Shown: one piece after another, positions 1 through 64,000 of the stretch
Numbering within the stretch: the stretch's first letter is position 1
Layout of the letters: each line of letters begins with the position of its first letter
Assembly: GCA_041665925.1 (NCBI GenBank)
Contig: JBAYHW010000001.1
Location: 11,282 to 75,281 of the forward strand
DNA: 64,000 nt
Source: Minisyncoccota bacterium
GTDB taxonomy: Bacteria > Patescibacteriota > Minisyncoccia > Phycocordibacterales > UBA9973
Direction: 5' to 3'
Notes under the pieces: generated by a model
Seen by the model: the letters and a program-made list of their open reading frames with translations, nothing else
What the model was told of the DNA's origin: nothing
Database searches by the model: none
Position numbers and translations under genes: made by a program

Positions 1-24
1 AATTAACATACGCTCAAGAAAAAA

Positions 25-40
25 CCCCGAGAAACGGGGG
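25..40. terminator. GC hairpin (ccccg-agaaa-cgggg) flanked by an A-run and T-rich tract; bidirectional intrinsic terminator
   Basis: stem-loop followed by T-run on both strands. Confidence 0.45.
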
Positions 41-237
41 TTGCTTCTTAGGACTATCTCGGATGTATTACCATAGCTTATAGCTAAGTGGGTGTTAGAC
101 GTGTGTAACCAAGGCTACACTCGATCGAAACTCCCATAAATTAGTGTTCTAGGTAATAACCAGAAATAACCCTACTTAAACTATACACCTCCCAATTTTT
201 TCTGCAACATAGACAAAAAAATTTTATTGTTTCCGAA

Positions 238-837
238 TTATTTTGTATTTAAAACTACAATTTTTCTTTTTAGGCTCTCCAGAGATTTGAAATGTTCAGT
301 GTGAAAACCGAAATCTTGGGCTCCTTTTATATTTTTAATGTCATCATCTACAAAAAGTATCTCACTTTTCTGTATAGCATGTAATTCACTCCATATTTTT
401 GAGAAAAAGTTTGAACTAGGCTTCTGGTGACCCAAATTAGCAGAAGAATATGTTTTATCGAAGCTCTTAGCAAAACCTAATTTATCCAACATGTACTGAA
501 AACGATATTTTTCATTATTAGTCGCCAAAAAACACAGAACACCTTGATTCCGCAACTCTTGAATATATTGGATTAGATCCGCATCAAGCTCACTCTCTAG
601 CTTAAACCAATAATCTAACAAGGCGTCTACCCCCTTACTCCACCCCCACTCATTTAAATATGGGGCAACTGTTTCTTTTAGATCTTTATCGCCCACCAGG
701 CATTCCTGGAAAGGACCAACAAAAAATGGGAGTGTTTTTTCTAGTGAAATATCGTGCTTTTCTGCAAGTGTCTTACTAAACCTTCTCTTGGTGGGAATTA
801 AAACCCCATCAGCGTCAAATATAATAACCTTGATCAT
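238..837 (-). CDS. HAD-superfamily hydrolase (HAD-IA, beta-phosphoglucomutase-like)
   Basis: N-terminal motif I 'VIIFDADGVL' (DxDG); size and fold typical of HAD-IA. Confidence 0.6.
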   Translation of the reverse strand: MIKVIIFDADGVLIPTKRRFSKTLAEKHDISLEKTLPFFVGPFQECLVGDKDLKETVAPYLNEWGWSKGVDALLDYWFKLESELDADLIQYIQELRNQGVLCFLATNNEKYRFQYMLDKLGFAKSFDKTYSSANLGHQKPSSNFFSKIWSELHAIQKSEILFVDDDIKNIKGAQDFGFHTEHFKSLESLKRKIVVLNTK

Positions 838-841
838 AGAT

Positions 842-1462
842 TTATTTTACTCCAAATTTATCTTTAAAATAATTCACTTTAAAATCCCCAAAGTCAAAAA
901 TTTGATTATCGGTTTTATTTAATTCATCAATAAATTTAAAAAATCCTTCTTTGTCTATTACGTTCAATCCTAATTCCTGGCATACTTCTCTGATCTCATT
1001 TTCTACTTTGGCAAAATCCTCCTGGCCGTGGGCCATTTTTTCAGCCTCAAAATAATAATGTCCTCCGGGTGTTTTGACTAAAGCAAATTCAACATTTTTA
1101 TAATCGTAAACAATTGCGTCGCGTTTTGCCAGTGTGCCTTTCGTAAAACCAAGTTGACCAAATATCTCTACGAGAGTTTCGAATTCTCCTTCTTTTCCTT
1201 TGAACGAAAGCTCTCGCCTGCTCTCTGAGCCGCCCCAAGAGCCAAGCTTGACCACAACTTCCGGAATACCATTTGTTACACGTACTCTTATATCTTTTTG
1301 TCGATCACGAATTCCCTGTCCTTCCAGGAAAGTAGAGTAATCAATTAAAATACGATCTTTATTCTCTTTGAAAACAGCCTTTTCTTTAAAAAGATTTTTG
1401 GCGTTGTTGTATTTATCTTCGTTTAAAACACCCCTGACCTCCACCTCGATATCTTTGTTCAT
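842..1462 (-). CDS. CYTH-domain protein (CyaB/ThTPase-like), tentative
   Basis: N-terminal 'EVEVRG' resembling the CYTH ExExK signature; ~200 aa. Confidence 0.3.
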   Translation of the reverse strand: MNKDIEVEVRGVLNEDKYNNAKNLFKEKAVFKENKDRILIDYSTFLEGQGIRDRQKDIRVRVTNGIPEVVVKLGSWGGSESRRELSFKGKEGEFETLVEIFGQLGFTKGTLAKRDAIVYDYKNVEFALVKTPGGHYYFEAEKMAHGQEDFAKVENEIREVCQELGLNVIDKEGFFKFIDELNKTDNQIFDFGDFKVNYFKDKFGVK

Positions 1463-1483
1463 AAAATGTATATTAACATAAAA

Positions 1484-1500
1484 GCCCCCGTGAAGGGGCT
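1484..1500. terminator. intrinsic terminator hairpin (agcccc-gtgaa-ggggct) downstream of ndk
   Basis: GC stem plus T-tract on the minus strand immediately after the ndk stop. Confidence 0.55.
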
Positions 1501-1507
1501 TTGTTTT

Positions 1508-2092
1508 TTACTCGTCTACTCCGTAACGTTTGTAGTCATAGGTCTTACCTTCACCAAACCAGTGCTTGATTTCGTGTTCTGCTTCTTCTGGGGTCTCAGA
1601 ACAATGGATAATGTTTGCAACTGCTCGTTTCTCTTTGTTGGCAAGAACTGGAGAGTCTATTGAAAAATCACCTCGAATTGTACCAACTGCGGCACGATAT
1701 GGCAAAGTATCCCCCGCAAGTTTGCGAACAATATCTACCGCATGAGCCCCTTGGATAACCATTTTTACTAAAGGCGCTGTCTGCATATAAGCCACTAACC
1801 ATTTGCGAACTTCTGGGCCAACCTTTGAAGTATCGTCAGTGCCAAAGTCAGAAATCATGTCGTAACCGTATTTTTCGTAAGTAGACTTAGTTTTTTCTCC
1901 TAGGCGAGTGATCCATGCATCATCTTTTGGGTAGTGATTATGGATTTGGTCGTGAGTAGGTTGAAACATTTCAAGCGCAACAATCTTAAGATCGTGTTGT
2001 TCAAAACGCTTTAATACCTCGCCGACTAGACCCTTGCGCACGCCATCGGGTTTAACCATAACAAATGTCTGTTCTTCTTTTGGATGTTTCAT
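1508..2092 (-). CDS. ndk: nucleoside diphosphate kinase (with insertion)
   Basis: 'FVMVKPDGVRKGLVGEVLKRFE' and active-site 'NIIHCSE' (NIIHGSD-like). Confidence 0.8.
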   Translation of the reverse strand: MKHPKEEQTFVMVKPDGVRKGLVGEVLKRFEQHDLKIVALEMFQPTHDQIHNHYPKDDAWITRLGEKTKSTYEKYGYDMISDFGTDDTSKVGPEVRKWLVAYMQTAPLVKMVIQGAHAVDIVRKLAGDTLPYRAAVGTIRGDFSIDSPVLANKEKRAVANIIHCSETPEEAEHEIKHWFGEGKTYDYKRYGVDE

Positions 2093-2100
2093 AAATCTTT

Positions 2101-2439
2101 TTAATTAACTTGTAAATTTTTTCTAATTTCGTTTTTTATATCCTCTATATCCTTTGCCAATATCTGTCGGGCATATTCTATATCATGCTCAGCTTGTTTT
2201 TCATCCCCTGTTTCTCTCTTCCTTGCTTCAATTTTGACCAAGTTATCTTTATATTTTTGTAATACTGTATTAAAATCTCGCTCTATTTTCTTCAGAAGAC
2301 CCTCGAACCTCTTTTCAACCGCTTGAAGTGCTAGATGTTTTATTTCTGCCACAAAGTCAACAAGGTCATTAATAGTATCTTCTGGTTTATTCTTTAACGA
2401 AGGTCCGTTGTGTGCTTGGAATGCATCCTTATTTTTCAT
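2101..2439 (-). CDS. hypothetical coiled-coil protein
   Basis: charged heptad-like sequence, no recognisable motif. Confidence 0.3.
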   Translation of the reverse strand: MKNKDAFQAHNGPSLKNKPEDTINDLVDFVAEIKHLALQAVEKRFEGLLKKIERDFNTVLQKYKDNLVKIEARKRETGDEKQAEHDIEYARQILAKDIEDIKNEIRKNLQVN

Positions 2440-2494
2440 AACGTTTATTCTAGCAGAAAAAGCCTATTTTGCAAAATTCAAAAAAAAATTACGC

Positions 2495-5260
2495 TTATTC
2501 CATGCTCGTATATCTCGCCATGATTTCAGCTTCCACTTCGGCGCGGTCGCGACCATATTTTACATACGAAAGTTCTTTCAAGCTATCTACATTCTCCATA
2601 TTTCCTTTTTCTGGAGCGAGGGTATGCAAGTTAAAGGGTTTAGTTGGCTGGCCTTTGACTAGCATCGTCACATACGCATTATAGTTATCAAGTTTGGTTA
2701 TATCATGCGCAGTAAATTGTGGCTTAAATTTTGGTTCCAAGAATGTAGCGTCTTCTGTGCCCACACGGAACACAGCCATGGATCCGACGTTACCGAACAC
2801 GGCATTTTTAATATTTTCTTCCAACTGGGTAATGTACTGATGCGCAATATTGAGAGAGAGACGATATTTACGAGCCTCGGACAAAATAGAAGCGATAGAT
2901 TCTGTGGTCACGTTTTGGAATTCGTCAATGTAGAGATAGAAATCATTCATCGGCTTGCCGAACATGTCTACTCGGGAAAGTGCCGCCATTTGAATCTTCC
3001 CCACCAAAACAAGTCCAATCAAATTTGCATTTATGTCCCCGAGTCTACCTTTAGAAAGATTTACTAAAAGAATTTTCTTCTCGTCCATTATTTTTCTAAA
3101 ATTGAAAACAGAATTCTGCTGAAGCACCACCGGGCGCATAATGTCGTTTGAAATAAAGTTATCGAACTTGGAAGAAATATAAGGCACGAAGTTTGCAAGC
3201 GATTGGTCCCCTGTCGTCTGCTCTGCTGAAACCCAGAATTGTTTAATGATCGGATTCTTACATCTTGCAAGCTTCATATCTCGAAATTCTTTATCTCCCA
3301 AGACCCGAGTAATCTCAAGAAGCGTGGACCCAGACTCTGGGTCTTCCATAACCAGAAAGGCGCTATTTCTGAAGTATTGCTCAAACATCGCTCCGCCTCC
3401 GACTTTCATATCAAAAAGTTTATTAAAAATTCCCATCATTTCATTTACTACGAAAGTCTTCTGTTCTGGATATTTCGGATCATACTCTAGCATGTTGAGC
3501 CCCATAGGTCGCGCAGTATATGCTGGATCAAAATATATAACATCATCTATGCGCTCCTTTGGAATACGAGACAGGATAGTCTGGATGTCTGTGCCGTGTG
3601 GGTCTATATAACAGCAACCATCCCCATTCCTGATGTCCTGTGTAATCATATTGAGCATGATATTTGTCTTACCTGTTCCAGTCTGACCTATTACATACAT
3701 ATGTCGCATACGGTCCTCGCGAGCCATATGAATCTCTGTATCCCGACCTCTATAACTATTAACCCCGAGGATTATGCCTTCCTGCCCCATCTCAATAGGC
3801 GCCGGAGCGATGCCTGCTTTTGCTTCTTTCAATTGTGGCTGACTGCCTATGCCTACTGGAAAGTGAAAGACTGAAGAGAGTTCTTTCAGATTTAGCGGTA
3901 AGATTTTATCGTGTGAAAATGTGCGGTAAGAAAAATCATGGAAAAGCTTTTTTAGATCTCCTCCAGTCGCTTGTTCAAAAAGAAAAGAATTACTAGCCGC
4001 TTCAGAAAATTGGTTGAAAGAAGACTCTATTTCTTTCAAAATTGCCTCAGCACGTTCTTTCGTTTCCCCAGAAGCAATAATTCTAATATTGGCTTTCATA
4101 ATTGTGCTTTTTATTTTATTCCCTATTTTTTCTGCTGCACCTTCATCTACCGCCCGCCTACCTTTTATATATTTCTCTTTTTTATCTTCTTCGGTTTTTT
4201 CATGCCCGAAGATAAGGTCTTTTCCGGCTTTCAGAAAGGCTTTATTGAATTTATAGAAATTGTCCGCCGCATGTTTGACTGAGATGCCATCCTTGACGTC
4301 GTCTAAAATCAAATGAAATTCGTTGATAAACTTGTCTCCGGCTGGAGCAACAACAATCTGGATAGCCGCTCCTTCTCCTGAAGTTTTCAACTTAGAGAAA
4401 ACATTTAAAATTGGATTCATCGGGTCATGCTCGATGTTGTCGTAAGTTTTTATAGGTAAGACAGAACGTTGTGTAAAAGAAGCGTATGCGCCGACAGACC
4501 CTCCATTTTCGTTAAAAATATTATAGTCATCCGTAACTTCGCGAATCTTAGCATTATGGTAAAAAGCTAAAACTTGTTTTTCAAAAAGAGATAGGTGCTT
4601 GTTTGGAATAGCTGCATACACGACGACTTGATCGCTTTGATTTCCTAAAGCTACCTCAAGAACAAAGTAATTTTCTTTTTCGTTGTATTTCCCCTCTCCA
4701 ATAGACTGCATCCCAGCATAAAATTGCTCCATGGCTCCTATGAACTCTTTAAACCCTTTAGACTTATCTGCTTCATCTGTAGGAGGTGGAAGCGTAATTT
4801 CAAACAGAGTCATGTTGAGAGCTTTATAAACAGGTGTGCCTTCTTTAAAATCAAGCCCTATCTGACCAGTCTTCAAATATTGAATTAAAATACGGTGAAA
4901 GTCGTCTTCGATATGCGGACTCCCCATCGCTTGCACAACCGAGAGAGCGTTTCGGACACCTTTGGTTATCACGATACCCAGAAGCTCTTCCATGACGTTA
5001 TCGTGAGATTCGGGCTTAAGCGCGAGCACAATACCTTCAGCTTGTTGTTCTCCTATTACTCTATCTGGGTGAACCAGATTTTCAGCTGGTATTTTTTTAT
5101 ATTCACCTATGACATCGCGAGTAGCGTGCTCGCTTGCATGTTCTACGTGTCCGATTTTAATTAGTTGCTCTTCGCGAGCCTTCACGTGAGCACGTAAATA
5201 GTCTAGCTCCTCTTCTGGGCTTTTAAACTTCGGCATCTCTTTAAAGAATGTCGGGTTCAT
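2495..5260 (-). CDS. VirD4/TraG-like (AAA_10/DUF87-type) P-loop ATPase, ~480-aa unknown N-terminal region, no TM helices
   Basis: Walker A 'VIGQTGTGKTN', Walker B 'LYIDEFQN', coupling-protein-like 'HQYITQLEE..FGN'. Confidence 0.55.
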   Translation of the reverse strand: MNPTFFKEMPKFKSPEEELDYLRAHVKAREEQLIKIGHVEHASEHATRDVIGEYKKIPAENLVHPDRVIGEQQAEGIVLALKPESHDNVMEELLGIVITKGVRNALSVVQAMGSPHIEDDFHRILIQYLKTGQIGLDFKEGTPVYKALNMTLFEITLPPPTDEADKSKGFKEFIGAMEQFYAGMQSIGEGKYNEKENYFVLEVALGNQSDQVVVYAAIPNKHLSLFEKQVLAFYHNAKIREVTDDYNIFNENGGSVGAYASFTQRSVLPIKTYDNIEHDPMNPILNVFSKLKTSGEGAAIQIVVAPAGDKFINEFHLILDDVKDGISVKHAADNFYKFNKAFLKAGKDLIFGHEKTEEDKKEKYIKGRRAVDEGAAEKIGNKIKSTIMKANIRIIASGETKERAEAILKEIESSFNQFSEAASNSFLFEQATGGDLKKLFHDFSYRTFSHDKILPLNLKELSSVFHFPVGIGSQPQLKEAKAGIAPAPIEMGQEGIILGVNSYRGRDTEIHMAREDRMRHMYVIGQTGTGKTNIMLNMITQDIRNGDGCCYIDPHGTDIQTILSRIPKERIDDVIYFDPAYTARPMGLNMLEYDPKYPEQKTFVVNEMMGIFNKLFDMKVGGGAMFEQYFRNSAFLVMEDPESGSTLLEITRVLGDKEFRDMKLARCKNPIIKQFWVSAEQTTGDQSLANFVPYISSKFDNFISNDIMRPVVLQQNSVFNFRKIMDEKKILLVNLSKGRLGDINANLIGLVLVGKIQMAALSRVDMFGKPMNDFYLYIDEFQNVTTESIASILSEARKYRLSLNIAHQYITQLEENIKNAVFGNVGSMAVFRVGTEDATFLEPKFKPQFTAHDITKLDNYNAYVTMLVKGQPTKPFNLHTLAPEKGNMENVDSLKELSYVKYGRDRAEVEAEIMARYTSME

Positions 5261-5269
5261 TTGTTTAAA

Positions 5270-5280
5270 TTATAACACAG
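5270..5280 (-). promoter_or_regulatory. extended -10 'TGTGTTATAAT' 9 nt upstream of the ATPase ATG (near-leaderless)
   Basis: TGn-TATAAT match read on the minus strand. Confidence 0.4.
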
Positions 5281-5381
5281 GAAAAGAAAAGTATTAATTT
5301 TAGAGACTTGCGGAGGCTGTCGAGCCGAGCATGAATAAATTTTCAGCAGAAAATTATATGTGCTCTAAAATTGATATTTTT

Positions 5382-6158
5382 CTACACCTTGGTTAAAATC
5401 TCGGGTTCGCCGTCTGTAATTAAAATAGAATGTTCAAAATGTGCGCTACGCTTGCCGTCTGCTGTACGAATAGTGTACCCGTCATCATCTATGGTCACGT
5501 GTTTAGTCCCGAGGTTTAGCATCGGTTCTAGGGCGACAATCATCCCTGGCACCAGCTTCGCCCCCGTGCCCCTTTTACCGAAGTTTGGAATATATGGATC
5601 TTCATGAATCTCTCTGCCCACTCCATGCCCAGAGAGAACTTCCACAATGCCATATTTAACCCCTTTACGAGACCGCACGAAGCTCTCAATAGCATAACCG
5701 ATATCTCCTATGGTATTCCCCGCTCGCGCCGCATCGATGCCTACGTGCAGAGCTTCTTCGGTGGCTTCCATAAGTTTTAAATCTATTCCGCTCACTCGCC
5801 CGACGGGCACGGTCATAGCCATGTCAGTAAATAAATTTTTGTGTTTGACTCCGAGGTCTATCGAACAAATATCTCCCTCTTTTAAAATAAGATTTTTCTT
5901 TGGGATTCCGTGCACGACTTCATCGTTTACAGACACACAGAGCGTCGCAGGAAATGGTTTATCTGCTCCGTCTGGGCGATAATTTAAAAAAGCAGGAATA
6001 TCCCCCATTTCCCGAATTAGTTTCTCCGCATAAATATCTAAATCCTTTGTAGAAACGCCGGGGGCTACCATGTCTTTCACCTTATGAAGTACTGTCGCCA
6101 AGCGCTTCCCGCATTCACGGATTATTTCTATTTCTTCTGGGGTTTTTATTATTATCAT
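5382..6158 (-). CDS. map: methionine aminopeptidase type I
   Basis: typical MetAP-I sequence with metal-ligand Asp/His/Glu positions conserved. Confidence 0.85.
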   Translation of the reverse strand: MIIIKTPEEIEIIRECGKRLATVLHKVKDMVAPGVSTKDLDIYAEKLIREMGDIPAFLNYRPDGADKPFPATLCVSVNDEVVHGIPKKNLILKEGDICSIDLGVKHKNLFTDMAMTVPVGRVSGIDLKLMEATEEALHVGIDAARAGNTIGDIGYAIESFVRSRKGVKYGIVEVLSGHGVGREIHEDPYIPNFGKRGTGAKLVPGMIVALEPMLNLGTKHVTIDDDGYTIRTADGKRSAHFEHSILITDGEPEILTKV

Positions 6159-6268
6159 GATTTTAGATTTCTTGAGTATTAATTTTTGAAGGGGTTTCGA
6201 AGCTGACGAGCTGAGAATTTCAGGATTTTTTAAGCTTCAAAAAATCCGTACCAAAAAAAATTAATTAC

Positions 6269-6952
6269 TCAAGAAATTATTGTCCCGGCGAATTTTTCTC
6301 CAGCTAAACATTTTCTTAAATTATCAATAGGCTTGCCGTTCATAATAGACACTTCTATCCCGCCTTCTTCTGCTGCTTTCGACGCGATAGGATCAAATGG
6401 TGTACTCAAGCCTGCCGACGTCCATTCTTTCGGAATCAAATTTCTATAATCTGCCCAAGAAATGGTTTCCAGCTTTTTTGCATTCGGATTTATCTTTGGA
6501 TCAGAATCATATACGTGGTCTATGTTTGATAAGTTTATCACTTTTTTTGCTCCGACTGTTTTAGCTGCTAAAATTGCATCAAAGTCTGAGCTGTGACCTG
6601 GCTCCAGCGCTCCCCCAATTACAATTGGCTTATCTAAAGAAAAAGGCTTTGAGAGATCAACGATTACTTTACTGAAGGCTTGCCCACTGAAGACTACTCG
6701 TAACATTTCTGCGTTTAAATTATTCGTAGCAATTCCTATCCAATCTAAATCTTCTTTTGAAGCTGGGGTAACTTCGTTGGCTACGTTTTGATAATTCCTA
6801 CAAGTTTTTCCTCCACCCGTGATTATGACAAATTTTCTACCCTTCGCGACATGTTCAAGTATCAAACTTTTAAATTCTTTTAAAAAATTAATATCTATGC
6901 TGTCGGGAACAATCATAGAGCCCCCGAGTGAAATAATTATTGTTTCTTCCAT
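6269..6952 (-). CDS. pyrH: UMP kinase, archaeal-type (amino-acid kinase family)
   Basis: 'IIISLGGSMIVP...VIITGGG' AAK fold, ~225 aa. Confidence 0.6.
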   Translation of the reverse strand: MEETIIISLGGSMIVPDSIDINFLKEFKSLILEHVAKGRKFVIITGGGKTCRNYQNVANEVTPASKEDLDWIGIATNNLNAEMLRVVFSGQAFSKVIVDLSKPFSLDKPIVIGGALEPGHSSDFDAILAAKTVGAKKVINLSNIDHVYDSDPKINPNAKKLETISWADYRNLIPKEWTSAGLSTPFDPIASKAAEEGGIEVSIMNGKPIDNLRKCLAGEKFAGTIIS

Positions 6953-6953
6953 A

Positions 6954-7547
6954 TTAATATCCTAGAGCTTTAATAATATCGTTGTGAACATTTTCTATAG
7001 ACTGCTCACCGTTAATGGTATATACGGTATAGCCGTCCTTATCTTTAAAGTAATTCATCGCTGGCACGACTTTGTTCACATATTCATCGAATCTTTTGGC
7101 CAAACCTTCTTCTGTGTCATCGTGTCTACCGCGCAAAAGATTTCTTTTGGTGGCCTCATCCTTACTCAACTCTAGGTAGATTATTTTTATACTCTCACGC
7201 CCAATTTCTTTTATCTTACTCTCGAAAACTTTCGACTGAGAGACAGTCCTCGGGTATCCGTCAAAAAGACAGTGTTTGTCTGGCGACAGTTCCGTATCAA
7301 TTTTTTGCAGCACTAGCTGATTGGTCATCTCGTCTGGAATAAGCTGACCCCTATCTAACAACTCTTTTACTATGCGAGTATTTTCATCCTGAGCCGAAGA
7401 CTTAACTATATTCCTAAAAATTTCTCCAGTGCCCACATAAACCACTTCCTTGCCATCTTTGGCCTTTAAGTAGTCTATTAGGAGTTTAACCTGGGTTCCT
7501 TTGCCAGAACCTACTATTCCAAAAAATACAAAAGTCTGTGGTTGCAT
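6954..7547 (-). CDS. adk: adenylate kinase (start taken at internal Met 'MQPQTFVFFGIVGSGKGTQ')
   Basis: P-loop 'GIVGSGKGTQ', LID/AMP-binding regions; the ORF-track N-extension is unlikely. Confidence 0.8.
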   Translation of the reverse strand: MQPQTFVFFGIVGSGKGTQVKLLIDYLKAKDGKEVVYVGTGEIFRNIVKSSAQDENTRIVKELLDRGQLIPDEMTNQLVLQKIDTELSPDKHCLFDGYPRTVSQSKVFESKIKEIGRESIKIIYLELSKDEATKRNLLRGRHDDTEEGLAKRFDEYVNKVVPAMNYFKDKDGYTVYTINGEQSIENVHNDIIKALGY

Positions 7548-7569
7548 ATGTGTTATAATAGCATAAATT

Positions 7570-8139
7570 ATGAAGAAGGAAATCATCACCATAACTGGCA
7601 CTTTGGGCTCGGGAAAGTCAAGTACCGCCGACCTCGTGGCTCAAAAATTGGGCTTCGCTCGCTTTTCTTCCGGCGACTTTATGCGAAAGCTCGCAATAGA
7701 GATGGGCATCTCACTAAACGAGCTCAGTTTGAAAGCACAGGAAGACGACAGCATCGATGTAAAGATAGATGATGAAGTCAAAAAGGCCGGAGACCAAAAC
7801 AAAATAGTTATCGATTCCCGCTTGGCTTTTCATTGGATACCGGAATCTTTTAAAGTCTACTTGGACCTACCTCCGGAAATTGCAAAAGAACGAATTTTAA
7901 ATAATTTGAAAGAAAACGCCCTGCGCAAGCAAAGCGAAGACTCCTCTTCTCCGGAGGAAATACATGCAAAGATAGATGCGCGACTTGCTAGTGAGAGAAA
8001 AAGGTACAAAGATCTCTACGGCATAGAAAACCACACCGACAAAAGTAATTTCGACTTAGTCATCGACACAAACAAAAACAATCTCGAACAAGTTGTCGAA
8101 CTTGTGGTCTCCGAATATCGAAAGTGGCAAGAAAATTAA
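7570..8139 (+). CDS. cmk: cytidylate kinase-like nucleotide kinase
   Basis: 'ITITGTLGSGKSSTADLVAQKLG' P-loop NMP-kinase. Confidence 0.55.
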   Translation: MKKEIITITGTLGSGKSSTADLVAQKLGFARFSSGDFMRKLAIEMGISLNELSLKAQEDDSIDVKIDDEVKKAGDQNKIVIDSRLAFHWIPESFKVYLDLPPEIAKERILNNLKENALRKQSEDSSSPEEIHAKIDARLASERKRYKDLYGIENHTDKSNFDLVIDTNKNNLEQVVELVVSEYRKWQEN

Positions 8140-8145
8140 AAAAAT

Positions 8146-9030
8146 ATGCCAAAAGAAACATCCCCAAACATACGATCAATAGAGGGAAGAACTGGGAAAA
8201 GGAGAATTGCTTATCAGGAGGAATTCAGAAATTTACTTCGGGAGCATCCGGGTATTGTCCGAACGGCACAAAAACTTGCCAACCAAGCTATTGCTGAATA
8301 CAGTCCGCCTGAACTAAAAATGAAAAATGAGGAGGGTTATGTTCGAGAATTACAATATGACAAAGAAACAGGGCAATGGTTAAGACTAGTGGATGATGAA
8401 CTGTATGAAATAAAGAATGGTAAATTATTTTTCCCAGACCTAGACCCAGATGTAAAGCTGGGAGATTGGATTCCTATGGATTTTGGCCGAGGAACATTAC
8501 TTTACCCCGGAAAACCTATTATGGATGAAAGTAGCGGTTTAGTGGTATCAGTGTTAGGCAGGTCAAACAGAGAACTCTCTAATGATTTCACTATACGACG
8601 CGATAAATGTGATTATTTTACGATGACAATTGGGGATAAAACCTTTTTTGTAAAAAGAGCTTACGTAACCACCAACCCCGGCTGGAGCGAGTTTAAAAAT
8701 ACTATTTCCGCAAAAGAGGTACTGAAAGATCTTCCATTTGTAAAGGTTGCCGAGGCCCAATTGGGCTACCAGGATGAGAACGAAAGCTGGTATATTTCCA
8801 TGTGGGAGACTATAGAAAATGCTGGTTATGATTCTTATTCGACAACATTCCGCACGAAAGACTTAGTAGAAAAAGTCGATAAAATTCGGGATCGCCTCAG
8901 ATCTGTTTCATTAGATTATGACGTATCTGCTAATTTATTCTACAGTCCATTTACTGAAACTTTCATCCTAGTTGACGTAACGGGAACTGATCGTCTGGGT
9001 AACCCCATCTTAAAAAAATCTTCGGACTAG
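8146..9030 (+). CDS. hypothetical protein, 6 nt downstream of cmk (co-transcribed)
   Basis: 294-aa ORF, no recognisable motif. Confidence 0.3.
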   Translation: MPKETSPNIRSIEGRTGKRRIAYQEEFRNLLREHPGIVRTAQKLANQAIAEYSPPELKMKNEEGYVRELQYDKETGQWLRLVDDELYEIKNGKLFFPDLDPDVKLGDWIPMDFGRGTLLYPGKPIMDESSGLVVSVLGRSNRELSNDFTIRRDKCDYFTMTIGDKTFFVKRAYVTTNPGWSEFKNTISAKEVLKDLPFVKVAEAQLGYQDENESWYISMWETIENAGYDSYSTTFRTKDLVEKVDKIRDRLRSVSLDYDVSANLFYSPFTETFILVDVTGTDRLGNPILKKSSD

Positions 9031-9072
9031 CATGATGTTAGATCACTAAAAATTTCAAGCCCGATATACTTG

Positions 9073-10344
9073 TTAGTACTCTCGCATTGAAACTTGAGCA
9101 TCGACTTTTTTCATTAAGTCGAGGACTACGGAGACAACGATGAGCACAGATGTACCCCCTAAGGCTAGAGAGGCTATGCCGGTCATAGATTGCATAATTA
9201 GAGGCAACACGGCGATGAATCCAAGGAAAACAGCTCCAAGGAGAGTAATACGTGTCAAAACTTTAGAAATATATTCTGAGGTAGATGCACCTGGGCGAAT
9301 ACCTGGGATGAATGCCCCATTTTTCTGTAAGTTACTAGATAGCGCTTCGGGATCGAAAGTAACCGCTGTGTAAAAGTAAGTGAAAAGAAATACAAATAAA
9401 AAGTAGAGGATACCGTAGAGCAAGCTCGTCTGTGAAAACGAAAGCAAAACGCTAGAAATTTTTGCAAGAATAACATTAGAATATCGCGCCAAGAAAGTTC
9501 CAATCATTTGTGGGAAAAGCAAGATAGATAATGCAAAGATTATCGGAATAACTCCAGCCTGGTTTACGCGTAGGGGTATATAAGTAGACCCTCCACCATA
9601 CATCTTGGCTCCTCGCACACGCTTGGCATAAGTCACAGGTATAGGCCTCTCGGCTTCGGTCACAAGCACAATACCAGCTATAATCAAAACTCCAGCTACT
9701 GCAAACATCAAATAAAGTGGGATTTGAGAAACATCAAAGGTAAATGCGAGCTGACTTATGGTAGCTGGAAGTCTAGAAACGATACCCGCGAAGATGATAA
9801 GTGAGACTCCATTACCGATACCAAATTCAGAAACTAGCTCCCCTATCCACATGAGTAATACCGAGCCTGCGATAACGATAAATAGATTCGTAATCCGGTC
9901 AAAAGCAGTTAAATTTACTAAAATATTTTGCTGTTCCAAAATAAACAAAAGACTGAAACCTTGAATAGCTGCGAGCGGTACTGTCAGAAGTCGTCCATAT
10001 TGAGAAAATCTCTTTCTGCCGGCTTCTCCTTCTTCACTGTAGATTCTCTTTAGAGCTGGAACCATGATGGTCAAAAGTTGCATAATGATTGAGCCAGTGA
10101 TGTATGGCCCGACGCCGAGCATTATTATGGAAAGGTTAGAAAGTCCACCTCCCGAAAAAATATTTAAAATACCGAAAAACTGGTTATTGGTCAAAAACCT
10201 AGAAAGCTCTAAAGTATCTATACCAGGAATAGGGATAGCTGAAAGTAAACGAAATAAAACTAAGGCAAAAAGCACAAACAGCACTCTCTTGCGAAGGGTG
10301 ATATCTGTCCAGATTAATTTTATTTTACTCCAAAAATTTCCCAT
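9073..10344 (-). CDS. secY: preprotein translocase subunit SecY
   Basis: 10-TM SecY sequence, last gene of the spc operon. Confidence 0.9.
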   Translation of the reverse strand: MGNFWSKIKLIWTDITLRKRVLFVLFALVLFRLLSAIPIPGIDTLELSRFLTNNQFFGILNIFSGGGLSNLSIIMLGVGPYITGSIIMQLLTIMVPALKRIYSEEGEAGRKRFSQYGRLLTVPLAAIQGFSLLFILEQQNILVNLTAFDRITNLFIVIAGSVLLMWIGELVSEFGIGNGVSLIIFAGIVSRLPATISQLAFTFDVSQIPLYLMFAVAGVLIIAGIVLVTEAERPIPVTYAKRVRGAKMYGGGSTYIPLRVNQAGVIPIIFALSILLFPQMIGTFLARYSNVILAKISSVLLSFSQTSLLYGILYFLFVFLFTYFYTAVTFDPEALSSNLQKNGAFIPGIRPGASTSEYISKVLTRITLLGAVFLGFIAVLPLIMQSMTGIASLALGGTSVLIVVSVVLDLMKKVDAQVSMREY

Positions 10345-10357
10345 ATTTTTCTAACCC

Positions 10358-10660
10358 TTATTTTATTCTAATCTTCTTGCCTTTGATATTTAGACGTTTG
10401 CGAATCTCAGAAAATTTCTCTACTTTAGACGCAAGCTTATCTTTCTCGATAACTAGAACTTTTTGAATAGACTTGAACTGATATCCTCGATTCTTTGGCA
10501 ACTTCTTAATGATATCACGAAGTTCTGGGCGACGTTTATTCCCGGCACGAGCTGTCTGCCCCTTACCTCCACGACCAGAAGTCTTAGCGTGTTTACCGCC
10601 ACGGCCTACGATCCTGTCCTTTTTATTCTTATGTACTCTTTTTAGGTTATGTATTTGCAT
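10358..10660 (-). CDS. rplO: 50S ribosomal protein L15 (short, 100 aa)
   Basis: 'GRGGKHAKTSGRGGKGQTARAG' L15 N-terminal signature. Confidence 0.7.
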   Translation of the reverse strand: MQIHNLKRVHKNKKDRIVGRGGKHAKTSGRGGKGQTARAGNKRRPELRDIIKKLPKNRGYQFKSIQKVLVIEKDKLASKVEKFSEIRKRLNIKGKKIRIK

Positions 10661-10732
10661 CCCGGTACTAAAATTTTAATTTATAATCTTTATCTTTATG
10701 CCCCGTAATCAAAAATTTAGTACGGGACAGGT
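10661..10732 (-). repeat. 72-bp structured intergenic element, copy A (fills the rpsE-rplO spacer, ends at the rplO ATG)
   Basis: 68/72 identical to 35104..35175 in the same orientation relative to the flanking genes; internal hairpin CCCGTA/TACGGG. Confidence 0.6.
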
Positions 10733-10736
10733 ATAA

Positions 10737-11333
10737 TTACTTTTCTTGCTCGACTTCTGGCGCGATAACCTCTTTGTTGGCCACAACAATAGTTTCAGGA
10801 ATTATCTTTGTATACTTTGAAGACACTTGTGAGAGGGCAGACATTACAGCCTTGGCGTTGTTTAATTTGTTTTTACTATTAGATAATATTTTCCCAGTAA
10901 TATCTTTTACCCCAGAGAGCTTTACGATGTCGCGGACCACAGACCCGGCCACAAGCCCTCGGCCTTTGTTCGGCTTAAGCATCACGTATGAGCTTGAGAA
11001 TTTTGCGGAAAGTTCATGGGGAATAGACATGGTCTTAGTCAAATTTAGACGAATCATATTTTTCTTCGCATTTCGAAGGGCTTTATTTATAGCAAGCGCT
11101 GTATCTCCAGCTTTTCCTAAGCCTAGGCCGACACTTCCCTTTTTATCTCCCGCAACAAGCGCCACTGAGAAGGAAAATCGGCGTCCTCCAGCGACCACAC
11201 GAGTCACACGGCGAATGTTCAAAATCTTTTGGTCAAATTCCGGCTTGACTCTGTTGAAAGAGCCTCCGCCTCGGCGGCCAGAATTTCTTTTATCTCTATT
11301 ATTTCCTGTTGTGTTTGGTTTTGGTGTATCCAT
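10737..11333 (-). CDS. rpsE: 30S ribosomal protein S5 (N- and C-terminal extensions)
   Basis: 'RVTRVVAGGRRFSFSVALVAGDKKGSVGLGLGKA'. Confidence 0.9.
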   Translation of the reverse strand: MDTPKPNTTGNNRDKRNSGRRGGGSFNRVKPEFDQKILNIRRVTRVVAGGRRFSFSVALVAGDKKGSVGLGLGKAGDTALAINKALRNAKKNMIRLNLTKTMSIPHELSAKFSSSYVMLKPNKGRGLVAGSVVRDIVKLSGVKDITGKILSNSKNKLNNAKAVMSALSQVSSKYTKIIPETIVVANKEVIAPEVEQEK

Positions 11334-11340
11334 ATAATTA

Positions 11341-11703
11341 TTAAAATTCTAAACCTGCGGTTCTCGCTTCGTCCGCTACTAATTTGATACGTCCAGTATA
11401 TTTGAAGCCGTTGCGGTCAAAAACAACTTTCTTTATTTTAGCTTTTAAGCATTCAGCTGCAATAGCACGCCCAACTTCTTTTGCCCTCTCAGTCTTAGTT
11501 ATTTTCACGCCCGCCTTGCCTGACGCAAGTCGAGGCAGGTCACTCGCTTGTGCCAGAGTCTTCCCTGTAAGGTCATTGATAATCTGAGCATAGATAAATT
11601 TATTGGAACGAAAAACAGTCAGACGTGGACGCGCCTCTGTTCCTTTGATCTTGGTTCGGATCTTTTTCTTTAATCTTATTCTTTTGTCAGTTTTGTTTAT
11701 CAT
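11341..11703 (-). CDS. rplR: 50S ribosomal protein L18
   Basis: L18 motifs, operon position. Confidence 0.85.
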   Translation of the reverse strand: MINKTDKRIRLKKKIRTKIKGTEARPRLTVFRSNKFIYAQIINDLTGKTLAQASDLPRLASGKAGVKITKTERAKEVGRAIAAECLKAKIKKVVFDRNGFKYTGRIKLVADEARTAGLEF

Positions 11704-11711
11704 ATGTTGTT

Positions 11712-12245
11712 TTATACAGTTTTCTTACCCTGTTTGCGTCTGATAACTTCCCCTTCGTAACGCATACCTTTCCCTTTGTAAGGCTCAGGCTTCTTTAGCG
11801 CTCGAACAGCAGCAGTGAAACTTCCGACTAATTCTTTATCAATACCGGTAATCGTAATGTTGTTCTTTTCTGCTGTTGCGGTAATGCCTTCAGGAATTTT
11901 AACAATAACTGGATGAGAGAAACCAAGTGCAAAATGAAACTCTTTACCTTTGACTTCAGACTTAAACCCGACTCCTTCTAAGATTAATTTCTTCACATAA
12001 GGTGTCTCTACGCCTTTAATCATATTTTTAATATGAGAAGCATAAGTACCCCAGAGAGATTTAGAAAATTTATCGTTTCTTTTTATATTTAAAGTTATTG
12101 ATTTATCAGTCAAAGCTATGGTGATGTCATCACGAAAAGTTTTAGAAAGTGTACCCTTTGGGCCCACCACGGTGAAAATATTGCCATTGTTTGTGACTTT
12201 GACTCCTGCTGGTATTGAAATTTCTTGTTTTCCTATTCTACTCAT
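11712..12245 (-). CDS. rplF: 50S ribosomal protein L6
   Basis: L6 two-domain sequence, operon position. Confidence 0.9.
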   Translation of the reverse strand: MSRIGKQEISIPAGVKVTNNGNIFTVVGPKGTLSKTFRDDITIALTDKSITLNIKRNDKFSKSLWGTYASHIKNMIKGVETPYVKKLILEGVGFKSEVKGKEFHFALGFSHPVIVKIPEGITATAEKNNITITGIDKELVGSFTAAVRALKKPEPYKGKGMRYEGEVIRRKQGKKTV

Positions 12246-12251
12246 AAATTT

Positions 12252-12638
12252 TTACCAAATTCTAAATAAAGCCTCCCCTCCGACTTGTTCTTTGCGGGCT
12301 TCTTTCCCTGATAAAATTCCTTTTGGTGTTGAAAGTACTAGAAGTCCTGTGCCGTTTCTAACTGAATGAATATCTTTCATGCCGAAATATACCCGCCTAG
12401 ATTGTTTAGAAATTCTTTCCACTTCTGTAATTTTTGGTTTTTTATCTACATACACTAGAGCAACTTCTAAAACTGGCTGCCCTTTTTTTACTTTTTTGGA
12501 AACCTCAGACACATAACCAGCTTTCTTCAAGCATTCGCCGATAGCATTCTTCATCTTGGAATACGGAATTAAAACAGACTCCTTGCCTGCGAGGCTTCCG
12601 TTCTTCATTATTATTATCATGTTTGAAATTGAATCCAT
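12252..12638 (-). CDS. rpsH: 30S ribosomal protein S8
   Basis: S8 sequence, operon position. Confidence 0.9.
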   Translation of the reverse strand: MDSISNMIIIMKNGSLAGKESVLIPYSKMKNAIGECLKKAGYVSEVSKKVKKGQPVLEVALVYVDKKPKITEVERISKQSRRVYFGMKDIHSVRNGTGLLVLSTPKGILSGKEARKEQVGGEALFRIW

Positions 12639-12653
12639 ATGTTTATTTGAAAT

Positions 12654-12839
12654 TTACCAGCTTGATTTACGAACGCCTGGAAGCATTCCTTCGTTTGCTA
12701 ATTCGCGGAAACAGATACGGCAAATACCGAAGTCACGCATGAAAGCGTTCCCTCTCCCACAACGAAAACATCGATTTTTCGCTCGAGTGGAAAATTTAGG
12801 TTTCTTTTTGCTTCTTGCGATAACTGATGTTTTTGCCAT
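12654..12839 (-). CDS. rpsZ: 30S ribosomal protein S14 type Z (zinc-binding)
   Basis: 61 aa, '[23 protein letters not shown]'. Confidence 0.85.
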
Positions 12840-12844
12840 AAAAA

Positions 12845-12850
12845 ATTATA
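12845..12850 (-). promoter_or_regulatory. -10 TATAAT 5 nt upstream of the rpsZ ATG (leaderless-type); 10-bp palindrome GGAGCGCTCC at 12854..12863 lies in the spacer
   Basis: sequence match on the minus strand. Confidence 0.4.
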
Positions 12851-12996
12851 TCGGGAGCGCTCCGTTAATATCTCACTTTTTTTCTCCGAACCCTTATAAA
12901 ATAAGGCGTCGGAGGAGAAAAATGGATTAATCAGAGGGACATTCCCTTGCTATGATACTAGCAAATATAGACCAAATAGTCAAACGAGTCTATAAG

Positions 12997-13026
12997 TTAG
13001 AAATTCTTTGAGGGTTTTGGTATAAT
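12997..13026 (+). promoter_or_regulatory. tadA promoter: TTAGAA-N18-TATAAT, 6 nt before the ATG (leaderless-type)
   Basis: sigma70-like hexamers. Confidence 0.4.
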
Positions 13027-13032
13027 CACTAA

Positions 13033-13503
13033 ATGACAGATTCGAATATGGAAGTAAGTGATAGAGATATAATGTCTTTAGCTCTAAATGAAGCGATATC
13101 TGCTTTTGATAGGGGAGAGTGCCCCGTGGGTGCTGTCATAGTAAAAAATGGAATTATCATAGCAAAAACAAGCAATAGAGAAGAAGAGCTAAATGATCCT
13201 ACGGCTCACGCAGAAATTCTGGCACTAAGAGAAGCGGGTAAAATTCTCAATAAACACACTTTTCGTGACTGCGTAATCTATACAACCTTGTGGCCGTGCC
13301 CAATGTGCGCAAATGCTATGTTGAGAGCCAAAATTCCTAAAGTAATATGCGGAGCAAAATCTTTCAAATTCATCTACGAAGACACATTTAATCCCTCACA
13401 TGTGATTACAGAAGGACCAATTATGAATGATGAATGCAGGGATATCTTTGTTAAATGGGCAAAGAAAACAAACAGAGAGTTTATTTTAGAGGGTGATAGT
13501 TAA
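13033..13503 (+). CDS. tadA: tRNA-specific adenosine deaminase
   Basis: 'HAEILALREAG' and 'PCPMCANAM' CDA zinc motifs. Confidence 0.8.
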   Translation: MTDSNMEVSDRDIMSLALNEAISAFDRGECPVGAVIVKNGIIIAKTSNREEELNDPTAHAEILALREAGKILNKHTFRDCVIYTTLWPCPMCANAMLRAKIPKVICGAKSFKFIYEDTFNPSHVITEGPIMNDECRDIFVKWAKKTNREFILEGDS

Positions 13504-13512
13504 TAAACAAAA

Positions 13513-13530
13513 AATCCCCTTTCGGGGACT
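13513..13530. terminator. bidirectional intrinsic terminator (tcccc-tttc-gggga) between tadA and rplE
   Basis: GC hairpin with A-run upstream; reads as a strong T-tract for the minus-strand rplE transcript. Confidence 0.6.
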
Positions 13531-13542
13531 TTGGAGTAGGTT

Positions 13543-14109
13543 TTATTTCTTTTTATTGTCTTCTTCTTTTTTGAAAGGAATACCGAGGAGTTCGAAGAAG
13601 GCAGTACCTTCTTTTAAGTTTTTTGCAGTAGACACTAGGGTGATAGACATACCGAAAACATCGCGAATGTCTTCGTCAGCGGTTTCAGGGAAAATTGTGT
13701 GCTCTTTGATGCCGAGAGTAAGGTTACCGATATTGTCTACGGCTTTTCTGTTAATACCACGGAAGTCTTTCGTACGAGGAAGAGCTACGTTGATTAATTT
13801 TTCTAAGAAAGCAAACATCCTTTTACCACGAAGAGTAACCACAACCCCCACTGGGTCACCTTGGCGAATCTTGAAAGAAGAGATGGATTGCTTTGCTCCC
13901 CGGAGAGCCGTCTTCTGCCCGGTAATCTTGGCTAGTCTATCTGCCACAGCCTCATTTTTATTCTTATCTTTCTTGACCATTGTGCCTGTGCCTACATTCA
14001 GAACTACCTTCTCTAGTCTAGGAGACGCCATCATGTTTTTATAGTGAAAAACCTCTTTCATTTTTGAAAAGGCTTCTTTCTCTTTTTCTTTTACGGTTAA
14101 ATGTTTCAT
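13543..14109 (-). CDS. rplE: 50S ribosomal protein L5
   Basis: L5 sequence, operon position. Confidence 0.9.
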   Translation of the reverse strand: MKHLTVKEKEKEAFSKMKEVFHYKNMMASPRLEKVVLNVGTGTMVKKDKNKNEAVADRLAKITGQKTALRGAKQSISSFKIRQGDPVGVVVTLRGKRMFAFLEKLINVALPRTKDFRGINRKAVDNIGNLTLGIKEHTIFPETADEDIRDVFGMSITLVSTAKNLKEGTAFFELLGIPFKKEEDNKKK

Positions 14110-14128
14110 AATATATTTTTAAATTTAT

Positions 14129-14347
14129 CTATTCTGCTTTTTTAACATTGGAAGCATTGATAGGCATAGCCATGTTTATCATTGAGCCTTTCTCTCCAGA
14201 CTTCCTTGGGCGCTGGTGCTTTTTCATCATATTTAAACCTTCTACGATAACTTTATTATCTTTCGGCATCACGCGAACAACCTTGCCCTTTTTGCCTTTG
14301 TCTTTCCCAGCTATCAATATTACGTTGTCTCCTTTTTTGATTTTCAT
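14129..14347 (-). CDS. rplX: 50S ribosomal protein L24 (short form, 72 aa)
   Basis: 'KKGDNVILIAGKDKGKKGKVVRV...KVIVEGLNMMKKHQ' KOW domain. Confidence 0.75.
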   Translation of the reverse strand: MKIKKGDNVILIAGKDKGKKGKVVRVMPKDNKVIVEGLNMMKKHQRPRKSGEKGSMINMAMPINASNVKKAE

Positions 14348-14363
14348 ATTAATTTTATTTTTC

Positions 14364-14432
14364 TAATGTTTCGCCTTTTGTGATTTTTGAAGACCGTAGT
14401 AGGGCTAAAAAATTACAAAAGGCGAAACATTA
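14364..14432 (-). promoter_or_regulatory. perfect 18-bp inverted repeat (33-nt loop) in the rplN-rplX spacer
   Basis: TAATGTTTCGCCTTTTGT ... ACAAAAGGCGAAACATTA; rplX has no SD. Confidence 0.5.
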
Positions 14433-14439
14433 TTATACA

Positions 14440-14811
14440 TTATATAACCTCCTGCGCTAAAGAAATTATTTTCTGAAATCCTTTCTCGGCAAGCTCGCGG
14501 GGGATAGGTCCGAATACGCGTCCAGCCTTTGGATCCTTTTTGCCTTTTTCTAAAATAACCACAGCATTGTCGTCAAAACGAATATATGAACCATCTTTTC
14601 GTCTATAAGCTCCACGTGTACGAACGACGACAGCCTGATGTACGTCTTTCTTCTTCACCGCCTTTCGTGGGCTTGCAATTTTAACTGAGATGATGACTAT
14701 CTCGCCTAAAGTCGCATATCTCTTTTTTGAAGAGCCTAAAATTTTGAACACCTTTCCTACGGTGCCTCCGGCATTGTCTGTTATTTTTACTAAAGTTTCG
14801 TTTTGAATCAT
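14440..14811 (-). CDS. rplN: 50S ribosomal protein L14
   Basis: L14 sequence. Confidence 0.9.
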   Translation of the reverse strand: MIQNETLVKITDNAGGTVGKVFKILGSSKKRYATLGEIVIISVKIASPRKAVKKKDVHQAVVVRTRGAYRRKDGSYIRFDDNAVVILEKGKKDPKAGRVFGPIPRELAEKGFQKIISLAQEVI

Positions 14812-14815
14812 ATAT

Positions 14816-15076
14816 TTATTTTACTACTGTAAATCTTTTATCTTTGGAAATTGGTTTTGTTTCTCTGATAGAGACTTGATCTCCTACCTTAGAAGCATTG
14901 TTTTCATCGTGCGCTTTGTATTTCTTGCTAACTTTATAAAATTTTCCATAAAGTGGATGCTTGATAAAACGAGACACAGAAACGACGACAGTTTTGTTCA
15001 TCTTGTCTGACACGACTACACCTTTTAAAATGTTGCCTTTCTTGTCTGTATTTTCTTGTGTTGCTTTTTTGGCCAT
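14816..15076 (-). CDS. rpsQ: 30S ribosomal protein S17
   Basis: S17 OB-fold sequence. Confidence 0.85.
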
Positions 15077-15080
15077 ATAA

Positions 15081-15272
15081 TTATTTGTTATTCATCTGGG
15101 TTAAAACTCTTGCGATCTCCTTTTTTAAAGCTGACATTTCTTTTACATTTTTAGATCTAGAACCTTCAGCCTTAAAATGTATCGAGCGAACTTCTTCTCT
15201 TAAAGTAGCTAGCTTCTTTACTAGTTCCCCTTCTTTCATGTCTTTTAAATTTTCTTTTGTTTTCTTTGCCAT
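15081..15272 (-). CDS. rpmC: 50S ribosomal protein L29
   Basis: 63 aa helical protein, operon position. Confidence 0.75.
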
Positions 15273-15290
15273 ACTGTTTTTATTTGCAAA

Positions 15291-15719
15291 TTATTGCTTA
15301 TGCGCTCGGCTAACTATTCTCGTCTTAATCGGAAGCTTACTGCCAGCTTTACGTAATGCTTCGTGAGCTACATGCTCTTCTGCTCCGTCTACTTCGAATA
15401 TAATGCGTCCAGGTAAAACGTCAAAGCAGTATCCCTGTGGATCTCCCTTCCCCTTTCCCATGCCCACTTCAGCAGCTTTCGCGGTATAAGGTCGGTCTGG
15501 GAAAATACGTACCCAGTATTTACCAGTCTTGGTGAGCGTACGAGAAATCACTTTTCGGGCAGATTCAATCTGGTTGGACTTCACTCGGGCTTGAGATTCA
15601 GATTTTAAACCGTAAGAACCGAAGGAAAGTTTAATTCCGCGCGTGTCGGCAGAGCGAGACTTCGGATTGCTCCTCCCTGTTTGCCATTTTCTAAATTTTA
15701 CTTTTTTCGGAATTAACAT
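15291..15719 (-). CDS. rplP: 50S ribosomal protein L16
   Basis: L16 sequence. Confidence 0.9.
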   Translation of the reverse strand: MLIPKKVKFRKWQTGRSNPKSRSADTRGIKLSFGSYGLKSESQARVKSNQIESARKVISRTLTKTGKYWVRIFPDRPYTAKAAEVGMGKGKGDPQGYCFDVLPGRIIFEVDGAEEHVAHEALRKAGSKLPIKTRIVSRAHKQ

Positions 15720-15734
15720 AAATGCAATATAAAA

Positions 15735-16460
15735 TTAATCAATTTTTAAATTATCTTCTTTATCATTTTTCGGTGCAGTAGAATACGCAGTCTTGGTTGA
15801 CTTCTTGTCGGCAAAAATTTTACCACGGTAAATCCAGACTTTAATCCCGATAGTTCCGTAGGAAAGAATAGCCTTTTCTCTCTTGAAATCGATGTCCGCG
15901 CGGAAAGTCTGAAGTGGGATACTTCCCCTCTTAAGCTCTTCCGTACGAGCAATTTCTGCCCCACCCAAGCGGCCTCCGAGCACAACTCTCGCTCCTTCTA
16001 CGCCGTGGGCTTGCATAACCTTTTCAATGATTTGCTTGATAACTCGGCGATATGGTAGCCTTTTTTCTAGGCCTTCGGCAATCATATAAGCGACTATAGC
16101 TGCATCTGCTTCTGGATTTGAGACTTCCATAATTTCAAGTTTGAAATCTTCAGGTCGTGGAAGTTTCAAGTGATCCATCTTTTTCAAAATTTCTTCTTTT
16201 AGTTTTGTAGCTCCTTCACCGTTTCGGCCGATTATTAATCCTGGGCGTGAAGTCTTGATGATAAAACGAGTAGCTTTTCGGCTTCTTTCTATTTCAATAC
16301 TAGAAATATACATCCCACGCAATTTCTTTTCTAAATACTGACGAATAAGCACATCCCCTTTTAAATAAGTAACATATTTTTTAGGATCAGCAAACCAGCG
16401 AGACTTCCAGTCTCGGAGTATGATCAATCTATGTGCATATGGGTGAACAATTTTTGACAT
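15735..16460 (-). CDS. rpsC: 30S ribosomal protein S3
   Basis: KH + S3-C domains. Confidence 0.9.
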   Translation of the reverse strand: MSKIVHPYAHRLIILRDWKSRWFADPKKYVTYLKGDVLIRQYLEKKLRGMYISSIEIERSRKATRFIIKTSRPGLIIGRNGEGATKLKEEILKKMDHLKLPRPEDFKLEIMEVSNPEADAAIVAYMIAEGLEKRLPYRRVIKQIIEKVMQAHGVEGARVVLGGRLGGAEIARTEELKRGSIPLQTFRADIDFKREKAILSYGTIGIKVWIYRGKIFADKKSTKTAYSTAPKNDKEDNLKID

Positions 16461-16466
16461 ATAATT

Positions 16467-16850
16467 TTATTTTTTTGCTTTTTTAACTTTTACTCCTTTT
16501 GTTTCTTTGGTCTTTTTAATCTTGGCTACTTTTTCTGCTAAAAGGATGTTCAGGTGACTAGTGCGTTTGTTTATCCTGTGACCACTGCCCATGGCTGCTG
16601 GCATCATTCTCTTCATCGTAATACCTTTATCTACTCTAAGCTCTTTTATAAATAAATTCTCTACTTCTATGCCTTGCTGTTTCGCATTGGCTACGGCGGA
16701 CAGAAGAAGTTTCTTTATCGGTAATCCAGCACGCTTGGCTAAAAAATCTAATTCGGCAATAGCATCTCCTACATTCTTGCCTCGAATCAGCCCTGCGACT
16801 AAGCGAACTTTCCTCGGTGATTGTCTGTAATTTTTTAAAAATGCTTTCAT
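16467..16850 (-). CDS. rplV: 50S ribosomal protein L22
   Basis: L22 sequence. Confidence 0.85.
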   Translation of the reverse strand: MKAFLKNYRQSPRKVRLVAGLIRGKNVGDAIAELDFLAKRAGLPIKKLLLSAVANAKQQGIEVENLFIKELRVDKGITMKRMMPAAMGSGHRINKRTSHLNILLAEKVAKIKKTKETKGVKVKKAKK

Positions 16851-16861
16851 TTTATTTAAAA

Positions 16862-17209
16862 TTATTTCTTCTTAGCGTCATCGGCTGTAGCTGTTGCAGA
16901 TTTTGCTTGTGCAATTTCAGCTTCTTTTTTCTTCATTTCTAATTCTTTCTGCATCTTTCCTCCGTGTTTCATAAATTTCTTTGTTGGTGAAAATTCTCCA
17001 AGTCTGTGGCCCACCATATCTTCGGTGACGAGTACTTCTATGTGAGTCTTGCCGTTATAAACGCCGAAAGTAAAACCAAGCATCTCAGGAGATATCATAC
17101 AAGCGCGCTTCCAGGTCTTGACCATTGGTGTCTCAAGCGGATTTTTGCCAGCTATTTTTTTAAGTAGCCTTTCGTCAATATTTAATCCTTTTTTGATTGA
17201 TCTTGTCAT
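16862..17209 (-). CDS. rpsS: 30S ribosomal protein S19 (Lys/Ala-rich C-terminal extension)
   Basis: 'GKTHIEVLVTEDMVGHRLGEFSPTKKF'. Confidence 0.9.
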   Translation of the reverse strand: MTRSIKKGLNIDERLLKKIAGKNPLETPMVKTWKRACMISPEMLGFTFGVYNGKTHIEVLVTEDMVGHRLGEFSPTKKFMKHGGKMQKELEMKKKEAEIAQAKSATATADDAKKK

Positions 17210-17238
17210 AAAAAATAGCTCCTAACGAGCTTGGTTTT

Positions 17239-17266
17239 ATAATAGCAAATTTGGAAAATAAGTCAA
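17239..17266 (-). promoter_or_regulatory. rpsS promoter: TTGACT-N16-TATTAT, then SD AGGAG 9 nt before the ATG
   Basis: near-consensus sigma70 hexamers directly downstream of a terminator. Confidence 0.55.
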
Positions 17267-17268
17267 AT

Positions 17269-17335
17269 AAAAAGAAACGGGCCTCGATGTTGTCTCGAGG
17301 CCCGGGGTGGGAGGAGTTCAGGACCGCGCGGTCCT
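17269..17335 (-). terminator. double GC hairpin plus U-tract (AGGACCGCGCGGTCCT; GGGCCTCGA-n7-TCGAGGCCC-GUUUCUUUUU) ending the GC-island transcript
   Basis: 9-bp perfect GC stem followed by a T-run on the minus strand. Confidence 0.6.
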
Positions 17336-17364
17336 CAACTCTATCCCGGATGGTGCGGGGGGTC

Positions 17365-17529
17365 CTAGCGGGTATCGGAGCTGGACGCGGTGGAGCAGGC
17401 CATGTTGGCCTTGATCCGAGAGATGGACCGAGCGAACGGTGTCGCCTGGAACTTGTCCCTCGCGTGGGCCTCCTTGGCCTTTCTCGCGTTCTGCTCTTTG
17501 ATGGTTTCCCGAGAGGAGTGGTGGTTCAT
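17365..17529 (-). CDS. GC-rich 54-codon ORF with SD 'GAAGGGGG' 5 nt upstream (MNHHSSRETIKEQNARKAKEAHARDKFQATPFARSISRIKANMACSTASSSDTR); may instead be a structured RNA
   Basis: read from sequence; below the ORF-track cutoff; flanked by a terminator; ~65% GC in a 35% GC genome. Confidence 0.3.
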   Translation of the reverse strand: MNHHSSRETIKEQNARKAKEAHARDKFQATPFARSISRIKANMACSTASSSDTR

Positions 17530-17626
17530 GAAACCCCCTTCTTTCGTTTAGATCCGATTACTTACAGATCCGCTAAAACTATGCCACTTTTGGAAAATAA
17601 AGCAATAGAGTATGGGGAAAACAAAA

Positions 17627-17644
17627 AGCCCCCCTGCGGGGACT
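17627..17644. terminator. bidirectional intrinsic terminator (AAAAGCCCCCC-TGC-GGGGACTTTTTT) 20 nt after the rplB stop
   Basis: GC hairpin flanked by an A-run and T-run. Confidence 0.6.
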
Positions 17645-17665
17645 TTTTTAATTTTATTTATTTCT

Positions 17666-18505
17666 CTATTTGTTTTTTCCGGTCTTTCTGCGAGAGACGA
17701 TGAAGACGTTTGAATATTTCTTTGGTCCGCGAGTCTTTCTTCCACCTGTAACTTTACCCCACATAGTCTTCGGCCTCTTGGTTCCGCGTCCTTGTCTGCC
17801 TTCACCTCCTCCGTATGGATGGTCTACTGGGTTCATCGCTGTTCCGCGGACAGTCGGACGGATTCCTTTCCAGCGTGAACGTCCGGCCTTACCATAATTT
17901 TCCAAATGATGTTCTTCGTTTGATACAGTGCCGACAGATGCCCAGCAGTTTTCATTTATTTTACGAACTTCAGTAGAAGGCATTTTAAGGTTGGTGTATC
18001 CGTCAGCATTAGCCACTACTTGAGCAAATATTCCAGCTGAGCGCCCAATCTTCGCTCCGCCCATAGGCTTGATTTCAACGTTATAAACAAACGTTCCCAC
18101 AGGAATATTCTTTAATGGTAGTCTGTTACCTGCTGTAAGTGGAGCCTTTTCTGAAACTACAAATGAGTCCCCCATTTTTATAGATTTAGGAATGACTACA
18201 TACCTCTTCTCTCCATCCTTATATACAGCAAGTCCGATAAATGCACTTCGGTTTGGATCATATTCCACGGATTTTATTTTTGCAGGAATATCTTTTTTAT
18301 TATATAAAAAGTCCACATCTCGGTAAAGCCGTTTGTGCCCGGAGCCTTTGTGGCGCATAGTGATACGCCCAGCACTGTTTCTGCCGACAGAACGTCTAAA
18401 GCCATGAGTCAGAGACTTGGTCGGCGTAGATGTCGTGATGACTCCCCTGTAGCTCACATTGGTCATCTGTCTTCGTGATTTACTTGTAGGTTTATATGTT
18501 TTCAT
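17666..18505 (-). CDS. rplB: 50S ribosomal protein L2
   Basis: L2 sequence. Confidence 0.9.
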   Translation of the reverse strand: MKTYKPTSKSRRQMTNVSYRGVITTSTPTKSLTHGFRRSVGRNSAGRITMRHKGSGHKRLYRDVDFLYNKKDIPAKIKSVEYDPNRSAFIGLAVYKDGEKRYVVIPKSIKMGDSFVVSEKAPLTAGNRLPLKNIPVGTFVYNVEIKPMGGAKIGRSAGIFAQVVANADGYTNLKMPSTEVRKINENCWASVGTVSNEEHHLENYGKAGRSRWKGIRPTVRGTAMNPVDHPYGGGEGRQGRGTKRPKTMWGKVTGGRKTRGPKKYSNVFIVSRRKTGKNK

Positions 18506-18538
18506 GATTGATTTTTATATAAATTCTATATCTAGTGC

Positions 18539-18814
18539 CTAAATGAACTCTATCTTATCGCCTGGTTTTAGATATACTAATGCCTTTCTGCCACCGCCTC
18601 GTACTCCTTCCTTGCTTCTGCCCTGCATGACTGTCTTCCTTGGAATAGCTAAGACATTCACCTTTACTGGTTTAACTTTATAAAGAGCAAAAATGGCTTT
18701 CTTGATTTCAGTCTTGTTCGCTCCGTCGGTAATATCAAAAGTGTAAACATTCTGCTCAGCTGAAAAGGATGCTTTCTCTGTGACTCTTGGATTTTTAATA
18801 ATTTGCATACTCAT
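18539..18814 (-). CDS. rplW: 50S ribosomal protein L23
   Basis: L23 sequence. Confidence 0.85.
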   Translation of the reverse strand: MSMQIIKNPRVTEKASFSAEQNVYTFDITDGANKTEIKKAIFALYKVKPVKVNVLAIPRKTVMQGRSKEGVRGGGRKALVYLKPGDKIEFI

Positions 18815-18826
18815 AAAATATTTTAA

Positions 18827-19486
18827 TTAACCTCGTGACTCTAAAAATTTTACTGCTTCTGTCGGATTTTCTATTAAAAGATACTTGTGATTAAGCACAT
18901 CCATCGGGTTTAAATTCTTCAAGAAAACTATCTCAATCTGAGACAAATTTCTAAAGCTCTTTTCTGCCTTTTCGCCTCTTTCAAAGAGTGCTGTAAGAAT
19001 TCTTGGTTTGGTTGTTTTGGATAATACTTTAAATGAACCAGCTTTGATTAAATTGTTTAAAACTTCTTCAGCCTTTTTTGTCTTTATGTCTGCTAAAGCG
19101 AGAGAATCAACGAAAAGGATTTCCTCATCTTTCAACTTTTTAGACAAAACAGAGAAAAGAGCTTGTGCACGCATTTTCTTTGAAATTTTTCTCTTATAGT
19201 TCTTTTCTGCAAGTGGTCCATGAGTCACACCTCCACCAACCCAGATAGGGCTTCTAGAAGATCCATGACGAGCACGGCCTGTACCCTTTTGCTTCCAAGG
19301 CTTCTTACCTCCCCCGCGGACTTCACCTCGGCCTTTCGTATCTGCTGTTCCAGCACGCTTATTTGAGCGCATACTTTCTACGACTTGATGTACTAAGTCT
19401 GCGCGCCATTTCATGCCGAAAACTTTCTCTGGAAGAGTTATGGTGCCCGCAGATGTTCCTTTTTGATTGTAAATTTTTGTTTCCAT
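18827..19486 (-). CDS. rplD: 50S ribosomal protein L4
   Basis: L4 sequence. Confidence 0.85.
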   Translation of the reverse strand: METKIYNQKGTSAGTITLPEKVFGMKWRADLVHQVVESMRSNKRAGTADTKGRGEVRGGGKKPWKQKGTGRARHGSSRSPIWVGGGVTHGPLAEKNYKRKISKKMRAQALFSVLSKKLKDEEILFVDSLALADIKTKKAEEVLNNLIKAGSFKVLSKTTKPRILTALFERGEKAEKSFRNLSQIEIVFLKNLNPMDVLNHKYLLIENPTEAVKFLESRG

Positions 19487-19498
19487 ATTATCTCAAAA

Positions 19499-20113
19499 TT
19501 ATCTACTGACTATTTCCACTAAAGTTCCTTTTCGGCCGGCTATTGCTCCTTTGATAAGCATCAAGTTGTTTTCTTTATCTATGAAAACTACTTTTAAGTT
19601 TTTCTGGGTAATTTTATTAGAACCCATTCTACCTGCCATTCTCATTCCTTTCGGCACGTGAGTACGAAGTCCTCCACCGATACTTCCCGGTTCACGCTCA
19701 GAATGCTTCTGACCGTGAGTACGTGGACCGCCGTGAAAACCGTGTCTCTTCACAACACCTTGGAAACCTTTACCCTTGGAAACACTAGTAACCATTATTT
19801 TGTCGCCAGAAGCAAATGTGGACACATCTATCACATCTCCTTCTTTGACTTCACTCTTATCAGCTGGTTTTAATCTGAATTCTTTAAGAGTTTTATAGAA
19901 AGCGCCTTTCATAGCTCCAGCAGCTCCCTTAGTAACTCTTTCTTTTTTCTGTAGACCATATCCTACTTGCACAGAATCATACCCGTCTTTCTCTTTGGAG
20001 AAGATGCGGGTAACGGTACTTGGGGTGACAGAAACTATAGTCACCGGAGTGACCACGCCGTCTTCGGAAAAATACTCCGCCATATTTTCTTTTGTGCCAA
20101 GGATAAATTTCAT
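19499..20113 (-). CDS. rplC: 50S ribosomal protein L3
   Basis: L3 sequence. Confidence 0.9.
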   Translation of the reverse strand: MKFILGTKENMAEYFSEDGVVTPVTIVSVTPSTVTRIFSKEKDGYDSVQVGYGLQKKERVTKGAAGAMKGAFYKTLKEFRLKPADKSEVKEGDVIDVSTFASGDKIMVTSVSKGKGFQGVVKRHGFHGGPRTHGQKHSEREPGSIGGGLRTHVPKGMRMAGRMGSNKITQKNLKVVFIDKENNLMLIKGAIAGRKGTLVEIVSR

Positions 20114-20117
20114 ATTG

Positions 20118-20543
20118 TTACATCATCTTAACGTCAATATCTACTCCGGAAGGCAAGGTCAAATTCGTCAGAGCCTCCACGGTCTTTGCGTTTGGATTTA
20201 TAATATCAATCAGTCTTTTGTGTACTCTTATTTCAAATTGTTCTCGTGTGTTTTTGTAAATAAAAGCAGAACGATTGACTGTGTATTTTTTTATTTCAGT
20301 TGGAAGAGGTACAGGACCTACGATAACTGCATCGTACCGCATTGCGGTGTCCATAATTTGCTTAACAGAGGCATCCAAGATCTTGCTCTCGTAAGCACGA
20401 ACTCGAATACGTAATATAACCTTACCTTCAGCCCCACCTGCGCGAGTAGACTTATCTGTCTTCACTGAAGATTTAGCTTTTGGTGTTTTAGCTTTTGCTG
20501 TAACAGCTTTAGGCTTTTTTATTTTTGTCTCTGTTGTTGTCAT
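20118..20543 (-). CDS. rpsJ: 30S ribosomal protein S10 with ~40-aa Lys/Ala-rich N-terminal extension
   Basis: 'KVILRIRVRAYESKILDASVKQI...GPVPLPTE'. Confidence 0.85.
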   Translation of the reverse strand: MTTTETKIKKPKAVTAKAKTPKAKSSVKTDKSTRAGGAEGKVILRIRVRAYESKILDASVKQIMDTAMRYDAVIVGPVPLPTEIKKYTVNRSAFIYKNTREQFEIRVHKRLIDIINPNAKTVEALTNLTLPSGVDIDVKMM

Positions 20544-20565
20544 GGAACTAAAATTTTTAACTTAA

Positions 20566-21759
20566 TTACCCTAATATCTTTGTAACAACTCCGGCGCCGA
20601 CAGTCTTGCCTCCTTCGCGGATGGCAAATCTTTGAGATTCTTCAAGCGCGACTGGGGTAACTAATTTAACTGTAATCTTTACTGTGTCTCCTGGCATAAC
20701 CATTTCTGTCCCTTCAGCGAGAGTAACATCTCCAGTCACATCCGTAGTTCGGATATAGAACTGAGGCTTGTAACCCTTGAAGAATGGAGTGTGGCGTCCG
20801 CCTTCCTCTTTCTTCAAAACATAAATTTCAGCTGTAAAGTTGTCGTGAGGAGTAACTGTTCCTGGCTTTGAGAGCACTTGTCCGCGAGTAATGTCTTCTT
20901 TCTTAAGACCACGAAGAAGAATACCAGCGTTATCGCCAGCCATACCTTCTTGGAGGTTTTTGTTGAACATTTCGATTCCAGTAACTGTAGATTTCTGAGT
21001 AGGCTTGATTCCGACGATTTCTACGTCTTCACCAACTTTAACTACTCCTCTTTCTATTTTACCAGTAACCACTGTTCCTCGGCCTTCAATTGAGAATATA
21101 TCTTCAACGGGCATAAGGAAAGGCTTAGTAACATCACGTTCTGGGACTGGGATATAAGTATCAAGAGCATTTACAAGCTCCATAACTTTCTTCGCCCATT
21201 CATCGTCAGAAGACTTAGCTTCAAGAGCTTTAAGAGCAGAACCACGGATAACCGGAGCACCTGCGCCATCAAAGCCTTGTTTGGTTAGAAGTTCACGTAT
21301 TTCTTCTTCCACAAGGTCAATCATGTCTTTATCATCAACCATATCGCACTTGTTTAAGAAAACGATAATCTTTGGAACACCAACTTGTTTTGCAAGCAAA
21401 ACGTGTTCACGAGTCTGTGGCATTGCTCCATCTGTAGCAGCAACCACAAGCACAGCACCGTCCATCTGAGCGGCACCAGTAATCATGTTTTTGATGTAGT
21501 CAGCGTGTCCAGGAGCATCGATGTGCGCGTAGTGGCGAGCATCTGTAGCGTATTCGTTGTGAGAAATGTTAATAGTGATTCCACGAGCTTTTTCTTCAGG
21601 AGCGTTGTCGATTTGATCAACACCTCGAAGACGAACTGTCTTACCAGCCATATTTAACACGTGCAAAATTGCCGCGGTTAGTGTGGTCTTTCCGTGGTCA
21701 ACGTGACCAATTGTGCCGACATTAATGTGCGGCTTATCTCTCTTAAATTCTTCTGCCAT
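20566..21759 (-). CDS. tuf: elongation factor Tu
   Basis: '[14 protein letters not shown]', 'DAPGHADY', NKCD. Confidence 0.95.
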
Positions 21760-21865
21760 ATTTTTATTGATTAATAACCAAAACTCAGCATACGAGAACC
21801 AGTTGCTAAGGCTTAATTACTAACTAAATTACCTATTAATAATTGATAAATCAAAACAAAAACTG

Positions 21866-21889
21866 CAGAAAGTGCAGTTATTTAGATAA
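21866..21889. terminator. bidirectional terminator hairpin (AACTGCA-GAAAG-TGCAGTT)
   Basis: 7-bp stem, A-run upstream and T-run downstream. Confidence 0.45.
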
Positions 21890-21921
21890 TAGCAGATTCT
21901 AAACCATTGTCAAATAGAGTC

Positions 21922-22332
21922 TTAACGTTGACCTGCCTTATCTTTTTCAATCATTTCTTGAATGATATCTTCTATACTTCCTAGGGATTCCATCTTTTCT
22001 AAATACCTACTATTGTCCGATGCTTCAACCCTTTTTTGTAGGTTATCATCTCCGGCCCCAGACCATAAAACAAAAGGTGTATTTATAGAGTTAGCTCGAG
22101 TACCTTCAAGTACTTCTATTCCGTCCATTAAAGGCATATTGTTGTCGGAAAGAATAAGGTCAAATCTTTCTTTACTAAGAATTCTGTCGAGCAAATCTTT
22201 TCCATTGATTGCAGTTTCTACTTCATAAACCTCACTTAACATTGCAGCAACAGCCGTCAAAACACCTTCATCGTCATCCGCTAAAAGAATTTTTTTCTTG
22301 GGACCTCTCTCTATTTTTGAATTAAATTCCAT
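21922..22332 (-). CDS. stand-alone response-regulator receiver (CheY-like) domain protein
   Basis: 'ILLADDDEG...DLILSDNNMPLMDG' phospho-acceptor Asp context. Confidence 0.7.
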   Translation of the reverse strand: MEFNSKIERGPKKKILLADDDEGVLTAVAAMLSEVYEVETAINGKDLLDRILSKERFDLILSDNNMPLMDGIEVLEGTRANSINTPFVLWSGAGDDNLQKRVEASDNSRYLEKMESLGSIEDIIQEMIEKDKAGQR

Positions 22333-22382
22333 AAAAACAGCATATCACCTTTTAGTTAATTTCCTAATTTCTTCGCAAGGTT

Positions 22383-23918
22383 TTATTTTTTATTTTTCTT
22401 GCGTTCATGGGCACGACGTTCGCTTCTAGTCATATTTCGCAACTTTGCTTCTTCGGTGGCAACTTTTTTCTTGCGACGACGGAGGGCTTCGATTGCAAGC
22501 ATGGCTCCCCCAGCCACCACCCCAGGAACCCCTATTTTTAATATTGAATTTAATTTATCTTTTGGGGCATGGATAGATCCATACAATTCCTCTTCCGTTG
22601 CGTTAACAAAATCTTTCTGCGGGTTAGTGTTATGTAAAGCTATTATTTTGTCACATAAATCTGAGAGTAAATCCGGTCGATCGAGTAATTTATCAATCTG
22701 AGACAAAATTTGGTTAAATGTGTTTACAGAACCTACGGAAATTTCTATTCCGTAACTTTCGGGATTTTGGGAAATAATCCCCACCATGTGTCCGACAATC
22801 CATTTATAAAAATTGTTAATATGAATTTTATTACCAACCTCAATTCGCATATTGGCAAGAATACGGAAAAGCGATAATTTTTTATTAGGAGCGTACTTCA
22901 AGTCCCCCAGAACAGCATAAATTTCTTCGTTCGCAAGCCTATTATTCTGGTAGTTGTCATGTTCCGAAGCATTAGTTGTCCTTTTTAAAATTCTGAGTTT
23001 AGAATAATTGCCATGCGAAAGATCAAAAAGGTGCCTTGTTTCATGAGCCAAAATCTCAGCTCTAAACTCTTCTATGGTAGGTGGCGCTTCCATCCTTTCC
23101 ACAACTCCGACAAGAGCAACCTCTATAGCATCGTAGGAACTATTCGACCGCTCCAAGTCACCTTGGGTTATGTTTTTAATTCCTTCTTTTTTGTTTCCAG
23201 ACTGCCGAATCGCAGAAATCAAAGAAACTAGCCGTCCGGACAGTAACTCCTCAAATTCCTTTTTTATTCCAGGTTCATAGATAAGAATGTTACCGTTTTG
23301 ATTGGCGGCATTAGGTATGGAATTCTCTATTGCAGTAGATTGTCGGTCTAGATTAAGTGGACCTCGTACATAAACAATTCTACGTGATATCTTTTCGCCC
23401 CATTGATTTACTTCATCGTTCTCAACTTTTTCCACAGAAAGAAAATGTGAGATAATTTCCGTTTTGGTAAAATTGCCAGATTGCGGATCTTTGGTATACC
23501 AAAAATCTTGCATGCAAAGAATGGCATAAGGTTCTAGATAGTGTGATATTTTGGTGATAAAGACTTTATAAAAACTATCTTCCGAAAACTCAGTAAGCGA
23601 AGGGTCAATTTTTTTCAATTGTTCCCAGATTTGTATTTTTGCTTGATACAACTGATCAATGTGGCTTCCAAAAGAAGCGTGATACGTTCTTACCGCCCTG
23701 AGAAAATCTTCTATTTCAGGGGTAATGGGTTTGGGAGTTTCAGGATACTTTATTATCACCCTGTCCACAGATTCAAACATATAACCTATTAAATAATTAT
23801 CTGGTATCTTTACTGCTTCCTTGGACTCTTTGTCTTTTTGTATTTGAGGTTTGGATTCTACTCCCATAAAATTATTCTTTATATTTTCTAATCTCTTCGC
23901 AAAGTTTTTGCGCTTCAA
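22383..23918 (-). CDS. hypothetical protein with HExxH motif ('LAHETRHLFD') and C-terminal TM anchor plus basic tail; start probably at Met18 (23867)
   Basis: motif read from translation; no family recognised. Confidence 0.3.
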   Translation of the reverse strand: MKRKNFAKRLENIKNNFMGVESKPQIQKDKESKEAVKIPDNYLIGYMFESVDRVIIKYPETPKPITPEIEDFLRAVRTYHASFGSHIDQLYQAKIQIWEQLKKIDPSLTEFSEDSFYKVFITKISHYLEPYAILCMQDFWYTKDPQSGNFTKTEIISHFLSVEKVENDEVNQWGEKISRRIVYVRGPLNLDRQSTAIENSIPNAANQNGNILIYEPGIKKEFEELLSGRLVSLISAIRQSGNKKEGIKNITQGDLERSNSSYDAIEVALVGVVERMEAPPTIEEFRAEILAHETRHLFDLSHGNYSKLRILKRTTNASEHDNYQNNRLANEEIYAVLGDLKYAPNKKLSLFRILANMRIEVGNKIHINNFYKWIVGHMVGIISQNPESYGIEISVGSVNTFNQILSQIDKLLDRPDLLSDLCDKIIALHNTNPQKDFVNATEEELYGSIHAPKDKLNSILKIGVPGVVAGGAMLAIEALRRRKKKVATEEAKLRNMTRSERRAHERKKNKK

Positions 23919-24669
23919 GTTTTGGATTTTCGGAAAAAATTATCCCGCGAGAAGAATTGATGATAAGACCGAGACCTTCGCTGTTTAAGCCTGATTTCAT
24001 AACTGCTTCCAAATCCCCCCCCTGTGCGCCGATACCGGGCACAAGAAAAGTCATATCGCCTGTAATTTTTCTGATTTTCTTCATCTCTTCGGGATAAGTC
24101 CCACCGACGACGAGCATGCAGTTATTGTTTTTATTCCAAACTTCACTTACTCGTTCCGCCACAATTTGCCAAATTGGTTTTCCTTCAACTTCTAAATCCT
24201 GAAGCTCGCTCGCCCCCATATTAGAAGTGCGACAGAGAATAATAGAACCCTTATCTTTTCTCTCTAAAAAAGGATCAAGTGCTTCTTCGCCTAAATATGG
24301 ATGTAGAGTTATAGCATCAAAACCGAGCCAATCAAAAGCAGAAGTGACATAGCCATTATTTGTATTCCCAATATCCGCCCGCTTCGCATCAAGTATCGTA
24401 AAAATATCCGGATAACTTTTAATGATATGGTCCATAGTCATTTTTAATTCTTTTATTCCCTTGTCTCCTCTTGCCTCATAAAAAGCGCTGTTTAATTTAA
24501 AAGATGCTGAATATTCGTGCGTTTCTTCTATGACCCACTTATTAAACTCAAATTGTGGATGTTCTAATTCTTTAAATCTTCCGGGAATTTTTTCAAAATC
24601 AGAATCTAACCCTACGCAAAGTAGTGAATTTATTTTTTTAGCTCTTTGGTTGTATTTTTCTATCATCAT
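23872..24669 (-). CDS. pyrF: orotidine 5'-phosphate decarboxylase, type 2
   Basis: 'LLCVGLDSDFEKIP' type-2 PyrF N-terminus. Confidence 0.65.
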   Translation of the reverse strand: MMIEKYNQRAKKINSLLCVGLDSDFEKIPGRFKELEHPQFEFNKWVIEETHEYSASFKLNSAFYEARGDKGIKELKMTMDHIIKSYPDIFTILDAKRADIGNTNNGYVTSAFDWLGFDAITLHPYLGEEALDPFLERKDKGSIILCRTSNMGASELQDLEVEGKPIWQIVAERVSEVWNKNNNCMLVVGGTYPEEMKKIRKITGDMTFLVPGIGAQGGDLEAVMKSGLNSEGLGLIINSSRGIIFSENPKLEAQKLCEEIRKYKE

Positions 24670-25283
24670 CTATTTTCTAAAAATTTCTTCCCGTGACCAA
24701 ACTGTGTATTTATGGGCGCATTATTTTTACACATTGGGCAATCTTTCTCGTCATAAGTTTCAACTTCTAGCTCTCCGAGAGAATTGAACGGCACTCCAAA
24801 CAATTCACTGTTTACAACTTTTGGAGATTTATTAACCATTACAGACACAGCTAGAACATTTCCTCCAGCTTTCTTAACGCTTGTGATTACTTTTTGCACT
24901 GAGCCTCCGGTAGTCACCAAATCTTCCAATATTAAAACATTTTTACCGTTTACGTATTTATCATATCCCCTCGTAAAGACTTGATCTCCTTCAGGGGTTT
25001 TCTCAGTAAAAATTGCTAAAATTTCTTTCCCTTTTACTTTCGAAAGAGCATACGCTGTACCTTGCGCTAGAATAATCCCCCCGAGGGCCGGCGCCGCAAC
25101 AATGTCTACTTCTAAATCTTTATTTTTCTCGGCAAACATTTGGCAAACTTTCTCCACCTCAAGCGGGTGTGGAAATAATGCATCTTTAGTGATGTAAGTA
25201 TCGATGTGCTTCCCAGAAACACCAACAAAATGACTATCTGGTAAGATAGCCCCGACTTTTTTTAACATAGAAAGAATATCCAT
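24666..25283 (-). CDS. pyrE: orotate phosphoribosyltransferase
   Basis: PRTase motif 'VLILEDLVTTGGS'. Confidence 0.7.
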   Translation of the reverse strand: MDILSMLKKVGAILPDSHFVGVSGKHIDTYITKDALFPHPLEVEKVCQMFAEKNKDLEVDIVAAPALGGIILAQGTAYALSKVKGKEILAIFTEKTPEGDQVFTRGYDKYVNGKNVLILEDLVTTGGSVQKVITSVKKAGGNVLAVSVMVNKSPKVVNSELFGVPFNSLGELEVETYDEKDCPMCKNNAPINTQFGHGKKFLENR

Positions 25284-25287
25284 AATG

Positions 25288-26370
25288 TTATTCTAGCCTT
25301 TCTTTTGTCTCTTTAGCAAGATAAGGGTTCCACATGGCGCCCGTGGCTGACATCACAAAATCTGCCCCTGTTTTCTGATATTCCAAGAAATCATCTGCGG
25401 TAATTACACCTCCAACACCAATGATTTTAAAATCTGCGTCTATTTCTGTTCTCGCTTTCTTTAATTTCGTCACCATTTCGAGTCCTGCCCATTTGATAGA
25501 TGCTCCGCAAACTCCGGATTTAATTCTATTCGGCCCAGGTAAGGCTTGGTGCCCTTCTTTATCTACTATCTCTGCAGGAATAGTATTGATTGCCGAAACA
25601 GCCTGTGCATATTTTCCTGCAATTTCTGCGAGCTTTTTAACATCTTCATAATTTTTATAGTAGCCAACTTTTAAAATAAGTGGAGTGCCCCCTATTTCTT
25701 TTCTTATCGCCTCACAAACTTTTTCCGTCATATCTAAGTTATAACAAACGAGGCCTTCGTTGCCGATATTTGGACAAGATAAATTTGTTTCTAGAATTTT
25801 TACGCCTGTTTCTTTTGCTTGTCTCGCAGCCAATGCATAATCGGCAATAAATTCTTCTGCTGTTTGCCCTTCTCTCACGGTACCCATAAATCCTAAAACT
25901 AAAACTTGCCCCGGCTCTGCATAAGTCACTGCTTTTCGCACATCTTCTTGCCAAAGTTTTGCATCTCTTGAAGGCACACCGAAAGAATTAGTAATAGAAA
26001 TTGGCTCAGAATAATTTCTGTCTGCAATTAATTTACCCGATGCTTTTTCTAAAGTCAGATCACCCTCTATTTTTACAGAAAGAACATTTGGAAATGGATG
26101 ACATGGATACACCCCCGAGCGCACTGTTTTATATACACAAATATCAAAACCTTTATCGAATGCTCCTTTGCAAAAATTAGAATTAATTAATGGCCCCGAA
26201 GGAATTCCAAAAGGCGAATTTACTTTCACTCCCAGAAAATCATATTGCGGCTCCTTCGGTACGCCAGAGCCTTCTGCGCAGGCGACACCATCTGAAAAAG
26301 CTCCAAAGGGCCCTTCTTTAAAGTTGTCCTCATATGATTTTTCCGGGTCATAAAAAGGAGTTTGCAGCAT
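25288..26370 (-). CDS. pyrD: dihydroorotate dehydrogenase-family flavoenzyme (PyrD/PreA-like TIM barrel)
   Basis: 'IIGVGGVITADDFLEYQKTGADFV'; neighbours pyrE and pyrF. Confidence 0.55.
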   Translation of the reverse strand: MLQTPFYDPEKSYEDNFKEGPFGAFSDGVACAEGSGVPKEPQYDFLGVKVNSPFGIPSGPLINSNFCKGAFDKGFDICVYKTVRSGVYPCHPFPNVLSVKIEGDLTLEKASGKLIADRNYSEPISITNSFGVPSRDAKLWQEDVRKAVTYAEPGQVLVLGFMGTVREGQTAEEFIADYALAARQAKETGVKILETNLSCPNIGNEGLVCYNLDMTEKVCEAIRKEIGGTPLILKVGYYKNYEDVKKLAEIAGKYAQAVSAINTIPAEIVDKEGHQALPGPNRIKSGVCGASIKWAGLEMVTKLKKARTEIDADFKIIGVGGVITADDFLEYQKTGADFVMSATGAMWNPYLAKETKERLE

Positions 26371-26390
26371 ATTGATATATTAACAAAAAA

Positions 26391-26406
26391 CTGCCCTTTT
26401 GGGCAG
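26391..26406. terminator. intrinsic terminator (ctgccc-tttt-gggcag) after fusA
   Basis: GC hairpin with flanking A/T runs. Confidence 0.6.
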
Positions 26407-26411
26407 TTTTT

Positions 26412-28562
26412 TTATTTTCTAGCAGCTATGATAGTCTCAGCGACGTTGTTCGGCACGATGTCGTAGCGGAAGAATTCCATAGTGAATCCTGCTCGGCCTT
26501 CGGTCATTGAACGAAGCCCGGTCATGTATCCGAACATTTCGGATAGAGGCACAATAGCTTTAATAACTTTATTCATTCCTCGATCTTCCATCCCTTCTAT
26601 GAGTCCGCGTTTAGATGAAAGGTTACCAGTAACGTCTCCCATGAATTTATCTGGAGTAATGACCTCTACCTTCATCATTGGTTCCAGGATAACTGGATTA
26701 GCTCGACGGCATGCATCTTGGATGGCCATAGAAGCTGCAATTTTGAAAGCCATTTCGTTAGAGTCAACTTCGTGATAACTTCCATCCCAGAGATCTACTG
26801 AAACGTTAACCATTTTAAATCCAGCCAGAATTCCGCGATCCAATCCTTCCTTAAATCCTTTTTCGCAAGGAGCAATATATTCTTGCGGAATAACACCTCC
26901 TTTAATACTGTTAATAAATTCGAAACCTTCAGAGCGTTTTGTATTTTTTGGTAGGTCTTCGAGTTCTTCTTTAGTAAGCATTTCCATTGGCTTAACCTTA
27001 ATCTTAACGTGACCGTAGTTACCGCGTCCGCCAGACTGCTTGATGTATTTACCTTCGGCGTCAGAATTTCCAGTAATGGTTTCTCGATAAGCTACTTGTG
27101 GTTTACCTACGTTAGCCTCCACAGTAAATTCTCGCTTCATTCGATCTACGATAATTTCGAGGTGAAGTTCTCCCATGCCAGCAATAATTGTTTCCCCTGT
27201 TTCTTGGTCAGTTGTAACTTTAAAAGTAGGGTCTTCTTGAGCGAGACGGTTCAAAGCCATACCCATTTTTTCTTGGTCAGCTTTTGTCTTTGGTTCTATG
27301 CGAAGTTGAATAACTGGTTCAGGGAATACTATTCTGTTTAATTCAATAGGATTATTTTCATCACAAATAGTATCTGAAGTAATAGTATCCTTAAGTCCGA
27401 CGGCAGCAGCAATTTCTCCGGCGAAAACTTGTTTCACTTCTTCACGGTCGTTCGCATGCATACGCAAGATTCGGCCTATGCGTTCTTTATTGCGTGTTCG
27501 TGGATTGTAGACATAACTTCCAGCCATCAAACTTCCTGAATAAACACGGAAGAAAATAATTTGTCCGACGAATGGGTCAGTAGCCACTTTGAAGGCCAAT
27601 GCTGCGAATGGTTCTGCGTCAGAAGCGCTTCTTACTAATGGTTCATCTGTGTCTGGGTTAACTCCTGGAATAGGGGGAATGTCTGTAGGCGCTGGAAGAT
27701 AGTCCACGACAGCATCAAGCACAAGCTGAACGCCTTTGTTCTTAAGTGCTGAGCCAGCAAAAACTGGAAAAATTTCATTATTGATTACAGCCTTACGAAG
27801 AGTTCTTTTCAAAACATCAATATCGGGGATAACTCCTTCTAAGTATTCAGTCATCATCACTTCGTCAGTCTCCACTATTTTCTCTATAAGTTCTCCGTGG
27901 AATTTTTCTGCATCAGCTTTTAGATTTTCAGGAATTTCTTTTTCAATAACTTTATTGCCCATTTCTCCTTCGAAATAGTACGCCTTCATACGAAGCAAGT
28001 CTACGACTCCTTCGTGGTTTTCTTCTAGTCCGATGGGGATCTGCATACGGACTGCCTTTTTTGTAAGTCGGTCTAAAATAGTTGCATACGAATGCTCAAA
28101 AGATGCCCCCGTTCTATCTAATTTATTTATAAAGCATACTCGAGGAACTTTCGCTTCGTCGGCATAGCGCCAGTTAGTTTCAGATTGCGGTTCTACTCCA
28201 GCTACTCCGTCGAAAACTACAACGGCTCCGTCAAGCACACGAAGAGAGCGCTTCACTTCTACGGTGAAGTCTATGTGTCCAGGTGTATCGATAATATTAA
28301 AACGGTGTTTCTTAGCTTTGTCTTTCGGATCAGCATAAGTCGGAGTCCAGAAACAAGTGACCGCCGCAGAAGTAATAGTTATTCCTCGTTCTCGCTCCTG
28401 CTCCATCCAGTCCGTGGTAGTCTCTCCGTCGTGCACTTCTCCTATTTTGTGAGAAACTCCAGTATAAAAAAGCACACGCTCTGTTGTAGTCGTCTTTCCT
28501 GCATCAATATGCGCAATAATTCCAATATTTCTAACTTTTTCTAAAGGATAATCTCTTTCCAT
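26412..28562 (-). CDS. fusA: elongation factor G
   Basis: '[12 protein letters not shown]', 'DTPGHIDF', full EF-G domains. Confidence 0.95.
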
Positions 28563-28568
28563 AAAAAA

Positions 28569-29039
28569 TTACCAAGCAAAATGAGCGAAGGCTTTGTTGG
28601 CTTCAGCCATTTTGTGAGTATCTTCTTTCTTTTTAATAGCTGCACCTTCGTTCTTAGAAGCTGCAATAAGTTCATCAGCAAGTTTTAAATGCATTGGTTT
28701 ACCTTTCCCTCCTCGAGCGGCATCGCGAATCCAGCGCATAGCTAGTGCGAGTCTGCGTTCGGGGCGAACTTCAATAGGCACTTGGTAGTTTGCTCCTCCA
28801 ATTCTTTTAGAACGAACTTCGGTCATTGGACCAGCGTTACGAAGAGCTGTATCGAAAACTTCTAAAGGATTTGGATTCCCTGTTTTTTCTTTAATCACAT
28901 CAAAAGCTGCATACATTACCTTACGGGCAGTTTCTTTTTTCCCTGACCACATAATGTAATTAATAAACTTCTCTAATTTTTGAGAGTTATATACAAAGTC
29001 TGGATTTACTATATTTCTATTTTTTACTTTACGTCTCAT
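28569..29039 (-). CDS. rpsG: 30S ribosomal protein S7
   Basis: S7 sequence. Confidence 0.9.
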   Translation of the reverse strand: MRRKVKNRNIVNPDFVYNSQKLEKFINYIMWSGKKETARKVMYAAFDVIKEKTGNPNPLEVFDTALRNAGPMTEVRSKRIGGANYQVPIEVRPERRLALAMRWIRDAARGGKGKPMHLKLADELIAASKNEGAAIKKKEDTHKMAEANKAFAHFAW

Positions 29040-29057
29040 TTTATTTTTATTTTAAAA

Positions 29058-29483
29058 TTATTTCTTCGCGTCTTTTCTAGGTTTCTTGTTCCCATACAGG
29101 GATCGTCCTTGTCTCCTCTTCTCAACACCTTGTGTGTCTAGCACTCCACGAACGATGTGGTATCGCACTCCGATCAAGTCCTTCACGCGACCTCCACGAA
29201 GCATAACCACAGAGTGTTCTTGTAGATTGTGTCCTTCTCCAGGAATATAAGCGGTGACTTCCATGCCGTTCGTAAGACGTACGCGGGCGATTTTTCGGAG
29301 AGCAGAGTTTGGTTTCTTGGGGGTAGTGGTAGAGACTTTCACGCAAACTCCTCTTTTGAAAGGCGCTGGAAAATATACAGGTCTATTTTTCAAAACGTTA
29401 AAACCCTTCGCCAATGCAACGGTTTTGTGTTTAGAGTGAACTTTCACTCGGTTTTTCTTAATTAATTGGTTTATTGTTGGCAT
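29058..29483 (-). CDS. rpsL: 30S ribosomal protein S12 (start at '[10 protein letters not shown]')
   Basis: S12 N-terminus; the ORF-track N-extension is unlikely. Confidence 0.9.
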
Positions 29484-29562
29484 TAAATTGTTCGTTGTAT
29501 AAAACAAAAGAGTCCGAAGACTCATACGATAATGTACTATAAAGTCCTAAAAATTGCAAATA

Positions 29563-30210
29563 TTACAAAGGTAACCCAGTGAATAATTGAAAAGCAAAGG
29601 CTAATACTGGATATAGGTAGTCCGCAAAGAAAATTACAAAGACAAGAAGTAGAATAAGCGAATATTGTTCGTAGCTAAAAATTATCCTCGCTAAGGACTC
29701 CGGAAGAAAAGAGAAAAGTATCTTGGAGCCATCAAGCGGAGGAATGGGCACTAAGTTAAAAATCCCGAGAGCTAGATTTACTATGACTATGGCAGAAGTT
29801 ATAAAATAAAAATTATCGGGCAGAGCAAATCCAGAAGAAAAGCGGATAATCAGCCCGAAAACTAAAGCAATGAAGAAGTTAGCCAGGATACCCGCAGCTG
29901 CGACCCATACTGTCCCCCATTTCAAATTTCTCAAATTGTAGGGATTGTAAGGCACTGGCTTCGCCCAGCCGAAAAGAAATCCAGCGTGCGAGAAAATTAA
30001 AACTGCCGGTAAGAGAATTGAACCGAATAAGTCTAAATGCTTGATAGGATTTAGGGTAAGTCGCCCAGCATTACGAGCGGTGTCATCACCGAAATATTCC
30101 GCCATGAAACCATGCGAAACTTCGTGAATCACAATAGACATGATCAATATAGCTATATAAAAAATTGCGTCTGCCCCTTGCATAATGATGCTTCTAATGA
30201 TACCATACAA
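29563..30210 (-). CDS. site-2-protease-like M50 family membrane metalloprotease
   Basis: 'HEVSHG' within a TM helix, polytopic. Confidence 0.5.
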   Translation of the reverse strand: MYGIIRSIIMQGADAIFYIAILIMSIVIHEVSHGFMAEYFGDDTARNAGRLTLNPIKHLDLFGSILLPAVLIFSHAGFLFGWAKPVPYNPYNLRNLKWGTVWVAAAGILANFFIALVFGLIIRFSSGFALPDNFYFITSAIVIVNLALGIFNLVPIPPLDGSKILFSFLPESLARIIFSYEQYSLILLLVFVIFFADYLYPVLAFAFQLFTGLPL

Positions 30211-30215
30211 AAACT

Positions 30216-30467
30216 ATGAAGAAAGTGTGTGCAATAACAAAAAAGGGTTCAATCGTCGGAGGCGGGTACTCAAATCGTACTCGTGCGACTAAATTCAACC
30301 CGACTGGCAAGAAACGCAAATACCCAAATCTTCAAAAGAAGAAGCTTTTTATCCCTGAATTAAATAAATCCATAAACCTAGAAATCTCAGCTCGCGGAAT
30401 GCGCACCATGAAGAAACGAGGCGCTTACGCTACCCTCCTCAAAGCCGGACTTATACAAGCAAATTAA
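30216..30467 (+). CDS. rpmB: 50S ribosomal protein L28
   Basis: 'MKKVCAITKKG...NRTRATKF.PNLQKK...ISARGMRTMKK'. Confidence 0.7.
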   Translation: MKKVCAITKKGSIVGGGYSNRTRATKFNPTGKKRKYPNLQKKKLFIPELNKSINLEISARGMRTMKKRGAYATLLKAGLIQAN

Positions 30468-30471
30468 AAAA

Positions 30472-30488
30472 ATCCCCATTCAGGGGAT
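30472..30488. terminator. bidirectional terminator (atcccc-attca-ggggat)
   Basis: hairpin between convergent genes, A/T runs. Confidence 0.55.
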
Positions 30489-30491
30489 TTT

Positions 30492-31532
30492 TTAAAATCC
30501 TTTCATATCTATCCCTTTTTGTTTACATTTTTCAAGCAGAATATCTCTGAATTTTTTCCTTTTTGCTATGTTTTCGTAAATATTCTTTATTTCCTCAAGA
30601 GAAAATAATTCAATAATGGATCTAACTTTAGTGGTTAATTCATTACTATTAGATTGTTTTAATATTTCATTAACACCCCTCGATAGATAATTCCAAAAAT
30701 CTAGCTCCAAAACTACTCTTGCCAATAATTCTTCAGATAAAGACGCTTGTTTATTAAATCTAATCCTTCTAGCAGCCTCATCGTAAAATGAAAAAATCAA
30801 AGGATAAGTGGAAAAATCTTCTTCCGTGTCTTCTGGTGCAAGTTTCTTCATGGTGTGATAAACAGGTGTGTGGTTAGCCCCAAGAAAAAATAATATTTTT
30901 ACCTCGGGTTTTTTCCTTAAATCAGGATTAGCGTCTAAAAGTTCTCTAATTTTAACAGGCAATTGCTGTAACATGTAATTTTCTCTTCCATGACTAATAA
31001 CGCTAAGATTTTGCAGCCTTTGTTTTACATTTTCTTTTTTCCCCTCAAAATCTTTTATTTGAGAAAATTCTCTAACTGAAGTTGTGTTTAATAAATTCTG
31101 TACAATTACTAGTGGATTATTTATCTCCGTATCAATAAAAGTAATTTTCTTCCCAGCTCTTTCTAAAACCTTTATCATTTCTCTCAAAAAGAAAAACTTG
31201 CGGTCGGTTTTAAAATCTGAATATGCCTTTTCATGAGATTTTTCTAATTTTTCTGCGGACAACACACCTCCCGATAGTTGTCTCCAGGTATCTAAAGATT
31301 GTTGATCCCACCCAAACCCTTCGGGGATAAAAACATCTGCTTCTTTTATTTTTACTTTAACTTTATTTAAATCTCCTGGACTAAGGTGATGACCAAACAC
31401 AAAAGAAAATTTTAGCTCTGGATCCCCCTCCTTTTTCTCTTTTGCCCAAAGCTCTTGTAGGGAATTTAAAAATTCTATTTCTGTTTCACCTTTTGCCTCA
31501 AAACTAGAAAGCAGTTGTTTATCTTCGATCAT
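30492..31532 (-). CDS. hypothetical protein (346 aa)
   Basis: ORF only. Confidence 0.3.
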   Translation of the reverse strand: MIEDKQLLSSFEAKGETEIEFLNSLQELWAKEKKEGDPELKFSFVFGHHLSPGDLNKVKVKIKEADVFIPEGFGWDQQSLDTWRQLSGGVLSAEKLEKSHEKAYSDFKTDRKFFFLREMIKVLERAGKKITFIDTEINNPLVIVQNLLNTTSVREFSQIKDFEGKKENVKQRLQNLSVISHGRENYMLQQLPVKIRELLDANPDLRKKPEVKILFFLGANHTPVYHTMKKLAPEDTEEDFSTYPLIFSFYDEAARRIRFNKQASLSEELLARVVLELDFWNYLSRGVNEILKQSNSNELTTKVRSIIELFSLEEIKNIYENIAKRKKFRDILLEKCKQKGIDMKGF

Positions 31533-31594
31533 TTTGTAATTATATAAGAAATCAAAAAATCCACCAAGGTGAACTTTTGGTTATAAGAAATTGT

Positions 31595-32848
31595 TTATTG
31601 AGGTACGAAGGTAAGCGCTGTGCCTTTTTTGCCACTTCTGCCTGTTCGGCCGATGCGGTGCACATAGGTATCGTAGGTTTGCGGTACGTCAAAGTTGATG
31701 ACATGGGTAACGTCTGGAATATCAAGTCCCCGAGCAGCGACGTCTGTCGCAATGAGGATATTTATCTGATCTTTTTTAAATGAGTCTAAAATACGAATAC
31801 GTTCTCGGCTTCTTTTGTCGCCGTGAATACCACCAACTTTGAACCCAGCCCGAGCAAGTTCTTTCGTTAGTGTATCCACGCTGTGTTTCATCTCACGGAA
31901 TATGAGGACCTTATCCGATCCGTCTTTCTTCAAAATTTCATGAAGTCTTTCTAGCTGTTCGTCTTTCCCTCGATAACGCACGACATCTTGGTCAATATTT
32001 TTTGCAGTTTCACCTGAAATCACAGAAATAAAAACTGGTTTATTTAAATACTGCTCAGTAAGCTTTTTAATATCTGGAGAAAGTGTCGCCGAAAAGAAAA
32101 GTGTCTGCCTCCCCTCCTTTGGAGTTTTGCCAATTATAAAAACCATATCATCACGAAATCCCATATCAAGCATTCTGTCCGCTTCGTCTAGGACCACAGA
32201 GTGGCAATTAGACAAATCTACAACTTTTCTATCGATAAGGTCGCGTAGTCTACCTGGGGTTCCGATTATAAAAGATACTCCCATTTTTATTTCCCTAATT
32301 TGTTTCATTATCGGCAATCCCCCAACACATGAAACAGAAAACATCCCAAGTCCAAAGGCTAAGTTTTTGAAATCGCTTTCTATCTGAAGCGCTAGCTCGC
32401 GAGTCGGCGCCATTATGAGCACGGTTTCCTTTTTGTTCTGTCCTTTTGTTTTTGCAATTTTCTCAATAAGAGGCAGAAGGAATGCTGCTGTCTTTCCTGT
32501 GCCTGTGTTTGCCATACCGAAGACGTCAGTCCCAGCTAGGACGACGGGGATAGCTTGATCTTGAATAGGTCTAGGGTGCACATACCCAGTTCTCATTATA
32601 TTTGTTTGAATTTGCGCATTGAAAGGAAAGTCAGCGAATGTATGAGTTGCCACGTATGGCTTTTCTTCCACTTGAATTCCTTTCTTTACGAAACGAGAAA
32701 AATCTATTCGCTCACCGCGAGATCTTTTGCCCCCTCCGCTACTTCGTCTAAAAGTAGGTCGAGAATGATTAAATTTTCTTGCTCCTCCGAAACGAGAAGG
32801 CTTGTGTGCACCAAATTTCTTCGGAGCAGCCGAATGTGTTTTATACAT
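31595..32848 (-). CDS. DEAD-box ATP-dependent RNA helicase with basic N-terminal tail
   Basis: 'NTGTGKTAAF', 'VLDEADRMLDMGF', 'IATDVAARGLD', 'HRIGRTGR'. Confidence 0.85.
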   Translation of the reverse strand: MYKTHSAAPKKFGAHKPSRFGGARKFNHSRPTFRRSSGGGKRSRGERIDFSRFVKKGIQVEEKPYVATHTFADFPFNAQIQTNIMRTGYVHPRPIQDQAIPVVLAGTDVFGMANTGTGKTAAFLLPLIEKIAKTKGQNKKETVLIMAPTRELALQIESDFKNLAFGLGMFSVSCVGGLPIMKQIREIKMGVSFIIGTPGRLRDLIDRKVVDLSNCHSVVLDEADRMLDMGFRDDMVFIIGKTPKEGRQTLFFSATLSPDIKKLTEQYLNKPVFISVISGETAKNIDQDVVRYRGKDEQLERLHEILKKDGSDKVLIFREMKHSVDTLTKELARAGFKVGGIHGDKRSRERIRILDSFKKDQINILIATDVAARGLDIPDVTHVINFDVPQTYDTYVHRIGRTGRSGKKGTALTFVPQ

Positions 32849-32908
32849 AATGGGTCACTCCCAATATGTGATTAGAGAGAATGATATCTAAAGTATAGCA
32901 TTTTGAGC

Positions 32909-33706
32909 TTATTTTGTCAATGTTTGTAACGGTTTGATGATGCCTAAAATATGTTTATTGACTTTATCGGTGTTGCTGGAAATAAACTTTGTATTAACGT
33001 ATTCCCTTTCTCTTTTACCGGAAAAATCTATTATTTTGGCTCCAGCCTCCATGGCGATGAGTTTGCCTGCGGCAAAATCGTGCACCTCAACCCCGTCAGT
33101 GATTACCGTTTCAATTTTCCCTGAAGCAAGCATGCAATATTCAAACGCAGCGGACCAGTTGTGTAAAATCCGTTTATGATCCCCAATAATTAGGTTTTTC
33201 AAAAGTTGACCTATGTAAGGTCGACTCGTTGTATATCCACAGGTATATACAATATTTAATTTTTTTACATCTGTAATGTTGTTTACATTAATTATTTTTT
33301 TATTTAGATATGCTCCTTTCCCCTTCTCTGCAGTATAAAGCTGGTCCACTATTGGTAGATACACCACTCCGGCAACAGGTTCGTTTTTATATAGAAGACC
33401 AATAGAAACAGAAAAATGTGGCATTCCGAGGACGAAATTATTCGTGCCATCTAGTGGATCAATGATAATAGTGTAGTCGGACCCATTTTCAGTTCTACCA
33501 TCTTCTTCAGACTGAATATTGTATAGTGGTAAATATTTTCTTATTGTTGCAATAATGGCTTTTTCGGACCCAAGATCAGCTTTGGTTTGAAAATCACCTA
33601 TAGTTGATTTTTGAACCGTATCAAGAGTCTGCCCAAAATATTTTTTTAGAATTTCCCCTCCGGCGTGAGCAGCTTTTATTAAAATTTTTAAATCTTTATT
33701 GTGCAT
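32909..33706 (-). CDS. suhB: inositol monophosphatase family protein
   Basis: 'IIDPLDGTNNF' and 'WSAAFE' motifs. Confidence 0.75.
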   Translation of the reverse strand: MHNKDLKILIKAAHAGGEILKKYFGQTLDTVQKSTIGDFQTKADLGSEKAIIATIRKYLPLYNIQSEEDGRTENGSDYTIIIDPLDGTNNFVLGMPHFSVSIGLLYKNEPVAGVVYLPIVDQLYTAEKGKGAYLNKKIINVNNITDVKKLNIVYTCGYTTSRPYIGQLLKNLIIGDHKRILHNWSAAFEYCMLASGKIETVITDGVEVHDFAAGKLIAMEAGAKIIDFSGKREREYVNTKFISSNTDKVNKHILGIIKPLQTLTK

Positions 33707-33720
33707 TAAAGTTTTTTTAT

Positions 33721-34293
33721 TTAATCAAGCTGGTGCCCAATTATATTTTCTGGATCCTTTTTATTAAAGAGGACTTCGCTATTCTCTAAAAGATAAACAT
33801 TTTTAATCCCGGAAGAAATTATTTTTTCCCAACAATTTTTGCAACACCACCAATGCCCCCACATATATAGATCTGCTTCCTTGGGGTCATTCCCTTTTTC
33901 AATTGCATCATTAATAGCCCTAGACTCTCCGTGATTTTTCGGATGACAACCCTCACACAATTCATAACCTTCCCCTGTTGGAATATTTTGTCTGACCCTT
34001 TCGCATCCATGCTGTTCATGATAATTGCTGCCGTTGGCCCCGATCCCGATAACTTTCCCAGCTTTCACAATTATACTCGTGTTCGGCATTTCTTTATCTA
34101 GGGAATTAACTCGAGCATAATCTCTTGCTTGTGTCATATATAAATTTGAAAGTGGCACGTATAGGATTTCGCGCCCTTTTGGTATATATGGACTTGGATA
34201 TTTAGGATTTTTTTGCATATGTGTTCTGGGTTTCCATAAGAATTGATTTATTATATACTCTACTATATGACCACCTTCGACACAATCTATCAA
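33721..34293 (-). CDS. dCMP deaminase-like (CMP/dCMP deaminase zinc-binding); true start probably an internal Met (34218 or 34137)
   Basis: 'HGESRAINDAI' (HxE) and 'CCKNC' (C..C) zinc ligands. Confidence 0.6.
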   Translation of the reverse strand: MIDCVEGGHIVEYIINQFLWKPRTHMQKNPKYPSPYIPKGREILYVPLSNLYMTQARDYARVNSLDKEMPNTSIIVKAGKVIGIGANGSNYHEQHGCERVRQNIPTGEGYELCEGCHPKNHGESRAINDAIEKGNDPKEADLYMWGHWWCCKNCWEKIISSGIKNVYLLENSEVLFNKKDPENIIGHQLD

Positions 34294-35100
34294 AACATTA
34301 TTAAGAAAATAATGGATGAAGGCATAGAGGAGTTAAACGAACGCACGGGGCATAAGACCAAAGCTTTGCCTGGAGTTACATTTTCTTTTGATATAGAAAA
34401 GGATGGTTTCCCTGTTTTAACGCTCCGTAAACAACCCCTAAAATCCCCCATCGCTGAACAAGTCTGGTTTATCCAAGGAGAAAAAGATGCGACATTTCTG
34501 CGAAAATTTACAAAAATGTGGGACCCTTTTCTAGAAGAGGACGGCACACTGTCTTCGGCCTACGGCTGGCGCTGGCGACACCACTTCGGGCGTGATCAAT
34601 TGGGAAAAGCCATAGAACTTTTAGAGAAGGAGCCTAGCTCAAGACATGGAGTAGTTATAACTTGGGACCCTAGGGATGATGGCTATGGTGGAACTCCAAA
34701 GAAAAATGTTCCCTGCCCATACGCTTACACAATAAATATAATTGGTGGACGACTAAATATGCACAACATCGTGCGGTCAAACGACATGATACTTGGTTGC
34801 CCTTTTGACACTTTTGGTTTTGCGCTTTTGCAGTGCATGATTGCTGAACGGCTCGGTGTTCGTCCAGGAATTTATACTCATTCAATCTCCAACGCGCATA
34901 TTTATGACAATCACTATGAAGGAGCTAAGGAAATTATACAAAGAACTAATAATCATAAAAATATAGAGCTGCATTTACCGAAAGATGCATTTAAGAGAGC
35001 TGAGCAAAAAGACGAAGCCTTGGTAGGAGAAATCCTCGCAGATTTACAAGCTCAATACAATCCATTACCACCAATCGTAGGATTAGAAATAGCTTTATAA
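34243..35100 (+). CDS. thymidylate synthase (ThyA)-family enzyme with Asp at the Asn177-equivalent specificity site; candidate dCMP methylase/hydroxymethylase
   Basis: aligns to ThyA: 'RTGHKT', 'EQVWFIQGE', 'MWDPF', 'AYGWRW', catalytic Cys158 'VPCP', 'RSND', but 'LGCPFD' (codon 34807..34809) instead of 'LGLPFN'. Confidence 0.75.
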   Translation: MIYYILYYMTTFDTIYQNIIKKIMDEGIEELNERTGHKTKALPGVTFSFDIEKDGFPVLTLRKQPLKSPIAEQVWFIQGEKDATFLRKFTKMWDPFLEEDGTLSSAYGWRWRHHFGRDQLGKAIELLEKEPSSRHGVVITWDPRDDGYGGTPKKNVPCPYAYTINIIGGRLNMHNIVRSNDMILGCPFDTFGFALLQCMIAERLGVRPGIYTHSISNAHIYDNHYEGAKEIIQRTNNHKNIELHLPKDAFKRAEQKDEALVGEILADLQAQYNPLPPIVGLEIAL

Positions 35101-35103
35101 AAA

Positions 35104-35175
35104 ACCTGTCCCGTACTAAATTTTTGATTGCGGGGCATAAAGATAAAGATTATTAATTAAAATTTTAGTAATGGG
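35104..35175 (+). repeat. 72-bp structured intergenic element, copy B (thyA-folA spacer, ends at the folA ATG)
   Basis: 94% identical to 10661..10732. Confidence 0.6.
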
Positions 35176-35667
35176 ATGATTTCATTAATCGCAGCCATAG
35201 GGAAAAACAATGAACTCGGGAAGGGCAATACTTTGCTATGGTCAATGCCAGCAGATATGAAACATTTTATAGAAACTACTACGCTCCACGCCGTGGTAAT
35301 GGGAAGAAAAACTTTTGAATCCCTACCAGGCCCGCTCCCCAATCGCAGAAATATAGTCATCACGCGAGACTTAAATTATAAAAAGGAGGGGGTTGAAGTG
35401 GTTCATTCGCTCGCCGAAGCTTTAGACTTATTCCCAGATCAAAATGAGGAAATTTTTATGATTGGTGGAGCAGAAATATATAAACAAACTATGCCTATAG
35501 CCGACAAATTATATATTACCCACATTGATGCAGAAGAAAGTGCCGCAGATAGCTTTTTCCCAGAAATTATTCCAATAGTCTGGAACGAAGTCTCACACGA
35601 AGAACATAAAAAGGATGAGAAAAATCCTTTTAATTACACTTTTTCAGTTTATGAGAAATTTATCTAA
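35176..35667 (+). CDS. folA: dihydrofolate reductase
   Basis: 'ISLIAAIGKNNELGKGNTLLW...VVMGRKTFES'. Confidence 0.8.
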   Translation: MISLIAAIGKNNELGKGNTLLWSMPADMKHFIETTTLHAVVMGRKTFESLPGPLPNRRNIVITRDLNYKKEGVEVVHSLAEALDLFPDQNEEIFMIGGAEIYKQTMPIADKLYITHIDAEESAADSFFPEIIPIVWNEVSHEEHKKDEKNPFNYTFSVYEKFI

Positions 35668-35686
35668 GCAGATAGTAAAATCTTTT

Positions 35687-36892
35687 TTATTCAACTGGTA
35701 CGATTTCAATAGTCCCCACCCCTTTATCTGAATAATCTAATACTATATGTTTCCCATCAGGAAACCATCGTGGATTGAGAGCCGGCCCTTTTTCTATTCC
35801 TGTTTCTACTTTTTTATTTCCACTTCCGTCCGCGTTCACAACATAAATATCGGAAGCGGTAACGTTGTATCCATCTTCTTCGGTAATATAATAAGCAATT
35901 CGGGAACTATCAAAAGACCATGAAGGAAAACTACCCGAGGCTACTTGAATTTTATTGCTACCGTCAATATTCATAACCATAATTTTTTGTGGTCCTGACC
36001 AAAAAGAAGTATACACAACTTTCTTTTTATCAGGAGATAAAACTGGAAATACGCCATTATCGTTGTCTGGTATAAGTTGTTTCACAACCCCATTAAAAGT
36101 TATTGATTTAATCACACCATGACTAAGAGATTTATCCCGATATTCACCATATACCAACGCCATTTCATCACTACTTCTAATTACTTTTTTACCATTAATA
36201 TCCACAATCTTTAATTTATTGTCATCATTCTTATCAATATATGCAATTTCATTTATAGAAATCCATCGAGGAAATGCAACACGTTCACTATTTGGTGTAA
36301 GTTCTTTCGAATAATTACCGTCTTGATTCACCACCTTAAGAACGTGAGTAGTGCTGGAAAATTTTGTTTGCGTTGGAATTTCTTTTTGCGCAATATAAAA
36401 AACATATCTATCGTTGTAATGAGTATCGGTGATAGGAGACCACTCAAAACTATCGCCAGTTCCAATAAGATCATCTTTTATCAATTGTTTCATCTCAGTA
36501 CCATCAACATTGATAACCCATAAACCTTTTTCTTCTGGTTTTCCTTCGCCTCGTTTCCAAAAGACAATTTTAGAACCATCAGCTGAAACTTTGGGATAAA
36601 AATCCGGTGAAAATTGTTTAGAAATAAGACCAATGGCAACTTTTAAAATTTTGTCTGGTGTAGTAATTTTATCCAGGGATGTGGTAGTAATAGGAGGTGT
36701 GTCAATTTTATCCCCTTCTTGTACGTCATTTGGTGTCTGTGTCTGTTGTGTTTCAGAAGGGATTATTGATTTCTTGGATAAAACAAAATATCCGCCAATG
36801 GCTACTAGAGCAACAACCACTATTATTAAGCTGACATTTGTAAAACCTTTTTGATTGTTTTTCATAGTGTTATGATTATACCCCCCCCACAA
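35687..36892 (-). CDS. membrane-anchored TolB-like beta-propeller (PD40 repeats) protein
   Basis: N-terminal TM, repeated ~40-aa propeller-like segments. Confidence 0.4.
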   Translation of the reverse strand: MWGGYNHNTMKNNQKGFTNVSLIIVVVALVAIGGYFVLSKKSIIPSETQQTQTPNDVQEGDKIDTPPITTTSLDKITTPDKILKVAIGLISKQFSPDFYPKVSADGSKIVFWKRGEGKPEEKGLWVINVDGTEMKQLIKDDLIGTGDSFEWSPITDTHYNDRYVFYIAQKEIPTQTKFSSTTHVLKVVNQDGNYSKELTPNSERVAFPRWISINEIAYIDKNDDNKLKIVDINGKKVIRSSDEMALVYGEYRDKSLSHGVIKSITFNGVVKQLIPDNDNGVFPVLSPDKKKVVYTSFWSGPQKIMVMNIDGSNKIQVASGSFPSWSFDSSRIAYYITEEDGYNVTASDIYVVNADGSGNKKVETGIEKGPALNPRWFPDGKHIVLDYSDKGVGTIEIVPVE

Positions 36893-36925
36893 ACTTTTTA
36901 CAAATTAATAATGATTGCTTAGAAT

Positions 36926-37255
36926 CTAAGGATCTTCGTCTGTTCTCACTCGGATAAAAATATCCTTCCCGTCGGGAGACTTTTCTTTTTTATATTTTCT
37001 TTTTTTATTTATTTCAATTTTTCGAGTTAATTCTTTTTCTAAATCAAAACCAAGAATTTCTGCCATTCCAAGAAGGAATATTGCCACATCAGCAAATTCT
37101 TCTGCCACTCCATCTTGCCCTTTATTAAATTTAGAGAATGCTTCCGAGAGTTCTTCGTGAGCTCGGCAGAACTCCAGAGCCACATCGGTAGTATTGAACC
37201 CGTGTTCAAGCTTATTTCTCATTACCTCCTTCTGTAGTTCTTTTAAATCAACCAT
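36926..37255 (-). CDS. MazG-like nucleoside triphosphate pyrophosphohydrolase
   Basis: 'LQKEV..N...G' and 'EExADVAIFLLGMAEILGFDLE' MazG EExxE/D motif. Confidence 0.6.
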   Translation of the reverse strand: MVDLKELQKEVMRNKLEHGFNTTDVALEFCRAHEELSEAFSKFNKGQDGVAEEFADVAIFLLGMAEILGFDLEKELTRKIEINKKRKYKKEKSPDGKDIFIRVRTDEDP

Positions 37256-37265
37256 ATATTTGTAT

Positions 37266-37661
37266 TTAATTTTTAGTGATAATTTTTGTAATACCTAAAG
37301 TAGTTATCATTTTAGCACAAGCCTGACAAGGAGCTTTCTCGCAGTAAATCGTGGCTCCTTCAAGTGGTATCCCGAAACTTAAGGCTTGAGTTATGGCATT
37401 ATGTTCAGCATGGATAGTTCTGGCACAAGAATTTAAGTCTTGGTCACTTTTCACATCATGTCCTACCTCATCACAGTGTGGCAACCCAGAAACTGACCCT
37501 AGATACCCTGTAGATAAAATTCGATTGTTGATAGTAATGACACAACCTTTCCCGCCCCTATCACACGTCGCCCTAGCTCCTACTCCGTCTACTATACCTA
37601 AAAAATACTCATCCCACGAAGGCCTCGAACGCTTGGTTCCTTTTGTAACAACCTTTTTCAC
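37266..37661 (-). CDS. CMP/dCMP (cytidine) deaminase family protein
   Basis: 'HAEHNAI' and 'PCQACAKMI'. Confidence 0.65.
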   Translation of the reverse strand: MKKVVTKGTKRSRPSWDEYFLGIVDGVGARATCDRGGKGCVITINNRILSTGYLGSVSGLPHCDEVGHDVKSDQDLNSCARTIHAEHNAITQALSFGIPLEGATIYCEKAPCQACAKMITTLGITKIITKN

Positions 37662-37679
37662 CCCTTAAATATACTCCAA

Positions 37680-38780
37680 CTAATCTTTCTTTCCAAGCGC
37701 CTTTAATACTTTCAAATACATAGATTCAACTATTTTTCTTTGAGCGGACCCTGTGGTTACATAGTGGTCCAAGCCAGGCGCCGCGTTAATTTCAATAATA
37801 TAATATCTACAATCTTTAGAATTTTTAGTTATATCCCCTTTCGTGACCATTATATCTACCCCCGCAATACGTAACCCCATGTCTTTTGTAAGACTCATAG
37901 CAATTTTCTTAAAACTTGTATGTAAACTGTGTGTCACATCAACTGCATCACCCCCAGTAGAAAGGTTGGCATTATCTAATAAAAATATCTTTTGTCCTTT
38001 TGGTAAAACAGTATTAAAAGAACAACCCTGACTCTGTAGTTTGATTTTTATTCTCCTATCATTAAAATTTATTTTTGTATCCCGCCCACTCGATATAAAA
38101 TCTCGTTGCTTTTGTTTAAGAATAGCTAAGATAGAACGTTTCCCATCCCCCGTCACTGAAAGAGCAACCCGTTCGTAAGCAGAAATAATTTCTCCGTCCA
38201 AAACAACAACACGATAGTCCCTCCCTGGTAAATATTTTTCTAACAATGCGACTCTTTCTCCTTTAAATATTTCCAGTAAACCATTTTTAAGTTCTGTGGC
38301 GCTAGAAGCTAGACACACCCCCGAGCCCTGACTCTTGCTGTTGGGCTTAATAATAACAGGGTAACCTAATTTTTTTGCATATTTTTTTGCATATGAAATA
38401 TTTCGATTACTTTTTACTACTTTAGCCCAATCGTCTTTAAATATAGTTACCCCGGGAGCGACAGGGTATCCTCTTTTTTTCATAAAAAATTTTGCATAAT
38501 CTTTATCACGTGCGATATCCGAAGAAGCTATATGGTTCAAATCTAAAGAATACATTCGCAGAGATCTAACCACTCCATTTTTGTAAATTATTTGAGCTGC
38601 GATGCCCCACTCTGGCTCCACCATAGCCCTCGCGCCCACCTTAGGCGCAAGCTTAGTAACAAGTTCCGTTAAGTATGGCACCCCTGATTTTTTCAGGTTT
38701 TTAGTTTTTCTTTTCTTTTGCATTTTTGTTAAGGTGTAGACCAGTAAAAAGTGGTGCGTATATATCGTGTTGTGGATCAA
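37680..38780 (-). CDS. ATP-grasp family ligase (RimK/GshB-like); start likely at an internal Met (38723 or 38624)
   Basis: 'GYPVIIKPNSKSQGSGV' ATP-grasp core; the ORF-track start overlaps the upstream gene by 80 nt. Confidence 0.5.
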   Translation of the reverse strand: MIHNTIYTHHFLLVYTLTKMQKKRKTKNLKKSGVPYLTELVTKLAPKVGARAMVEPEWGIAAQIIYKNGVVRSLRMYSLDLNHIASSDIARDKDYAKFFMKKRGYPVAPGVTIFKDDWAKVVKSNRNISYAKKYAKKLGYPVIIKPNSKSQGSGVCLASSATELKNGLLEIFKGERVALLEKYLPGRDYRVVVLDGEIISAYERVALSVTGDGKRSILAILKQKQRDFISSGRDTKINFNDRRIKIKLQSQGCSFNTVLPKGQKIFLLDNANLSTGGDAVDVTHSLHTSFKKIAMSLTKDMGLRIAGVDIMVTKGDITKNSKDCRYYIIEINAAPGLDHYVTTGSAQRKIVESMYLKVLKALGKKD

Positions 38781-39429
38781 TCATTATTTCCCTTCGCTTA
38801 ACTTTGTTAGAAAAAATAACTGGAGCATCTGTTATAACAGCAAGCGGCTGTTGTTCGTCGCCTTCACCCATACACAAGACTGCAGTTGTGGCTAGGCTAT
38901 CTACAACATTTGTTTTTGATATTTTCATGATTCTCCCAAAAATATCTTTAGTGCCTACATAATTTCGTATACCATGGAAACCAGCAAATCCTAAAGCTAT
39001 TCCAAGGGCTCCAGCACGAAGAGGCATAAGCCTTGAATCAGTTATGACAACTCCGAGGTTTTTTAGTCGAAACTTTTGCATTATTTTTTTTCGCAAAAAT
39101 TCTGCATTTTTAAAACTATCTTTTGGTAGAAGAATTAATTTCCCTCCAGCATTGGATTCATCAATACCCGCAGAGGCTAGAACCATTCCATCTTTGATTG
39201 TCATCCAGACAACTTTGGTTTTAATGGTAAAATCACTCTCTTCTTTTATTAAATCTATTTTTTGTTTTTCATTTACAAATTCCGCCGTTCGGCCTTCAGC
39301 TAAAGCCACTATTTTTGAAGTAACAACTAAAACAGATTTCTCAGGGAGTTTTTTAACATATTTCAAAATAAAAGAGAGTAAATCTTCTCGCTCCTTAAAC
39401 ACTCTAGTTTTAATGGCTTTAATTTTCAT
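38701..39429 (-). CDS. CofE/FbiB-like (F420-0:gamma-glutamyl ligase family) protein
   Basis: 'VLVVTSKIVALAEGR' CofE-like N-terminal motif. Confidence 0.45.
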   Translation of the reverse strand: MKIKAIKTRVFKEREDLLSFILKYVKKLPEKSVLVVTSKIVALAEGRTAEFVNEKQKIDLIKEESDFTIKTKVVWMTIKDGMVLASAGIDESNAGGKLILLPKDSFKNAEFLRKKIMQKFRLKNLGVVITDSRLMPLRAGALGIALGFAGFHGIRNYVGTKDIFGRIMKISKTNVVDSLATTAVLCMGEGDEQQPLAVITDAPVIFSNKVKRREIMIDPQHDIYAPLFTGLHLNKNAKEKKN

Positions 39430-39952
39430 ATTTATATGATAGCAAAATTGTACCTTTTTGATTAAGTTTTTTGATTGATTCTAGGGAAAGTTTATATTTC
39501 TTGAATTTCTCACCTGTAAACATTGGTACCCCGTTAGTAAATACATAAGGCTCGATCGTAACCAAAAGCTCATCCAACATTTTATTCTCTAGGCAAAAAT
39601 TATAAGCCTTAGACCCACCTACTATTGCTACGTTTTTATAATTACTAGTTTCTAGAAATTTCTTTAAATTAAATTTTTTTGGATTGATAAAAGTCACTAT
39701 TCCTTCTTTTTTTACAGATTTTACCCTAGAGGTTAAAACAAATGTATTTCTTTTCTTTAATCTAGGGGAAGCTTGCTGGTATGTATTATATCCAGCAATA
39801 ACAGCATCTACTTTAGATAGTGCCTTTTGAAAATATCTCCAATCTTCTTTACTTGTCCAATCCGTTCCAGAGTTATTACTTTTCGCTATTCGCCCATCAA
39901 TACTAGCCGCCACAAAAGCCGTATATTTAACTTTCTGCTTTAACGTTGCCAT
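39419..39952 (-). CDS. RibD C-terminal domain / DHFR-fold reductase
   Basis: 'AFVAASIDGRIAK...DWRYFQKA...DAVIAGYNTY'. Confidence 0.5.
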   Translation of the reverse strand: MATLKQKVKYTAFVAASIDGRIAKSNNSGTDWTSKEDWRYFQKALSKVDAVIAGYNTYQQASPRLKKRNTFVLTSRVKSVKKEGIVTFINPKKFNLKKFLETSNYKNVAIVGGSKAYNFCLENKMLDELLVTIEPYVFTNGVPMFTGEKFKKYKLSLESIKKLNQKGTILLSYKYEN

Positions 39953-40598
39953 AGTTTCTTAAAACATGAATGCCTAAATATGAAAGTGGGGTGAAAAGAA
40001 ACCCCATGAAAACCTTATATATCCACCAAGCGACAATCATTAAAAACATGTCGTGCCATGAGTATCTACCAGTGCCCACAAAGGCTATAAGTATAAAAAT
40101 AGCACTGTCAAAAAATTGAGACCAAACATTTGAGAGGTTCGAACGAAGCCAAAACTTACTATCTCCAATTTTTCGTTTTAAGAAAAAGAAAGAGATCACG
40201 TCTTGATATTCAGCAATTATAAAAGCAGCAATAGAGGCGATAGAAAACCGCGCCGAGAGCCCGAAAATAATATCGAAGGATTCTGTCGCCCAAGAACTAT
40301 TCTTAGCCCAAGGAGCTATGCCAGAAATAAAAGAATAAAAAAGAAAAACAAGAATACTCAGAATCCCGGCAATAACAAAATTATTTGCCATTTTCTTGCC
40401 ATACACTTCCCCAATCACATCCGTCATGATAAAGACAATTGGAAAAGAAAAGACTGCCACCGAAAGATGAGTACCGAAAAGAAAAGGCATAGTCTTTATG
40501 CCTAATGTATTCGCTGCAAAAAGAGAAGTTATGTACAACGTCAAACAAATAAGAATTTTTGTATAATCCCTCTCAGTCAAGTTAGTAAGTATTTGCAT
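39927..40598 (-). CDS. YhhQ/VUT-family membrane protein (putative queuosine-precursor transporter)
   Basis: 'FPIVFIMTDVIGEVYGKKMA' DUF165 signature. Confidence 0.55.
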   Translation of the reverse strand: MQILTNLTERDYTKILICLTLYITSLFAANTLGIKTMPFLFGTHLSVAVFSFPIVFIMTDVIGEVYGKKMANNFVIAGILSILVFLFYSFISGIAPWAKNSSWATESFDIIFGLSARFSIASIAAFIIAEYQDVISFFFLKRKIGDSKFWLRSNLSNVWSQFFDSAIFILIAFVGTGRYSWHDMFLMIVAWWIYKVFMGFLFTPLSYLGIHVLRNYGNVKAES

Positions 40599-40610
40599 AC
40601 AGTTATTTTA

Positions 40611-41033
40611 CTATTTTACTTCGATGCCCATAGATCGAGCACTCCCAGCAATAATATTTATTGCGCCTTCGTCATCTTTTGAGTTCAAATCTTGCATTTT
40701 TTTCTTAGCTATTTCAAGTGCTTGCGCTCGAGTAATTTTCCCAGCCTTAGTGGCTACGTTCTTCCCAGAACCTTTCTCTATCCCAGCTGCTTTTAAAATA
40801 AGCCCAGTAACTGGAGGGGTTTTAACCACGAAATCATAACTTCGGTCTTCATAGACAGTAATAGAAACTCCGACTTTATCTCCAGCCATTTTAGCTGTAG
40901 CCGCGTTAAACTTGGTAACAAAGTCTCCGATGTTTATCCCGGCCTGCCCGAGCGCTGGTCCAAGTGGAGGAGCAGGAGTTGCTTTAGCCGCTTGTATTTG
41001 TAGTTTTATTTTCTTTGTAATTTTTTTTGCCAT
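40611..41033 (-). CDS. rplK: 50S ribosomal protein L11
   Basis: L11 sequence. Confidence 0.9.
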
Positions 41034-41051
41034 ACGAATATATAGATTAGC

Positions 41052-41597
41052 TTATATCTTCTTAACTTGCAAGAAGTCGAGCTCGACTGGGGTCTCGCGC
41101 CCAAACATTGAAACCAATACCTTTACCTTGCCTCGATCCTGATCTACAGAGTTCACTTTACCTTCAAGGTCTTTAAACGGTCCATCAGTGATAAGAATGC
41201 TTTCCCCCACAACCATATCGATGTTGTGCTTAAGTGTCCCTGAGTCCATTTTCTTAAATAAATAATCAACTTCTTCTTTTTTTAATGGAACTGGGTTTAC
41301 TCCTGCACCGACAAAGCCTGTCACTCGCGGAGTGTTGCGAACTACGTACCAAGAATCATCGGTCACTATCATGTCCACTAAAACATACCCAGGATAAATT
41401 TTTTCTTCTACTTCAGCGCGTTTACCTGCTTTAATTTTTACCTTCTTTTCAACTGGCACGATGACGTTAAAAATTTTATCATTCATCCCTAAAGAATCTA
41501 TGCGCTGTTTCAAATTACGAAGAACAACGTTCTCGTATCCAGCATAAGTGTGTATCGCATACCAATTTCTAGCTCCTTCTGTTTCTTGTTTAGACAT
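41052..41597 (-). CDS. nusG: transcription antiterminator NusG
   Basis: NGN + KOW, 'NWYAIHTYAGYENVV'. Confidence 0.9.
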   Translation of the reverse strand: MSKQETEGARNWYAIHTYAGYENVVLRNLKQRIDSLGMNDKIFNVIVPVEKKVKIKAGKRAEVEEKIYPGYVLVDMIVTDDSWYVVRNTPRVTGFVGAGVNPVPLKKEEVDYLFKKMDSGTLKHNIDMVVGESILITDGPFKDLEGKVNSVDQDRGKVKVLVSMFGRETPVELDFLQVKKI

Positions 41598-41613
41598 AAA
41601 ATAAAATTAAAAA

Positions 41614-41799
41614 CTAAAATCCGATTATCTTCTGTAACCCTTGAGCGAAAATAAAATCAAAAATACCCAAATAGTATGAGATAACTACAGATAAGATGAT
41701 GACTATCAGGGTATAGTACAAAGTCTGGTTACGGGACGGCCAAATGACGTGTTTTAGTTCTGTCTTTGTTTCTTTTAAATACTCAGTAAGTTTTGACAT
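41614..41799 (-). CDS. secE: preprotein translocase subunit SecE
   Basis: 61 aa, single TM, directly upstream of nusG. Confidence 0.7.
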   Translation of the reverse strand: MSKLTEYLKETKTELKHVIWPSRNQTLYYTLIVIILSVVISYYLGIFDFIFAQGLQKIIGF

Positions 41800-41893
41800 C
41801 CCATTAGAAAATTAAAATAATAAACTTTACATTTTACATACGTCCCTTGATTTTCTAACGGGACAAGTATTTTTACATAAAGGTTCTTAAAAA

Positions 41894-41909
41894 AGCCCCT
41901 CGCAGGGCT
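41894..41909. terminator. intrinsic terminator (agccc-ctcgca-gggct) after the SIMPL-domain gene
   Basis: hairpin plus T-run on the minus strand. Confidence 0.5.
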
Positions 41910-41965
41910 TCTTTAAATATACTCTTTTTACTCACAATAGTCAACCCAGCGAAAATAGGGTGATT

Positions 41966-42805
41966 TTACTTAATTTCGTAGACTATAACTACATCCGCGC
42001 TGATTGTATTTTCTCCTTTAGGAACCCTAGCTGGAGCAGGAGCAGCATTGATTGAAGCCTCCATCATGACAGATTTACCGTAATACATATCACCTGGATA
42101 CCCACCATCTTCATTGAAGCTTATAATCTTTCCTAATTTAACCCCCAAATCGTCTGCTAAAATTTCTGCTTTTTCCTGAGCATCATCAATTGCTTTCTTC
42201 CTTGCTTCCTTTTTTAGATCTTCTTCTTTATCAATAGCAAAATTTGGACCGTTCAAATCCGTAACCCCCAAATTCCCAAGACCTTGGGTAATTTTCCCAA
42301 CGTTATCAGTATCTCTAACTTTTACAGTAATGCTCTCGTAGGATTCATACCCAATTAAAACTTGTTTTCCACCACCACAATAATAAGGCATAGCAACTTT
42401 CACATCTCCTGCTCCTAGACTTTCTGCCGTAGCTTGTGGACACAATGCTTGTTTATATTCGTATTTTGGATTAAAAGACACATTAGCTGTTTTAATATCT
42501 TTATCTTCTATTTTATTTTCTTTCAAAAAATCCAAGGCTGATTTCTCTACTGCTGCGGCTGCTTCTTGTGCTATTTTTACTGTTTTACCTTCTTTGTGAA
42601 TTGTGAAGGATACAGTGGCAATATCGGGTACGGCAGAAACTTCTCCGTGCCCGGCTAAAGTTATGCTGCTACTTCCGTAATTATCCATCATGCTGTAAGA
42701 CTTAAACTCAGATAAAATCCTTACTGCATAAAAAACACAAAGAATAATAACTAATGCAAGGCCTGCTCTATAAAGATTTCTTTTTTGTTCGTTTGGTATT
42801 TCCAT
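41966..42805 (-). CDS. SIMPL/DUF541 domain protein with N-terminal TM
   Basis: 'ITLAGHGEVSAVPDIATVSF' SIMPL-like. Confidence 0.5.
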   Translation of the reverse strand: MEIPNEQKRNLYRAGLALVIILCVFYAVRILSEFKSYSMMDNYGSSSITLAGHGEVSAVPDIATVSFTIHKEGKTVKIAQEAAAAVEKSALDFLKENKIEDKDIKTANVSFNPKYEYKQALCPQATAESLGAGDVKVAMPYYCGGGKQVLIGYESYESITVKVRDTDNVGKITQGLGNLGVTDLNGPNFAIDKEEDLKKEARKKAIDDAQEKAEILADDLGVKLGKIISFNEDGGYPGDMYYGKSVMMEASINAAPAPARVPKGENTISADVVIVYEIK

Positions 42806-42812
42806 ATATTTA

Positions 42813-43268
42813 CTAATTAATTGCTAATAATTCAACTTCAAATATCAATGTTGAATTTGGTGGAATGACAGGTGGGCGCCCCGCTGCACCATAAGCATCT
42901 TCTGGTGCTATGGTAAGCGTCTTTTTATCTCCTACTTTCATACCAACTATTCCAGTATCCCAACCAGAGATGACTTGCCCTGCGCCTAGTGGGAAAATAA
43001 ATGGTTGCACATGGTTAAATTTTGGATCCACGTTTGAATCAAAAACTGTACCGTTTTCCAACCTTCCTGTGTAATTCATCGCAACCATATCCCCTACTTT
43101 TGCTACTTGCCCCGCAGAAGTTGTATCGTCTACTGCTGTGTTTGTGTTGTCGTTATTGTTTGGTGTCATGTTAACTTTGTTATTTATGCTGATAAAAATT
43201 AAAACCCCCACTAAAGCCAAGCAGATAATAACTGCTAAGACCGTATTCATGTTTTTATTATTTTCCAT
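42813..43268 (-). CDS. FKBP-type peptidyl-prolyl cis-trans isomerase (secreted)
   Basis: 'YTGRLENGTVFDSN...FPLGAGQVISGWDTGIVGMKVGDK'. Confidence 0.8.
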   Translation of the reverse strand: MENNKNMNTVLAVIICLALVGVLIFISINNKVNMTPNNNDNTNTAVDDTTSAGQVAKVGDMVAMNYTGRLENGTVFDSNVDPKFNHVQPFIFPLGAGQVISGWDTGIVGMKVGDKKTLTIAPEDAYGAAGRPPVIPPNSTLIFEVELLAIN

Positions 43269-43321
43269 AGTTAAAAATTTTATGAAATTATTAATAATCT
43301 TATTATAGCCCTTGTGTTATT

Positions 43322-44386
43322 TTACACAATATTGACTTCTGGGGTAAGTTCTAGGTTAAATTTTTCCTTTACTGAGGAAATAATTTGGCTGGCTAAATCC
43401 ACAATCTCTCTCCCGGTCGCCCCACCATAATTTACCAACACTAATGCTTGTCGTTCGTGCACCCCGACATTACCTATCCTATACCCTTTCCAGCTTATCC
43501 CGTTTGCGGGCCCACATTTTTCAATAAACCACCCAGCTGGTATTTTAATCACTACCTCATCCCTGCCCGCCAAAGCTTCAGCGTCGGCGGGTTCTTCAAA
43601 ATGTGGGATATCTGGATATTCTGTCTGCAATTTTTTAAACTCTACTTCAGATACGAAAATGTTTTTAAAAAAACTACCGGCATTGCCTATTATTTTAGGA
43701 TCTGGTAACTTACTGCGACGAATAGCGGCGACCGCATCACTGATATCTTTAACTCTTTTAACTTCAATTTTATTTTTCTCTAAATAATCTGCTAAAATTC
43801 TATAAGAAATATTTCTATTTTCTTTTTTGTTTAATCTGAGGGTTATTGCAAAAATAAAATATTGCCCTTTATTTTTATGCTTGAAAATACTTTCTCTATA
43901 ACCAAGTTCACATTCTTCTTTAGGGAAAATTCTCTTTTCTCCAGTTTCAATATTATATGCTTCGACATCTAAGAGTGTATTCTTGAGTTCTACCCCATAT
44001 GCTCCAATGTTTTGCATTGGGGCCGCACCCACAGTACCCGGAATCAAGGACAAGTTCTCAATCCCCCAAAGATCACGATCAACTGCGAATGTCACCATAT
44101 CGTGCCAGTTTTCCCCACCAAGAGCACGAACTTTTACGTTTTCAGAAGTCTCTTCTATGATTTCTATCCCTTTTAATTTATTTAAAATAACTATCCCGTC
44201 AAAGTCTTTTGTGAAAAGTACATTGCTTCCCCCGCCGAGAAACAATTTATTGTTTTTTTGAAATTCCGGCAAAATAAATAATTCTTTTATATCTTCTTCG
44301 GTGTTTATTTCAACAAAAAGTTTGGCTTTGGCTTGAATTCCAAAAGTGTTCAGTTTAGATAAGTTGTAATTTTTTTCTATTTTCAT
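43322..44386 (-). CDS. murB: UDP-N-acetylenolpyruvoylglucosamine reductase
   Basis: FAD-binding 'LGGGSNVLF', MurB C-terminal domain. Confidence 0.8.
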   Translation of the reverse strand: MKIEKNYNLSKLNTFGIQAKAKLFVEINTEEDIKELFILPEFQKNNKLFLGGGSNVLFTKDFDGIVILNKLKGIEIIEETSENVKVRALGGENWHDMVTFAVDRDLWGIENLSLIPGTVGAAPMQNIGAYGVELKNTLLDVEAYNIETGEKRIFPKEECELGYRESIFKHKNKGQYFIFAITLRLNKKENRNISYRILADYLEKNKIEVKRVKDISDAVAAIRRSKLPDPKIIGNAGSFFKNIFVSEVEFKKLQTEYPDIPHFEEPADAEALAGRDEVVIKIPAGWFIEKCGPANGISWKGYRIGNVGVHERQALVLVNYGGATGREIVDLASQIISSVKEKFNLELTPEVNIV

Positions 44387-44388
44387 TT

Positions 44389-45759
44389 TTAGCTAAAAAT
44401 GGCAATAATGGCTCCCACGCCGACTAAAGAAATTAAGAGAAATGCAAACCAGCCTATTATGTTGCTTATTCTTTTGTTTTTAAAAGCTCCCATTATTTCT
44501 CCATTCCCGCTTAGGTGAACTATAAAGAAAATCATAATGGGAGAAATTATCCCATTCAATACTGCTGAATATATAAGTGCCTTAATGGGATCTAACCCAA
44601 TAAAATTTAATATTATACCCAGCACCATAGCAATGATAATCACTCCGTAAAAAGACGTCGCTTGTTTTAATTTTCTATATAACCCCGTTTTCCATCCAAA
44701 AGATTCTGAAATTGCATAGGAAGCTGAGCCCGCAAGCACTGGAATGGCTAAAAACCCTGTGCCTAAAATCCCCAAAGCAAAAAGGAAAAACGCGAAGTCT
44801 CCAGCAAAGGGTCGTAGCGCTATAGCAGCATCAGCCGCTGTGGCTATGTTTGTAATACCACTCGCATAAAGTGTCGCAGCGCAAGCAGCAATAATAAAAA
44901 ACATAACGGCATTAGATACAAACATTCCTGACCAAACATCTATTCTCATTTCCTTAATATCTTCCTTGGTAGTGCTAGCTACGCGTACTGCAACTGTCTT
45001 TTCTCCATGCATAATTTGCTCTTCCACTTCTTGTGAAGTCTGCCAGAAAAATAAATATGGGGAAATAGTGGTCCCGAGAGCGGCACAGATGAGTATCATG
45101 ACATCTTTTGAAAAAGTAAATCTTGGCAAGACGGCATGTTGCAAAACTTCTCCCCAGTTGATATTTACCGAAAAAGCAGACACCACGTAAGCAAAAAGAA
45201 TAAATGTTAGATATTTTAAATATTTTGCATATTTTTTATAAGGAATAAAAATTTGCAGAGAAAGAGATAGCCCGGCAAAAATAATAATTAAAAAGGGAAA
45301 AGATAAAGCTGGCAGTATAAGCTGAGCCCCCTTAGCCATAGCGCCTAAGTCTGCGCCGATATTAAAAACGTTTGCAAAAAGAAGTAAGCTAGTACAAAAA
45401 TAAAGAATTTTTTTAGAATAATTTTTCCTAATATTGGCAGCGAGCCCCACCCCCGTAGAAAGCCCAATTCTCGCGCACATTTCTTGGATCACAACCATAA
45501 GTGGAAATGTGAGAATAGACATCCAAATTAAACCGAACCCTTGTGAAGCTCCCATTTGAGAATAAGTAGCTATTCCTGAAGGGTCATCATCTGCCGCTCC
45601 CGTGGTAAGTCCAGGACCGAGAGTCCTCCAGTATTTTGCAACAGCCTTGGTTGGTTCTTTGTTTGCCACACCTTGCTCAATTTCTCTCCCAGTCTCTATC
45701 CCTTTTTCTAAAATTTCTGCAGGTATGCTAAAAAATTTTTCCCATATAGTCTTTCTCAT
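44389..45759 (-). CDS. NRAMP-family divalent metal transporter
   Basis: 'GPGLTTGAADDDPSGIATYSQMGASQGFGLIW' (MntH-like). Confidence 0.7.
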   Translation of the reverse strand: MRKTIWEKFFSIPAEILEKGIETGREIEQGVANKEPTKAVAKYWRTLGPGLTTGAADDDPSGIATYSQMGASQGFGLIWMSILTFPLMVVIQEMCARIGLSTGVGLAANIRKNYSKKILYFCTSLLLFANVFNIGADLGAMAKGAQLILPALSFPFLIIIFAGLSLSLQIFIPYKKYAKYLKYLTFILFAYVVSAFSVNINWGEVLQHAVLPRFTFSKDVMILICAALGTTISPYLFFWQTSQEVEEQIMHGEKTVAVRVASTTKEDIKEMRIDVWSGMFVSNAVMFFIIAACAATLYASGITNIATAADAAIALRPFAGDFAFFLFALGILGTGFLAIPVLAGSASYAISESFGWKTGLYRKLKQATSFYGVIIIAMVLGIILNFIGLDPIKALIYSAVLNGIISPIMIFFIVHLSGNGEIMGAFKNKRISNIIGWFAFLLISLVGVGAIIAIFS

Positions 45760-46331
45760 GTTCTAAGTATATTAACTGTCCCATCATTATGCAATTTTAT
45801 AACTCGAGAAGGTAAACTAGTAATCTCACCTCCGTTTATATATAAATCTACAAAATTACCGAAGTAATTTTTGGCTTCATCAATATTTCTAGATGGATTG
45901 AGCCCTTCAGGATTCGCCGAAGGTGCAATTAAAGGACCAGTTTCTGTAAGCATTTTTCGTAAATCCTCTTCAGCTGGAACTCTAAAAGCAAGAGTATTTG
46001 TGCCTCTGTGCAAGTATGTGAATTTATCTTCATTACAATCTAATATTATACTGGTCGGCCGAAAATTCTCTGTATTGTTGAAGGACCAATATTCTTTAAT
46101 TTTTTTCTTTTGCTGGGTAGATAATTCTATAGAAAATTTCTGTAATTCTTCAACATCACTAATTAATATAATACAGGGCTTTTCTGGGGCTCTTTTTCGA
46201 ATGTTGTAAATACGACTAACTACGGATTCCTGAAGTGCACTACCGACAACGCCATATATGGTGTCGGTAGGCATTACCACCACCCCCTTGCCCTTAAACT
46301 TGTTTATTAAATTTACATCATTCCATATCAT
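45756..46331 (-). CDS. tsaC: L-threonylcarbamoyladenylate synthase (Sua5/YrdC family)
   Basis: 'VVVMPTDTIYGVVGSA'. Confidence 0.75.
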   Translation of the reverse strand: MIWNDVNLINKFKGKGVVVMPTDTIYGVVGSALQESVVSRIYNIRKRAPEKPCIILISDVEELQKFSIELSTQQKKKIKEYWSFNNTENFRPTSIILDCNEDKFTYLHRGTNTLAFRVPAEEDLRKMLTETGPLIAPSANPEGLNPSRNIDEAKNYFGNFVDLYINGGEITSLPSRVIKLHNDGTVNILRT

Positions 46332-46376
46332 AGAATTAATTCTTTACTTAGTGTATTATATAGACAAACAAAACAT

Positions 46377-46775
46377 ATGTATACATTTATAAAAAGGGTC
46401 ATAAAATTTTTCGATAAGTTGGAGGATAGAGTCCGAGGATTTTTGAGCCATTATCCTATTTTATATGCAATTTTAGGAGGGATAGGGGTTGTGCTTTTTT
46501 GGCGAGGAGTATGGCATATAGCCGATGAACTAAATCTTGGAAGTATTGCTTCGATGATTATAGGCTCTGTGGTATTACTTATAACTGGAGTGTTCGTCTC
46601 AGAATTCATCGGAAGTAAGATTATTATGTCTGGTATAGCTGGCGAGGAAAAAATAACAGAAAAAGAGGAGGAGAAGCTCGAAACAGAAGAAACTCAATTA
46701 AAAAGCCTACAAAACACCTTAAGTAGGCTAGAAAAAAAATTGGATCACATAGATTCTGAGATAGAGGAGAAGTAG
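46377..46775 (+). CDS. hypothetical membrane plus coiled-coil protein
   Basis: two TM segments, then a charged helix. Confidence 0.3.
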   Translation: MYTFIKRVIKFFDKLEDRVRGFLSHYPILYAILGGIGVVLFWRGVWHIADELNLGSIASMIIGSVVLLITGVFVSEFIGSKIIMSGIAGEEKITEKEEEKLETEETQLKSLQNTLSRLEKKLDHIDSEIEEK

Positions 46776-46799
46776 GGGGTTGCCAAGGTAGGTCTTGTC

Positions 46800-48188
46800 T
46801 TAAAAAATCTTATCCCATAAAACTATAAAACTAAAAATTCCAAAAAATATAAAAATAATTCCAATTATAATTTTCCGTATCCAAGTAGGACGGAAAACTT
46901 TAGGTAAACTTTTGTGATTAAGCCAAAAGACCAAGGCTAAATGCACGAACATTGCGAAGGCATTAATTACTGCACCAAGAACTATTAATGTTTTAGGTTC
47001 GTATATATTAAATAAAAATAAAATTATCCCAAAAATAATCTGCGCCCAAACAAAAGAATAATATATTTTTGAAAGATTAATTTTTCCCCTCTCTTGTCCG
47101 TGTAATTTTCTTATAGCTAAATTTTCTGCCATAATTCGAGAGGTGGAGTCCATTACACCCAACTGTGTCTGAAATAACATAATAGATACTACCACTAAAA
47201 ATAGGGTGCCGACAAAAGGAAAGACAATATTCCCAATAACGGCTCCTTCATTAATAACAAAATTAATTCCTTCGGTATTACCAGTTAAGCCGTGGGTTGT
47301 CGCGTAAGACAAAAGCATAAGAAAAATCATTGAAATTGCTCCTAAAAACCAAAACACAAAAGCGTGTTCAATGCTAATCAGTTTCCACCATTTTTTAAAA
47401 CGACTTATATCTTCGGGGGTCGCTGCACAATCTGTGCCATCAAGAATAATTTCCTGATCCTTTTCTTTAGAAAATAGACTAGCGATTTTCTGCGAATAAA
47501 CTCCCATACCATATCCTTTTTCTTTTATATAAATTGATTGAGTTAAATTTAAATTTCCTCCCGCTCCCGAATAAGCAAAAGCAGCCAAAAAGGTCGCAAT
47601 GCTAATACCTTCAGGTAAAAACCAAAATCCTTCCCCCTTCCCCATCATCCCTCTAAATAACATAATCCAATCTGCTTGGACAGCTAAAAAAACAGCCAAA
47701 AGAAAAATAAAAGGAACTCCAATAAGTATAATAATTTTTGTAATATGCTCCATCATCGCATAAACTGTTTTCCCCATACTCAAAACTAAACCAATAATTA
47801 ACAAAAATAAGATAGCGATCCATTTAAAGCTCTCAATGCCGAGCACGCTCGCCATGACTTTAGCTGACGCAGCGATAATTCCCGGCAAACCAAAACCAAT
47901 AAAAGTTGAAACAATGAACCAATACACTGCTGGCTTAAATAATTTATGTATACCCACAAAAACACTCTCCCCTTTTACAAGAGCATATCTCTCAATTTCC
48001 ATATTCATAAAATATTGGAAGGTAATCCCAAGAATAGCGCCCCAGGCAATACCTAAACCATAATTTGCAGCCAAATAAGGCCATAAAATCACTTCTCCAG
48101 ACCCAAGCCCAAGAGCCAAAATAATGAAACTCGGACCGATAAGTTTTTTTAGAGAAATAGGTTCTGGAAATAGTTTTGTTTCTTTCAT
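46800..48188 (-). CDS. NRAMP-superfamily-like membrane transporter (divergent)
   Basis: 'LIGPSFIILALGLGSGEVILWPYL' resembles the NRAMP N-terminal motif; 11-12 TMs. Confidence 0.45.
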   Translation of the reverse strand: MKETKLFPEPISLKKLIGPSFIILALGLGSGEVILWPYLAANYGLGIAWGAILGITFQYFMNMEIERYALVKGESVFVGIHKLFKPAVYWFIVSTFIGFGLPGIIAASAKVMASVLGIESFKWIAILFLLIIGLVLSMGKTVYAMMEHITKIIILIGVPFIFLLAVFLAVQADWIMLFRGMMGKGEGFWFLPEGISIATFLAAFAYSGAGGNLNLTQSIYIKEKGYGMGVYSQKIASLFSKEKDQEIILDGTDCAATPEDISRFKKWWKLISIEHAFVFWFLGAISMIFLMLLSYATTHGLTGNTEGINFVINEGAVIGNIVFPFVGTLFLVVVSIMLFQTQLGVMDSTSRIMAENLAIRKLHGQERGKINLSKIYYSFVWAQIIFGIILFLFNIYEPKTLIVLGAVINAFAMFVHLALVFWLNHKSLPKVFRPTWIRKIIIGIIFIFFGIFSFIVLWDKIF

Positions 48189-48278
48189 GATAATCGGTAT
48201 CCAAATTTTACCATATAGAGATTAGGAAATACAGAATAAATGAAAAACGTATATTTAAATATCTTCACCATAAACTTA

Positions 48279-49061
48279 TTATCTCATTACCTCTAACAAA
48301 TTTAAAAACGGATTTACTTCTTTTTGATTTTGTAAATACCACTCTGCGCGACTTGTTTTGTTTTTGCCCACTCGAATAGTTATCCCACCGCGACGTAGAG
48401 ACTTAAATGCATCTTCGTCTGTCTCACTGTCTCCAATATATATAGGAACTATGTTTTTTTGTAATTTCTTCTTTAAAATACGGAGGGCCTGTAAACAAGC
48501 AGTACCTTTGTTGATTTTTGTTTTAGGGCGAACTTCGAATGTTTTGTTGTCTAGCCTAACCTCAAGTAATCCCTCTTTTTGTATTTTGACTTCCATCCCC
48601 TTAAACCAAGATTTTAAAGACAGTACTTGCTTTTGCTTGACCATTCGGTAACCCAAGGCAATAGAGTATTTTTTATCTTCAAACACAATCCCTGGATATT
48701 TTTTAACATTTTCAATAAGCTCTTTTTTGATTTTTTGAATAGCTTTCCTCATGGGAGTAGTAATTCTCGAGTTTTTATATTTACCGTTTAGGTTGTGTTC
48801 CAACCCGTGATTCCCAACATATGGGATCCCTTTAATTCCGACTCTTTTTTGTATATCAGTTAATTTTCTGCCTGTAACTATGGTGATGGGCACATGTTTA
48901 ACAAGTTTCCTGAGTAGAACTTTTGTTTCCTTTGGTAAAAATGCCTTAGTCGGATTTTTTGCAAGTGGAGAAAGTGTCAAGTCAAAATCTAGAAATAAAA
49001 CTGGTGTGCTCGTCTTAAGCTTTTTTTTGATATGATAAATATTTTTGAAAACATATTTCAT
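48279..49061 (-). CDS. otsB: trehalose-6-phosphate phosphatase (HAD-IIB)
   Basis: 'LFLDFDLTLSP', 'GNHGLE'. Confidence 0.65.
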   Translation of the reverse strand: MKYVFKNIYHIKKKLKTSTPVLFLDFDLTLSPLAKNPTKAFLPKETKVLLRKLVKHVPITIVTGRKLTDIQKRVGIKGIPYVGNHGLEHNLNGKYKNSRITTPMRKAIQKIKKELIENVKKYPGIVFEDKKYSIALGYRMVKQKQVLSLKSWFKGMEVKIQKEGLLEVRLDNKTFEVRPKTKINKGTACLQALRILKKKLQKNIVPIYIGDSETDEDAFKSLRRGGITIRVGKNKTSRAEWYLQNQKEVNPFLNLLEVMR

Positions 49062-49062
49062 G

Positions 49063-51303
49063 TTAAATAAGACTATAGACCGCTTTGATGAATTCGGCAG
49101 ACCAACGATATATGTTGTAGTTCTTGATCGACTCTCTCATTTTTTTCATTCGGTTCTTTTGTTCAGAAAGTGGCATATTCAGTGCAAAATTAATAGCTTT
49201 AGATGTTTCTTCAGCGCTATATGGATTTACTACAAGTGCCCCCTTGATATCGCGCACAGCCCCGGTAAATCTGCTTAAAATCAGTACTCCTAGTTCATCA
49301 TCGCGAGCTGCAACATATTCTTTAGCCACAAGATTCATGCCGTCGTGCAGAGATGTAACCATGCAGACATCTGCTACCCTAAATAGAACCCCAAGCTCAT
49401 CGTGAGAATAGTGTTCTTTAACCAACACAATTGGTTCCCAGTTCTTTGTTTGAAATTTTGTATTAATACGCTCTGCTTCTTTGCTGACTTCTTCGCTAAA
49501 CTCTCTATATTTCGGTACGTTTTCACGACTCGGAGAAGCAATTTGAAGAAATGTAAAGTTTCCCTTGTAACTTGGATATGTGTCTAGAAAAAATTCCACA
49601 GCTTTGAAGCGTTCCAATAGCCCTTTGGTGTATTCCATGCGATCCACCCCAAGACCAATGTATTTGGAGCGTATGCCGAGTTTTTCGAGCTTCTTTTTAC
49701 CTTCACTATGGCTGTATTTTGTGTCGTTGCTACCACCAGAAAAATCTATACTTATGGGAAAAGATTTAACATAGCTTGTGTGTCCTTTGTAAGTTATCGA
49801 AAATTGTTCTAAGTCACTCAAAGATTCAAGCTCCTTGCTTACAGTATTTATAAAATTATTACAATATTGCTGGATATGAAATCCAATTATATCTGCTCCG
49901 AGCATGCCTTGTAATATCTCCTTTCGCCATGGACAAACACTAAAGGTTTCTGGTTCAGGCCAAGGAATATGCCAAAATATACCTATTTGTGCATCTGGCC
50001 TGCTTTTTTTTATCATCGCAGGCAGTAACGCAAGATGGTAATCCTGTATTAGAATTAGGGGATTTTGTATATTCTTCACCTCCTCAAGCACGCTTTTTGC
50101 AAAAACCCCATTAACTTTATTAAATTGCTCCCAGTCTTCTTGTCTGAAAATTGGTCTTGTGTGCACCATGTGGCATAGTGGCCAAAGAGCTTCACTAGAA
50201 AACCCTTGATAATATCCTTCTTCTTCTGCTTTTGAAAGCCACACCCTTTTAAGAGTGTATTTTGGTTCAAGCGGCGGGACTTGTATTTTCTGATCTTTGT
50301 CCACAGTCTCCTTGTCAGCATTTCCACTTCCCCAGGCAATCCATGTACCATTACACGCCTTCATGACTGCTTCAATTGCTGTAACTACACCACCAGCCGG
50401 CACCCTAAAATTAATTTTCCCTTTTGAAGTATAGTGTTCATAAGGTTCACGATTAGAGACTACAAAAATTGGCCTGTTTTTTAAAGAAGCTTTAATAAAT
50501 TCAGACAAGCGTTCTGAGGTCCAAGGACTATCAATTTTCTCTAGACGCATACGTGCCTCTTCCTGTGCAGAAACTCTCGCCTGAGATAGGCTCTTGCTCA
50601 TGTGGGTAATCTCCGTAGCAAGCGGAGAGAAAAAGGAATATTTATCTTTGTAGTTAAAATCTCCCTTGTTTTCGCCTGAACGTAATTTTTTTACCGATTC
50701 CACTAAACGAACAACCTGCTGTAATACAAAAAATCTCAGCACAAAAAAGATTGTGATGGAGAAAAGTATTATTTGTGTAAATAGTCGCAGTAAGCTATTT
50801 CTCCATATCTGAGCAATTCCTGTATCAATGTATCCGGCATTTTGCACAATCATCAATGCCCCCACAACACTATCACCATTATGTAGTGGGTCAATTCTTA
50901 CATATCTTTTTTCACCTTCTGCATCGAAAAAATCACTTTTTTTATTATTACCATCCATTACATCTGCAACTATCTGTGGGTTTTCTATTATACTTTTAGG
51001 TAATCCATCAGAACTTGCAATTAAAATCCCTTTATTGTCATAAAGAGCAAGACCAGCCAGACGTTCACGATTTGCAAATTTCTCTACAATTTTTTGTATA
51101 GAGTTATAGAAAGAAGATTGGGTGTTATTAGCATAATATGGTTCAACGGATTCCTTTAGGCTGTCCGATAAAAGAGAGGCCCGCTGTTCTAGGTTGGTTT
51201 GAAGTGTGGCCTCTTCTTGATTTACTTGTTTAAAGGTAAATCCTAGTGAAACCAAGCTTACCGCCAGAGCAACAATCCCTATAATGGCAAATATATACTT
51301 CAT
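49063..51303 (-). CDS. otsA: trehalose-6-phosphate synthase (GT20) fused to an N-terminal two-TM extracytoplasmic sensor-like domain and linker
   Basis: GT20 'IGIFWHIPWPEPETF', 'IGFHIQQYCNNF'; N-terminal 270 aa with TM-loop-TM. Confidence 0.75.
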   Translation of the reverse strand: MKYIFAIIGIVALAVSLVSLGFTFKQVNQEEATLQTNLEQRASLLSDSLKESVEPYYANNTQSSFYNSIQKIVEKFANRERLAGLALYDNKGILIASSDGLPKSIIENPQIVADVMDGNNKKSDFFDAEGEKRYVRIDPLHNGDSVVGALMIVQNAGYIDTGIAQIWRNSLLRLFTQIILFSITIFFVLRFFVLQQVVRLVESVKKLRSGENKGDFNYKDKYSFFSPLATEITHMSKSLSQARVSAQEEARMRLEKIDSPWTSERLSEFIKASLKNRPIFVVSNREPYEHYTSKGKINFRVPAGGVVTAIEAVMKACNGTWIAWGSGNADKETVDKDQKIQVPPLEPKYTLKRVWLSKAEEEGYYQGFSSEALWPLCHMVHTRPIFRQEDWEQFNKVNGVFAKSVLEEVKNIQNPLILIQDYHLALLPAMIKKSRPDAQIGIFWHIPWPEPETFSVCPWRKEILQGMLGADIIGFHIQQYCNNFINTVSKELESLSDLEQFSITYKGHTSYVKSFPISIDFSGGSNDTKYSHSEGKKKLEKLGIRSKYIGLGVDRMEYTKGLLERFKAVEFFLDTYPSYKGNFTFLQIASPSRENVPKYREFSEEVSKEAERINTKFQTKNWEPIVLVKEHYSHDELGVLFRVADVCMVTSLHDGMNLVAKEYVAARDDELGVLILSRFTGAVRDIKGALVVNPYSAEETSKAINFALNMPLSEQKNRMKKMRESIKNYNIYRWSAEFIKAVYSLI

Positions 51304-51365
51304 AAGTAAACTCTACCGAATATATATACACAGGTCAAGAAACTCAATACAAAAAATTCTTTTTT

Positions 51366-51439
51366 GGGTGCCTACAGGGATTCGAACCCTGACTAAGAGC
51401 TCCACAAGCTCTAGTGCTAACCATTACACCATAGGCACC
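51366..51439 (-). tRNA. tRNA-His (GTG), with encoded G-1 and C73
   Basis: cloverleaf GGTGCCTATGGTGTAATGGTTAGCAC..TTGTGGA..GGGTTCGAATCCCTGTAGGCACCC. Confidence 0.8.
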
Positions 51440-51477
51440 ATGTACTCTAATCTAACAGAAAAAGAAGCGCTTGCCAA

Positions 51478-54084
51478 TTAATTATGGCGAGCTTTTCTTC
51501 TCATTATGTATTTAGCCCCTTCTACTAGAAGAATATTTAAGATCAGCCAAAGTATAATTATAGGTGCTGAATACAAAGGTAGGGGAGAAAGCATAAATAT
51601 TTCTCGCATAAAAGGCAACCCCATGGTTAGCACTAAGAGCGCCACTCCCGCCAGTATACTCCAATTTAATTTTGTATTCGAAAAAATTTTATAAGAAAAA
51701 ATTGGTAAATGTAAACTGCGAAAAGAAAAAGCTATGACAAGTATATAAGAAGAAAAACAAACAAAAAATATTGACCTAACAACCGCCATGTCGAGACCGA
51801 CCTTCAGCATTACGTAATACAGAAGAAAAAGTAGTAACGAACTCAGCACCCCTATGCCAAACGTCAGCAATTTTACTTCCTTGGAGAAAATTAGCGTCAA
51901 TTCTTTTCCCTTAAATCGCTCTCCATCAATATCTTCATCAAAAGCAAAAGCTAGTGCTGGTAAAGACCCGGTAAAAAGATTAACCCATATAATCTGAAGT
52001 GCTGTCAGTGGTAATGGTAAATAAAAAATTAAACTTCCCCCAATTATAAATACCTCATCAAGCGAGTTCGACATAAGATACACAAATGTTTTCCGAATAT
52101 TTCCTAAAATTTTCCGTCCTTCATCTATTGCCAGACTTATCGTTTCAAAATTGTCATCGAGCAATACTAAATCTGCCGCACTCTTAGCCACATCACTGCC
52201 AGAACCTAGGGAAATTCCAATATCCATTGCCTTTAGGGCCGGTGCATCGTTCACCCCATCTCCAGTCATGGCCACCACCTCGCCTAGTTTTTGATAAAGT
52301 TGCCCAATGCGCAATTTATCTTCTGGGGTTACCCGAGCAAAAATTTTAATTTTTGGAATTATTGCTATTAATTCCGCATCAGAAAAAGTTCTCACATCTC
52401 CTCCGGTCAAGACTTCATCTTCTTTAACATGCCAATCCAAATCTTTCGCCACAGAAAACGCCGTCCCCACCAAATCGCCTGTAACTAAAACCATTTTTAT
52501 CCCATGAGACTCAATGTTTTTTATAGCCTTTGGAACCTCGGGCCTTATTGGATCAACAAACGTAAACATCCCTAAAAATTCTACACTTTCCACTTCTGAT
52601 AATGAAAATTCCTTTTTATTATGTTTCTTGTCCACCCTTCCTATTCCTATTATTCTCTTGCCTTCTCTACTTTCTTTTTCAATCCAATCTTCAATCTTCA
52701 AATATTCTTCTTTAGACAGATTGGATTTTTTTAAAAGAATATCCGGTGCGCCCATTAATATGTATGTTTTATCTTTTTCAGCAACTGAAAATTTATTAGT
52801 GGAATTAAATGGTAAAACCAAATGAGAAACAGAAGAAGATAAGAAGTGTAAAGGGACGTTGTGTGTACGACAGGCTTTCACAATATTAACTTCAAATGGT
52901 CGACCCTTAAAAGACCATTTCATTTTATCTTCGTTGGGGTTTTCTACAGACACATCCACATTAAGTAGCGCCAGCTCAAGAAGAGATTTCTGTTCATTTG
53001 AAAATCCTTCTTCTTTTAAAGAAACCCGCGCATTAAGAATGTGGTGTGTGCCATAAATACCGGTAAGACGCATATCGGCCAAAGTTAAGGTTCCCGTTTT
53101 GTCGGTCATAATTAAAGTGGTAGAACCGAGAGTTTCTGCGGCAGTAAGTTTCCTTACAACTCCTCTTTTTTGAGCTATTCGCAAAGACCCAATAGCTAAA
53201 ATTACAGTCAGAGCTATCGGCAATGATTCCGGCACAGCACCTACTGCTACTGCAGATGAGAGCAACAACATTTCAAAAAATGGTTCTCCTCGAAGGATCC
53301 CAAGAATAAGAATGCAAGCTACAACCACAACAACCACCAAGAATATAAGCCAGGCAAGTCTATCAACTCCTTTTTGAAGTGGGGTTTTGGTTTTATTCGT
53401 TTCCGAAACTATCCCCGCGATTTGTCCTATTTCGGTATCGTTACCCGTGGCACACACCACGGCAATAGCATACCCCTGCACCACAAGCGTTCCTGCGTGA
53501 GCAATATTTTTTCTTTCTGCCACGAGGGCACTGAGATTTACCGGCTCTTCATTCTTTTCAACTGGTAGTGCCTCTCCGGTAAGTATGGCTTCGTCTACTT
53601 GAAAATTATTAACAGATATTATTCTGGCATCAGCGGGAATACGAGCACCATAAGAGAGTTTTAAAACATCTCCAGGCACCACCATCTCAGAATCTATTTC
53701 TTGTTCTAATCCTCCACGAATTACTCTCGCCCTGTCCTTGATATAAGTTTTGAGTTTGTCGAGGGTGTTTTCTGCATTATATTCATGAAAAAATCCCAAG
53801 GCTACATTTAGTATAACCACAAACAACACCACCCACATATCCAACCATTCTTGAAGAATGGCAGTCAGCACCACTGAACCCAGAAGTAGAAATATTAAAG
53901 GACTTAAGAATTGTTTTAAAAATAAAATTACCGGATTGGTTTTACCCCTACCGTGAAAAACATTTTTCCCATATTTAGATAAGCGCGTTTCTGCTTCTTG
54001 GTCAGTAAGTCCTTGTGCCGACGTCTTTAATTGGTCAAATATTTCAGCGGAAGATAAAGACCATGATTGTTTTATGATTTGCAT
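51478..54084 (-). CDS. P-type cation-transporting ATPase (P2-type, Ca2+/Mg2+-like)
   Basis: 'DKTGTLT', 'TGDLVGTA', 'GDGVNDAPAL', 10 TMs. Confidence 0.85.
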   Translation of the reverse strand: MQIIKQSWSLSSAEIFDQLKTSAQGLTDQEAETRLSKYGKNVFHGRGKTNPVILFLKQFLSPLIFLLLGSVVLTAILQEWLDMWVVLFVVILNVALGFFHEYNAENTLDKLKTYIKDRARVIRGGLEQEIDSEMVVPGDVLKLSYGARIPADARIISVNNFQVDEAILTGEALPVEKNEEPVNLSALVAERKNIAHAGTLVVQGYAIAVVCATGNDTEIGQIAGIVSETNKTKTPLQKGVDRLAWLIFLVVVVVVACILILGILRGEPFFEMLLLSSAVAVGAVPESLPIALTVILAIGSLRIAQKRGVVRKLTAAETLGSTTLIMTDKTGTLTLADMRLTGIYGTHHILNARVSLKEEGFSNEQKSLLELALLNVDVSVENPNEDKMKWSFKGRPFEVNIVKACRTHNVPLHFLSSSVSHLVLPFNSTNKFSVAEKDKTYILMGAPDILLKKSNLSKEEYLKIEDWIEKESREGKRIIGIGRVDKKHNKKEFSLSEVESVEFLGMFTFVDPIRPEVPKAIKNIESHGIKMVLVTGDLVGTAFSVAKDLDWHVKEDEVLTGGDVRTFSDAELIAIIPKIKIFARVTPEDKLRIGQLYQKLGEVVAMTGDGVNDAPALKAMDIGISLGSGSDVAKSAADLVLLDDNFETISLAIDEGRKILGNIRKTFVYLMSNSLDEVFIIGGSLIFYLPLPLTALQIIWVNLFTGSLPALAFAFDEDIDGERFKGKELTLIFSKEVKLLTFGIGVLSSLLLFLLYYVMLKVGLDMAVVRSIFFVCFSSYILVIAFSFRSLHLPIFSYKIFSNTKLNWSILAGVALLVLTMGLPFMREIFMLSPLPLYSAPIIILWLILNILLVEGAKYIMRRKARHN

Positions 54085-54111
54085 TGATTGAATGCATTAT
54101 AGCAATATATC

Positions 54112-54498
54112 TCACTCTTTCAAATCAAGACAGACAGAATTTAAACAATATCTTTTTTTAGTTTCTGTGGGGCCATCATTAAACACGTGCCCGAGATGAG
54201 AGCCACAATTCGAGCAGGCAACTTCTGTTCGCTGCATTCCATGACTATTATCTTCAGTTTCTTTTACTGCTCTAGGAAGAGCTTTATCAAATGAAGGCCA
54301 GCCAGTCCCAGAATCAAACTTTGTGTCTGAAGGAAAAAGCATATTACCACAAACCACACAAGCATAAGTACCTTGACGCTTTTCGTGTAAATATTTCCCA
54401 CTCCCGGGTGACTCTGTTCCCTTCTCACGTAATACGTGATATTGCTCTGGCGTAAGTTTCTTTTTTAATTCTTCTTCATTTGGAGTATTCATATTCAT
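54112..54498 (-). CDS. msrB: peptide methionine-(R)-sulfoxide reductase MsrB
   Basis: CxxC pairs plus '[10 protein letters not shown]'. Confidence 0.85.
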
Positions 54499-54582
54499 GG
54501 TGCGCAGAGGGGGACTTGAACCCCCAAGGATTACTCCATACGAACCTCAATCGTACGCGTATACCAGTTCCGCCACCTGCGC
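54498..54582 (-). tRNA. tRNA-Leu (GAG), long variable arm
   Basis: GCGCAGGTGGCGGAACTGG...TTGAGGT...GGGGGTTCAAGTCCCCCTCTGCGCACCA. Confidence 0.8.
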
Positions 54583-55254
54583 ATAGTTTTTCTGTTGTTT
54601 CTTCTCAATTTGTAAAACTTTTTGTATTTTCAACTTTTTGCGAGACAAGCAAACAACTTTTTGATTGTAATACATTTTCTTGATAATTTCCAGCGCTTCT
54701 CTTTTTGCATATCTAAGACCATAAATCGAACCTTTAGTTTTTGACTTAGAAATATGACCTTTTATTCGTAATTTATTAAAAATTTCTTCACGAAGCCAAA
54801 AAATATGCTTTGAGCTGGCTGAGTTAAAAGTTAAATAAAACATATAACTAGATCGCCAACGTGGATCCCAATAAGAATAGAAGGATCCATCCCCGTCAAA
54901 ACTCCCACGCAAAAAATCAAAAAAATATTTATCTGGTATTGCTAGTCTCCCAATGGTTAATGATTTTTTAGGAGTCAATCCAATTGATAAAAGAAAATCA
55001 TAAAATATTCTATTTTTGAATTGAATTCTTAGACACCCATCCCCTTTACTGTTCCATTTATTACCTATAGTAAAATTCACATATAGGCATTTAGAAAAAT
55101 TTAACAACTGCTCCCTGTCTTTTGAAGTTAGGTCGATCAATAAGCCCCCATTTGAGAGATATCCATCTGTGGCAATTAAACCTACAGCATAAGCTAAGTT
55201 GGGTCTCCATTTTGTATCTATTATTTTTTTTGGTTGTGGTCCCCTCTTTCCCAT
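54547..55254 (-). CDS. LAGLIDADG homing endonuclease (two-motif, single-chain); last 12 codons overlap the tRNA-Leu 5' end
   Basis: '[14 protein letters not shown]' and '[11 protein letters not shown]'. Confidence 0.7.
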
Positions 55255-55310
55255 ACCTATATTATATCACCTCAAGGTGATAGCGTCTACCAATTATTAT
55301 TAAAACAAAA

Positions 55311-55328
55311 ACCCACTTTTGTGGGGTT
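55311..55328. terminator. intrinsic terminator (acccac-tttt-gtgggg) after rplS
   Basis: hairpin plus T-tract. Confidence 0.5.
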
Positions 55329-55346
55329 ATGTTTTTCTTTGTTTAT

Positions 55347-55757
55347 TTATTCTGTTACTTTTTCTTCTACCTCTGGAGTTTCGTTTTCTAACGTAACTGA
55401 ACGCATTTTTCGGCGAACATCTTTCACCGCCTTGGTGCGAATGTAGTAAAGTTTACTCCTGCGAGCTCGAGCTCTTTTTGTGATTTCAATTTTTCCTATC
55501 ATTGGAGAGTAAAGTGGGAAAATTCTTTCCACGCCCACACCAGAAGCTACCTTGCGAACTGTAAAAGTCGCACCTGCTTCTGTCCCGTGCTTACGAGCGA
55601 GAACAATTCCTTCAAAGGCCTGCAGACGATACTTGCCTTTTTCATCAAGAATCTTTGAAGATACGTTTATGGTGTCTCCTGCCTTGAAATCAAGCTTTTT
55701 TCGCTCCTCAAGATCTACTGGACTAAATTTAATTTTGTTGATTTTATTTCCTGCCAT
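55347..55757 (-). CDS. rplS: 50S ribosomal protein L19
   Basis: L19 sequence. Confidence 0.9.
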   Translation of the reverse strand: MAGNKINKIKFSPVDLEERKKLDFKAGDTINVSSKILDEKGKYRLQAFEGIVLARKHGTEAGATFTVRKVASGVGVERIFPLYSPMIGKIEITKRARARRSKLYYIRTKAVKDVRRKMRSVTLENETPEVEEKVTE

Positions 55758-55796
55758 AGTTGATTTAATCTAACATATAGAATGTTTTTTTGCAAT

Positions 55797-57500
55797 TTAT
55801 ATGAATTCCTGCTGATAACATTTGACACAATACACTATCTCCGGCCTCTCTGGCGCATAGGGAGTATAAATAGGAGCTTCGCATTTCGCGCAAGTTCTGT
55901 GATACATACCAGGTTTGTTTTCTCTGGCAAATCTTTCATTTTCTCGACATTTTGGACACTCGTGAGGAAGAGGTAAATTCATTTTACGCAAAAGTTCCAG
56001 TTCTCCTGGGATAATTTTATAACTACGTTTGCAGTTGATGCATTCAATAATTTCTTGCAAAATTGAATCTGTTGTCTCTTTAATTGTTTGAGGCAAAATT
56101 TCTGATTTTATTGTAGATGATACATTTGGATTCTCTGTATCATCCCAATCATACCCTTGCGATATTGCTTCTTCTCTAGTTTTTGGCAAAAATCGCATTG
56201 CGTTTGATTTATTATATGGAAAGTTGCCAAACCCCAAAGAAAAAAACTCTCCATAACTCCACACCCTACCTAATTTATCCACTAAGGGATTTTTCTTCAT
56301 ATCTTCTATAATATCTTTTTTTAATTTCTCATAATCTTCCTTTGAATATTGCTTATTTAAAATACAGTAATTTTTGTGTTTTAAATTCACGCAGCCAAAA
56401 TTATTTTTCCCAGAAATTGACCAATGAGAGTATTCTGTATTCAAGGCATCGGGAAAACTATGGGAAGTGAACTTGCAATTACTGGCTCCATCCCCTGTTT
56501 GTGAACACTCATATAAAAGTTCTGCTATATTCCCCCAGCCAGTATAATCCATACAGTCTTTGGATCCGTCCACTGTTATAAGTTGACACCATTTACAATT
56601 CTCTGCGCCATTTAAGATATAACACTCCTTAGAGTTCTTTGATGTATATACATACTCGCCCGTGACATTTAAATTAAAGGAGTGCCCATGATACTCGCGA
56701 TAAGGACGAGTAAGCCAAAACTTACTAGATTCTCTCTCAAACTTCTTGATCCCAGATGAAGTATCTAACCTCATTTCTTTTAATTTTTTCTCATATTCTT
56801 CTTTAGAATACTGAACATTAAAGATACAATGTTTTGCCCCACGTAAATTTACACACCCTATACAGTCAGTACAACCATAGCAATTACGAGAAAACCAAAC
56901 ATCCACACAATCGTCACATTCTTCAGAGAAGAAAACTCTATAGCCTCTAATAAAACTTCGGGACCCATAACATAATTCTGACTTCCAGCCTCGAATACAA
57001 TCTGAACTCCATTTCAGGGTATTTAAAATTGAAGAATAATATACATTTTCACAAAAATCTGCCCAGATAGTCATAAAACAGTTTTTGGAATACGCGATCG
57101 AATTTGAATATTCACAATTTTTTAAAGTAGTGTAAGTACTCTCCAGAGAAGAATACGGGGTTTTCGTCGCAAGTTCTTTTACTTGTTCTAAAAAAGACCT
57201 TGAGGGGTCATAGTCCATAGCGTACTCTGTACCGTCCCAATCATCCGCCCACCAACAAGGCTGACAATACACAGTCAATTCCTTTTCTGGTGAAAACATA
57301 GATAACATCTTTTTCTCACACTTATTACAATTACGCCAAAATGGAGACCAACTGTTATCGACAGATAGTCTCCTAGCCATCCGGCACTCTGGGCACCAGG
57401 TGGGCGGCGGGACGGAAATTTTTTCGTAATAATTAAAATCTTCAGGTTCTATCGTGAATTCTTTTTTGCAGCTCTGGCAAGATTTTGTTTTCGCTTCCAT
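55797..57500 (-). CDS. Cys/Trp-rich 567-aa protein with terminal zinc-ribbon-like modules and an internal duplicated module; function unknown
   Basis: N- and C-terminal 'CxxCK[KR]x[FY]xIxP..[FL]..[YL]..K[IM].[VL]P.P..CPxCR'; internal 'GCVNL[RK]..K[HN][CY]CI[FL]N[VK]QYSKE[ED]YEK' twice. Confidence 0.4.
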   Translation of the reverse strand: MEAKTKSCQSCKKEFTIEPEDFNYYEKISVPPPTWCPECRMARRLSVDNSWSPFWRNCNKCEKKMLSMFSPEKELTVYCQPCWWADDWDGTEYAMDYDPSRSFLEQVKELATKTPYSSLESTYTTLKNCEYSNSIAYSKNCFMTIWADFCENVYYSSILNTLKWSSDCIRGWKSELCYGSRSFIRGYRVFFSEECDDCVDVWFSRNCYGCTDCIGCVNLRGAKHCIFNVQYSKEEYEKKLKEMRLDTSSGIKKFERESSKFWLTRPYREYHGHSFNLNVTGEYVYTSKNSKECYILNGAENCKWCQLITVDGSKDCMDYTGWGNIAELLYECSQTGDGASNCKFTSHSFPDALNTEYSHWSISGKNNFGCVNLKHKNYCILNKQYSKEDYEKLKKDIIEDMKKNPLVDKLGRVWSYGEFFSLGFGNFPYNKSNAMRFLPKTREEAISQGYDWDDTENPNVSSTIKSEILPQTIKETTDSILQEIIECINCKRSYKIIPGELELLRKMNLPLPHECPKCRENERFARENKPGMYHRTCAKCEAPIYTPYAPERPEIVYCVKCYQQEFI

Positions 57501-57504
57501 GGTT

Positions 57505-58296
57505 TTATTTTACTATCTTTTCAAATTCTTTAGGAATCTTAGATTCTACTTTGACCACATTCCCTTTCAAATCTTTAAATTCAATAGATCTAGCATGGAG
57601 AGCCATACGTTTTAAGCCTTTTGGGCAAGGGTTGTCTGGGTTGTAGAGTTCATCACACACAACAGGATGATTTATGTATTTCATGTGCACCCGAATCTGG
57701 TGTGTTCGTCCTGTTTTCGGCCGAACTTCTACAAAGGTATATTTAATGGGTGGAGCCTCGTAAAATTTCTTATTCGTGCCGGAGCCCTTTAGGGTAAAGC
57801 GAGAAGAAATTTTACGAAGCGAACCTTCTTCAAATCTTTTTAAAACTCTATATTCAGTAATAGCCTCTCGCATTTCTCCACGTGCCCCGCGACCAGCTAA
57901 GTATCTGCGGAAATCTTTCGGGCTTCGTCCTATTGGTTTATTTATTACTCCTCTTTCGTTTTTTACATTCCCAGAAACAATAGCCACATATATTTTTCTA
58001 ATTTCTCTATTCTGGAATTGTTGTTTCAAAAATTGATAAGCTTTTTCATTTTTAGCTAAAACCAGAACTCCGGAAGTGTCTCTATCCAGGCGATGTACAA
58101 TACCTGGCTTTTTTATTTCTATTTTTCTATTTTTATATTCATAGACTTCGTCCTCCCCCACATTTTTCATTCTTGGATAATTTTTCAATATCCAGTCAGT
58201 AAGTGTTTTTTCTTTAGTTCGTCCATCGGCATGCACAGCAATACCTGACGGTTTGTCTATAACTAAAATATTAGAATCCTCATATAAGATTTTCAT
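57505..58296 (-). CDS. RluA-family pseudouridine synthase
   Basis: 'HRLDRDTSGVLVLAKN'. Confidence 0.8.
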   Translation of the reverse strand: MKILYEDSNILVIDKPSGIAVHADGRTKEKTLTDWILKNYPRMKNVGEDEVYEYKNRKIEIKKPGIVHRLDRDTSGVLVLAKNEKAYQFLKQQFQNREIRKIYVAIVSGNVKNERGVINKPIGRSPKDFRRYLAGRGARGEMREAITEYRVLKRFEEGSLRKISSRFTLKGSGTNKKFYEAPPIKYTFVEVRPKTGRTHQIRVHMKYINHPVVCDELYNPDNPCPKGLKRMALHARSIEFKDLKGNVVKVESKIPKEFEKIVK

Positions 58297-58329
58297 TTTG
58301 GTCGTAAATATTTTTCTGCTGAAAAATTT

Positions 58330-58355
58330 CGCGACCCGCTCCTCGCGCCGTCGCG
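58330..58355 (-). terminator. GC hairpin (CGCGAC-n14-GTCGCG) plus short U-tract downstream of the tRNA pair, tentative
   Basis: local GC-rich patch in an AT-rich spacer. Confidence 0.25.
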
Positions 58356-58383
58356 CTGCGGACTCACAAAACTTTCAGTTTTG

Positions 58384-58455
58384 TGCCCTTGGTAGGAATC
58401 GAACCTACATCAAGGCCTTAGAAGAGCCTCGTTCTATCCATTGAACTACAAGGGC
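58384..58455 (-). tRNA. tRNA-Arg (TCT)
   Basis: GCCCTTGTAGTTCAATGGATAGAAC..CTTCTAA..GGTTCGATTCCTACCAAGGGCA. Confidence 0.8.
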
Positions 58456-58480
58456 AATTACTAATAACGGATAGACTGTG

Positions 58481-58553
58481 TGCGCGGTAAGGGACTCGAA
58501 CCCCTGACCTTCCCGGTGTAAACGGGTTGCTCTACCAACTGAGCTAACCGCGC
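58481..58553 (-). tRNA. tRNA-Val (TAC)
   Basis: GCGCGGTTAGCTCAGTTGGTAGAGC..TTTACAC..GGGGTTCGAGTCCCTTACCGCGCA. Confidence 0.8.
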
Positions 58554-58577
58554 AAATACTTACTTAAAGTAGCACTT

Positions 58578-58886
58578 TTACAGCGAAGGGTCAACGACAG
58601 GAGCTGGAAAATTTAAAATTTGATTTGATTTTTTTTCTCTTTCGGAAAAATAATTTAAGATTTTTTCTAAACCATCTTTTTTTATTATCAGTGTTTTTCT
58701 ACTTTCATTGAGATTTAATATCGCACCTTCTTGGTTGGTTTGCTTGAAAAGTCGATAACCGAAAACACCCGACAATATAATAATGATCAAGGCTAGAGTA
58801 GTCGCAATTTTCCAGTAAAGATTTGCATTAAAAACAAATTCTTTTTTCGTAAAATGCTTTTCTTTTTTAAAAAGTTGTATTTTCAT
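58578..58886 (-). CDS. small membrane protein in the pilus cluster (hypothetical)
   Basis: one TM; position downstream of pilO-like. Confidence 0.3.
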   Translation of the reverse strand: MKIQLFKKEKHFTKKEFVFNANLYWKIATTLALIIIILSGVFGYRLFKQTNQEGAILNLNESRKTLIIKKDGLEKILNYFSEREKKSNQILNFPAPVVDPSL

Positions 58887-58889
58887 TTT

Positions 58890-59414
58890 TTATAAGACGA
58901 AACTTAAAAGTTGTATTCTAAAAACAGCTTCCCAGCTTACTCCCCCTTTTTCCTCCACACTATTTCTGCGAATATCTAATGACAGAAAATTGAGTTCATA
59001 GGGTGAATTCTCTAAAAGCATTAAAAATTTATAAAGCGAAGCAAAGCTCCCCGAAGCTTTCAGCCCCACCACAAGCCCCACCCCGGTAGATAGCATATCC
59101 ACTGAACTCACTTCTGCCTTAGCCCCCACCCTAGTTGCTAATTGTTCAATGGTATCTAGGAACGGCACCACATCAGAACTCTTGGCAAAGTGAGTATCTA
59201 GTAATGCTTTATCTGGGGCAATTCTTAGAAGCGTTTGGTCAAGTGTTCGTATTTCGTTACGCCTATCTGTTTCGGTTTGCCACGCAACTCTTCCTTCGTT
59301 GGCTTTTCGATTATTGTCATTGATTAATTTATAAAGCATTAAAAAAGCACTCAATACAATGATGAAAAATACCGCGGAAGTAATTAATGGAATTTTTTGA
59401 AAATTATTTTTCAT
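58890..59414 (-). CDS. pilO: type IV pilus assembly protein PilO-like
   Basis: N-terminal TM plus coiled coil, position after pilN. Confidence 0.45.
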   Translation of the reverse strand: MKNNFQKIPLITSAVFFIIVLSAFLMLYKLINDNNRKANEGRVAWQTETDRRNEIRTLDQTLLRIAPDKALLDTHFAKSSDVVPFLDTIEQLATRVGAKAEVSSVDMLSTGVGLVVGLKASGSFASLYKFLMLLENSPYELNFLSLDIRRNSVEEKGGVSWEAVFRIQLLSFVL

Positions 59415-59415
59415 A

Positions 59416-59958
59416 TTATGCTGGAACTATACTTAAATAAAATTGAATATCCGCGCCTTTTACGAAGTTAGATATCGGCAAATCAACACTTTTAAAGCTT
59501 GCGCTTTTTTCTAGTGCTTGTCGGAAAAGTAGTAAAACTTCACGCGAAGGAGCCGTCCCGGTAATCTTGATTTTTCTTCCTCCGGTAGGGCCTTGTTCAT
59601 AGAAAATTTGGGTCAATTTGATATCGGCCCGCTTCTCCAAAAGGATGGCATTAATAACCTGTGAAGATGGTATAAATTTATCTTTCCTGGCGTTTTCAAT
59701 TAAATCAATTTTATTATTGATGTCTTTGACAGCCAATAAGGATTGCTCGCCCAGAACTGGAAGCGGTTCATTTTTTTGATTTTCTAATTGCGTATCAACA
59801 AAAGTGTCATTAACAGAAGAAGAAAAATATGCAGGAAGTAAGGAGATAGCCGCCACTAAAATACAAAAATTTAGCACCCCTATAAACAGTACGAAGAGTC
59901 TGAGGTAGAAACCCCTCGTCATTTTTTTCTTTTCTTCTTTTGGAATTAAATTAATCAT
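59416..59958 (-). CDS. pilN: type IV pilus assembly protein PilN
   Basis: N-terminus 'MINLIPKEEKK' plus TM. Confidence 0.55.
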   Translation of the reverse strand: MINLIPKEEKKKMTRGFYLRLFVLFIGVLNFCILVAAISLLPAYFSSSVNDTFVDTQLENQKNEPLPVLGEQSLLAVKDINNKIDLIENARKDKFIPSSQVINAILLEKRADIKLTQIFYEQGPTGGRKIKITGTAPSREVLLLFRQALEKSASFKSVDLPISNFVKGADIQFYLSIVPA

Positions 59959-59970
59959 TAAAAAATTTTC

Positions 59971-61062
59971 TTAATTAGCCTGATCTCCCAAAGCAAGCCC
60001 TAGCGCCGTAGAAAATGCTAAGGCTTGACGAAAACTCATATCAGGAATATAGCTCCCGGTGTTTACTATGTTAACCCACACGTTTGCCATCTCTACTGGA
60101 ATCTTCATACTAACAGAAATGTAATCTGCCAATCCTATCAAATTTGAATCCCCACCACAGAAAATAATTTTTTGAATCAGTGGATTATTTTTTCCTTCTT
60201 CGTCTTTGTGCGTATTCCAGTATAAAAAGTGTTTAGATATCTCATCTCGCAAAACAGAAACACTGTTCAAAAGTATAGAGAATATCTCCTGGTTGGCGCT
60301 ATTGCGCTGAAGTCCATATTCGTGTTTCATTTTATCTGCTTCTTCAAAGCTAATATTAAAGCTTTTCTGTATAGCTTGGGTAAGCATTATTCCTCCCAGA
60401 TCCAAGGTGGAAGTAAACATAACAATCCCACCAGAAACAATAAAAATACCGGTGCGTTTTTTACCAAAATCTACAACCATGTAAGTTCCTTTATCCCCCG
60501 CCTGAACCACAGCCCGACAAGTCGCCTGAGCTTCTAATTCACAAGACTTAACTTCTAGGTCTGAATGCTTAAATATGAGTAAGTAATTTTCAATTATATT
60601 TTTTGTAATTGTAGCTACTTGAACTTCTATACTTTGAGCATCTTCTTTTACTAAATCATAGTCGAAAATTGCATCCTCAGCTTTTATCGGCACATGTTCT
60701 TCTAAAGCAAGCTCTATACCTTCGCGAACATTTTTTAGCCCTGCTTTTTCTAGTCGCAATTGAAACAAATATACCTGCTCCTCTGGTAAAGAAACTCTTA
60801 CAGATCTGACTCCTTCTTCTTTTCGCAAAAGAGTTAGAATCTCTTCCATCTTTTTGGAGTTTTTGATTTTCCCTGACTCAATAACTCCAGGGGGGATAAC
60901 CCGTTCCCCATGTCTACCAACCCTAATTCCGTTTTTGGTTGCAATAAGTTCTATAAATTTTAGTGATTCATCGGAAATATCCAAGCCGAATGAGGGTGCT
61001 GAAAAAAACTTAGGAGGAGGAAAAATCCTAAAAAAGAATTTATCGAAAGAATCCATCAACAT
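59971..61062 (-). CDS. pilM: type IV pilus assembly protein PilM (actin-like ATPase fold)
   Basis: 'FGLDISDESLKFIEL', 'IIFCGGDSNLIGL'. Confidence 0.7.
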   Translation of the reverse strand: MLMDSFDKFFFRIFPPPKFFSAPSFGLDISDESLKFIELIATKNGIRVGRHGERVIPPGVIESGKIKNSKKMEEILTLLRKEEGVRSVRVSLPEEQVYLFQLRLEKAGLKNVREGIELALEEHVPIKAEDAIFDYDLVKEDAQSIEVQVATITKNIIENYLLIFKHSDLEVKSCELEAQATCRAVVQAGDKGTYMVVDFGKKRTGIFIVSGGIVMFTSTLDLGGIMLTQAIQKSFNISFEEADKMKHEYGLQRNSANQEIFSILLNSVSVLRDEISKHFLYWNTHKDEEGKNNPLIQKIIFCGGDSNLIGLADYISVSMKIPVEMANVWVNIVNTGSYIPDMSFRQALAFSTALGLALGDQAN

Positions 61063-61078
61063 AGTAATATTATACCCT

Positions 61079-61408
61079 TTACTTAGCTACTGTGCCAATA
61101 GGAATTTCCATATTTGACTCAAGTAATGAAAATTTCCCGTCCTCGGTAGAAACTGCCATGATCATCCCGTTGCTTTCAATACCTTTAATGACTCTTGGTT
61201 CCAGGTTGGCGACAAACATACACTTCTTCCCTACCAATACAGAGCAATCCGGAAAATAAAGTGAAATACCAGAAACAATTGTCCTTGGGTTTTCTTCTCC
61301 TAAATCAACTGAAAGTTTTAAAAGCTTGTCGGTCTCCGGAACCTTTTCTGCCGACAATATTTTACCCACAACCATATTTATTTTTTTGAAATCTTCTATG
61401 CTAATCAT
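61079..61408 (-). CDS. tRNA-binding (EMAP/Trbp111/CsaA-like OB-fold) protein
   Basis: 'IEDFKKINMVVGKILSAEKVPETDKLLKLSVDLGEE'. Confidence 0.65.
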   Translation of the reverse strand: MISIEDFKKINMVVGKILSAEKVPETDKLLKLSVDLGEENPRTIVSGISLYFPDCSVLVGKKCMFVANLEPRVIKGIESNGMIMAVSTEDGKFSLLESNMEIPIGTVAK

Positions 61409-61844
61409 ATTTTTTATTTATTTTATCTAAATATCTTTGTAATATGAGTGCGGCGGCTGATGCATCTATTCTCCCTGATTTTATTTGTTTTAGTTTACTA
61501 TGTGACTGAGTTTGGTTTGATTCTTTTTTACCATTCGGTGAACGTCTAGCTTCTACAGAAGTTAGAAATTCTTTTTGTTTATGCACGGGTAGATTAAATT
61601 TCTCTTTTAATTCTAAAATAAATACTTCTATCCTCCCCGAGAGAACATTTAACTTCCCAGAGAAATCTACCGACTCACCGACCACAATTTCCGAAACATT
61701 TTCTTGTTTGATTATCTCGGCAATTCTTAAGAATGTCTTTGCATCGTTTAGAATAATTTCTTTCGGGAAGGCAAGAGTCCCATTTTCATCTGAAATTGCC
61801 ACTCCAATTCTCTTAGTACCGTAATCTATACCTAAAAATCTCAT
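61401..61844 (-). CDS. ruvX: Holliday junction resolvase-like RNase YqgF/RuvX
   Basis: 'FLGIDYGTKRIGVAISD'. Confidence 0.8.
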   Translation of the reverse strand: MRFLGIDYGTKRIGVAISDENGTLAFPKEIILNDAKTFLRIAEIIKQENVSEIVVGESVDFSGKLNVLSGRIEVFILELKEKFNLPVHKQKEFLTSVEARRSPNGKKESNQTQSHSKLKQIKSGRIDASAAALILQRYLDKINKKYD

Positions 61845-61898
61845 AAGAAAAGACTAGCATAAAAGATACTTTTTTGATAATATCCAAATGCAGAGAAA

Positions 61899-61983
61899 GG
61901 AGGTGTCGCATAGTGGTTTAGTGCACCTGTCTTGAAAACAGGAGTGCCGCAAGGCACCGTGAGTTCGAATCTCACCACCTCCG
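61899..61983 (+). tRNA. tRNA-Ser (TGA), long variable arm
   Basis: GGAGGTGTCGCATAGTGG...CTTGAAA...GTGAGTTCGAATCTCACCACCTCCG. Confidence 0.8.
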
Positions 61984-61994
61984 CAGAAAATAAA

Positions 61995-62010
61995 AACAGC
62001 TAACGCTGTT
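61995..62010. terminator. bidirectional terminator (aacagc-taac-gctgtt) after tRNA-Ser and the cyclase gene
   Basis: hairpin with flanking A/T runs. Confidence 0.5.
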
Positions 62011-62016
62011 TTTATT

Positions 62017-62643
62017 TTATCTTTCTATTAGAACTGCTCTGGCTGGAGCACCATCTATGTCTGTGAATTTTAATGGCAAACAAAACAATTCATATTCTTT
62101 TTCATCAGCTAATTTTAGATCTATCCCTTCAAGAATAGGGATATTTTTTGACAACAGTGAGGTATGCGCCCTGTGGTCCTTTCCCCCTCGCTGCTTGATA
62201 GACAGAGAATCAATTCCCACCAAAAGAGGTTGCAAGCTCGCAAGATAGTCCGCTGCGTCCCCATCCAAATACACAAAATCCTCATGAAATTGTTTAAGAC
62301 CACGAATTGAATTTTTAGTTTTTAATAAAATTCTTTCTCCATCTTTAATGTTTTTTTCTTTGAGCATTTCTTCGGTAATTGCTCCGCCAATAACAGTAGA
62401 CAAGTCTAAAACCCGACAAAGTCCCACGAAGTTTTCAAGTGGAATTTTATCCAAAGCTGGTCCACCGAGCACAGCATGCATTGGTGCATCTATATGTGTC
62501 CCTGTATGTGAGCCGAAAGTTATGGAAGAAAGCTGAGTTTCATATTCTGGTATGGCGTGATGAATACTAATAGAAAGAGGAACATTCCCAGGATATATTA
62601 CTGTCTCTCTGTTTAATGATAAAGATATGTCTATAATACGCAT
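62017..62643 (-). CDS. putative cyclase / kynurenine formamidase-like (PF04199) metal-dependent hydrolase
   Basis: 'GSHTGTHIDAPMHA'. Confidence 0.6.
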   Translation of the reverse strand: MRIIDISLSLNRETVIYPGNVPLSISIHHAIPEYETQLSSITFGSHTGTHIDAPMHAVLGGPALDKIPLENFVGLCRVLDLSTVIGGAITEEMLKEKNIKDGERILLKTKNSIRGLKQFHEDFVYLDGDAADYLASLQPLLVGIDSLSIKQRGGKDHRAHTSLLSKNIPILEGIDLKLADEKEYELFCLPLKFTDIDGAPARAVLIER

Positions 62644-62658
62644 AAGTTAATTGCTAAT

Positions 62659-63591
62659 TTATAAAACTTCAGGTTCATCATCTCCTCTTTTTACTGGATG
62701 CTGGCCAAACTCTCCACGCATGGTAGAGACAACCTTCCCTTGGTAGCTTGGTTTTGTTTGTGATTCAGCTCTGGAATCAAGAGATGCTTGGATAGCGGGC
62801 ATGGCTATGCCTTCTCGCACACCTGCTTCTACTGTCCACTTACCTTCTCCTGAAGCTGAAGCTTTCCCTGAAATTGCATTTAAATCTTTCCCATATTTTT
62901 TATACCCATCATGCATCCATGAAACCAGACTCGAAGTCACCACACTACCATGTGAATACACATTTGTAACTTTTTCTAAATCTAAATCATATTCTTTCGA
63001 GTGTCTTAATAAATCAAAACCTTCCGCAATGGATTGCATCATCCCGTATTCAATCCCGTTGTGAATCATTTTCACAAAATGTCCTGCTCCTGAGGGACCC
63101 ATGAGCCCGAAGCCACTTGGAAGACACGTATCATTGAAAAATCCAGTTCCCCCTAAACGATCGTACAATTCTTTTTTACCCCCCACCATCATGCAGGCCC
63201 CGTTAAGTGCCCCACCTGGCCCACCAGAAACTCCAATGTCTAAAAATTTTACGCCTCGTGCCTCAAGCTCTTCTGCTCGACGCTTGGAATCTTGATATGG
63301 AGAATTCCCCCCGTCAATAATCAAATCTCCTTTTTCTAAAAGTGGCACTAGTTCGTTTATCACTTCTTCTACAGCTTGGTGTGGAACCATGAGCCACACA
63401 GTTCGAGGCGTAGACAGCTTTGAAACAAGATCTTTAATGCTGATTGCTCCCATCGCCCCCTTAGTCATTACTTCTTTTACGCTTTCTTCTGTTCTGTTAT
63501 AAGCAACAATGTTCCAACCATGATCAAGCAACCTAAAAACCATATTTTTCCCCATTTTCCCGAGCCCAATGTATCCCAGTTCTTTTTTCAT
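62659..63591 (-). CDS. gnd: 6-phosphogluconate dehydrogenase (decarboxylating), short YqeC-like form
   Basis: 'LGYIGLGKMGKNMVFRL', 'GGKKELYD..'. Confidence 0.75.
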   Translation of the reverse strand: MKKELGYIGLGKMGKNMVFRLLDHGWNIVAYNRTEESVKEVMTKGAMGAISIKDLVSKLSTPRTVWLMVPHQAVEEVINELVPLLEKGDLIIDGGNSPYQDSKRRAEELEARGVKFLDIGVSGGPGGALNGACMMVGGKKELYDRLGGTGFFNDTCLPSGFGLMGPSGAGHFVKMIHNGIEYGMMQSIAEGFDLLRHSKEYDLDLEKVTNVYSHGSVVTSSLVSWMHDGYKKYGKDLNAISGKASASGEGKWTVEAGVREGIAMPAIQASLDSRAESQTKPSYQGKVVSTMRGEFGQHPVKRGDDEPEVL

Positions 63592-63616
63592 CCTTTTATT
63601 ATAGCAAAAATTCTAA

Positions 63617-64000
63617 TTATATAATTTCTGCACCAATTGAACCTTTTTTATAAATAGTAAGTGGTGTTTTTTCCCAAGCTTTTATCGTGTCGGTGACTAT
63701 TCTCCATTCTGCCATAATTTCAGCTGTAGTTATAAAGACTGTTTGGTCTCCAAGTATGCAGTCATTGAGTACCTTTTCATAAGCATCATACGGTACAACT
63801 TTGTCTGCAGAAATAGAAAAAGTTTTATGCTTACTTTTATCTTTAAAATAAACTTCCACCTGAACCAAGGCTTCGCTTAGTCCTTTACCTGCTTCCAACT
63901 CAAAAATAACTCCTTTCCATCTTTCTACCCCTATCTCTAGATTAATTCTAAAAAAAGTTTCAATTTGAGAATTTGGTTTAACGTTCGGCTCCTGTAGGTA
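63617..64000 (-). CDS. zwf: glucose-6-phosphate dehydrogenase, C-terminal part (gene continues beyond the window; the ORF-track start at 63898 is an internal TTG)
   Basis: 'PYDAYEKVLNDCILGDQTVFITTAEIMAEWRIV'; the reading frame stays open to 64000. Confidence 0.65.
   Translation of the reverse strand, partial: YLQEPNVKPNSQIETFFRINLEIGVERWKGVIFELEAGKGLSEALVQVEVYFKDKSKHKTFSISADKVVPYDAYEKVLNDCILGDQTVFITTAEIMAEWRIVTDTIKAWEKTPLTIYKKGSIGAEII

Follow-up and report, generated by a model that had tools for sequence, protein, structure and literature searches.

Correia elements (NEMIS/CREE) are MITE-type repeats of ~70-150 bp, dispersed, multicopy and strain-variable, with terminal inverted repeats. 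They are co-transcribed with their neighbours, and the hairpin they form in the mRNA is an RNase III substrate and can alter downstream expression. They insert with a TA target duplication, in either orientation and at variable distance from genes, and they carry IHF and promoter motifs. The REP/BIME sequences of enterobacteria and pseudomonads are extragenic imperfect palindromes, often intercistronic and near stop codons, whose effects are exerted in the mRNA, where they influence its stability and how the flanking cistron is translated. REPs are 20-40 nt long with a conserved GTAG head, are linked to a RAYT transposase, and are found after genes.

Other described systems act at the initiation region. 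ROSE and fourU thermometers cover it with a helix that is melted by heat, while in MS2 coat-replicase and in some ribosomal-protein operons translational coupling works through unmasking. These thermometers and coupled leaders are gene-specific, vertically inherited, and belong to small functional regulons. Reinitiation devices that depend on a short ORF include termination-reinitiation coupling, ribosome shunting on the CaMV 35S leader and bicistronic design cassettes. Shunting is a cap-dependent process of eukaryotes and viruses, and the bicistronic cassettes are synthetic; we know of no natural dispersed bacterial counterpart of shunting or bicistronic cassettes. Mitochondrial mRNAs are released leaderless through structure-guided cleavage.

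We analysed a 64 000-nt stretch of bacterial DNA, called the window throughout, in which an earlier note had pointed out a 72-nt repeat and suggested that it was a cis-regulatory RNA or a miniature mobile repeat. Both halves of that suggestion hold in part, and each by itself falls short. The repeat belongs to an apparently undescribed class of hairpin-forming leaders that abut start codons.

Searches and alignments

A scan of public genomes with the 5′ arm of the element as anchor yielded at least 119 stretches in ~58 species-level assemblies, and an independent metagenome scan, anchored on the 3′ arm alone, yielded at least 121 matches. The family total, from genomes and metagenomes, is at least ~250 copies in at least ~58 species. 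Viral contigs scanned with the 5′ arm gave no match. A loose fuzzy search for the arms was too permissive and was confounded by the palindrome, and the covariance model R1 was used instead. Transcription start sites were placed by -10 motifs alone. In the MAFFT alignment of diverged arm families (A4), a one-base length difference was misregistered against a single consensus structure; because this register does not fit one structure, cross-family covariation was measured by duplex energies.

Rfam 15 at the gathering score gave no match for the element in the window. At E<=1 four element-bearing loci gave no family match for it, and at the E-value threshold the element-bearing and ncRNA-like loci gave tRNAs only. 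A description of the element was not found in the literature searched on Nomurabacteria, Parcubacteria and CPR, leaderless genes, SD, MITEs and inverted repeats.

Copies in the window

Three copies, A to C, and the genes they precede are mapped in Table 1. Direct comparison of copies A and B in the window shows differences at 4 of 72 positions (68/72 identical), in the same transcript orientation and with both ending at the ATG, just as the earlier note had it; adding the ATG lengthens the match to 75 nt, at 95% identity. Two sub-patterns of 22-25 nt have two occurrences apiece in the window, where shuffled sequence predicts 0.00, which confirms the repeat as two copies, each ending at an ATG, where none is expected by chance. 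The genes 5′ of copies A and B are rpsE and thyA. Copy A begins 4 nt past the rpsE stop codon and copy B 3 nt past the thyA stop codon; both are intercistronic, and they score 99.5 and 92.4 bits with R1.

Copy C, which the earlier note did not report, is a diverged member matched by R1 at 33.5 bits (E = 7e-4). Changes in one of its arms are compensated in the other, and copy C has a competing hairpin of its own (P-alt, GUCCC/GGGAC with a 13-nt loop); its long-range helix P1 is predicted at -18.6 kcal/mol (z -3.1) and its P-alt at -8.7. All three window copies are of the alt-hairpin subtype described below. The surroundings of copy C hold three promoter-like sites versus 1.2 expected, and one promoter-like site near it is on the opposite strand and overlaps the 3′ end of the element.

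Table 1. Positions of the elements, their predicted helix strands and the downstream genes in the window
Feature	Position	Strand	Remarks
Copy A, 72-nt element ACCTGTCCCG...GTACCGGG	10661..10732	-	fills the rpsE-rplO spacer
Copy A, P1 5′ strand UGUCCCGUACUAAAUUUUU	10711..10729	-	MFE fold; pair counts, family alignment
Copy A, P-alt 3′ strand UACGGGGCA	10699..10707	-	partner is 5′-arm UGUCCCGUA; 13-nt loop
Copy A, P1 3′ strand UUAAAAUUUUAGUACCGGG plus rplO AUG (10660-10658)	10658..10679	-	MFE fold
rplO, shortened L15, 100 aa	10358..10660	-	start codon abuts copy A
Copy B, 72-nt element	35104..35175	+	fills the thyA-folA spacer
Copy B, P1 5′ strand	35107..35125	+	MFE fold
Copy B, P-alt 3′ strand UGCGGGGCA	35129..35137	+	U.G wobble where copy A differs
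Copy B, P1 3′ strand UUAAAAUUUUAGUAAUGGG plus folA AUG (35176-35178)	35157..35178	+	MFE fold
folA, DHFR, 163 aa	35176..35667	+	PF00186 E=2e-59; start abuts copy B
Copy C, diverged 69-nt member ACTTGTCCCGTTAGAAAAT...ATTTTCTAATGGG	41800..41868	-	adjoins secE ATG (41799-41797)
secE, 61 aa	41614..41799	-	PF00584 at L002 16439-16624, the same interval; abuts copy C

The rplO call rests on TIGR01071 at E=2e-7, which is under the curated cut-off, and is supported by the synteny rpsE-rplO-secY.

The family and its position

Elements are ~70-75 nt long, with some of ~105-110 nt. They start with AC(C/U)UGUCCCGUACUAAAUUUU and end with UUAAAAUUUUAGUAC(U/C)GGG, after which comes the downstream AUG. This GGG directly abuts the ATG in 112/114 complete copies among the 5′-arm matches listed. 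Among the 3′-arm metagenome matches listed, the ATG comes next after the element in 111/121, and the 5′ arm is present in 108/121. The complete copies among the matches listed are in sense orientation relative to the downstream gene, whose ORF has a median of 191 aa.

The genes that bear the element, again among the matches listed, are housekeeping genes scattered over the genome, and the 105 downstream proteins make up 81 families unrelated to one another. That the leader should be specific to rplO or folA does not fit with so many downstream gene families (at least 81), nor with relatives that have these genes and no element. The earlier note had held that many further copies at random positions would indicate a plain MITE. 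The many further copies exist, although not at random positions: more than 90% of those listed abut a start codon in sense orientation, so a plain MITE is not supported. Hosts found so far, among the matches listed, are only tiny groundwater bacteria, Nomurabacteria-like Paceibacterota (CPR) without Shine-Dalgarno signals. The organism of the window is itself one of these and has many predicted leaderless genes.

On the upstream side, 76/114 copies listed have a same-strand stop codon, mostly at a gap of 1-11 nt (mode 5-6), and these stop-to-element gaps match native spacers. An extended -10 (TGnTAnnnT) is found 8-11 nt upstream in 23/114 copies listed, and the distance from those boxes to the A of the initial 'AC' is the distance to the ATG in leaderless genes. 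The element always occupies the exact point where the native spacer, or the predicted transcription start, meets the ATG.

Presence and absence among relatives

The rplO site is empty in relatives L004, L005, L008 and L009, with spacers of 4-5 nt in the closest ones, and the folA site is empty in L010-L013, with closest-relative spacers of 0-6 nt. The secE site is empty in L014. L014/L039 do have an element between thyA and folA, with a different interior, and presence at this site is patchy over 51-100% DHFR identity. From the empty sites at all three genes we conclude that the element came in by insertion and that none of the three has it as a conserved leader.

When the occupied sites at rplO, folA and secE were set against the empty ones, no target-site duplication was seen. 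The 5′ 'AC' is counted as part of the element because empty sites lack it. No candidate for the insertion mechanism was found, and in the search for an autonomous element no arms flanked a long ORF among ~250 fetched loci.

Long-range helix P1

The two ends of the element form a bulged helix of ~19-25 bp, P1, which is the MFE fold in all three window copies (-19 and -18 kcal/mol in copies A and B, z-scores -2.5 and -2.95). In 108/110 family copies listed, pairing takes in both the base of P1 and the A of the AUG; in the MFE fold of copy A, both the A and the U of the rplO AUG are paired. The AUG is drawn into P1 via conserved U.G/G.U/U-A pairs, and since it lies within the last base pairs the helix would hide the start codon. 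An extension of P1 past the AUG was rejected, as no covariation links the C/U at element position 3 to the +4 base.

That the 5′ arm is complementary to the 3′ end, giving two mutually exclusive helices, was already proposed in the earlier note, and both helices are confirmed by folding. P1 is kept across the family: 99.1% of P1 cells are paired in the family alignment, and one-sided changes in the core still pair. The sense fold is stabler than the antisense fold in 108/110 copies listed (-19.0 vs -13.9 kcal/mol), a G.U asymmetry of the kind an RNA should show. The formal P1 covariation score on alignment A5 is the same as in shuffles because the search pattern fixed the 3′ arm. As the arms of the main family are almost invariant in sequence, P1 covariation is drawn from some twelve diverged members and from duplex energies, for which 12 diverged arm sets gave ~-17.7 kcal/mol for cognate vs -11.5 for non-cognate arms; in these diverged members P1 is compensated.

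The arm sequence is conserved across species whose DHFR is 51-84% identical, and masking alone does not explain this. Conservation beyond pairing points to a putative trans-acting partner (protein, nuclease or rRNA). The fetched loci contained no 16S gene whose rRNA 3′ end could be checked for complementarity to the 3′ arm (UAGUACUGGG and UUAAAAUUUU being the intended comparison sequences).

Competing hairpin, upstream ORF and subtypes

The hairpin UGUCCCGUA/UACGGGGCA (P-alt) has -9.9 kcal/mol in each of copies A and B, and the A-to-G difference between them becomes a U.G pair, in agreement with the earlier note. Over 63 copies listed its energy is -10.9 kcal/mol vs -5.2 in shuffled interiors. 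Changes on both sides that keep the pair are G-C to A-U and U-A to C-G, and covariation is modest (3 pairs, 5 cells changed on both sides; 11/500 shuffles reach the same). P1 is ~9 kcal/mol stabler than P-alt, so the start codon would be masked at equilibrium and the proposed opening would have to be kinetic or ribosome-driven.

P-alt is not a feature of every copy: about one-third of those listed lack it and have an upstream ORF instead. We therefore distinguish an alt-hairpin subtype, with P-alt, and a uORF subtype, with a predicted 10-codon upstream ORF that ends in ...NLKF-stop, its stop codon preceding the main AUG by 7 nt. Of the 70 interior ATGs listed, 36 share the frame of the UAG in the arm, and the ORF, a candidate leader peptide, has exactly 10 codons in 23; the three window copies do not have it. 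Between the arms the interior varies in sequence and in length (70-110 nt), with no conserved unpaired core.

Subtype goes with context. Among the matches listed from two independent samples, the uORF subtype is promoter-proximal in 0/27 and 0/28 and is intercistronic only; the alt subtype is promoter-proximal in 20/51 and 16/36 (Fisher p = 6e-5 and 2e-5).

Translation context of the host

SD-like motifs are found upstream of 8/78 window genes vs 7.2 +/- 2.7 in random windows. The earlier note was right that the element has no SD, yet this is a genome-wide property and is not element-specific. A TATAAT peak at -12 gives a leaderless signature, and nine extended -10 boxes in the window end 5-8 nt before starts. 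Host promoters belong to the extended -10 class and are upstream of the element rather than inside it; scans of copies A and B with a consensus promoter model and for terminators found neither within the elements. A Parcubacteria subgroup has lost the anti-SD motif and overlaps the group that lacks uL1 (PMC9297842). The window shows no rplA after rplK.

Interpretation

We propose that the element is a dispersed, transcribed hairpin leader which abuts the start codon and gates or couples initiation of downstream translation, a model to which we give about even chances. The ends of the mRNA, transcribed as we infer, would pair as P1 and enclose the AUG, and initiation would be blocked. Three routes could open the helix. 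In the alt subtype P-alt, transcribed first, would sequester the 5′ arm. In the uORF subtype, translation of the 10-codon ORF would traverse the 3′ arm and halt 7 nt before the AUG. At intercistronic copies a ribosome on the upstream gene, terminating ~5-6 nt before the helix, would melt P1. If P1 can thus mask and be opened, the element would gate or couple initiation of any gene it precedes, in a lineage that for the rest makes do with leaderless mRNAs and with stop-start spacers of very few nucleotides. Over evolutionary time the element is insertional, since orthologous sites may have it or lack it.

A broader claim, which we consider possible but less likely than not, is that the element is a portable initiation cassette for a lineage without SD, with a putative factor that reads the arms and an insertion aimed at start codons. 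It could be an analogue of shunting or relay: termination would occur 5-6 nt before the hairpin and initiation would resume on the AUG that sits at the hairpin's 3′ foot, the uORF serving as the relay in one subtype. It could also be a punctuation signal that is cut to give leaderless mRNAs.

That the element is a selfish or near-neutral palindromic repeat (MITE/REP-like), with terminal inverted repeats serving a DNA mobility enzyme and the RNA helix a by-product, is unlikely in our view. Its ends are terminal inverted repeats, complementary over ~19-25 nt; hundreds of copies are spread across species and before 81 unrelated gene families; orthologous sites of all three window copies are empty in relatives and presence at folA is patchy; and related short perfect palindromes were found elsewhere. 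Start-codon sites might then be the only ones tolerated or targeted, given spacers of 1-9 nt. Random insertion followed by filtering would, however, leave variable 3′ junctions, unlike the zero spacing to the ATG in 92-98% of copies listed, the complete ones being in sense orientation. Neither a target-site duplication nor an autonomous element turned up among the ~250 loci, the G.U asymmetry favours the sense RNA, and the subtypes are tied to expression context. Copies listed from the same genome are not closer than those from different species (similarity 0.748 within vs 0.774 between), so there is no sign of recent bursts, only scatter around one cross-species consensus; a recent intragenomic burst or concerted evolution was rejected on these values.

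Another reading is an RNA punctuation or processing signal. RNase III or a hairpin-specific endonuclease could cut P1 near its 3′ base to release a leaderless mRNA, which would also separate cistrons of different stability. Such a cut accounts for the zero spacing to the ATG no less well than gating does. The exact GGG|AUG junction, seen in more than 90% of those listed, is what a 5′-terminal AUG requires. The strong leaderless signature of the host agrees with it, and the long, bulged, sequence-conserved helix suggests a specific protein partner. A simple cleavage signal, however, would have no need for AUG pairing and a conserved competing hairpin or uORF, and promoter-proximal copies would gain a leader merely to lose it. 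We rate this reading as improbable.

We find it quite implausible that the element is a sensor switch (thermometer, ligand or protein target) with P1 as the OFF and P-alt as the ON state, through which a global signal co-regulates scattered genes. Mutually exclusive helices, an occluded start codon and strongly conserved arms are what such a switch would show, but one-third of copies have no P-alt, the variable interior of 70-110 nt without a conserved unpaired core offers no candidate ligand pocket, no Rfam family matches, and the gene set is neither a functional regulon nor conserved between species. A DNA-level signal, either a portable promoter or the operator of a dimeric protein at the palindromic TAAAATTTTA/GTAC motifs, is most improbable in our view: the arms do contain palindromic sub-motifs and the alt subtype a TTGATT...GATTAT arrangement, but the consensus promoter scan was empty at copies A and B, extended -10 promoters lie upstream of the element, orientation strictly follows the gene, and diverged arms change in sequence while they keep pairing, in part through G.U pairs, which the opposite strand would carry as A/C mismatches.

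Under the gating model the family is a near-invariant RNA cassette at start codons in at least 58 species, with predicted masking and two unmasking routes sorted by context. It raises the question of how a repeat is delivered to, or retained only at, the base before the ATG where genomes have hardly any intergenic DNA. Start codons and operons in these MAGs could be better annotated with the covariance model R1, and the cassette, if portable, could serve as an insulating initiation part. For translation start in the Parcubacteria that have lost the anti-SD motif (PMC9297842), especially at internal cistrons, the element is a concrete and testable handle in uncultured, ultra-small bacteria.

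Comparison with known systems

The family resembles Correia elements in being short and dispersed, with terminal inverted repeats, many copies, presence/absence variation and a predicted mRNA hairpin. It differs from them in that it has no visible duplication, is in sense orientation only and, for more than 90% of those listed, has its 3′ end on the ATG, and in that one subtype bears the competing hairpin and the other the upstream ORF. A MITE would insert both ways round and at various places relative to genes, which is not seen (112/114 and 111/121 of those listed abut the ATG in sense).

With REP/BIME it shares the extragenic imperfect palindrome, often intercistronic and close to stop codons. 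Assignment to REP/BIME was rejected, since the elements are 70-110 nt long, start with ACYTGTCCCG and have no GTAG head. Integron attC sites were rejected because the ends are ACYTGTCCC and GGGATG, not R''/R' cores (RYYYAAC...GTTRRRY), and because copies precede scattered housekeeping genes and are not in cassette arrays next to intI. An IS200/IS605 PATE was rejected because both ends make a single hairpin instead of one subterminal hairpin per end; there is no fixed 5′ target tetranucleotide (the bases before 'AC' vary, and empty sites lack AC), and the strand is always that of the gene (minus for copies A and C, plus for copy B). A riboswitch was rejected too: alternative helices are present, but the interior is variable and one-third of copies lack P-alt.

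Like masking leaders, the element has a predicted helix over the initiation region that initiation would need to melt. As in an RNA thermometer the AUG is predicted to be occluded, and there is no restriction to one functional gene class. Unlike masking leaders, a near-identical cassette stands before at least 81 unrelated gene families, with orthologous sites empty. Set beside shunting and bicistronic design, where ribosome bypass or reinitiation would here be a reading of the sequence, the likeness is one of layout: an upstream ORF stops a few nt (mode 5-6 nt) before a stable hairpin, the next start codon is at the hairpin's 3′ foot, and in the uORF subtype the stop codon is 7 nt before the AUG.

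Copies in the window

The two copies of the earlier note, copy A before rplO and copy B before folA, show 4 mismatches in 72 positions; counting the ATG, a repeat finder gives 75 nt at 95% identity. They are the sole long repeat within the window, and sub-patterns of 22-25 nt have exactly two occurrences where 0.00 would be expected. That note had both copies ending exactly at the ATG of correctly named genes, with a small hairpin and complementary ends, and all of this was confirmed. The hairpin, UGUCCCGUA/UACGGGGCA, has -9.9 kcal/mol in both copies, the A/G difference giving a U.G pair, while the pairing of the ends is the minimum-free-energy (MFE) fold, at -19 and -18 kcal/mol (z -2.5 and -2.95). 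Antisense folding is much weaker. A third copy, copy C, directly before the secE ATG, was found with R1, a covariance model with rough E-values, which also picked up other diverged members in the fetched sequence.

Locations of the element copies, their flanking genes and related features (L numbers are fetched loci; other positions are in the window)
Feature	Location	Strand	Remarks
Copy A	10661-10732	-	rpsE-rplO spacer
Copy B	35104-35175	+	thyA-folA spacer
Copy C	41800-41868	-	before secE
rpsE			upstream of copy A; PF00333/PF03719
rplO, shortened, 100 aa	10358-10660	-	downstream of copy A; TIGR01071 E=2e-7, below its cut-off; syntenic between rpsE and secY; spans just the first two thirds of L15
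thyA			upstream of copy B; PF00303
folA			downstream of copy B; PF00186
rplK	40611-41033		no rplA after it
dCMP/cytidine deaminase gene	13033-13503	+	opposite strand, between rplE and rpsH
Hairpin and T-run, GCCCTGCGAGGGGCTTTTTT	41880-41910	-	upstream of secE
Same, in relative	L014 ~5095-5115		conserved in both
TTAAAAATTTTAGTTCC-ATG	20544-20565	-	tuf-rpsJ spacer
TTAAAATAAATTTAGTTCA-ATG	L004 1153-1178		rpsJ spacer
Short palindromes	L089:1729-1772, L027 ~520, L038 ~2877, L048 ~6232, L066:5487-5524		
Arms and two hairpins	L143 ~1790-2300, L168 ~2750-3120	-	
Same	L246		
Copies ending GGG-ATT	L062:698-805, L118:4945-5043		orthologous, long-type
ATA in place of ATG	L040:4210, L162, L245		next ATG 6-10 nt downstream

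Family census

Scan 1 queried a set of genomes, one for each species, with a 19-nt stretch of the 5' arm (the element's 5' end). It gave at least 119 stretches in about 58 assemblies, all Paceibacteria-type MAGs, with no more than 8 matches per assembly among those listed. The 3' arm is complete in 114 of the 121 listed matches. The earlier note had asked for the number and context of further copies; there are many, but their placement is non-random, GGG being followed directly by ATG in 112 of the 114. ORFs downstream of the listed copies (median 191 aa) have at their start the N-terminal sequences typical of S12, S16, L17, S9, Obg, ClpP, MetK, GyrB, SecY, NusG and others, and 105 downstream proteins fall into 81 families; gene starts were taken from ORFs and N-terminal similarity.

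Because scan 1 fixes the 5' arm, scan 2, of metagenome contigs, used 19 nt of the 3' arm only, with the ATG excluded. Among its 121 listed matches, ATG comes next in 111 and a 5' arm lies within 110 nt in 108; 'AC' directly precedes that arm in 95 of 101 listed copies. Copy counts from both scans are lower bounds, and the scans may share organisms (at least one contig, of 598,563 bp, is common to both). Non-seed copies number about 1 per 50 kb of fetched sequence, which together with the 3 in the 64-kb window suggests, by rough extrapolation, about 10-40 per genome.

Ends and long-range helix

All members start with AC(C/U)UGUCCCGUACUAAAUUUU and finish with UUAAAAUUUUAGUAC(U/C)GGG-AUG (element alignments A3 and A5). 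The two ends pair as a helix, P1, with a conserved bulge, and its final pairs (U-A, G.U, U.G) involve the AUG. Of 110 distinct copies, 108 have the base of P1 and the A of the AUG paired in the MFE fold. In 108 of the 110 the sense strand is the more stable (-19.0 versus -13.9 kcal/mol), a bias that G.U pairs in an RNA-level helix would produce.

On a 3'-anchored alignment 99.1% of P1 cells are paired, and most core 5'-arm changes retain a standard pair: G->A at column 5 pairs with the U of AUG, and C->U yields U.G pairs at columns 8 and 13. Column 10 departs from this: an A there in two copies is scored unpaired in the fixed register. Formal P1 covariation cannot appear here, since the 3' arm was set by the search pattern. 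Diverged members have compensated arms: GUACUAAA/UUUAGUAC becomes GUUAGAAA/UUUCUAAU in copy C and others, and elsewhere GUUAAAAA/UUUUUAAU, GUUAUAAA/UUUAUAAU or GUUAGAAG/CUUCUAAC; L129 has a quite different arm set. Mean duplex energy is -17.7 kcal/mol for cognate arms versus -11.5 for non-cognate arms.

Several variants were seen. The GGG-ATT copies (ATTAATACT...) may have an ATT start codon or be decayed sites. Short perfect or near-perfect palindromes with the element's ends (TCCCGTACGAAAT...ATTTCGTACGGGA, GTCCCGTAGTGAGC-TTTG-CTCTACTACTGGGAT) resemble a miniature hairpin, some of them not adjacent to an ATG. On three metagenome contigs (L143, L168, L246) the arms GGATCCCGTACTAAATTTTT ... TTAAAATTTTAGTACTGGGAT lack a following ATG and lead into two conserved hairpins, CCCCGmACCAGAGC..GCTyGGTACGGGG and GCGGGTGATGGCGAAACTCC...GTGCGACCACCCGC, with a conserved segment upstream and tRNA genes nearby. 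These loci have no Rfam match and may encode an unannotated non-coding RNA bearing the same helix.

Two interior designs

The alt type, to which about 55-60% of copies and all three in the window belong, carries at its 5' end the small hairpin of the earlier note, P-alt, which competes with P1. The first 46 nt of these elements fold at -10.9 kcal/mol versus -5.2 with a shuffled interior, three P-alt pairs have both-sided changes, and copy C retains the hairpin with its 13-nt loop despite a different sequence. The uORF type (about 30%) is without P-alt (-1.1 kcal/mol). In it an ATG in A-rich context opens a 10-codon ORF (e.g. MTTIINNLKF) whose UAG falls inside the 3' arm and leaves 7 nt to the main AUG; 36 of 70 interior ATGs are in the UAG frame, 23 giving exactly 10 codons. 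The designs align end to end, and intermediates exist. Four uORF-type copies (L186, L207, L209, L227) have an extra small stem-loop (ACGrCTnyCGyC) in the 5' arm, between CCCGTA and CTAATTTTT.

A same-strand ORF stop precedes 76 of 114 listed copies, mostly by 1-11 nt (mode 5-6), a spacing distributed like that of the native stop-start junctions in these genomes. TGnTAnnnT lies 8-11 nt upstream in 23 of the 114; in such promoter-proximal copies, with transcription start sites inferred from motifs, the A of 'AC' is located where leaderless genes have the A of ATG. The element therefore fills the exact slot between a native spacer, or -10-to-start distance, and the ATG. Promoter-proximal copies are 0 of 27 for the uORF type versus 20 of 51 for the alt type among listed genome copies (Fisher p = 6e-5), and 0 of 28 versus 16 of 36 in the metagenome replicate, also listed copies (p = 2e-5).

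Host translation signals

A metagenome contig of 73 kb contains the window; homologues of its S5 and DHFR carry the label Candidatus Paceibacterota or Nomurabacteria. The copies do lack an SD, as the earlier note said, but this is a property of the genome rather than of the element: SD-like motifs precede 8 of 78 genes against 7.2 +/- 2.7 in random windows, with no enrichment. An extended -10 box ends 5-8 nt before the start of many genes, and in about 1000 ORFs from related loci TATAAT is most frequent at -12, a placement that is, as read from sequence, characteristic of leaderless mRNAs. A Parcubacteria subgroup overlapping the group that lacks uL1 is reported to have lost the anti-SD motif (PMC9297842).

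The window's ribosomal-protein operon lacks rpmD, and one of three deaminase-family genes in the 64 kb interrupts it. The hairpin and T-run upstream of secE, left off the terminator-scan listing for its short loop, marks secE as a putative transcription-unit start.

Orthologous sites

Between rpsE and rplO the nearest relatives identified (S5 identity 93% and 89%) have a spacer of 4-5 nt (TAA-AATTT-ATG), and their rplO aligns from the same ATG as the window's. In two relatives thyA and folA overlap or lie 6 nt apart, and the secE site of L014 is empty. Each of the three window copies has an empty orthologous site in some relative, and the copies are therefore insertions relative to some relatives. 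In Nomurabacteria RIFCSPLOWO2_01_FULL_42_17 the thyA-folA spacer (78 nt) has both ends as in copy B and a different interior, without UACGGGGCA, so conservation falls on the two ends rather than on the small hairpin.

Lineages that carry the element at the thyA-folA junction have DHFR 100% to 51% identical to the window's; interleaved lineages lack it, and different subtypes occur at the same site. This fits either recurrent hotspot insertion or ancient presence with losses; the latter would mean that the arms were held invariant while proteins diverged by half. Copies scatter around a single cross-species consensus, with A and B both near it. Alt-type interiors are no more alike within assemblies (0.748) than between them (0.774), so there is no sign of recent bursts. 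No long ORF flanked by arms was seen among the roughly 250 fetched loci.

Proposed function

All evidence on the element and its gating is computational. We put at about even the chance that the element, dispersed as it is, gates translation initiation at the RNA level. P1 would hide the AUG of the downstream gene; P-alt, transcribed first, would open it in 5'-terminal and some internal copies, and relay translation of the uORF would do so in internal copies. A ribosome terminating just upstream could also open P1. By analogy, the geometry (a stop few nt before a stable hairpin, the next start at its 3' foot) resembles short-ORF-dependent shunting and termination-reinitiation.

Masking alone leaves the cross-species conservation of arm sequence, beyond pairing, unexplained, so a trans-acting partner is likely. 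The main mechanistic rival to the gate, cleavage at the helix foot to give leaderless mRNAs, accounts well for the exact GGG/AUG junction. Support is weaker for neutral selfish DNA, for a switch responding to ligand or heat, and for a DNA operator or promoter. The two readings of the earlier note are each partly right, and neither is enough by itself: position and orientation are far too regular for a plain MITE, and the gene set is too open-ended, and the sites too polymorphic, for a gene-specific cis-regulatory leader of rplO or folA.

The sequences before rpsJ in the window and in L004 resemble the element's 3' arm and have no 5' arm beside them. The element's 3' arm may mimic a native initiation region or have arisen from one.

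Comparison with known systems

The element has no match among Rfam 15 families, and we found no description of it there or in the searchable literature. It fails the defining tests of REP, attC, IS605-PATE and riboswitch; the MITE class was rejected on the element's fixed position and orientation and because no target duplication is visible. We see a substantial, though less than even, chance that the element is categorically new, a portable cassette for initiation in a lineage without SD signals. Among the closest known things are REP elements, start-masking leaders and uORF-based coupling devices, and it shares with Correia/MITE-type repeats dispersal, inverted-repeat ends, co-transcription and mRNA hairpins. 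We rate it as a probable dispersed palindromic intergenic repeat acting on mRNA, with an unusual position rule and two built-in opening devices.

Follow-up and report, generated by a model that had tools for sequence, protein, structure and literature searches.

Few gene arrangements in bacteria are as conserved as the S10 operon. In Paceibacteria, a whole class of the CPR, we find it split between rplB and rpsS, where a terminator is followed by a new promoter and its conserved 5' hairpin leader, and the resulting gap is now a variable slot, which one genus-level clade fills with orphan, GC-rich genes for small basic proteins with foreign-looking codons and over-structured mRNAs. In the 64-kb stretch of DNA analysed here (hereafter the window), this slot is occupied by a GC-rich island which, on balance, probably represents an expressed orphan small-protein gene, carried as an autonomous cassette in this lineage-specific slot, a reading that draws on ordered sequence signals and on comparison with relatives.

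The two genes flanking the island, both on the minus strand (Table 1), are separated by exactly 456 nt (17210..17665), the distance given in the first-pass annotation, and the remaining gaps inside the rpsJ-rplE cluster measure 4-92 nt. Between 13.5 and 21.8 kb, all genes encode exclusively ribosomal proteins or are tuf, and the rpsS protein is identical to NCBI MFA6520016.1 from Candidatus Paceibacterota. The NCBI pipeline annotated no gene in the spacer, and its S19 and L2 accessions are consecutive. An earlier estimate of ~65% GC for the spacer in a ~35% GC genome applies to the core of the island (66.5% for 17279-17478, rising to 70% for 17299-17398) but not to the spacer as a whole, which is at 50%, or to the background, where the window mean is 38.4% (sd 5.2% in 200-nt windows). 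The island was the top GC peak of the 64 kb whichever window size was tried. Such an abrupt composition shift within a highly conserved operon of a metagenome-assembled genome might suggest an assembly chimera, or contamination placed into the operon, an explanation we find hardly credible. A 73,387-bp ENA contig, independently assembled, shows 100% identity over 571 nt across the island, and the coordinates establish that the window cannot be a sub-stretch of this contig, so that the two are separate records; the identical sequence in an independently assembled contig makes a chimera unlikely. The junctions of the island also coincide with functional, orthologous signals, and dozens of independent assemblies of related organisms show the same architecture.

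Table 1 Features of the rplB-rpsS junction, listed in the direction of transcription
Feature	Position	Strand	Characteristics
rplB (uL2) CDS	17666..18505	-	upstream flank; ORF list; Pfam Ribosomal_L2_N 5e-31, Ribosomal_L2_C 1.9e-50
rplB intrinsic terminator	17618..17649	-	A-run, hairpin TCCCC-GCA-GGGGG (17630-17642), U-run; terminator scan; outside insert
Cassette promoter (putative)	17578..17605	-	-35 TTGCTT (17600-17605), 16-nt spacer, extended -10 TGG-CATAGT (17578-17586)
Cassette 5' UTR	17530..17571	-	~42 nt; SD AAGGGGG (17534-17540), 4 nt before ATG
54-codon ORF	17365..17529	-	MNHHSSRETIKEQNARKAKEAHARDKFQATPFARSISRIKANMACSTASSSDTR; pI 10.5, GRAVY -1.12
Hairpin A	17309..17347	-	GGGAUAGAGUUGAGGACCGC/GCGGUCCUGAACUCCUCCC; 39-nt imperfect palindrome, inverted repeat I1, no U-run
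Hairpin B, cassette intrinsic terminator	17266..17304	-	hairpin + UUUCUUUUUAUU; 10 bp, 8 G-C pairs (17278-17304); terminator scan, inverted repeat I6, fold
rpsS promoter	17239..17266	-	TTGACT-N16-(TGc)TATTAT; promoter scan, 10/12 matches + TG extension; outside insert
rpsS 5' leader hairpin	17210..17231	-	AGCUC-GUUAG-GAGCU (17217-17231) + AUUUUUU; fold -7.2 kcal/mol
rpsS (uS19) CDS	16862..17209	-	downstream flank; Pfam Ribosomal_S19 1.3e-30

Comparison of this junction in relatives revealed that the gap is variable within Paceibacteria (62-2759 nt), with some sites empty and others bearing cassettes, and that it measures 1-104 nt in 38 loci from other phyla. A metagenome scan added 26 loci, six of them empty (112-155 nt) and the others with one to three cassettes, each made up of a promoter, GGAGG, ATG, a 30-99-codon ORF and a GC hairpin. 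Because the rplB terminator and the rpsS promoter are also found in relatives with a spacer of 112-155 nt, both are ancestral to the clade rather than parts of the island, to which the first-pass annotation had assigned them. The signals as such were correctly recognized: the terminator described as bidirectional has its hairpin, T-run and upstream A-run, and a hairpin with a U-run lies directly 3' of rplB also at loci L002-L006, L009, L082, L094, L096, L098, L105 and L111. Likewise, the promoter ahead of rpsS was found with an additional TG extension and is 82-95% identical over ~60 nt in relatives, empty sites included. Transcription most likely restarts from this conserved signal, as had been proposed, and a cargo slot can exist at this position since the operon of Paceibacteria is cut here into two transcription units.

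The AGGAG previously read as the Shine-Dalgarno (SD) sequence of rpsS instead lies in the loop and 3' stem of a conserved leader hairpin, AGCTC-N5-GAGCT followed by a U-run, and in most relatives it would be unfit as an SD because the hairpin is 16-27 nt from the ATG, which is too far. The pattern AGCTC-N4-7-GAGCT has a single occurrence in the window, namely this hairpin. Together, promoter and leader hairpin form a module present in 50 of 68 Paceibacteria loci and in none of 39 loci of other phyla. In these 50 loci the hairpin is fixed at 5-9 nt after the -10 element, and its stem exists in at least seven fully compensated variants (AAGCUC/GAGCUU, GCCUUU/AAAGGC, UCCGCC/GGCGGA, GACCC/GGGUU, ACGCCC/GGGCGU, AACGCC/GGCGUU and CCCGC/GCGGG). 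Judging from these compensatory base changes, the hairpin is a conserved RNA element, and a leader or attenuator is a candidate role for it.

With these flanking signals set aside, the true insert spans ~17270 to 17605 (~335 nt) and comprises an extended -10 promoter conserved in the clade, an SD, an ATG, a 54-codon ORF and two GC-rich hairpins, the second with a U-run. Promoter, ribosome-binding site, ORF and terminator thus follow each other on one strand, the operon strand, as the sequence signals of an autonomous transcription unit would, and the cassette's composition is alien to the host. The notion of an independent cassette therefore stands for this shorter segment, once the rplB terminator and rpsS promoter are excluded, as do the strong SD of the internal ORF and the double GC hairpin with its U-tract: TTTCTTTTT lies directly 3' of the hairpin at 17278-17304, and the segment 17266-17367 folds at -46.7 kcal/mol with a z-score of -6.26. 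When the whole spacer is folded, CCACUCCUCU in codons 3-6 is the pairing partner of the SD.

The cassette's own promoter had been overlooked in the first reading. It falls under the threshold of the consensus scan, its -10 (CATAGT) and -35 (TTGCTT) being weaker than those of relatives, and could be decaying. Its predicted activity follows from its alignment to the relatives' cassette promoters, TTGC(A/T/C)TTATTTT..TG(T/G)TATAAT, to which it is orthologous.

Codon composition supports the view that the ORF is a gene. Its GC1/2/3 values are 0.44/0.54/0.85 (permutation p ~1e-5), whereas host genes have a mean GC3 of 0.337 and a maximum of 0.49, the top 55-codon window reaching 0.618. This 3-base periodicity shows that the island sequence is, or recently was, protein-coding. 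ORF length alone proves nothing, since a 54-codon open frame is calculated to arise by chance in ~20% of sequences at 62% GC. On the opposite strand, the frame that shares its third positions with the ORF would encode Leu by TTG and Arg by CGA and lacks an SD, and the 138-aa antisense ORF called by Prodigal has no periodicity (GC1/2/3 of 0.59/0.50/0.49) and is a spurious call. Translated, the ORF would give a product with the tryptic peptides DKFQATPFAR, ETIKEQNAR and ANMACSTASSSDTR, for which single-sequence AlphaFold2 predicts a helical hairpin (H10-28 and H31-46) at a pLDDT of 84.5, a confidence that is weak evidence for a single short helical sequence.

The same architecture recurs in relatives. 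Of 24 relatives at the genus level, about 14 have between one and three cassettes of this kind at the junction, and these encode small basic proteins from unusually structured mRNAs. Across 24 cassette ORFs with SD and ATG, mean GC1/2/3 is 0.56/0.51/0.68, the median pI is 10.55 and Lys and Arg together make up 24% of residues; in 16 of these 24, GC content peaks at the third codon position (p = 9e-4), and the codon usage of the cassettes runs counter to that of the host's ribosomal protein genes.

These structured mRNAs raise the question of whether the product is instead an RNA. The first-pass annotation had suggested a strongly structured RNA, and GC-rich islands in AT-rich genomes are typically structured RNAs, a pattern that this island in its AT-rich genome fits. 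The cassette could thus yield a small RNA of ~300 nt, non-coding or with a dual function, in which the ORF is incidental or secondary and GC content is selected for RNA stability or structure. On the operon strand, the whole-spacer fold has a z-score of -5.7; the ORF region forms one long imperfect hairpin (z of -2.2 to -2.4) and the 3' region, with its very stable hairpins, reaches -6.3. Cassette ORFs in general are over-structured, with a mean z-score of -1.91 and 48% below -2, against -0.06 for host gene segments, and the cassette protein sequences are nearly unconstrained between genomes. The earlier suggestion of a strongly structured RNA is partly borne out, but the 3-base periodicity (p ~1e-5) is a coding signal unexpected in a purely non-coding RNA, nearly every cassette has an SD and ATG at canonical spacing, and the predominance of GC3 in the cassette ORFs also speaks for translation. 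Rfam offered no family at any threshold in the window or the relatives: with Rfam 15 at gathering thresholds, the 64-kb window contained five tRNAs only, all outside the island; a permissive search of 17100-17800 gave at best 22 bits against a threshold of 51, with every E-value >= 0.56; and 20 related loci had 0 matches. We regard an RNA product of this kind as fairly unlikely, and an expressed small-protein gene remains our preferred explanation.

Homology searches gave the ORF no relatives. The 54-aa sequence has no homologue in ~15 billion proteins, Pfam, NCBIfam, PHROGs, Rfam or viral contigs; neither it nor alternative frames matched anything at E <= 1 in Pfam, NCBIfam and PHROGs, a word-index search with it had no match, and Foldseek of the AlphaFold2 model against the PDB returned 0 matches. 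A phmmer search of 1.84 billion representatives produced one match, the ankyrin-repeat protein P0031 (E = 5e-6). We tested whether the island is a degraded fragment of such a gene and rejected this as an artefact of repeat summation: a short ARDK(F/Y)Q.TP motif is repeated at 17-25 bits per repeat, Pfam Ank models are unmatched at E <= 1, and this is a lone protein among 1.84 billion. Kinship to a relative's cassette, L105_84, was likewise dismissed, the 31% end-to-end identity (shuffle p 0.015) being not significant after ~45 comparisons and the hhalign probability 0.15%. The 76-aa protein of another relative's cassette (L092) is also an orphan. No other copies of the island were found in the window or in any relative locus compared, and the antisense 138-aa ORF, used as bait for further copies, matched itself alone. 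Our full-text literature search found no account of this junction or of such cassettes.

Horizontal acquisition, the other origin put forward in the first-pass annotation, would make the island a recently captured GC-rich foreign gene or fragment, from a host bacterium, a GC-rich Parcubacterium or a mobile element, inserted into a permissive gap between terminator and promoter, not yet ameliorated and essentially a passenger. The atypical composition on which this rested is confirmed (66.5% against 38.4% GC, and a GC3 beyond that of any host gene), the cassette is unique to this genome, and unrelated cargo (HicA toxin, diacylglycerol kinase, histidine kinases) occupies the junction in more distant Paceibacteria. 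Cassette interiors are unalignable between genomes. At loci L096 and L105, the flanks are 77-97% identical while the interior is at 0.461 identity, against a shuffled expectation of 0.464, a pattern suggestive of replacement rather than drift, though it falls short of proof, as identity is only 55% at the four-fold sites of rpsS as well. Acquisition from elsewhere nevertheless remains unproven. No donor homologue was detected in 1.84 billion representative proteins, 5.8 billion clusters, or phage, plasmid and viral collections; nucleotide searches of the phage and plasmid sets with the core gave only chance matches of 22-27 nt, and the sole protein match, to the ankyrin-repeat protein, was inflated by repeats. 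The island has no mobility genes, terminal inverted repeats or target-site duplication, and its promoter is native to the clade. In addition, nearly all small cassettes in the slot, from at least 14 genomes, are GC-rich, and some cassette ORFs that are homologous across species are still GC-rich. Such a clade-wide pattern calls for a force that persistently favours GC, not for repeated coincidence, and the maintenance of GC-rich cassettes across many species argues against a simple one-off recent transfer. Altogether, we consider recent capture of a passenger unlikely.

Two kinds of mobile element were also considered and set aside. For a transposable element or MITE, the sole direct repeat, TTATTTTCCAAA (12 nt; 17589-17600 and 17250-17261), lies within two promoters that each have orthologues. 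For an integron cassette, no boundary repeats are common within or between arrays, only promoter pieces being repeated; GTTGAGG and CCTGAAC of hairpin A are in the wrong order for the R''/R' core sites of attC; no intI is present among the surrounding ribosomal protein genes and tuf; and the cassettes each have their own terminator and also a promoter, which integron cassettes usually lack.

The island also has the classical layout of an attenuator, a small ORF upstream of an operon with two hairpins and a U-run behind it, in which translation of a leader peptide would control read-through of the two hairpins into rpsS and thereby attenuate the distal S10 genes. This is very improbable here, because rpsS has a conserved promoter past the terminator, at cassette-free empty sites as well. 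Hairpin A moreover begins ~18 nt after the stop codon, out of reach of a terminating ribosome's footprint, the fold shows no evident antiterminator as an alternative pairing, and the cassettes occur in arrays of up to three.

An intrinsic terminator follows rplB, and rpsS is preceded by a conserved promoter and 5' hairpin leader of its own. If the island between them is a small-protein gene as we favour, the cassette would produce a ~300-nt RNA from its own promoter, terminated at hairpin B, and this RNA would be unusually stable, with an SD that could be masked by codons 3-6. Translation would yield a basic 54-residue protein, predicted to form a helical hairpin. Our guess, by analogy with small basic ribosomal proteins, is a fast-evolving, highly expressed small protein associated with nucleic acids or the ribosome, a role we propose because zero to three cassettes for small basic proteins, with structured GC-rich mRNAs, sit among ribosomal protein genes. 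The GC3 of the ORF may reflect a very recent GC-rich import. The clade-wide pattern makes it likelier that some force keeps the slot GC-rich, for instance selection for a structured or stable RNA, or a recombination hot spot between ultra-conserved flanks where gene conversion is biased.

A broader and more tentative possibility is that the Paceibacteria junction is a dedicated expression slot in which GC-rich mini-genes keep arising, being replaced and disappearing. Each would combine a native strong promoter and SD with a species-unique coding and terminator body, held GC-rich against the AT bias by RNA-structure selection or biased gene conversion, and the products would be lineage-specific small basic proteins whose target is the reduced ribosome of the CPR or the host cell; the 54-codon ORF would then be newborn or rapidly turning over. 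If expressed, these mini-genes are candidates for factors that associate with the ribosome or interact with the host, in organisms whose ribosomes are reduced, and would make very fast gene turnover, or gene birth, beside essential genes accessible to study in a natural setting. They also hold a lesson for annotation, as standard pipelines miss such genes or call a spurious 138-aa antisense ORF instead.

Several known systems share parts of this arrangement. The E. coli S10 operon leader contains a hairpin for L4-mediated attenuation, and the rpsS leader, as distinct from the island, resembles it in having a hairpin and then a U-run 5' of ribosomal protein genes, with compensatory changes. It differs in lying midway through the canonical operon, ahead of rpsS, in the size of its hairpin (just 4-8 bp) and its start 5-9 nt after the -10, and in being restricted to Paceibacteria, with no Rfam match. 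The cassette itself, a short ORF with its own promoter and terminator, in a very stable RNA whose SD could be masked, is reminiscent of dual-function sRNAs and type I toxin mRNAs, but its peptide is not a membrane peptide, being hydrophilic and basic, and no known family matched. A type I toxin-antitoxin arrangement was rejected: the hydrophobic antisense ORF at 17390..17551(+) starts with GTG and has no SD and atypical codons, and a consensus scan found no plus-strand promoter in the island. Hydrophobic antisense frames are expected opposite genes rich in Lys, Arg and Glu.

At the level of the locus, the slot recalls integron arrays, with zero to three short, mostly orphan cassettes at a fixed chromosomal site that differ between close relatives, except that every cassette of the slot comes with a promoter, an SD and an intrinsic terminator of its own and that there is no integrase or shared attC-like repeat. 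It also recalls chromosomal hot spots and flexible islets, in that conserved genes, here rplB and rpsS, bracket variable and often orphan content of none to several genes. Unlike these, the slot is tiny (0.1-2.7 kb), lies inside the S10 operon, has no integrase, tRNA or repeat boundaries, and at the genus level holds GC-rich mini-genes with their own promoter and terminator. Finally, although the cassette proteins diverge extremely fast, are missing in some relatives and have no sequence or profile similarity to the small basic ribosomal or ribosome-associated proteins of the bL36, bS21, bTHX and bS22/Sra class, they resemble it in size (30-100 aa), high pI, high Lys and Arg content and location adjoining ribosomal protein genes.

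The window comes from an uncultured Paceibacteria/Nomurabacteria-type CPR bacterium, whose uS19 and uL2 proteins match NCBI MFA6520016.1 and MFA6520017.1 ('Candidatus Paceibacterota') exactly. Its S10-spc cluster, on the (-) strand, reads tuf, rpsJ, rplC, rplD, rplW, rplB, rpsS, rplV, rpsC, and onward, with a gap of exactly 456 nt between rplB and rpsS, as initially reported, and of 4–92 nt elsewhere. The first-pass annotation had described this spacer as ~65% GC in a ~35% GC genome, which holds for the core (66.5% at 17279–17478) but not for the spacer as a whole (50%), while the window averages 38.4% (sd 5.2%, 200-nt windows). The island stands out as the highest GC peak of the window whether 100, 200, or 300 nt are averaged, and the motifs listed in that annotation were all found where it had placed them. 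The possibility of an assembly chimera, also raised there, was addressed with an ENA contig (73,387 bp) that is 100% identical to the window over 571 nt spanning the island. With rpsS at ~28.25 kb on the same strand of this contig and at 16.9 kb in the window, a contig containing the 64-kb window would have to reach at least 75.4 kb, so that the two are different records. The identical island in a second record makes a chimera very unlikely, and an assembly artefact is barely worth entertaining.

Comparison with rplB/rpsS loci fetched from other genomes (L-numbers; 80 retrieved via uS19, further ones via uS19 cluster members, and 26 more by scanning metagenomes for the rpsS promoter/leader motif) separated the older parts of the spacer from the insert. 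The rplB-rpsS gap measures 1–104 nt in 38 loci of other phyla versus 62–2759 nt in Paceibacteria, and several Paceibacteria loci carry rplB more than 3 kb from rpsS. The final ~60 nt of the window spacer are 82–95% identical to relatives and comprise TTGACT-N16-TATTAT, 7 nt, a hairpin (AGCTC-GTTAG-GAGCT), and a U-run. This segment is also conserved in relatives with gaps of 112–155 nt (L005, L082, L100, L101, L108, and L114), 'empty' sites made up of a terminator for rplB and a promoter and leader for rpsS. A scan for a promoter, a hairpin within 5–9 nt of the -10, and then a U-run detected the module (stem 4–8 bp) in 50 of 68 Paceibacteria loci versus none of 39 other-phylum loci. Given this distribution and its presence at empty sites, the Paceibacteria class acquired the break in its S10 operon at rplB|rpsS long ago; this terminator-promoter split would have created the slot. 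The rplB terminator and rpsS promoter, first assigned to the cassette, thus lie outside the island.

The leader hairpin shows at least seven fully compensated stem variants (e.g., GCCUUU/AAAGGC, UCCGCC/GGCGGA, and ACGCCC/GGGCGU), and the promoter-hairpin module matched no Rfam family; by appearance it would be a 5' stabiliser, or an attenuator acting on the rpsS-distal ribosomal protein genes. The AGGAG originally read as the SD of rpsS forms the hairpin loop and 3' stem, but it may double as an SD in the window genome, where the hairpin lies 7 nt from the ATG versus 16–27 nt in most relatives. Elsewhere in the cluster, AATGTTTCGCCTTTTGT...ACAAAAGGCGAAACATT form a perfect 17-nt inverted repeat (loop ~34 nt) within the 92-nt rplN-rplX spacer, possibly a further leader or a processing structure of ribosomal protein genes; this spacer is ~86–90 nt long in L082 and L085.

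Features of the rplB-rpsS junction and associated loci (window positions unless a locus is named)
Feature	Position	Strand	Remark
rplB	17666–18505	(-)	
Cassette promoter, TTGCTT-N16-TGG-CATAGT	17578–17605	(-)	directly after rplB terminator
5' UTR		(-)	~42 nt, downstream of cassette promoter
SD, AAGGGGG		(-)	4 nt ahead of ATG
54-codon ORF	17365–17529	(-)	after SD
Hairpin A, 39-nt imperfect palindrome	17309–17347	(-)	after ORF
Hairpin B, 10-bp GC hairpin + U-run	17266–17304 (hairpin 17278–17304)	(-)	after hairpin A; terminator
rpsS promoter, leader hairpin, and U-run	17210–17266	(-)	also upstream of rpsS in L002–L036, L082–L116
rpsS	16862–17209	(-)	
uS19 C-terminal extension	16862–16940	(-)	within rpsS
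Antisense ORF, 138 aa (P0032)	17287–17703	(+)	overlaps rplB 3' end
rplN-rplX spacer	14348–14439	(-)	inverted repeat
Non-cassette cargo	L003:2678–2911		
Non-cassette cargo	L009:2504–2911		
Non-cassette cargo	L011:2482–2880		
Non-cassette cargo	L024:2089–2871	(-)	
Non-cassette cargo	L036:2070–2915	(-)	

The insert itself, at roughly 17270–17605, has the parts of a complete small gene (see table). Its predicted promoter is somewhat degenerate and scores under the consensus-scan threshold, but aligns with TTGC(A/T/C)TTATTTT...TG(T/G)TATAAT at the equivalent position of relatives (L002, L004, L085, L092, L094, L096, L098, L105, L111, L112, and L116), which indicates from sequence alignment that it is native to the clade. 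A 12-nt direct repeat (17589–17600 and 17250–17261) was rejected as a target-site duplication, as its copies sit within two promoters that each have orthologues. We consider, with slightly better than even confidence, that the island is a self-contained gene for a small protein, probably expressed, located in a variable slot specific to the lineage.

Several lines of evidence show that the 54-codon ORF is a genuine coding sequence, or was one until very recently, and that its codon usage is foreign to the genome. GC at its three codon positions is 0.44/0.54/0.85, a periodicity matched in any phase by none of 100,000 permutations, whereas the 84 host ORFs average a GC3 of 0.337 (maximum 0.49) and none of 15,565 host 55-codon windows exceeds 0.618. 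The sense frame uses AAG, CGG, TCC, and GCC, as is typical of GC-rich genes; the antisense frame that shares its third positions has a GTG start without SD and encodes Leu by TTG at five positions and Arg by CGA at three. The periodicity further implies that codon positions 1 and 2 resist GC pressure, and hence that the ORF is, or used to be, under constraint at the amino-acid level. Prodigal instead called the 138-aa antisense ORF (P0032 in the ENA-derived collection), which has neither codon periodicity (0.59/0.50/0.49) nor a detectable homologue and is therefore a spurious call produced by GC-rich sequence. NCBI annotates no gene between rpsS and rplB, whose protein accessions are consecutive. 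The ORF encodes a hydrophilic product with a basic pI of 10.5, and AlphaFold2 predicts from the single sequence a two-helix hairpin (pLDDT 84.5, weak evidence at such short helical length). By analogy with other small, basic proteins, and given its strong SD and position beside ribosomal protein genes, our working guess is a ribosome- or nucleic-acid-associated protein.

The suggestion of a strongly structured RNA found partial support in folding: relative to shuffled sequences, z is -5.7 for the whole spacer, -6.3 for the 3' region, and -2.4 for the ORF alone, which folds into a single long, imperfect hairpin. A structured or dual-function sRNA is accordingly a reading to weigh beside the coding signal, and we hold it possible but distinctly secondary; the Rfam search recommended at first pass returned no match for the island. 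That the ORF and its hairpins act as a leader-peptide attenuator is very improbable, the rpsS promoter lying beyond hairpin B.

Homology searches yielded no origin for the island. The ORF product had no match in Pfam, NCBIfam, or PHROGs, no homologue by word-index search of 5.8 billion protein clusters, and no Foldseek match in the PDB for its predicted structure. Exhaustive phmmer against 1.84 billion representatives returned a single match, a 1011-aa ankyrin-repeat protein (E = 5e-6), resting on ARDK(F/Y)Q.TP, which is repeated many times at 17–25 bits per repeat. Pfam Ank did not match and no second ankyrin protein was found, so this was taken as chance, and a degraded gene fragment of known origin, the other doubt raised initially, found no support. 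Phage and plasmid nucleotide searches and viral contigs contained no relative of the island, and the antisense ORF as bait retrieved no further copy.

Relatives do carry comparable units in the same slot. Among genus-level loci with a complete rplB-rpsS gap, six have an empty slot; single cassettes occur in about seven, pairs in six, and a set of three in one, in the layout seen in the window, while a few loci carry ordinary genes instead. Each cassette has a promoter, GGAGG, an ATG, an ORF of 30–99 codons, and a GC hairpin with U-run, and GC peaks at 55–72% in genomes of 35–47%. Across 24 cassette ORFs with SD and ATG, mean GC1/2/3 is 0.56/0.51/0.68, with GC3 the highest position in 16 (p = 9e-4), median pI 10.55, and Lys+Arg 24%. 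Lys codon usage is reversed (AAG:AAA 102:25 versus 129:203 in host ribosomal protein genes), and cassette ORF regions fold with a mean z of -1.91 (48% below -2) versus -0.06 for host gene segments.

Only the flanks are similar between loci; cassette interiors share no nucleotide similarity, which alone cannot prove independent acquisition because the relatives are other species or genera (ribosomal protein genes 74–88% identical at the nucleotide level). The two-cassette arrays of L096 (719-nt gap) and L105 (807-nt gap) have terminator, promoter, and SD flanks 77–97% identical, whereas their ORF-plus-terminator interiors match at 0.461 (shuffled expectation 0.464). With rplB four-fold sites 75% identical, this comparison suggests that the interiors were replaced or turn over very fast, a reading weakened by the rpsS four-fold sites, which are only 55% identical. 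A few cassette ORFs do have homologues in other species and stay GC-rich (L094_285/L096_87, E = 4e-6; L091_79/L116_657, E = 2e-4; also the L111_82 and L092 ORFs, the L092 protein likewise being an orphan in a large protein collection). The window's ORF had no demonstrable relationship to relatives' cassette ORFs.

Many short metagenome contigs (including L083, L084, L090, L093, L102, L103, and L113) end 4–150 nt upstream of rpsS, and L082 (empty, 155-nt site) and L084 have identical uS19 but diverge upstream of tandem promoters. Both observations are compatible with strain-level slot polymorphism that breaks assemblies. In distant Paceibacteria, what occupies the same junction is a HicA toxin next to a 113-aa ORF, a prokaryotic diacylglycerol kinase, or histidine kinases, and variability of the slot extends over the entire class. 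In L115 the slot holds a 236-aa protein of unknown family, whose 31%-identical relative occupies the slot of distant L014 (tblastn E = 2e-12), so that some cargo is common to deep branches.

These cassettes bear on the initial proposal of horizontally acquired DNA. A recent import from a GC-rich source would account both for a GC3 as high as 0.85 and for the cassette being an orphan, but no donor was found, the cassette promoter is native, and GC-rich cassettes occur clade-wide, including homologous ones in different species; an un-ameliorated foreign passenger is, in our judgement, unlikely. We lean, not strongly, towards a persistent GC-favouring force at the slot. This could be selection for stable structured mRNA, with which the systematic shift in cassette z-scores is consistent, or biased gene conversion, with ultra-conserved flanks inviting recombination.

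Full-text literature searches turned up neither the rplB|rpsS split in CPR bacteria nor cassettes of this kind. The only relevant paper (PMC9297842) covers ribosomal protein lengths alone, including the Parcubacteria-specific Ala/Lys-rich uS19 tail, which the window's uS19 also carries (KKEAEIAQAKSATATADDAKKK). The locus fails the defining tests of a MITE or transposon, of a type I toxin-antitoxin locus, and of membership in any Rfam or Pfam family. The slot superficially resembles an integron array, but has no attC and no integrase, and a separate promoter serves every cassette. In behaviour, the locus does resemble a chromosomal hot spot or islet in miniature, and variable hot spots that house an orphan small gene are a known kind; what is unusual here is the site inside the S10 operon, the over-structured mRNAs, and an alien yet clade-maintained GC-rich composition, a surprising pattern across the clade.

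What the first reader, a model, noticed from the sequence alone, without database searches (positions are those of the whole stretch)
17365..17529. Unannotated 54-aa GC-rich small ORF inside the island
An ORF lies on the minus strand below the ORF-track cutoff: ATG at 17529, SD GAAGGGGG 5 nt upstream, stop TAG at 17367..17365, followed immediately by a terminator. Its codon usage is GC-rich (CGG, GCC, GCG), unlike every neighbouring gene. The basic peptide is MNHHSSRETIKEQNARKAKEAHARDKFQATPFARSISRIKANMACSTASSSDTR. It does not match any ribosomal protein I recognise. The good SD, dedicated terminator and position inside the r-protein operon suggest either an expressed small protein or a regulatory leader peptide.
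Basis: seen in the sequence. Interest (0 to 1): 0.5.

Follow-up and report, generated by a model that had tools for sequence, protein, structure and literature searches.

The report
Orphan GC-rich mini-gene between rplB and rpsS
The 54-codon reading frame is real and probably translated, but it is a one-genome orphan: the local occupant of a fast-changing spot between two ribosomal-protein genes, where related bacteria each carry a different, unrelated small basic gene.

Summary
It lies in the only GC-rich island of the window, in the 456-nt rplB-rpsS spacer of a Nomurabacteria/Paceibacterota genome.

An open frame of this length is not surprising on its own: 22% of shuffled islands have one. 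Three other signals are:
- It is led by a Shine-Dalgarno sequence (SD; 1.1% of shuffles).
- GC at codon positions 1/2/3 is 0.44/0.54/0.85, against about 0.35 at position 3 in host genes (permutation p 2e-5).
- The periodicity starts at the ATG and fades shortly after the stop.

The unit is self-contained: extended -10 promoter, 5' stem-loop, SD, ORF, 3' hairpin, intrinsic terminator. It sits upstream of a separate, conserved rpsS promoter, so it is not a leader peptide.

No homologue of the sense or antisense products was found in any protein search. No DNA match was found in the metagenome, viral, phage, plasmid or Rfam searches.

In 31 related spacers (66-1537 nt), SD-led small ORFs on the operon strand number 21, against 3.6 expected. 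Almost all are mutually unrelated. Some spacers hold toxin-antitoxin, GIY-YIG or DgkA genes instead.

Best reading: a strain-specific small basic protein gene in an accessory-gene hotspot. Its function is inferred only. A structured or dual-function RNA remains a serious rival.

The parts
17623..17648 (-). Intrinsic terminator after rplB. The hairpin core is 17642-17630, followed by a U-run. The mirrored A/T runs mean it could also act on the + strand.
   Evidence: Terminator scan. Fold -17 kcal/mol, z -3.0.
17578..17605 (-). Mini-gene promoter: -35 TTGCTT (17605-17600), 16-nt spacer, extended -10 TGg (17586-17584), -10 CATAGT (17583-17578).
   Evidence: Read from the sequence. It aligns with the equivalent promoter in 9 related genomes, with TTG and TATTTT invariant. 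Only this genome has C at the first -10 base. It is 90% identical over 31 nt to L140. The consensus scan did not flag it, because only 3 of 6 bases match in the -35.
17550..17571 (-). 5' UTR stem-loop (7 bp), close to the predicted transcript start.
   Evidence: Fold. It is weak on its own (z -1.2). Analogous 5' hairpins precede the SD in L003, L086, L094, L113 and L126.
17534..17541 (-). Shine-Dalgarno sequence GAAGGGGG, 4 nt before the ATG.
17365..17529 (-). 54-codon ORF (ATG to TAG): MNHHSSRETIKEQNARKAKEAHARDKFQATPFARSISRIKANMACSTASSSDTR. pI 10.5, 6.1 kDa.
   Evidence: AlphaFold2 without an alignment predicts a helical hairpin, mean pLDDT 84.5.
17309..17347 (-). 3' UTR hairpin, with a 14-nt palindromic core at 17314-17341.
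   Evidence: The whole 3' UTR has fold z -5.9.
17265..17304 (-). Intrinsic terminator of the mini-gene: 10-bp stem with 8 GC pairs (17304-17278), then UUUCUUUUUAUUU.
17239..17266 (-). Separate rpsS promoter, TTGACT-16-TATTAT, with TG upstream of the -10.
   Evidence: 10 of 12 matches. Conserved in all relatives. Its -35 and spacer form a 17-nt direct repeat (88%) with 17605-17589, 339 nt away.
17217..17231 (-). Conserved hairpin in the rpsS leader (AGCUC-GUUAG-GAGCU) that contains the rpsS SD. It is context, not part of the mini-gene.
17390..17551 (+). Antisense 53-codon ORF. Its third codon positions coincide with those of the sense ORF, and its product is hydrophobic. This is the rival reading frame.
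   Evidence: No homologue. No + strand promoter found.

Best explanation
The island is a self-contained, monocistronic mini-gene on the operon strand.

Its order is: extended -10 sigma-70-type promoter, about 45 nt of 5' UTR with a 5' stem-loop, SD, 54-codon ORF, 3' UTR hairpin, intrinsic terminator. It sits between the rplB terminator and the independent rpsS promoter.

It is the strain-specific occupant of an accessory-gene hotspot at the rplB|rpsS junction of Nomurabacteria. There the S10 operon is split. Nearly every related genome carries a different cargo at this point: one to four small, GC-rich, SD-led ORFs for basic hydrophilic peptides, or toxin-antitoxin, GIY-YIG or DgkA genes.

What is shown:
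- the anatomy of the unit;
- the coding-type periodicity confined to the frame;
- its orphan status;
- the hypervariability of the site and the excess of same-strand SD-led small ORFs in relatives.

What is inferred:
- the RNA is made and the ORF is translated into a 6-kDa, pI 10.5 helical-hairpin protein;
- cargo is exchanged by recombination in the conserved flanks and repeated promoters;
- with low confidence, the protein acts by binding nucleic acid (ribosome, RNA or DNA) as a dispensable accessory factor.
For: The frame itself:
- ORF and SD are present.
- GC1/2/3 is 0.44/0.54/0.85. The periodicity begins at the ATG and fades about 7 codons after the stop. Permutation p is 2e-5, and an SD-led ORF >=54 codons occurs in 1.1% of shuffles.
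- It has the highest GC3 of all ORFs in the window.

Expression signals:
- The terminators and the rpsS promoter are on the same strand.
- The promoter aligns across 10 genomes.

The site in relatives:
- Spacer length ranges from 66 to 1537 nt in 31 relatives with >=83% identical L2.
- Apart from one near-identical pair, only the rpsS promoter/leader is shared between them.
- Sense SD-led ORFs >=30 aa number 21, against 3.6 +/- 1.9 in shuffles and 6 on the antisense strand.
- Position 3 is the GC-richest in 14 of 24 of these ORFs.
- L140 (95% identical L2 over the 168 C-terminal residues present on its contig) has the same promoter driving an unrelated 85-aa ORF with GC3 0.81.
- In L008, two cassettes share a 62-nt promoter-to-SD segment (87%) and an 18-nt terminator tail (100%), but their ORFs are unrelated.
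- HicA, PemK plus Phd, GIY-YIG and DgkA genes occupy the same site in other relatives.

The product: AlphaFold2 predicts a helical hairpin, pLDDT 84.5. pI is 10.5.
Against: - There is no homologue anywhere, so selection on the frame cannot be tested.
- The peptide has no Leu, Val, Gly, Tyr or Trp. That is unusual for a folded protein.
- GC1 is lower than GC2, which is atypical of genes.
- The antisense frame shares the same third positions, so periodicity alone does not pick the strand.
- The ORF folds more stably than its synonymous permutations (z -2.5). The whole transcript is strongly structured (z -5.8), as an ncRNA would be.
- The first base of the -10 is C where 9 relatives have T, and the SD is weaker than the AGGAGG of most sister cargos.
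- The AlphaFold2 model was made without an alignment and without a control.
- No expression data exist.
Confidence: 0.5

Rival explanations
1. It is a structured small RNA, or a dual-function RNA. The GC-rich transcript acts as RNA, and the ORF is incidental or secondary.
For: - GC-rich intergenic islands in AT-rich genomes are classic candidates for structured RNAs (my own knowledge).
- The minus-strand fold has z -5.8, against -2.9 for the plus strand.
- The 3' UTR has z -5.9.
- The ORF is more stable than its synonymous permutations (z -2.5, p 0.017).
- An open frame of this length is expected in 22% of shuffles.
- Some sister cargos (L005, L087, L102, L017) have no convincing SD-led ORF.
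Against: - No Rfam family matches, even at E <= 10. None matches in 20 related loci either.
- A three-base GC periodicity that starts at the ATG and fades shortly after the stop (p 2e-5) is not expected of a non-coding RNA.
- The SD is correctly placed.
- Same-strand SD-led ORFs are about six times over-represented in the class.
- There are no homologues, so no covariation support is possible.
Confidence: 0.22
2. It is a recently acquired piece of foreign GC-rich DNA, possibly a gene fragment. It is carried passively in a recombination hotspot and has no function in this genome.
For: - GC3 is 0.85 in a genome whose genes have GC3 of about 0.35.
- It is a singleton in all the collections searched.
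- The first base of the -10 is degenerate.
- Periodicity continues for 7 codons beyond the TAG to a second in-frame TAG, which could mean a recent nonsense mutation.
- The odd amino-acid composition fits a wrong-strand reading of a donor gene.
Against: - No donor was found among 15 billion proteins, for the sense frame or for either of the two antisense frames tested.
- The GC-rich segment is placed exactly between a native-type promoter with 5' UTR and a terminator.
- The periodic region starts at the SD-led ATG.
- Sister genomes show the same architecture with other ORFs.
Confidence: 0.15
3. The functional frame is the antisense 53-codon ORF (17390..17551, +). It would encode a small hydrophobic membrane peptide like a type I toxin, with the minus-strand transcript acting as its antisense regulator.
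For: - It shares the GC-rich third positions (GC3 0.79).
- Its GC1 is higher than its GC2, which is more gene-like.
- Its product has a roughly 22-residue hydrophobic stretch and GRAVY +0.47.
- The rplB terminator could act on both strands.
- Toxin-antitoxin modules occupy this site in relatives.
Against: - No sigma-70-like promoter was found on the + strand upstream of it.
- The only SD is a weak GGAG.
- There are no homologues and no family hit in Pfam, PHROGs, NCBIfam or PADLOC.
- In relatives the SD-led ORFs are on the operon strand, 21 against 6.
Confidence: 0.06
4. It is a leader peptide or attenuator. Translation of the ORF would control read-through of the 17304-17278 terminator into rpsS and the genes downstream.
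For: The order promoter, ORF, terminator, rpsS resembles an attenuator.
Against: - A strong, universally conserved rpsS promoter lies downstream of the terminator.
- Relatives with 66-170-nt spacers lack the unit.
- The stop codon is 60 nt from the terminator stem.
- The predicted 3' UTR structure is two independent hairpins taking 54% of the ensemble, with no alternative antiterminator apparent.
- 54 codons is long for a leader peptide (my own knowledge).
Confidence: 0.04

Closest known systems
Lineage-specific small proteins encoded by short ORFs in bacterial intergenic regions
   Same: A <=60-codon ORF missed by annotation, with its own SD, promoter and terminator and no detectable family.
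   Different: It lies inside the S10 ribosomal-protein operon. Its GC3 is 0.85 in a genome of 38% GC. It belongs to a site where each related genome has a different, unrelated small ORF.
Dual-function sRNAs (SgrS/SgrT, RNAIII/hld, SR1/SR1P)
   Same: A short, highly structured transcript with its own terminator that also carries a small SD-led ORF.
   Different: There is no conservation, no identified target, and no evidence of base-pairing function. Here the ORF takes up about half of the transcript.
Chromosomal integration hotspots between conserved core genes, and variable cassette regions such as bacteriocin-immunity regions or integron cassette arrays
   Same: The flanks are highly conserved (rplB, rpsS) and the content between them is strain-specific. 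Tandem units share end sequences but differ inside (L008). Toxin-antitoxin genes are among the cargos.
   Different: No integrase, attC site or transposase has been identified. The shared ends are a promoter with SD and a terminator tail, not recombination sites. The units are about 300 nt, and most encode tiny basic peptides.
Transcription-attenuation leader peptides and ribosomal-protein operon leaders (for example the S10 leader bound by L4)
   Same: It lies upstream of ribosomal-protein genes, with a small ORF followed by a terminator.
   Different: A separate conserved promoter follows the terminator. The unit is absent from close relatives. There is no alternative antiterminator fold.
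Type I toxin-antitoxin loci
   Same: There are fully overlapping sense and antisense small ORFs, one of them hydrophobic, at a site that holds toxin-antitoxin modules in relatives.
   Different: Promoter, SD and terminator evidence favours the hydrophilic strand. There is no known family and no + strand promoter.

Membership tests
Known ribosomal protein families | Sequence match to a Pfam or NCBIfam ribosomal-protein model. | tested here: not met
   The 54-aa peptide matches no family in Pfam or NCBIfam at E <= 0.1. The exhaustive phmmer search gave no ribosomal protein.
Known ribosomal protein families | Conserved presence at the same locus across related genomes. | tested here: not met
   The island is absent from all 160 related loci. 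The spacer content differs in nearly every genome.
Leader peptide / transcription attenuator of the downstream operon | No promoter lies between the leader's terminator and the regulated gene, so both are on one transcript. | tested here: not met
   The promoter TTGACT-16-TATTAT at 17266-17239 lies between the terminator and rpsS. It is conserved in all relatives.
Leader peptide / transcription attenuator of the downstream operon | Mutually exclusive terminator and antiterminator structures coupled to ribosome position. | tested here: not met
   The 3' UTR folds into two independent hairpins that take 54% of the ensemble. The stop codon is 60 nt upstream of the terminator stem.
Any Rfam RNA family | A covariance-model match. 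| tested here: not met
   Nothing reached a gathering score in the island. The best island-region match in the permissive scan has E 0.74 and lies only on the terminator stem. There were no hits in 20 related loci.
Type I toxin-antitoxin | A small hydrophobic toxin ORF with its own promoter and an overlapping antisense RNA. | tested here: inconclusive
   A hydrophobic antisense ORF exists. No + strand promoter was found. There is no family match.
Integron gene cassette | An attC recombination site at the cassette end and an adjacent intI integrase with attI. | not tested
   The hairpins at cassette ends are followed by U-runs and read as terminators. No search for an integrase was made in the window.
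Ankyrin repeat | A match to the Ank repeat models, and many homologous hits among the abundant Ank proteins. | tested here: not met
   Only one protein out of 1.84 billion representatives matched (P0002). Its E of 4.9e-6 comes from adding five weak repeats of the motif ARDKFQxTP. No Pfam Ank model hit at E <= 0.1.
rplB|rpsS mini-gene cassettes of Nomurabacteria (a class defined here, not a published family) | Same site and strand; the TTGCwTTATTTT...TGnTATAaT promoter after the rplB terminator; an SD-led small ORF; GC above the host's; its own terminator upstream of the rpsS promoter. | tested here: met
   The promoter is 90% identical over 31 nt to that of L140.

The most novel reading that the evidence does not exclude
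The rplB|rpsS junction of Nomurabacteria could be a dedicated expression slot rather than an ordinary hotspot.

On this reading, roughly 300-nt cassettes share promoter, SD and terminator ends but carry unrelated, GC3-rich ORFs for tiny, very basic proteins. They would be swapped or generated at high rate by recombination between the repeated ends. The result would be strain-specific micro-proteins that act on the ribosome or on nucleic acids, or in episymbiont-host or phage conflict.

The 54-aa ORF would be one allele of this hypervariable system.
Probability: 0.15. Interest if true: 0.7.

Novelty: new variant of a known kind. Interest (0 to 1): 0.42.

Why it matters
For annotation, this is a probable small-protein gene that one annotation pipeline skipped, judging by the consecutive NCBI accessions. 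Another replaced it with a spurious 138-aa antisense call.

The larger point is the context. In a candidate phyla radiation (CPR) lineage with a streamlined genome, the otherwise invariant S10 operon is split at rplB|rpsS. The gap turns over faster than anything around it. It is filled with orphan, GC3-rich, basic mini-genes that share expression signals but not coding sequence.

If these are translated, they form an unexplored pool of strain-specific micro-proteins placed next to ribosomal genes. If they are not, the site is a source of novel structured RNAs.

Either way the locus is a compact, testable case for how orphan small genes arise and are exchanged. It may also serve as a strain-level marker flanked by universal genes.

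Tried and rejected
Homologue searches that found nothing usable:
- Exact look-up of the peptide on contigs.
- Word-based protein searches with the sense peptide and the antisense 53-aa product found nothing. The antisense 138-aa ORF found only itself.
- Back-translated scans of JGI metagenomes and IMG/VR with the peptide: pattern matches, but no relative.
- Exhaustive phmmer search: one ankyrin-repeat protein through a short repeated motif, judged to be chance.
- blastn and tblastn against plasmids and phages. A sister cargo was also tried against phages.
- Pfam, PHROGs, NCBIfam and PADLOC, for the peptide, its antisense partner and a sample of sister cargos. Only sub-threshold noise appeared, for example L34e at E 0.014 for one L140 peptide.
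- Rfam at gathering and permissive thresholds.
- Foldseek of the AlphaFold2 model against the PDB: 0 hits.

Other lines that led nowhere:
- I looked for an independent strain carrying the island through identical S19, L22 and L23. The second contig is the NCBI copy of the same MAG, which carries identical L2 and S19.
- All-against-all comparison of sister cargo peptides: only L095 and L101 are related.
- Three literature searches found no description of this locus.

Rejected explanations:
- 6S, SRP, RNase P or tmRNA: no Rfam match, and relatives have no equivalent at the site.
- Assembly chimera: the insert is flanked by syntenic genes and native signals, and relatives show the same architecture.

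Full report
**Where the finding lies.** The window is a Nomurabacteria/Paceibacterota (candidate phyla radiation, CPR) genome. NCBI names the L2 protein as coming from a "Candidatus Paceibacterota bacterium" MAG. The closest GTDB species is Nomurabacteria GW2011_GWB1_43_19, with 94% identical L2. The S10-spc ribosomal-protein operon runs on the minus strand. rplB occupies 17666-18505 and rpsS 16862-17209, leaving a 456-nt spacer. In most bacteria this spacer is about 20 nt, as in the outgroup loci L076-L082. The spacer holds the only stretch of the 64-kb window that reaches 60% GC over 100 nt: 17261-17528, with a maximum of 70%, against 38.4% for the window.

**Checking the observation.** The ORF is exactly as described: ATG at 17529, TAG at 17367-17365, and the same 54 residues.
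- The SD AAGGGGG (17540-17534) ends 4 nt before the ATG.
- The terminator is real: a 10-bp stem with 8 GC pairs at 17304-17278, then UUUCUUUUUAUUU. It begins 60 nt after the stop, and a second strong hairpin lies at 17347-17309. Together the two hairpins give the 3' UTR a fold z-score of -5.9.
- NCBI gives L2 and S19 consecutive accessions, which implies that no CDS is annotated between them.
- The ENA gene call for the same contig is a 138-aa antisense ORF.

**Is it more than chance?**
- Length alone is not. GC-rich sequence has few stop codons, and 22% of dinucleotide shuffles of the island contain a sense ORF of >=54 codons.
- An SD-led ORF of that length occurs in only 1.1% of shuffles.
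- The frame carries a striking codon signature. GC at positions 1/2/3 is 0.44/0.54/0.85, while six neighbouring genes have GC3 of 0.34-0.38. Permutation p is 2e-5.
- This is the highest GC3 of any ORF >=25 aa in the window. The runner-up is its own antisense partner.
- In sliding windows the periodicity switches on at the ATG. It fades about 7 codons after the TAG, at a second in-frame TAG.
- A non-coding RNA is not expected to show this. So the segment is, or recently was, protein-coding in this phase.

**Which strand is expressed?** A 53-codon ORF on the + strand (17390-17551) has its third positions on the same bases, so periodicity cannot choose between the strands. That ORF would encode a hydrophobic peptide. 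The context favours the minus strand.
- Both terminators and the rpsS promoter are on the minus strand.
- No + strand promoter was found.
- A minus-strand promoter can be read 45 nt upstream of the SD: TTGCTT, a 16-nt spacer, then TGgCATAGT at 17605-17578.
- The consensus scan missed this promoter, but it aligns with the equivalent element in nine related genomes. TTG and TATTTT are invariant and the -10 is TATAAT-like. It is 90% identical over 31 nt to that of L140.
- Only this genome has C at the first -10 base, so its promoter may be weakened.

**RNA structure.** The predicted transcript, about 17572 to 17265, folds well. Its z-score is -5.8, against -2.9 for the opposite strand. Much of this comes from the 3' UTR. 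The ORF itself is somewhat more stable than synonymous-codon permutations of itself (-57.0 against -47.6 +/- 3.7 kcal/mol, z -2.5). An RNA-level role therefore cannot be excluded.

**Homologues.** None was found.
- The word-based protein searches found nothing for the sense peptide or the antisense 53-aa product. The antisense 138-aa ORF found only itself.
- Scans of JGI metagenomes and IMG/VR with the peptide found no relative.
- Searches of phage and plasmid collections found nothing.
- Pfam, PHROGs, NCBIfam and PADLOC gave no hit, and neither did Rfam.
- The exhaustive phmmer search of 1.84 billion representatives returned a single ankyrin-repeat protein. Its E-value comes from adding five weak matches to the motif ARDKFQxTP. 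No Ank model matches the peptide, so I treat this as chance.
- The other contig with identical S19 and L22 is the NCBI copy of the same MAG, which also carries the identical L2.

**The site in related genomes.** Scans with L2 gave 160 related loci.
- Among 31 complete spacers from genomes with >=83% identical L2, the length ranges from 66 to 1537 nt.
- Pairwise blastn finds almost nothing shared except the last ~110 nt, which are the rpsS promoter and a leader hairpin. The one exception is a near-identical pair.
- The short spacers have only the rpsS promoter.
- Seventeen of the 31 carry GC-rich inserts built like this island: a promoter of the same type, often a 5' hairpin, a strong SD (usually AGGAGG), a small ORF, one or two hairpins and a terminator. 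These units occur one to four times in tandem.
- SD-led ORFs of >=30 aa on the operon strand number 21. Shuffles give 3.6 +/- 1.9 (maximum 10 in 200), and the antisense strand has 6.
- Position 3 is the GC-richest in 14 of 24 of these ORFs, and position 2 the poorest in 14 of 24.
- The peptides are hydrophilic and very basic. They are mutually unrelated except for L095 and L101.
- L140, the closest locus (95% identical L2 over the 168 C-terminal residues on its contig), has the same promoter followed by an unrelated 85-aa ORF with GC3 0.81.
- In L008, two cassettes share 62 nt from promoter to SD (87%) and an 18-nt terminator tail (100%). Similarity drops to a background level at the start codon.
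- Other relatives hold AT-rich conventional genes at the same place: HicA, PemK plus Phd/YefM, GIY-YIG and DgkA.

So the junction is an accessory-gene hotspot, and the island is one strain's cargo. In this window the unit is bounded by a 17-nt direct repeat (88%), formed by the -35 and spacer of its own promoter and of the rpsS promoter, 339 nt apart. Recombination between the two copies would delete the unit and leave one hybrid promoter. That last point is inference.

**The product.** It would be 6.1 kDa, with pI 10.5, net charge +6 and GRAVY -1.12. It has no Leu, Val, Gly, Tyr or Trp. AlphaFold2, run without an alignment, predicts a helical hairpin (helices 10-28 and 31-46, mean pLDDT 84.5). 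The model has no Foldseek match in the PDB. Nucleic-acid or ribosome binding is a guess. It rests on the charge, on the even more basic sister peptides and on the gene's neighbourhood.

**Verdict.**
- Small expressed protein is the best reading (about 0.5).
- Leader peptide is rejected, because a conserved promoter separates the unit from rpsS and close relatives lack the unit.
- Live rivals are a structured or dual-function RNA (about 0.2), a passively carried foreign fragment (about 0.15) and the antisense hydrophobic ORF (about 0.06).
- As a single ORF this is a modest find.
- The fast-changing mini-gene site within a core ribosomal operon is the more interesting result. I did not find it described in the library searched.

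Noticed in passing
window 17217-17231 (minus strand); equivalent position in L003-L161: The rpsS leader carries a conserved 5-bp hairpin, AGCUC-loop-GAGCU, followed by a U-run, about 10 nt after the -10. Some relatives show compensatory changes (GGCUC...GAGCC in L084, L091 and L161). In this window its loop and 3' arm contain the rpsS SD. It could be an attenuator or an autoregulatory protein-binding site.
   Followed up: partly
L003-L162, spacer between rplB and rpsS: The S10 operon is split at rplB|rpsS across Paceibacteria. The spacer runs from 2 nt in outgroups to more than 2.4 kb. Its cargos include HicA, PemK plus Phd, GIY-YIG and DgkA genes, and proteins of 250-280 aa encoded on the opposite strand.
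   Followed up: partly
L008 3422-3708 and 3987-4284: Two tandem cassettes share a 62-nt promoter-to-SD segment (87%) and an identical 18-nt terminator tail, CCCCCATCACTATTTTTA, but their ORFs are unrelated. Similar tails occur in L005, L087 and L091.
   Followed up: partly
window 13033-13503 (+ strand): A 156-aa cytidine/deoxycytidylate-deaminase-type gene (motifs HAE...PCPMC; Pfam dCMP_cyt_deam_1 on the ENA call) lies on the opposite strand, between rplE and the 61-aa zinc-type rpsN. This is a second interruption of the ribosomal-protein cluster.
   Followed up: no
window 17251-17703 (+ strand); L001 2507-2923: The ENA gene call for this contig is a 138-aa antisense ORF spanning the island. 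Its codon position 1, not position 3, falls on the GC-rich bases, and it has no homologue. It is probably a false gene call caused by the lack of stop codons in GC-rich DNA.
   Followed up: yes
window 17534-17538 and about 17357-17362 (minus strand): In the minimum-free-energy fold of the whole transcript, the SD G-run pairs with the C-run just after the stop codon (UAGGACCCCCCG). This would close the ORF into one long hairpin. The pairing is absent from the centroid structure, so it is uncertain.
   Followed up: no
peptide residues 20-32 (window about 17472-17434): The motif ARDKFQATPF resembles the junction of ankyrin repeats (NARDKxGxTPL). It produced the only phmmer hit. I judged it to be chance, but it could be a trace of a donor gene.
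   Followed up: yes
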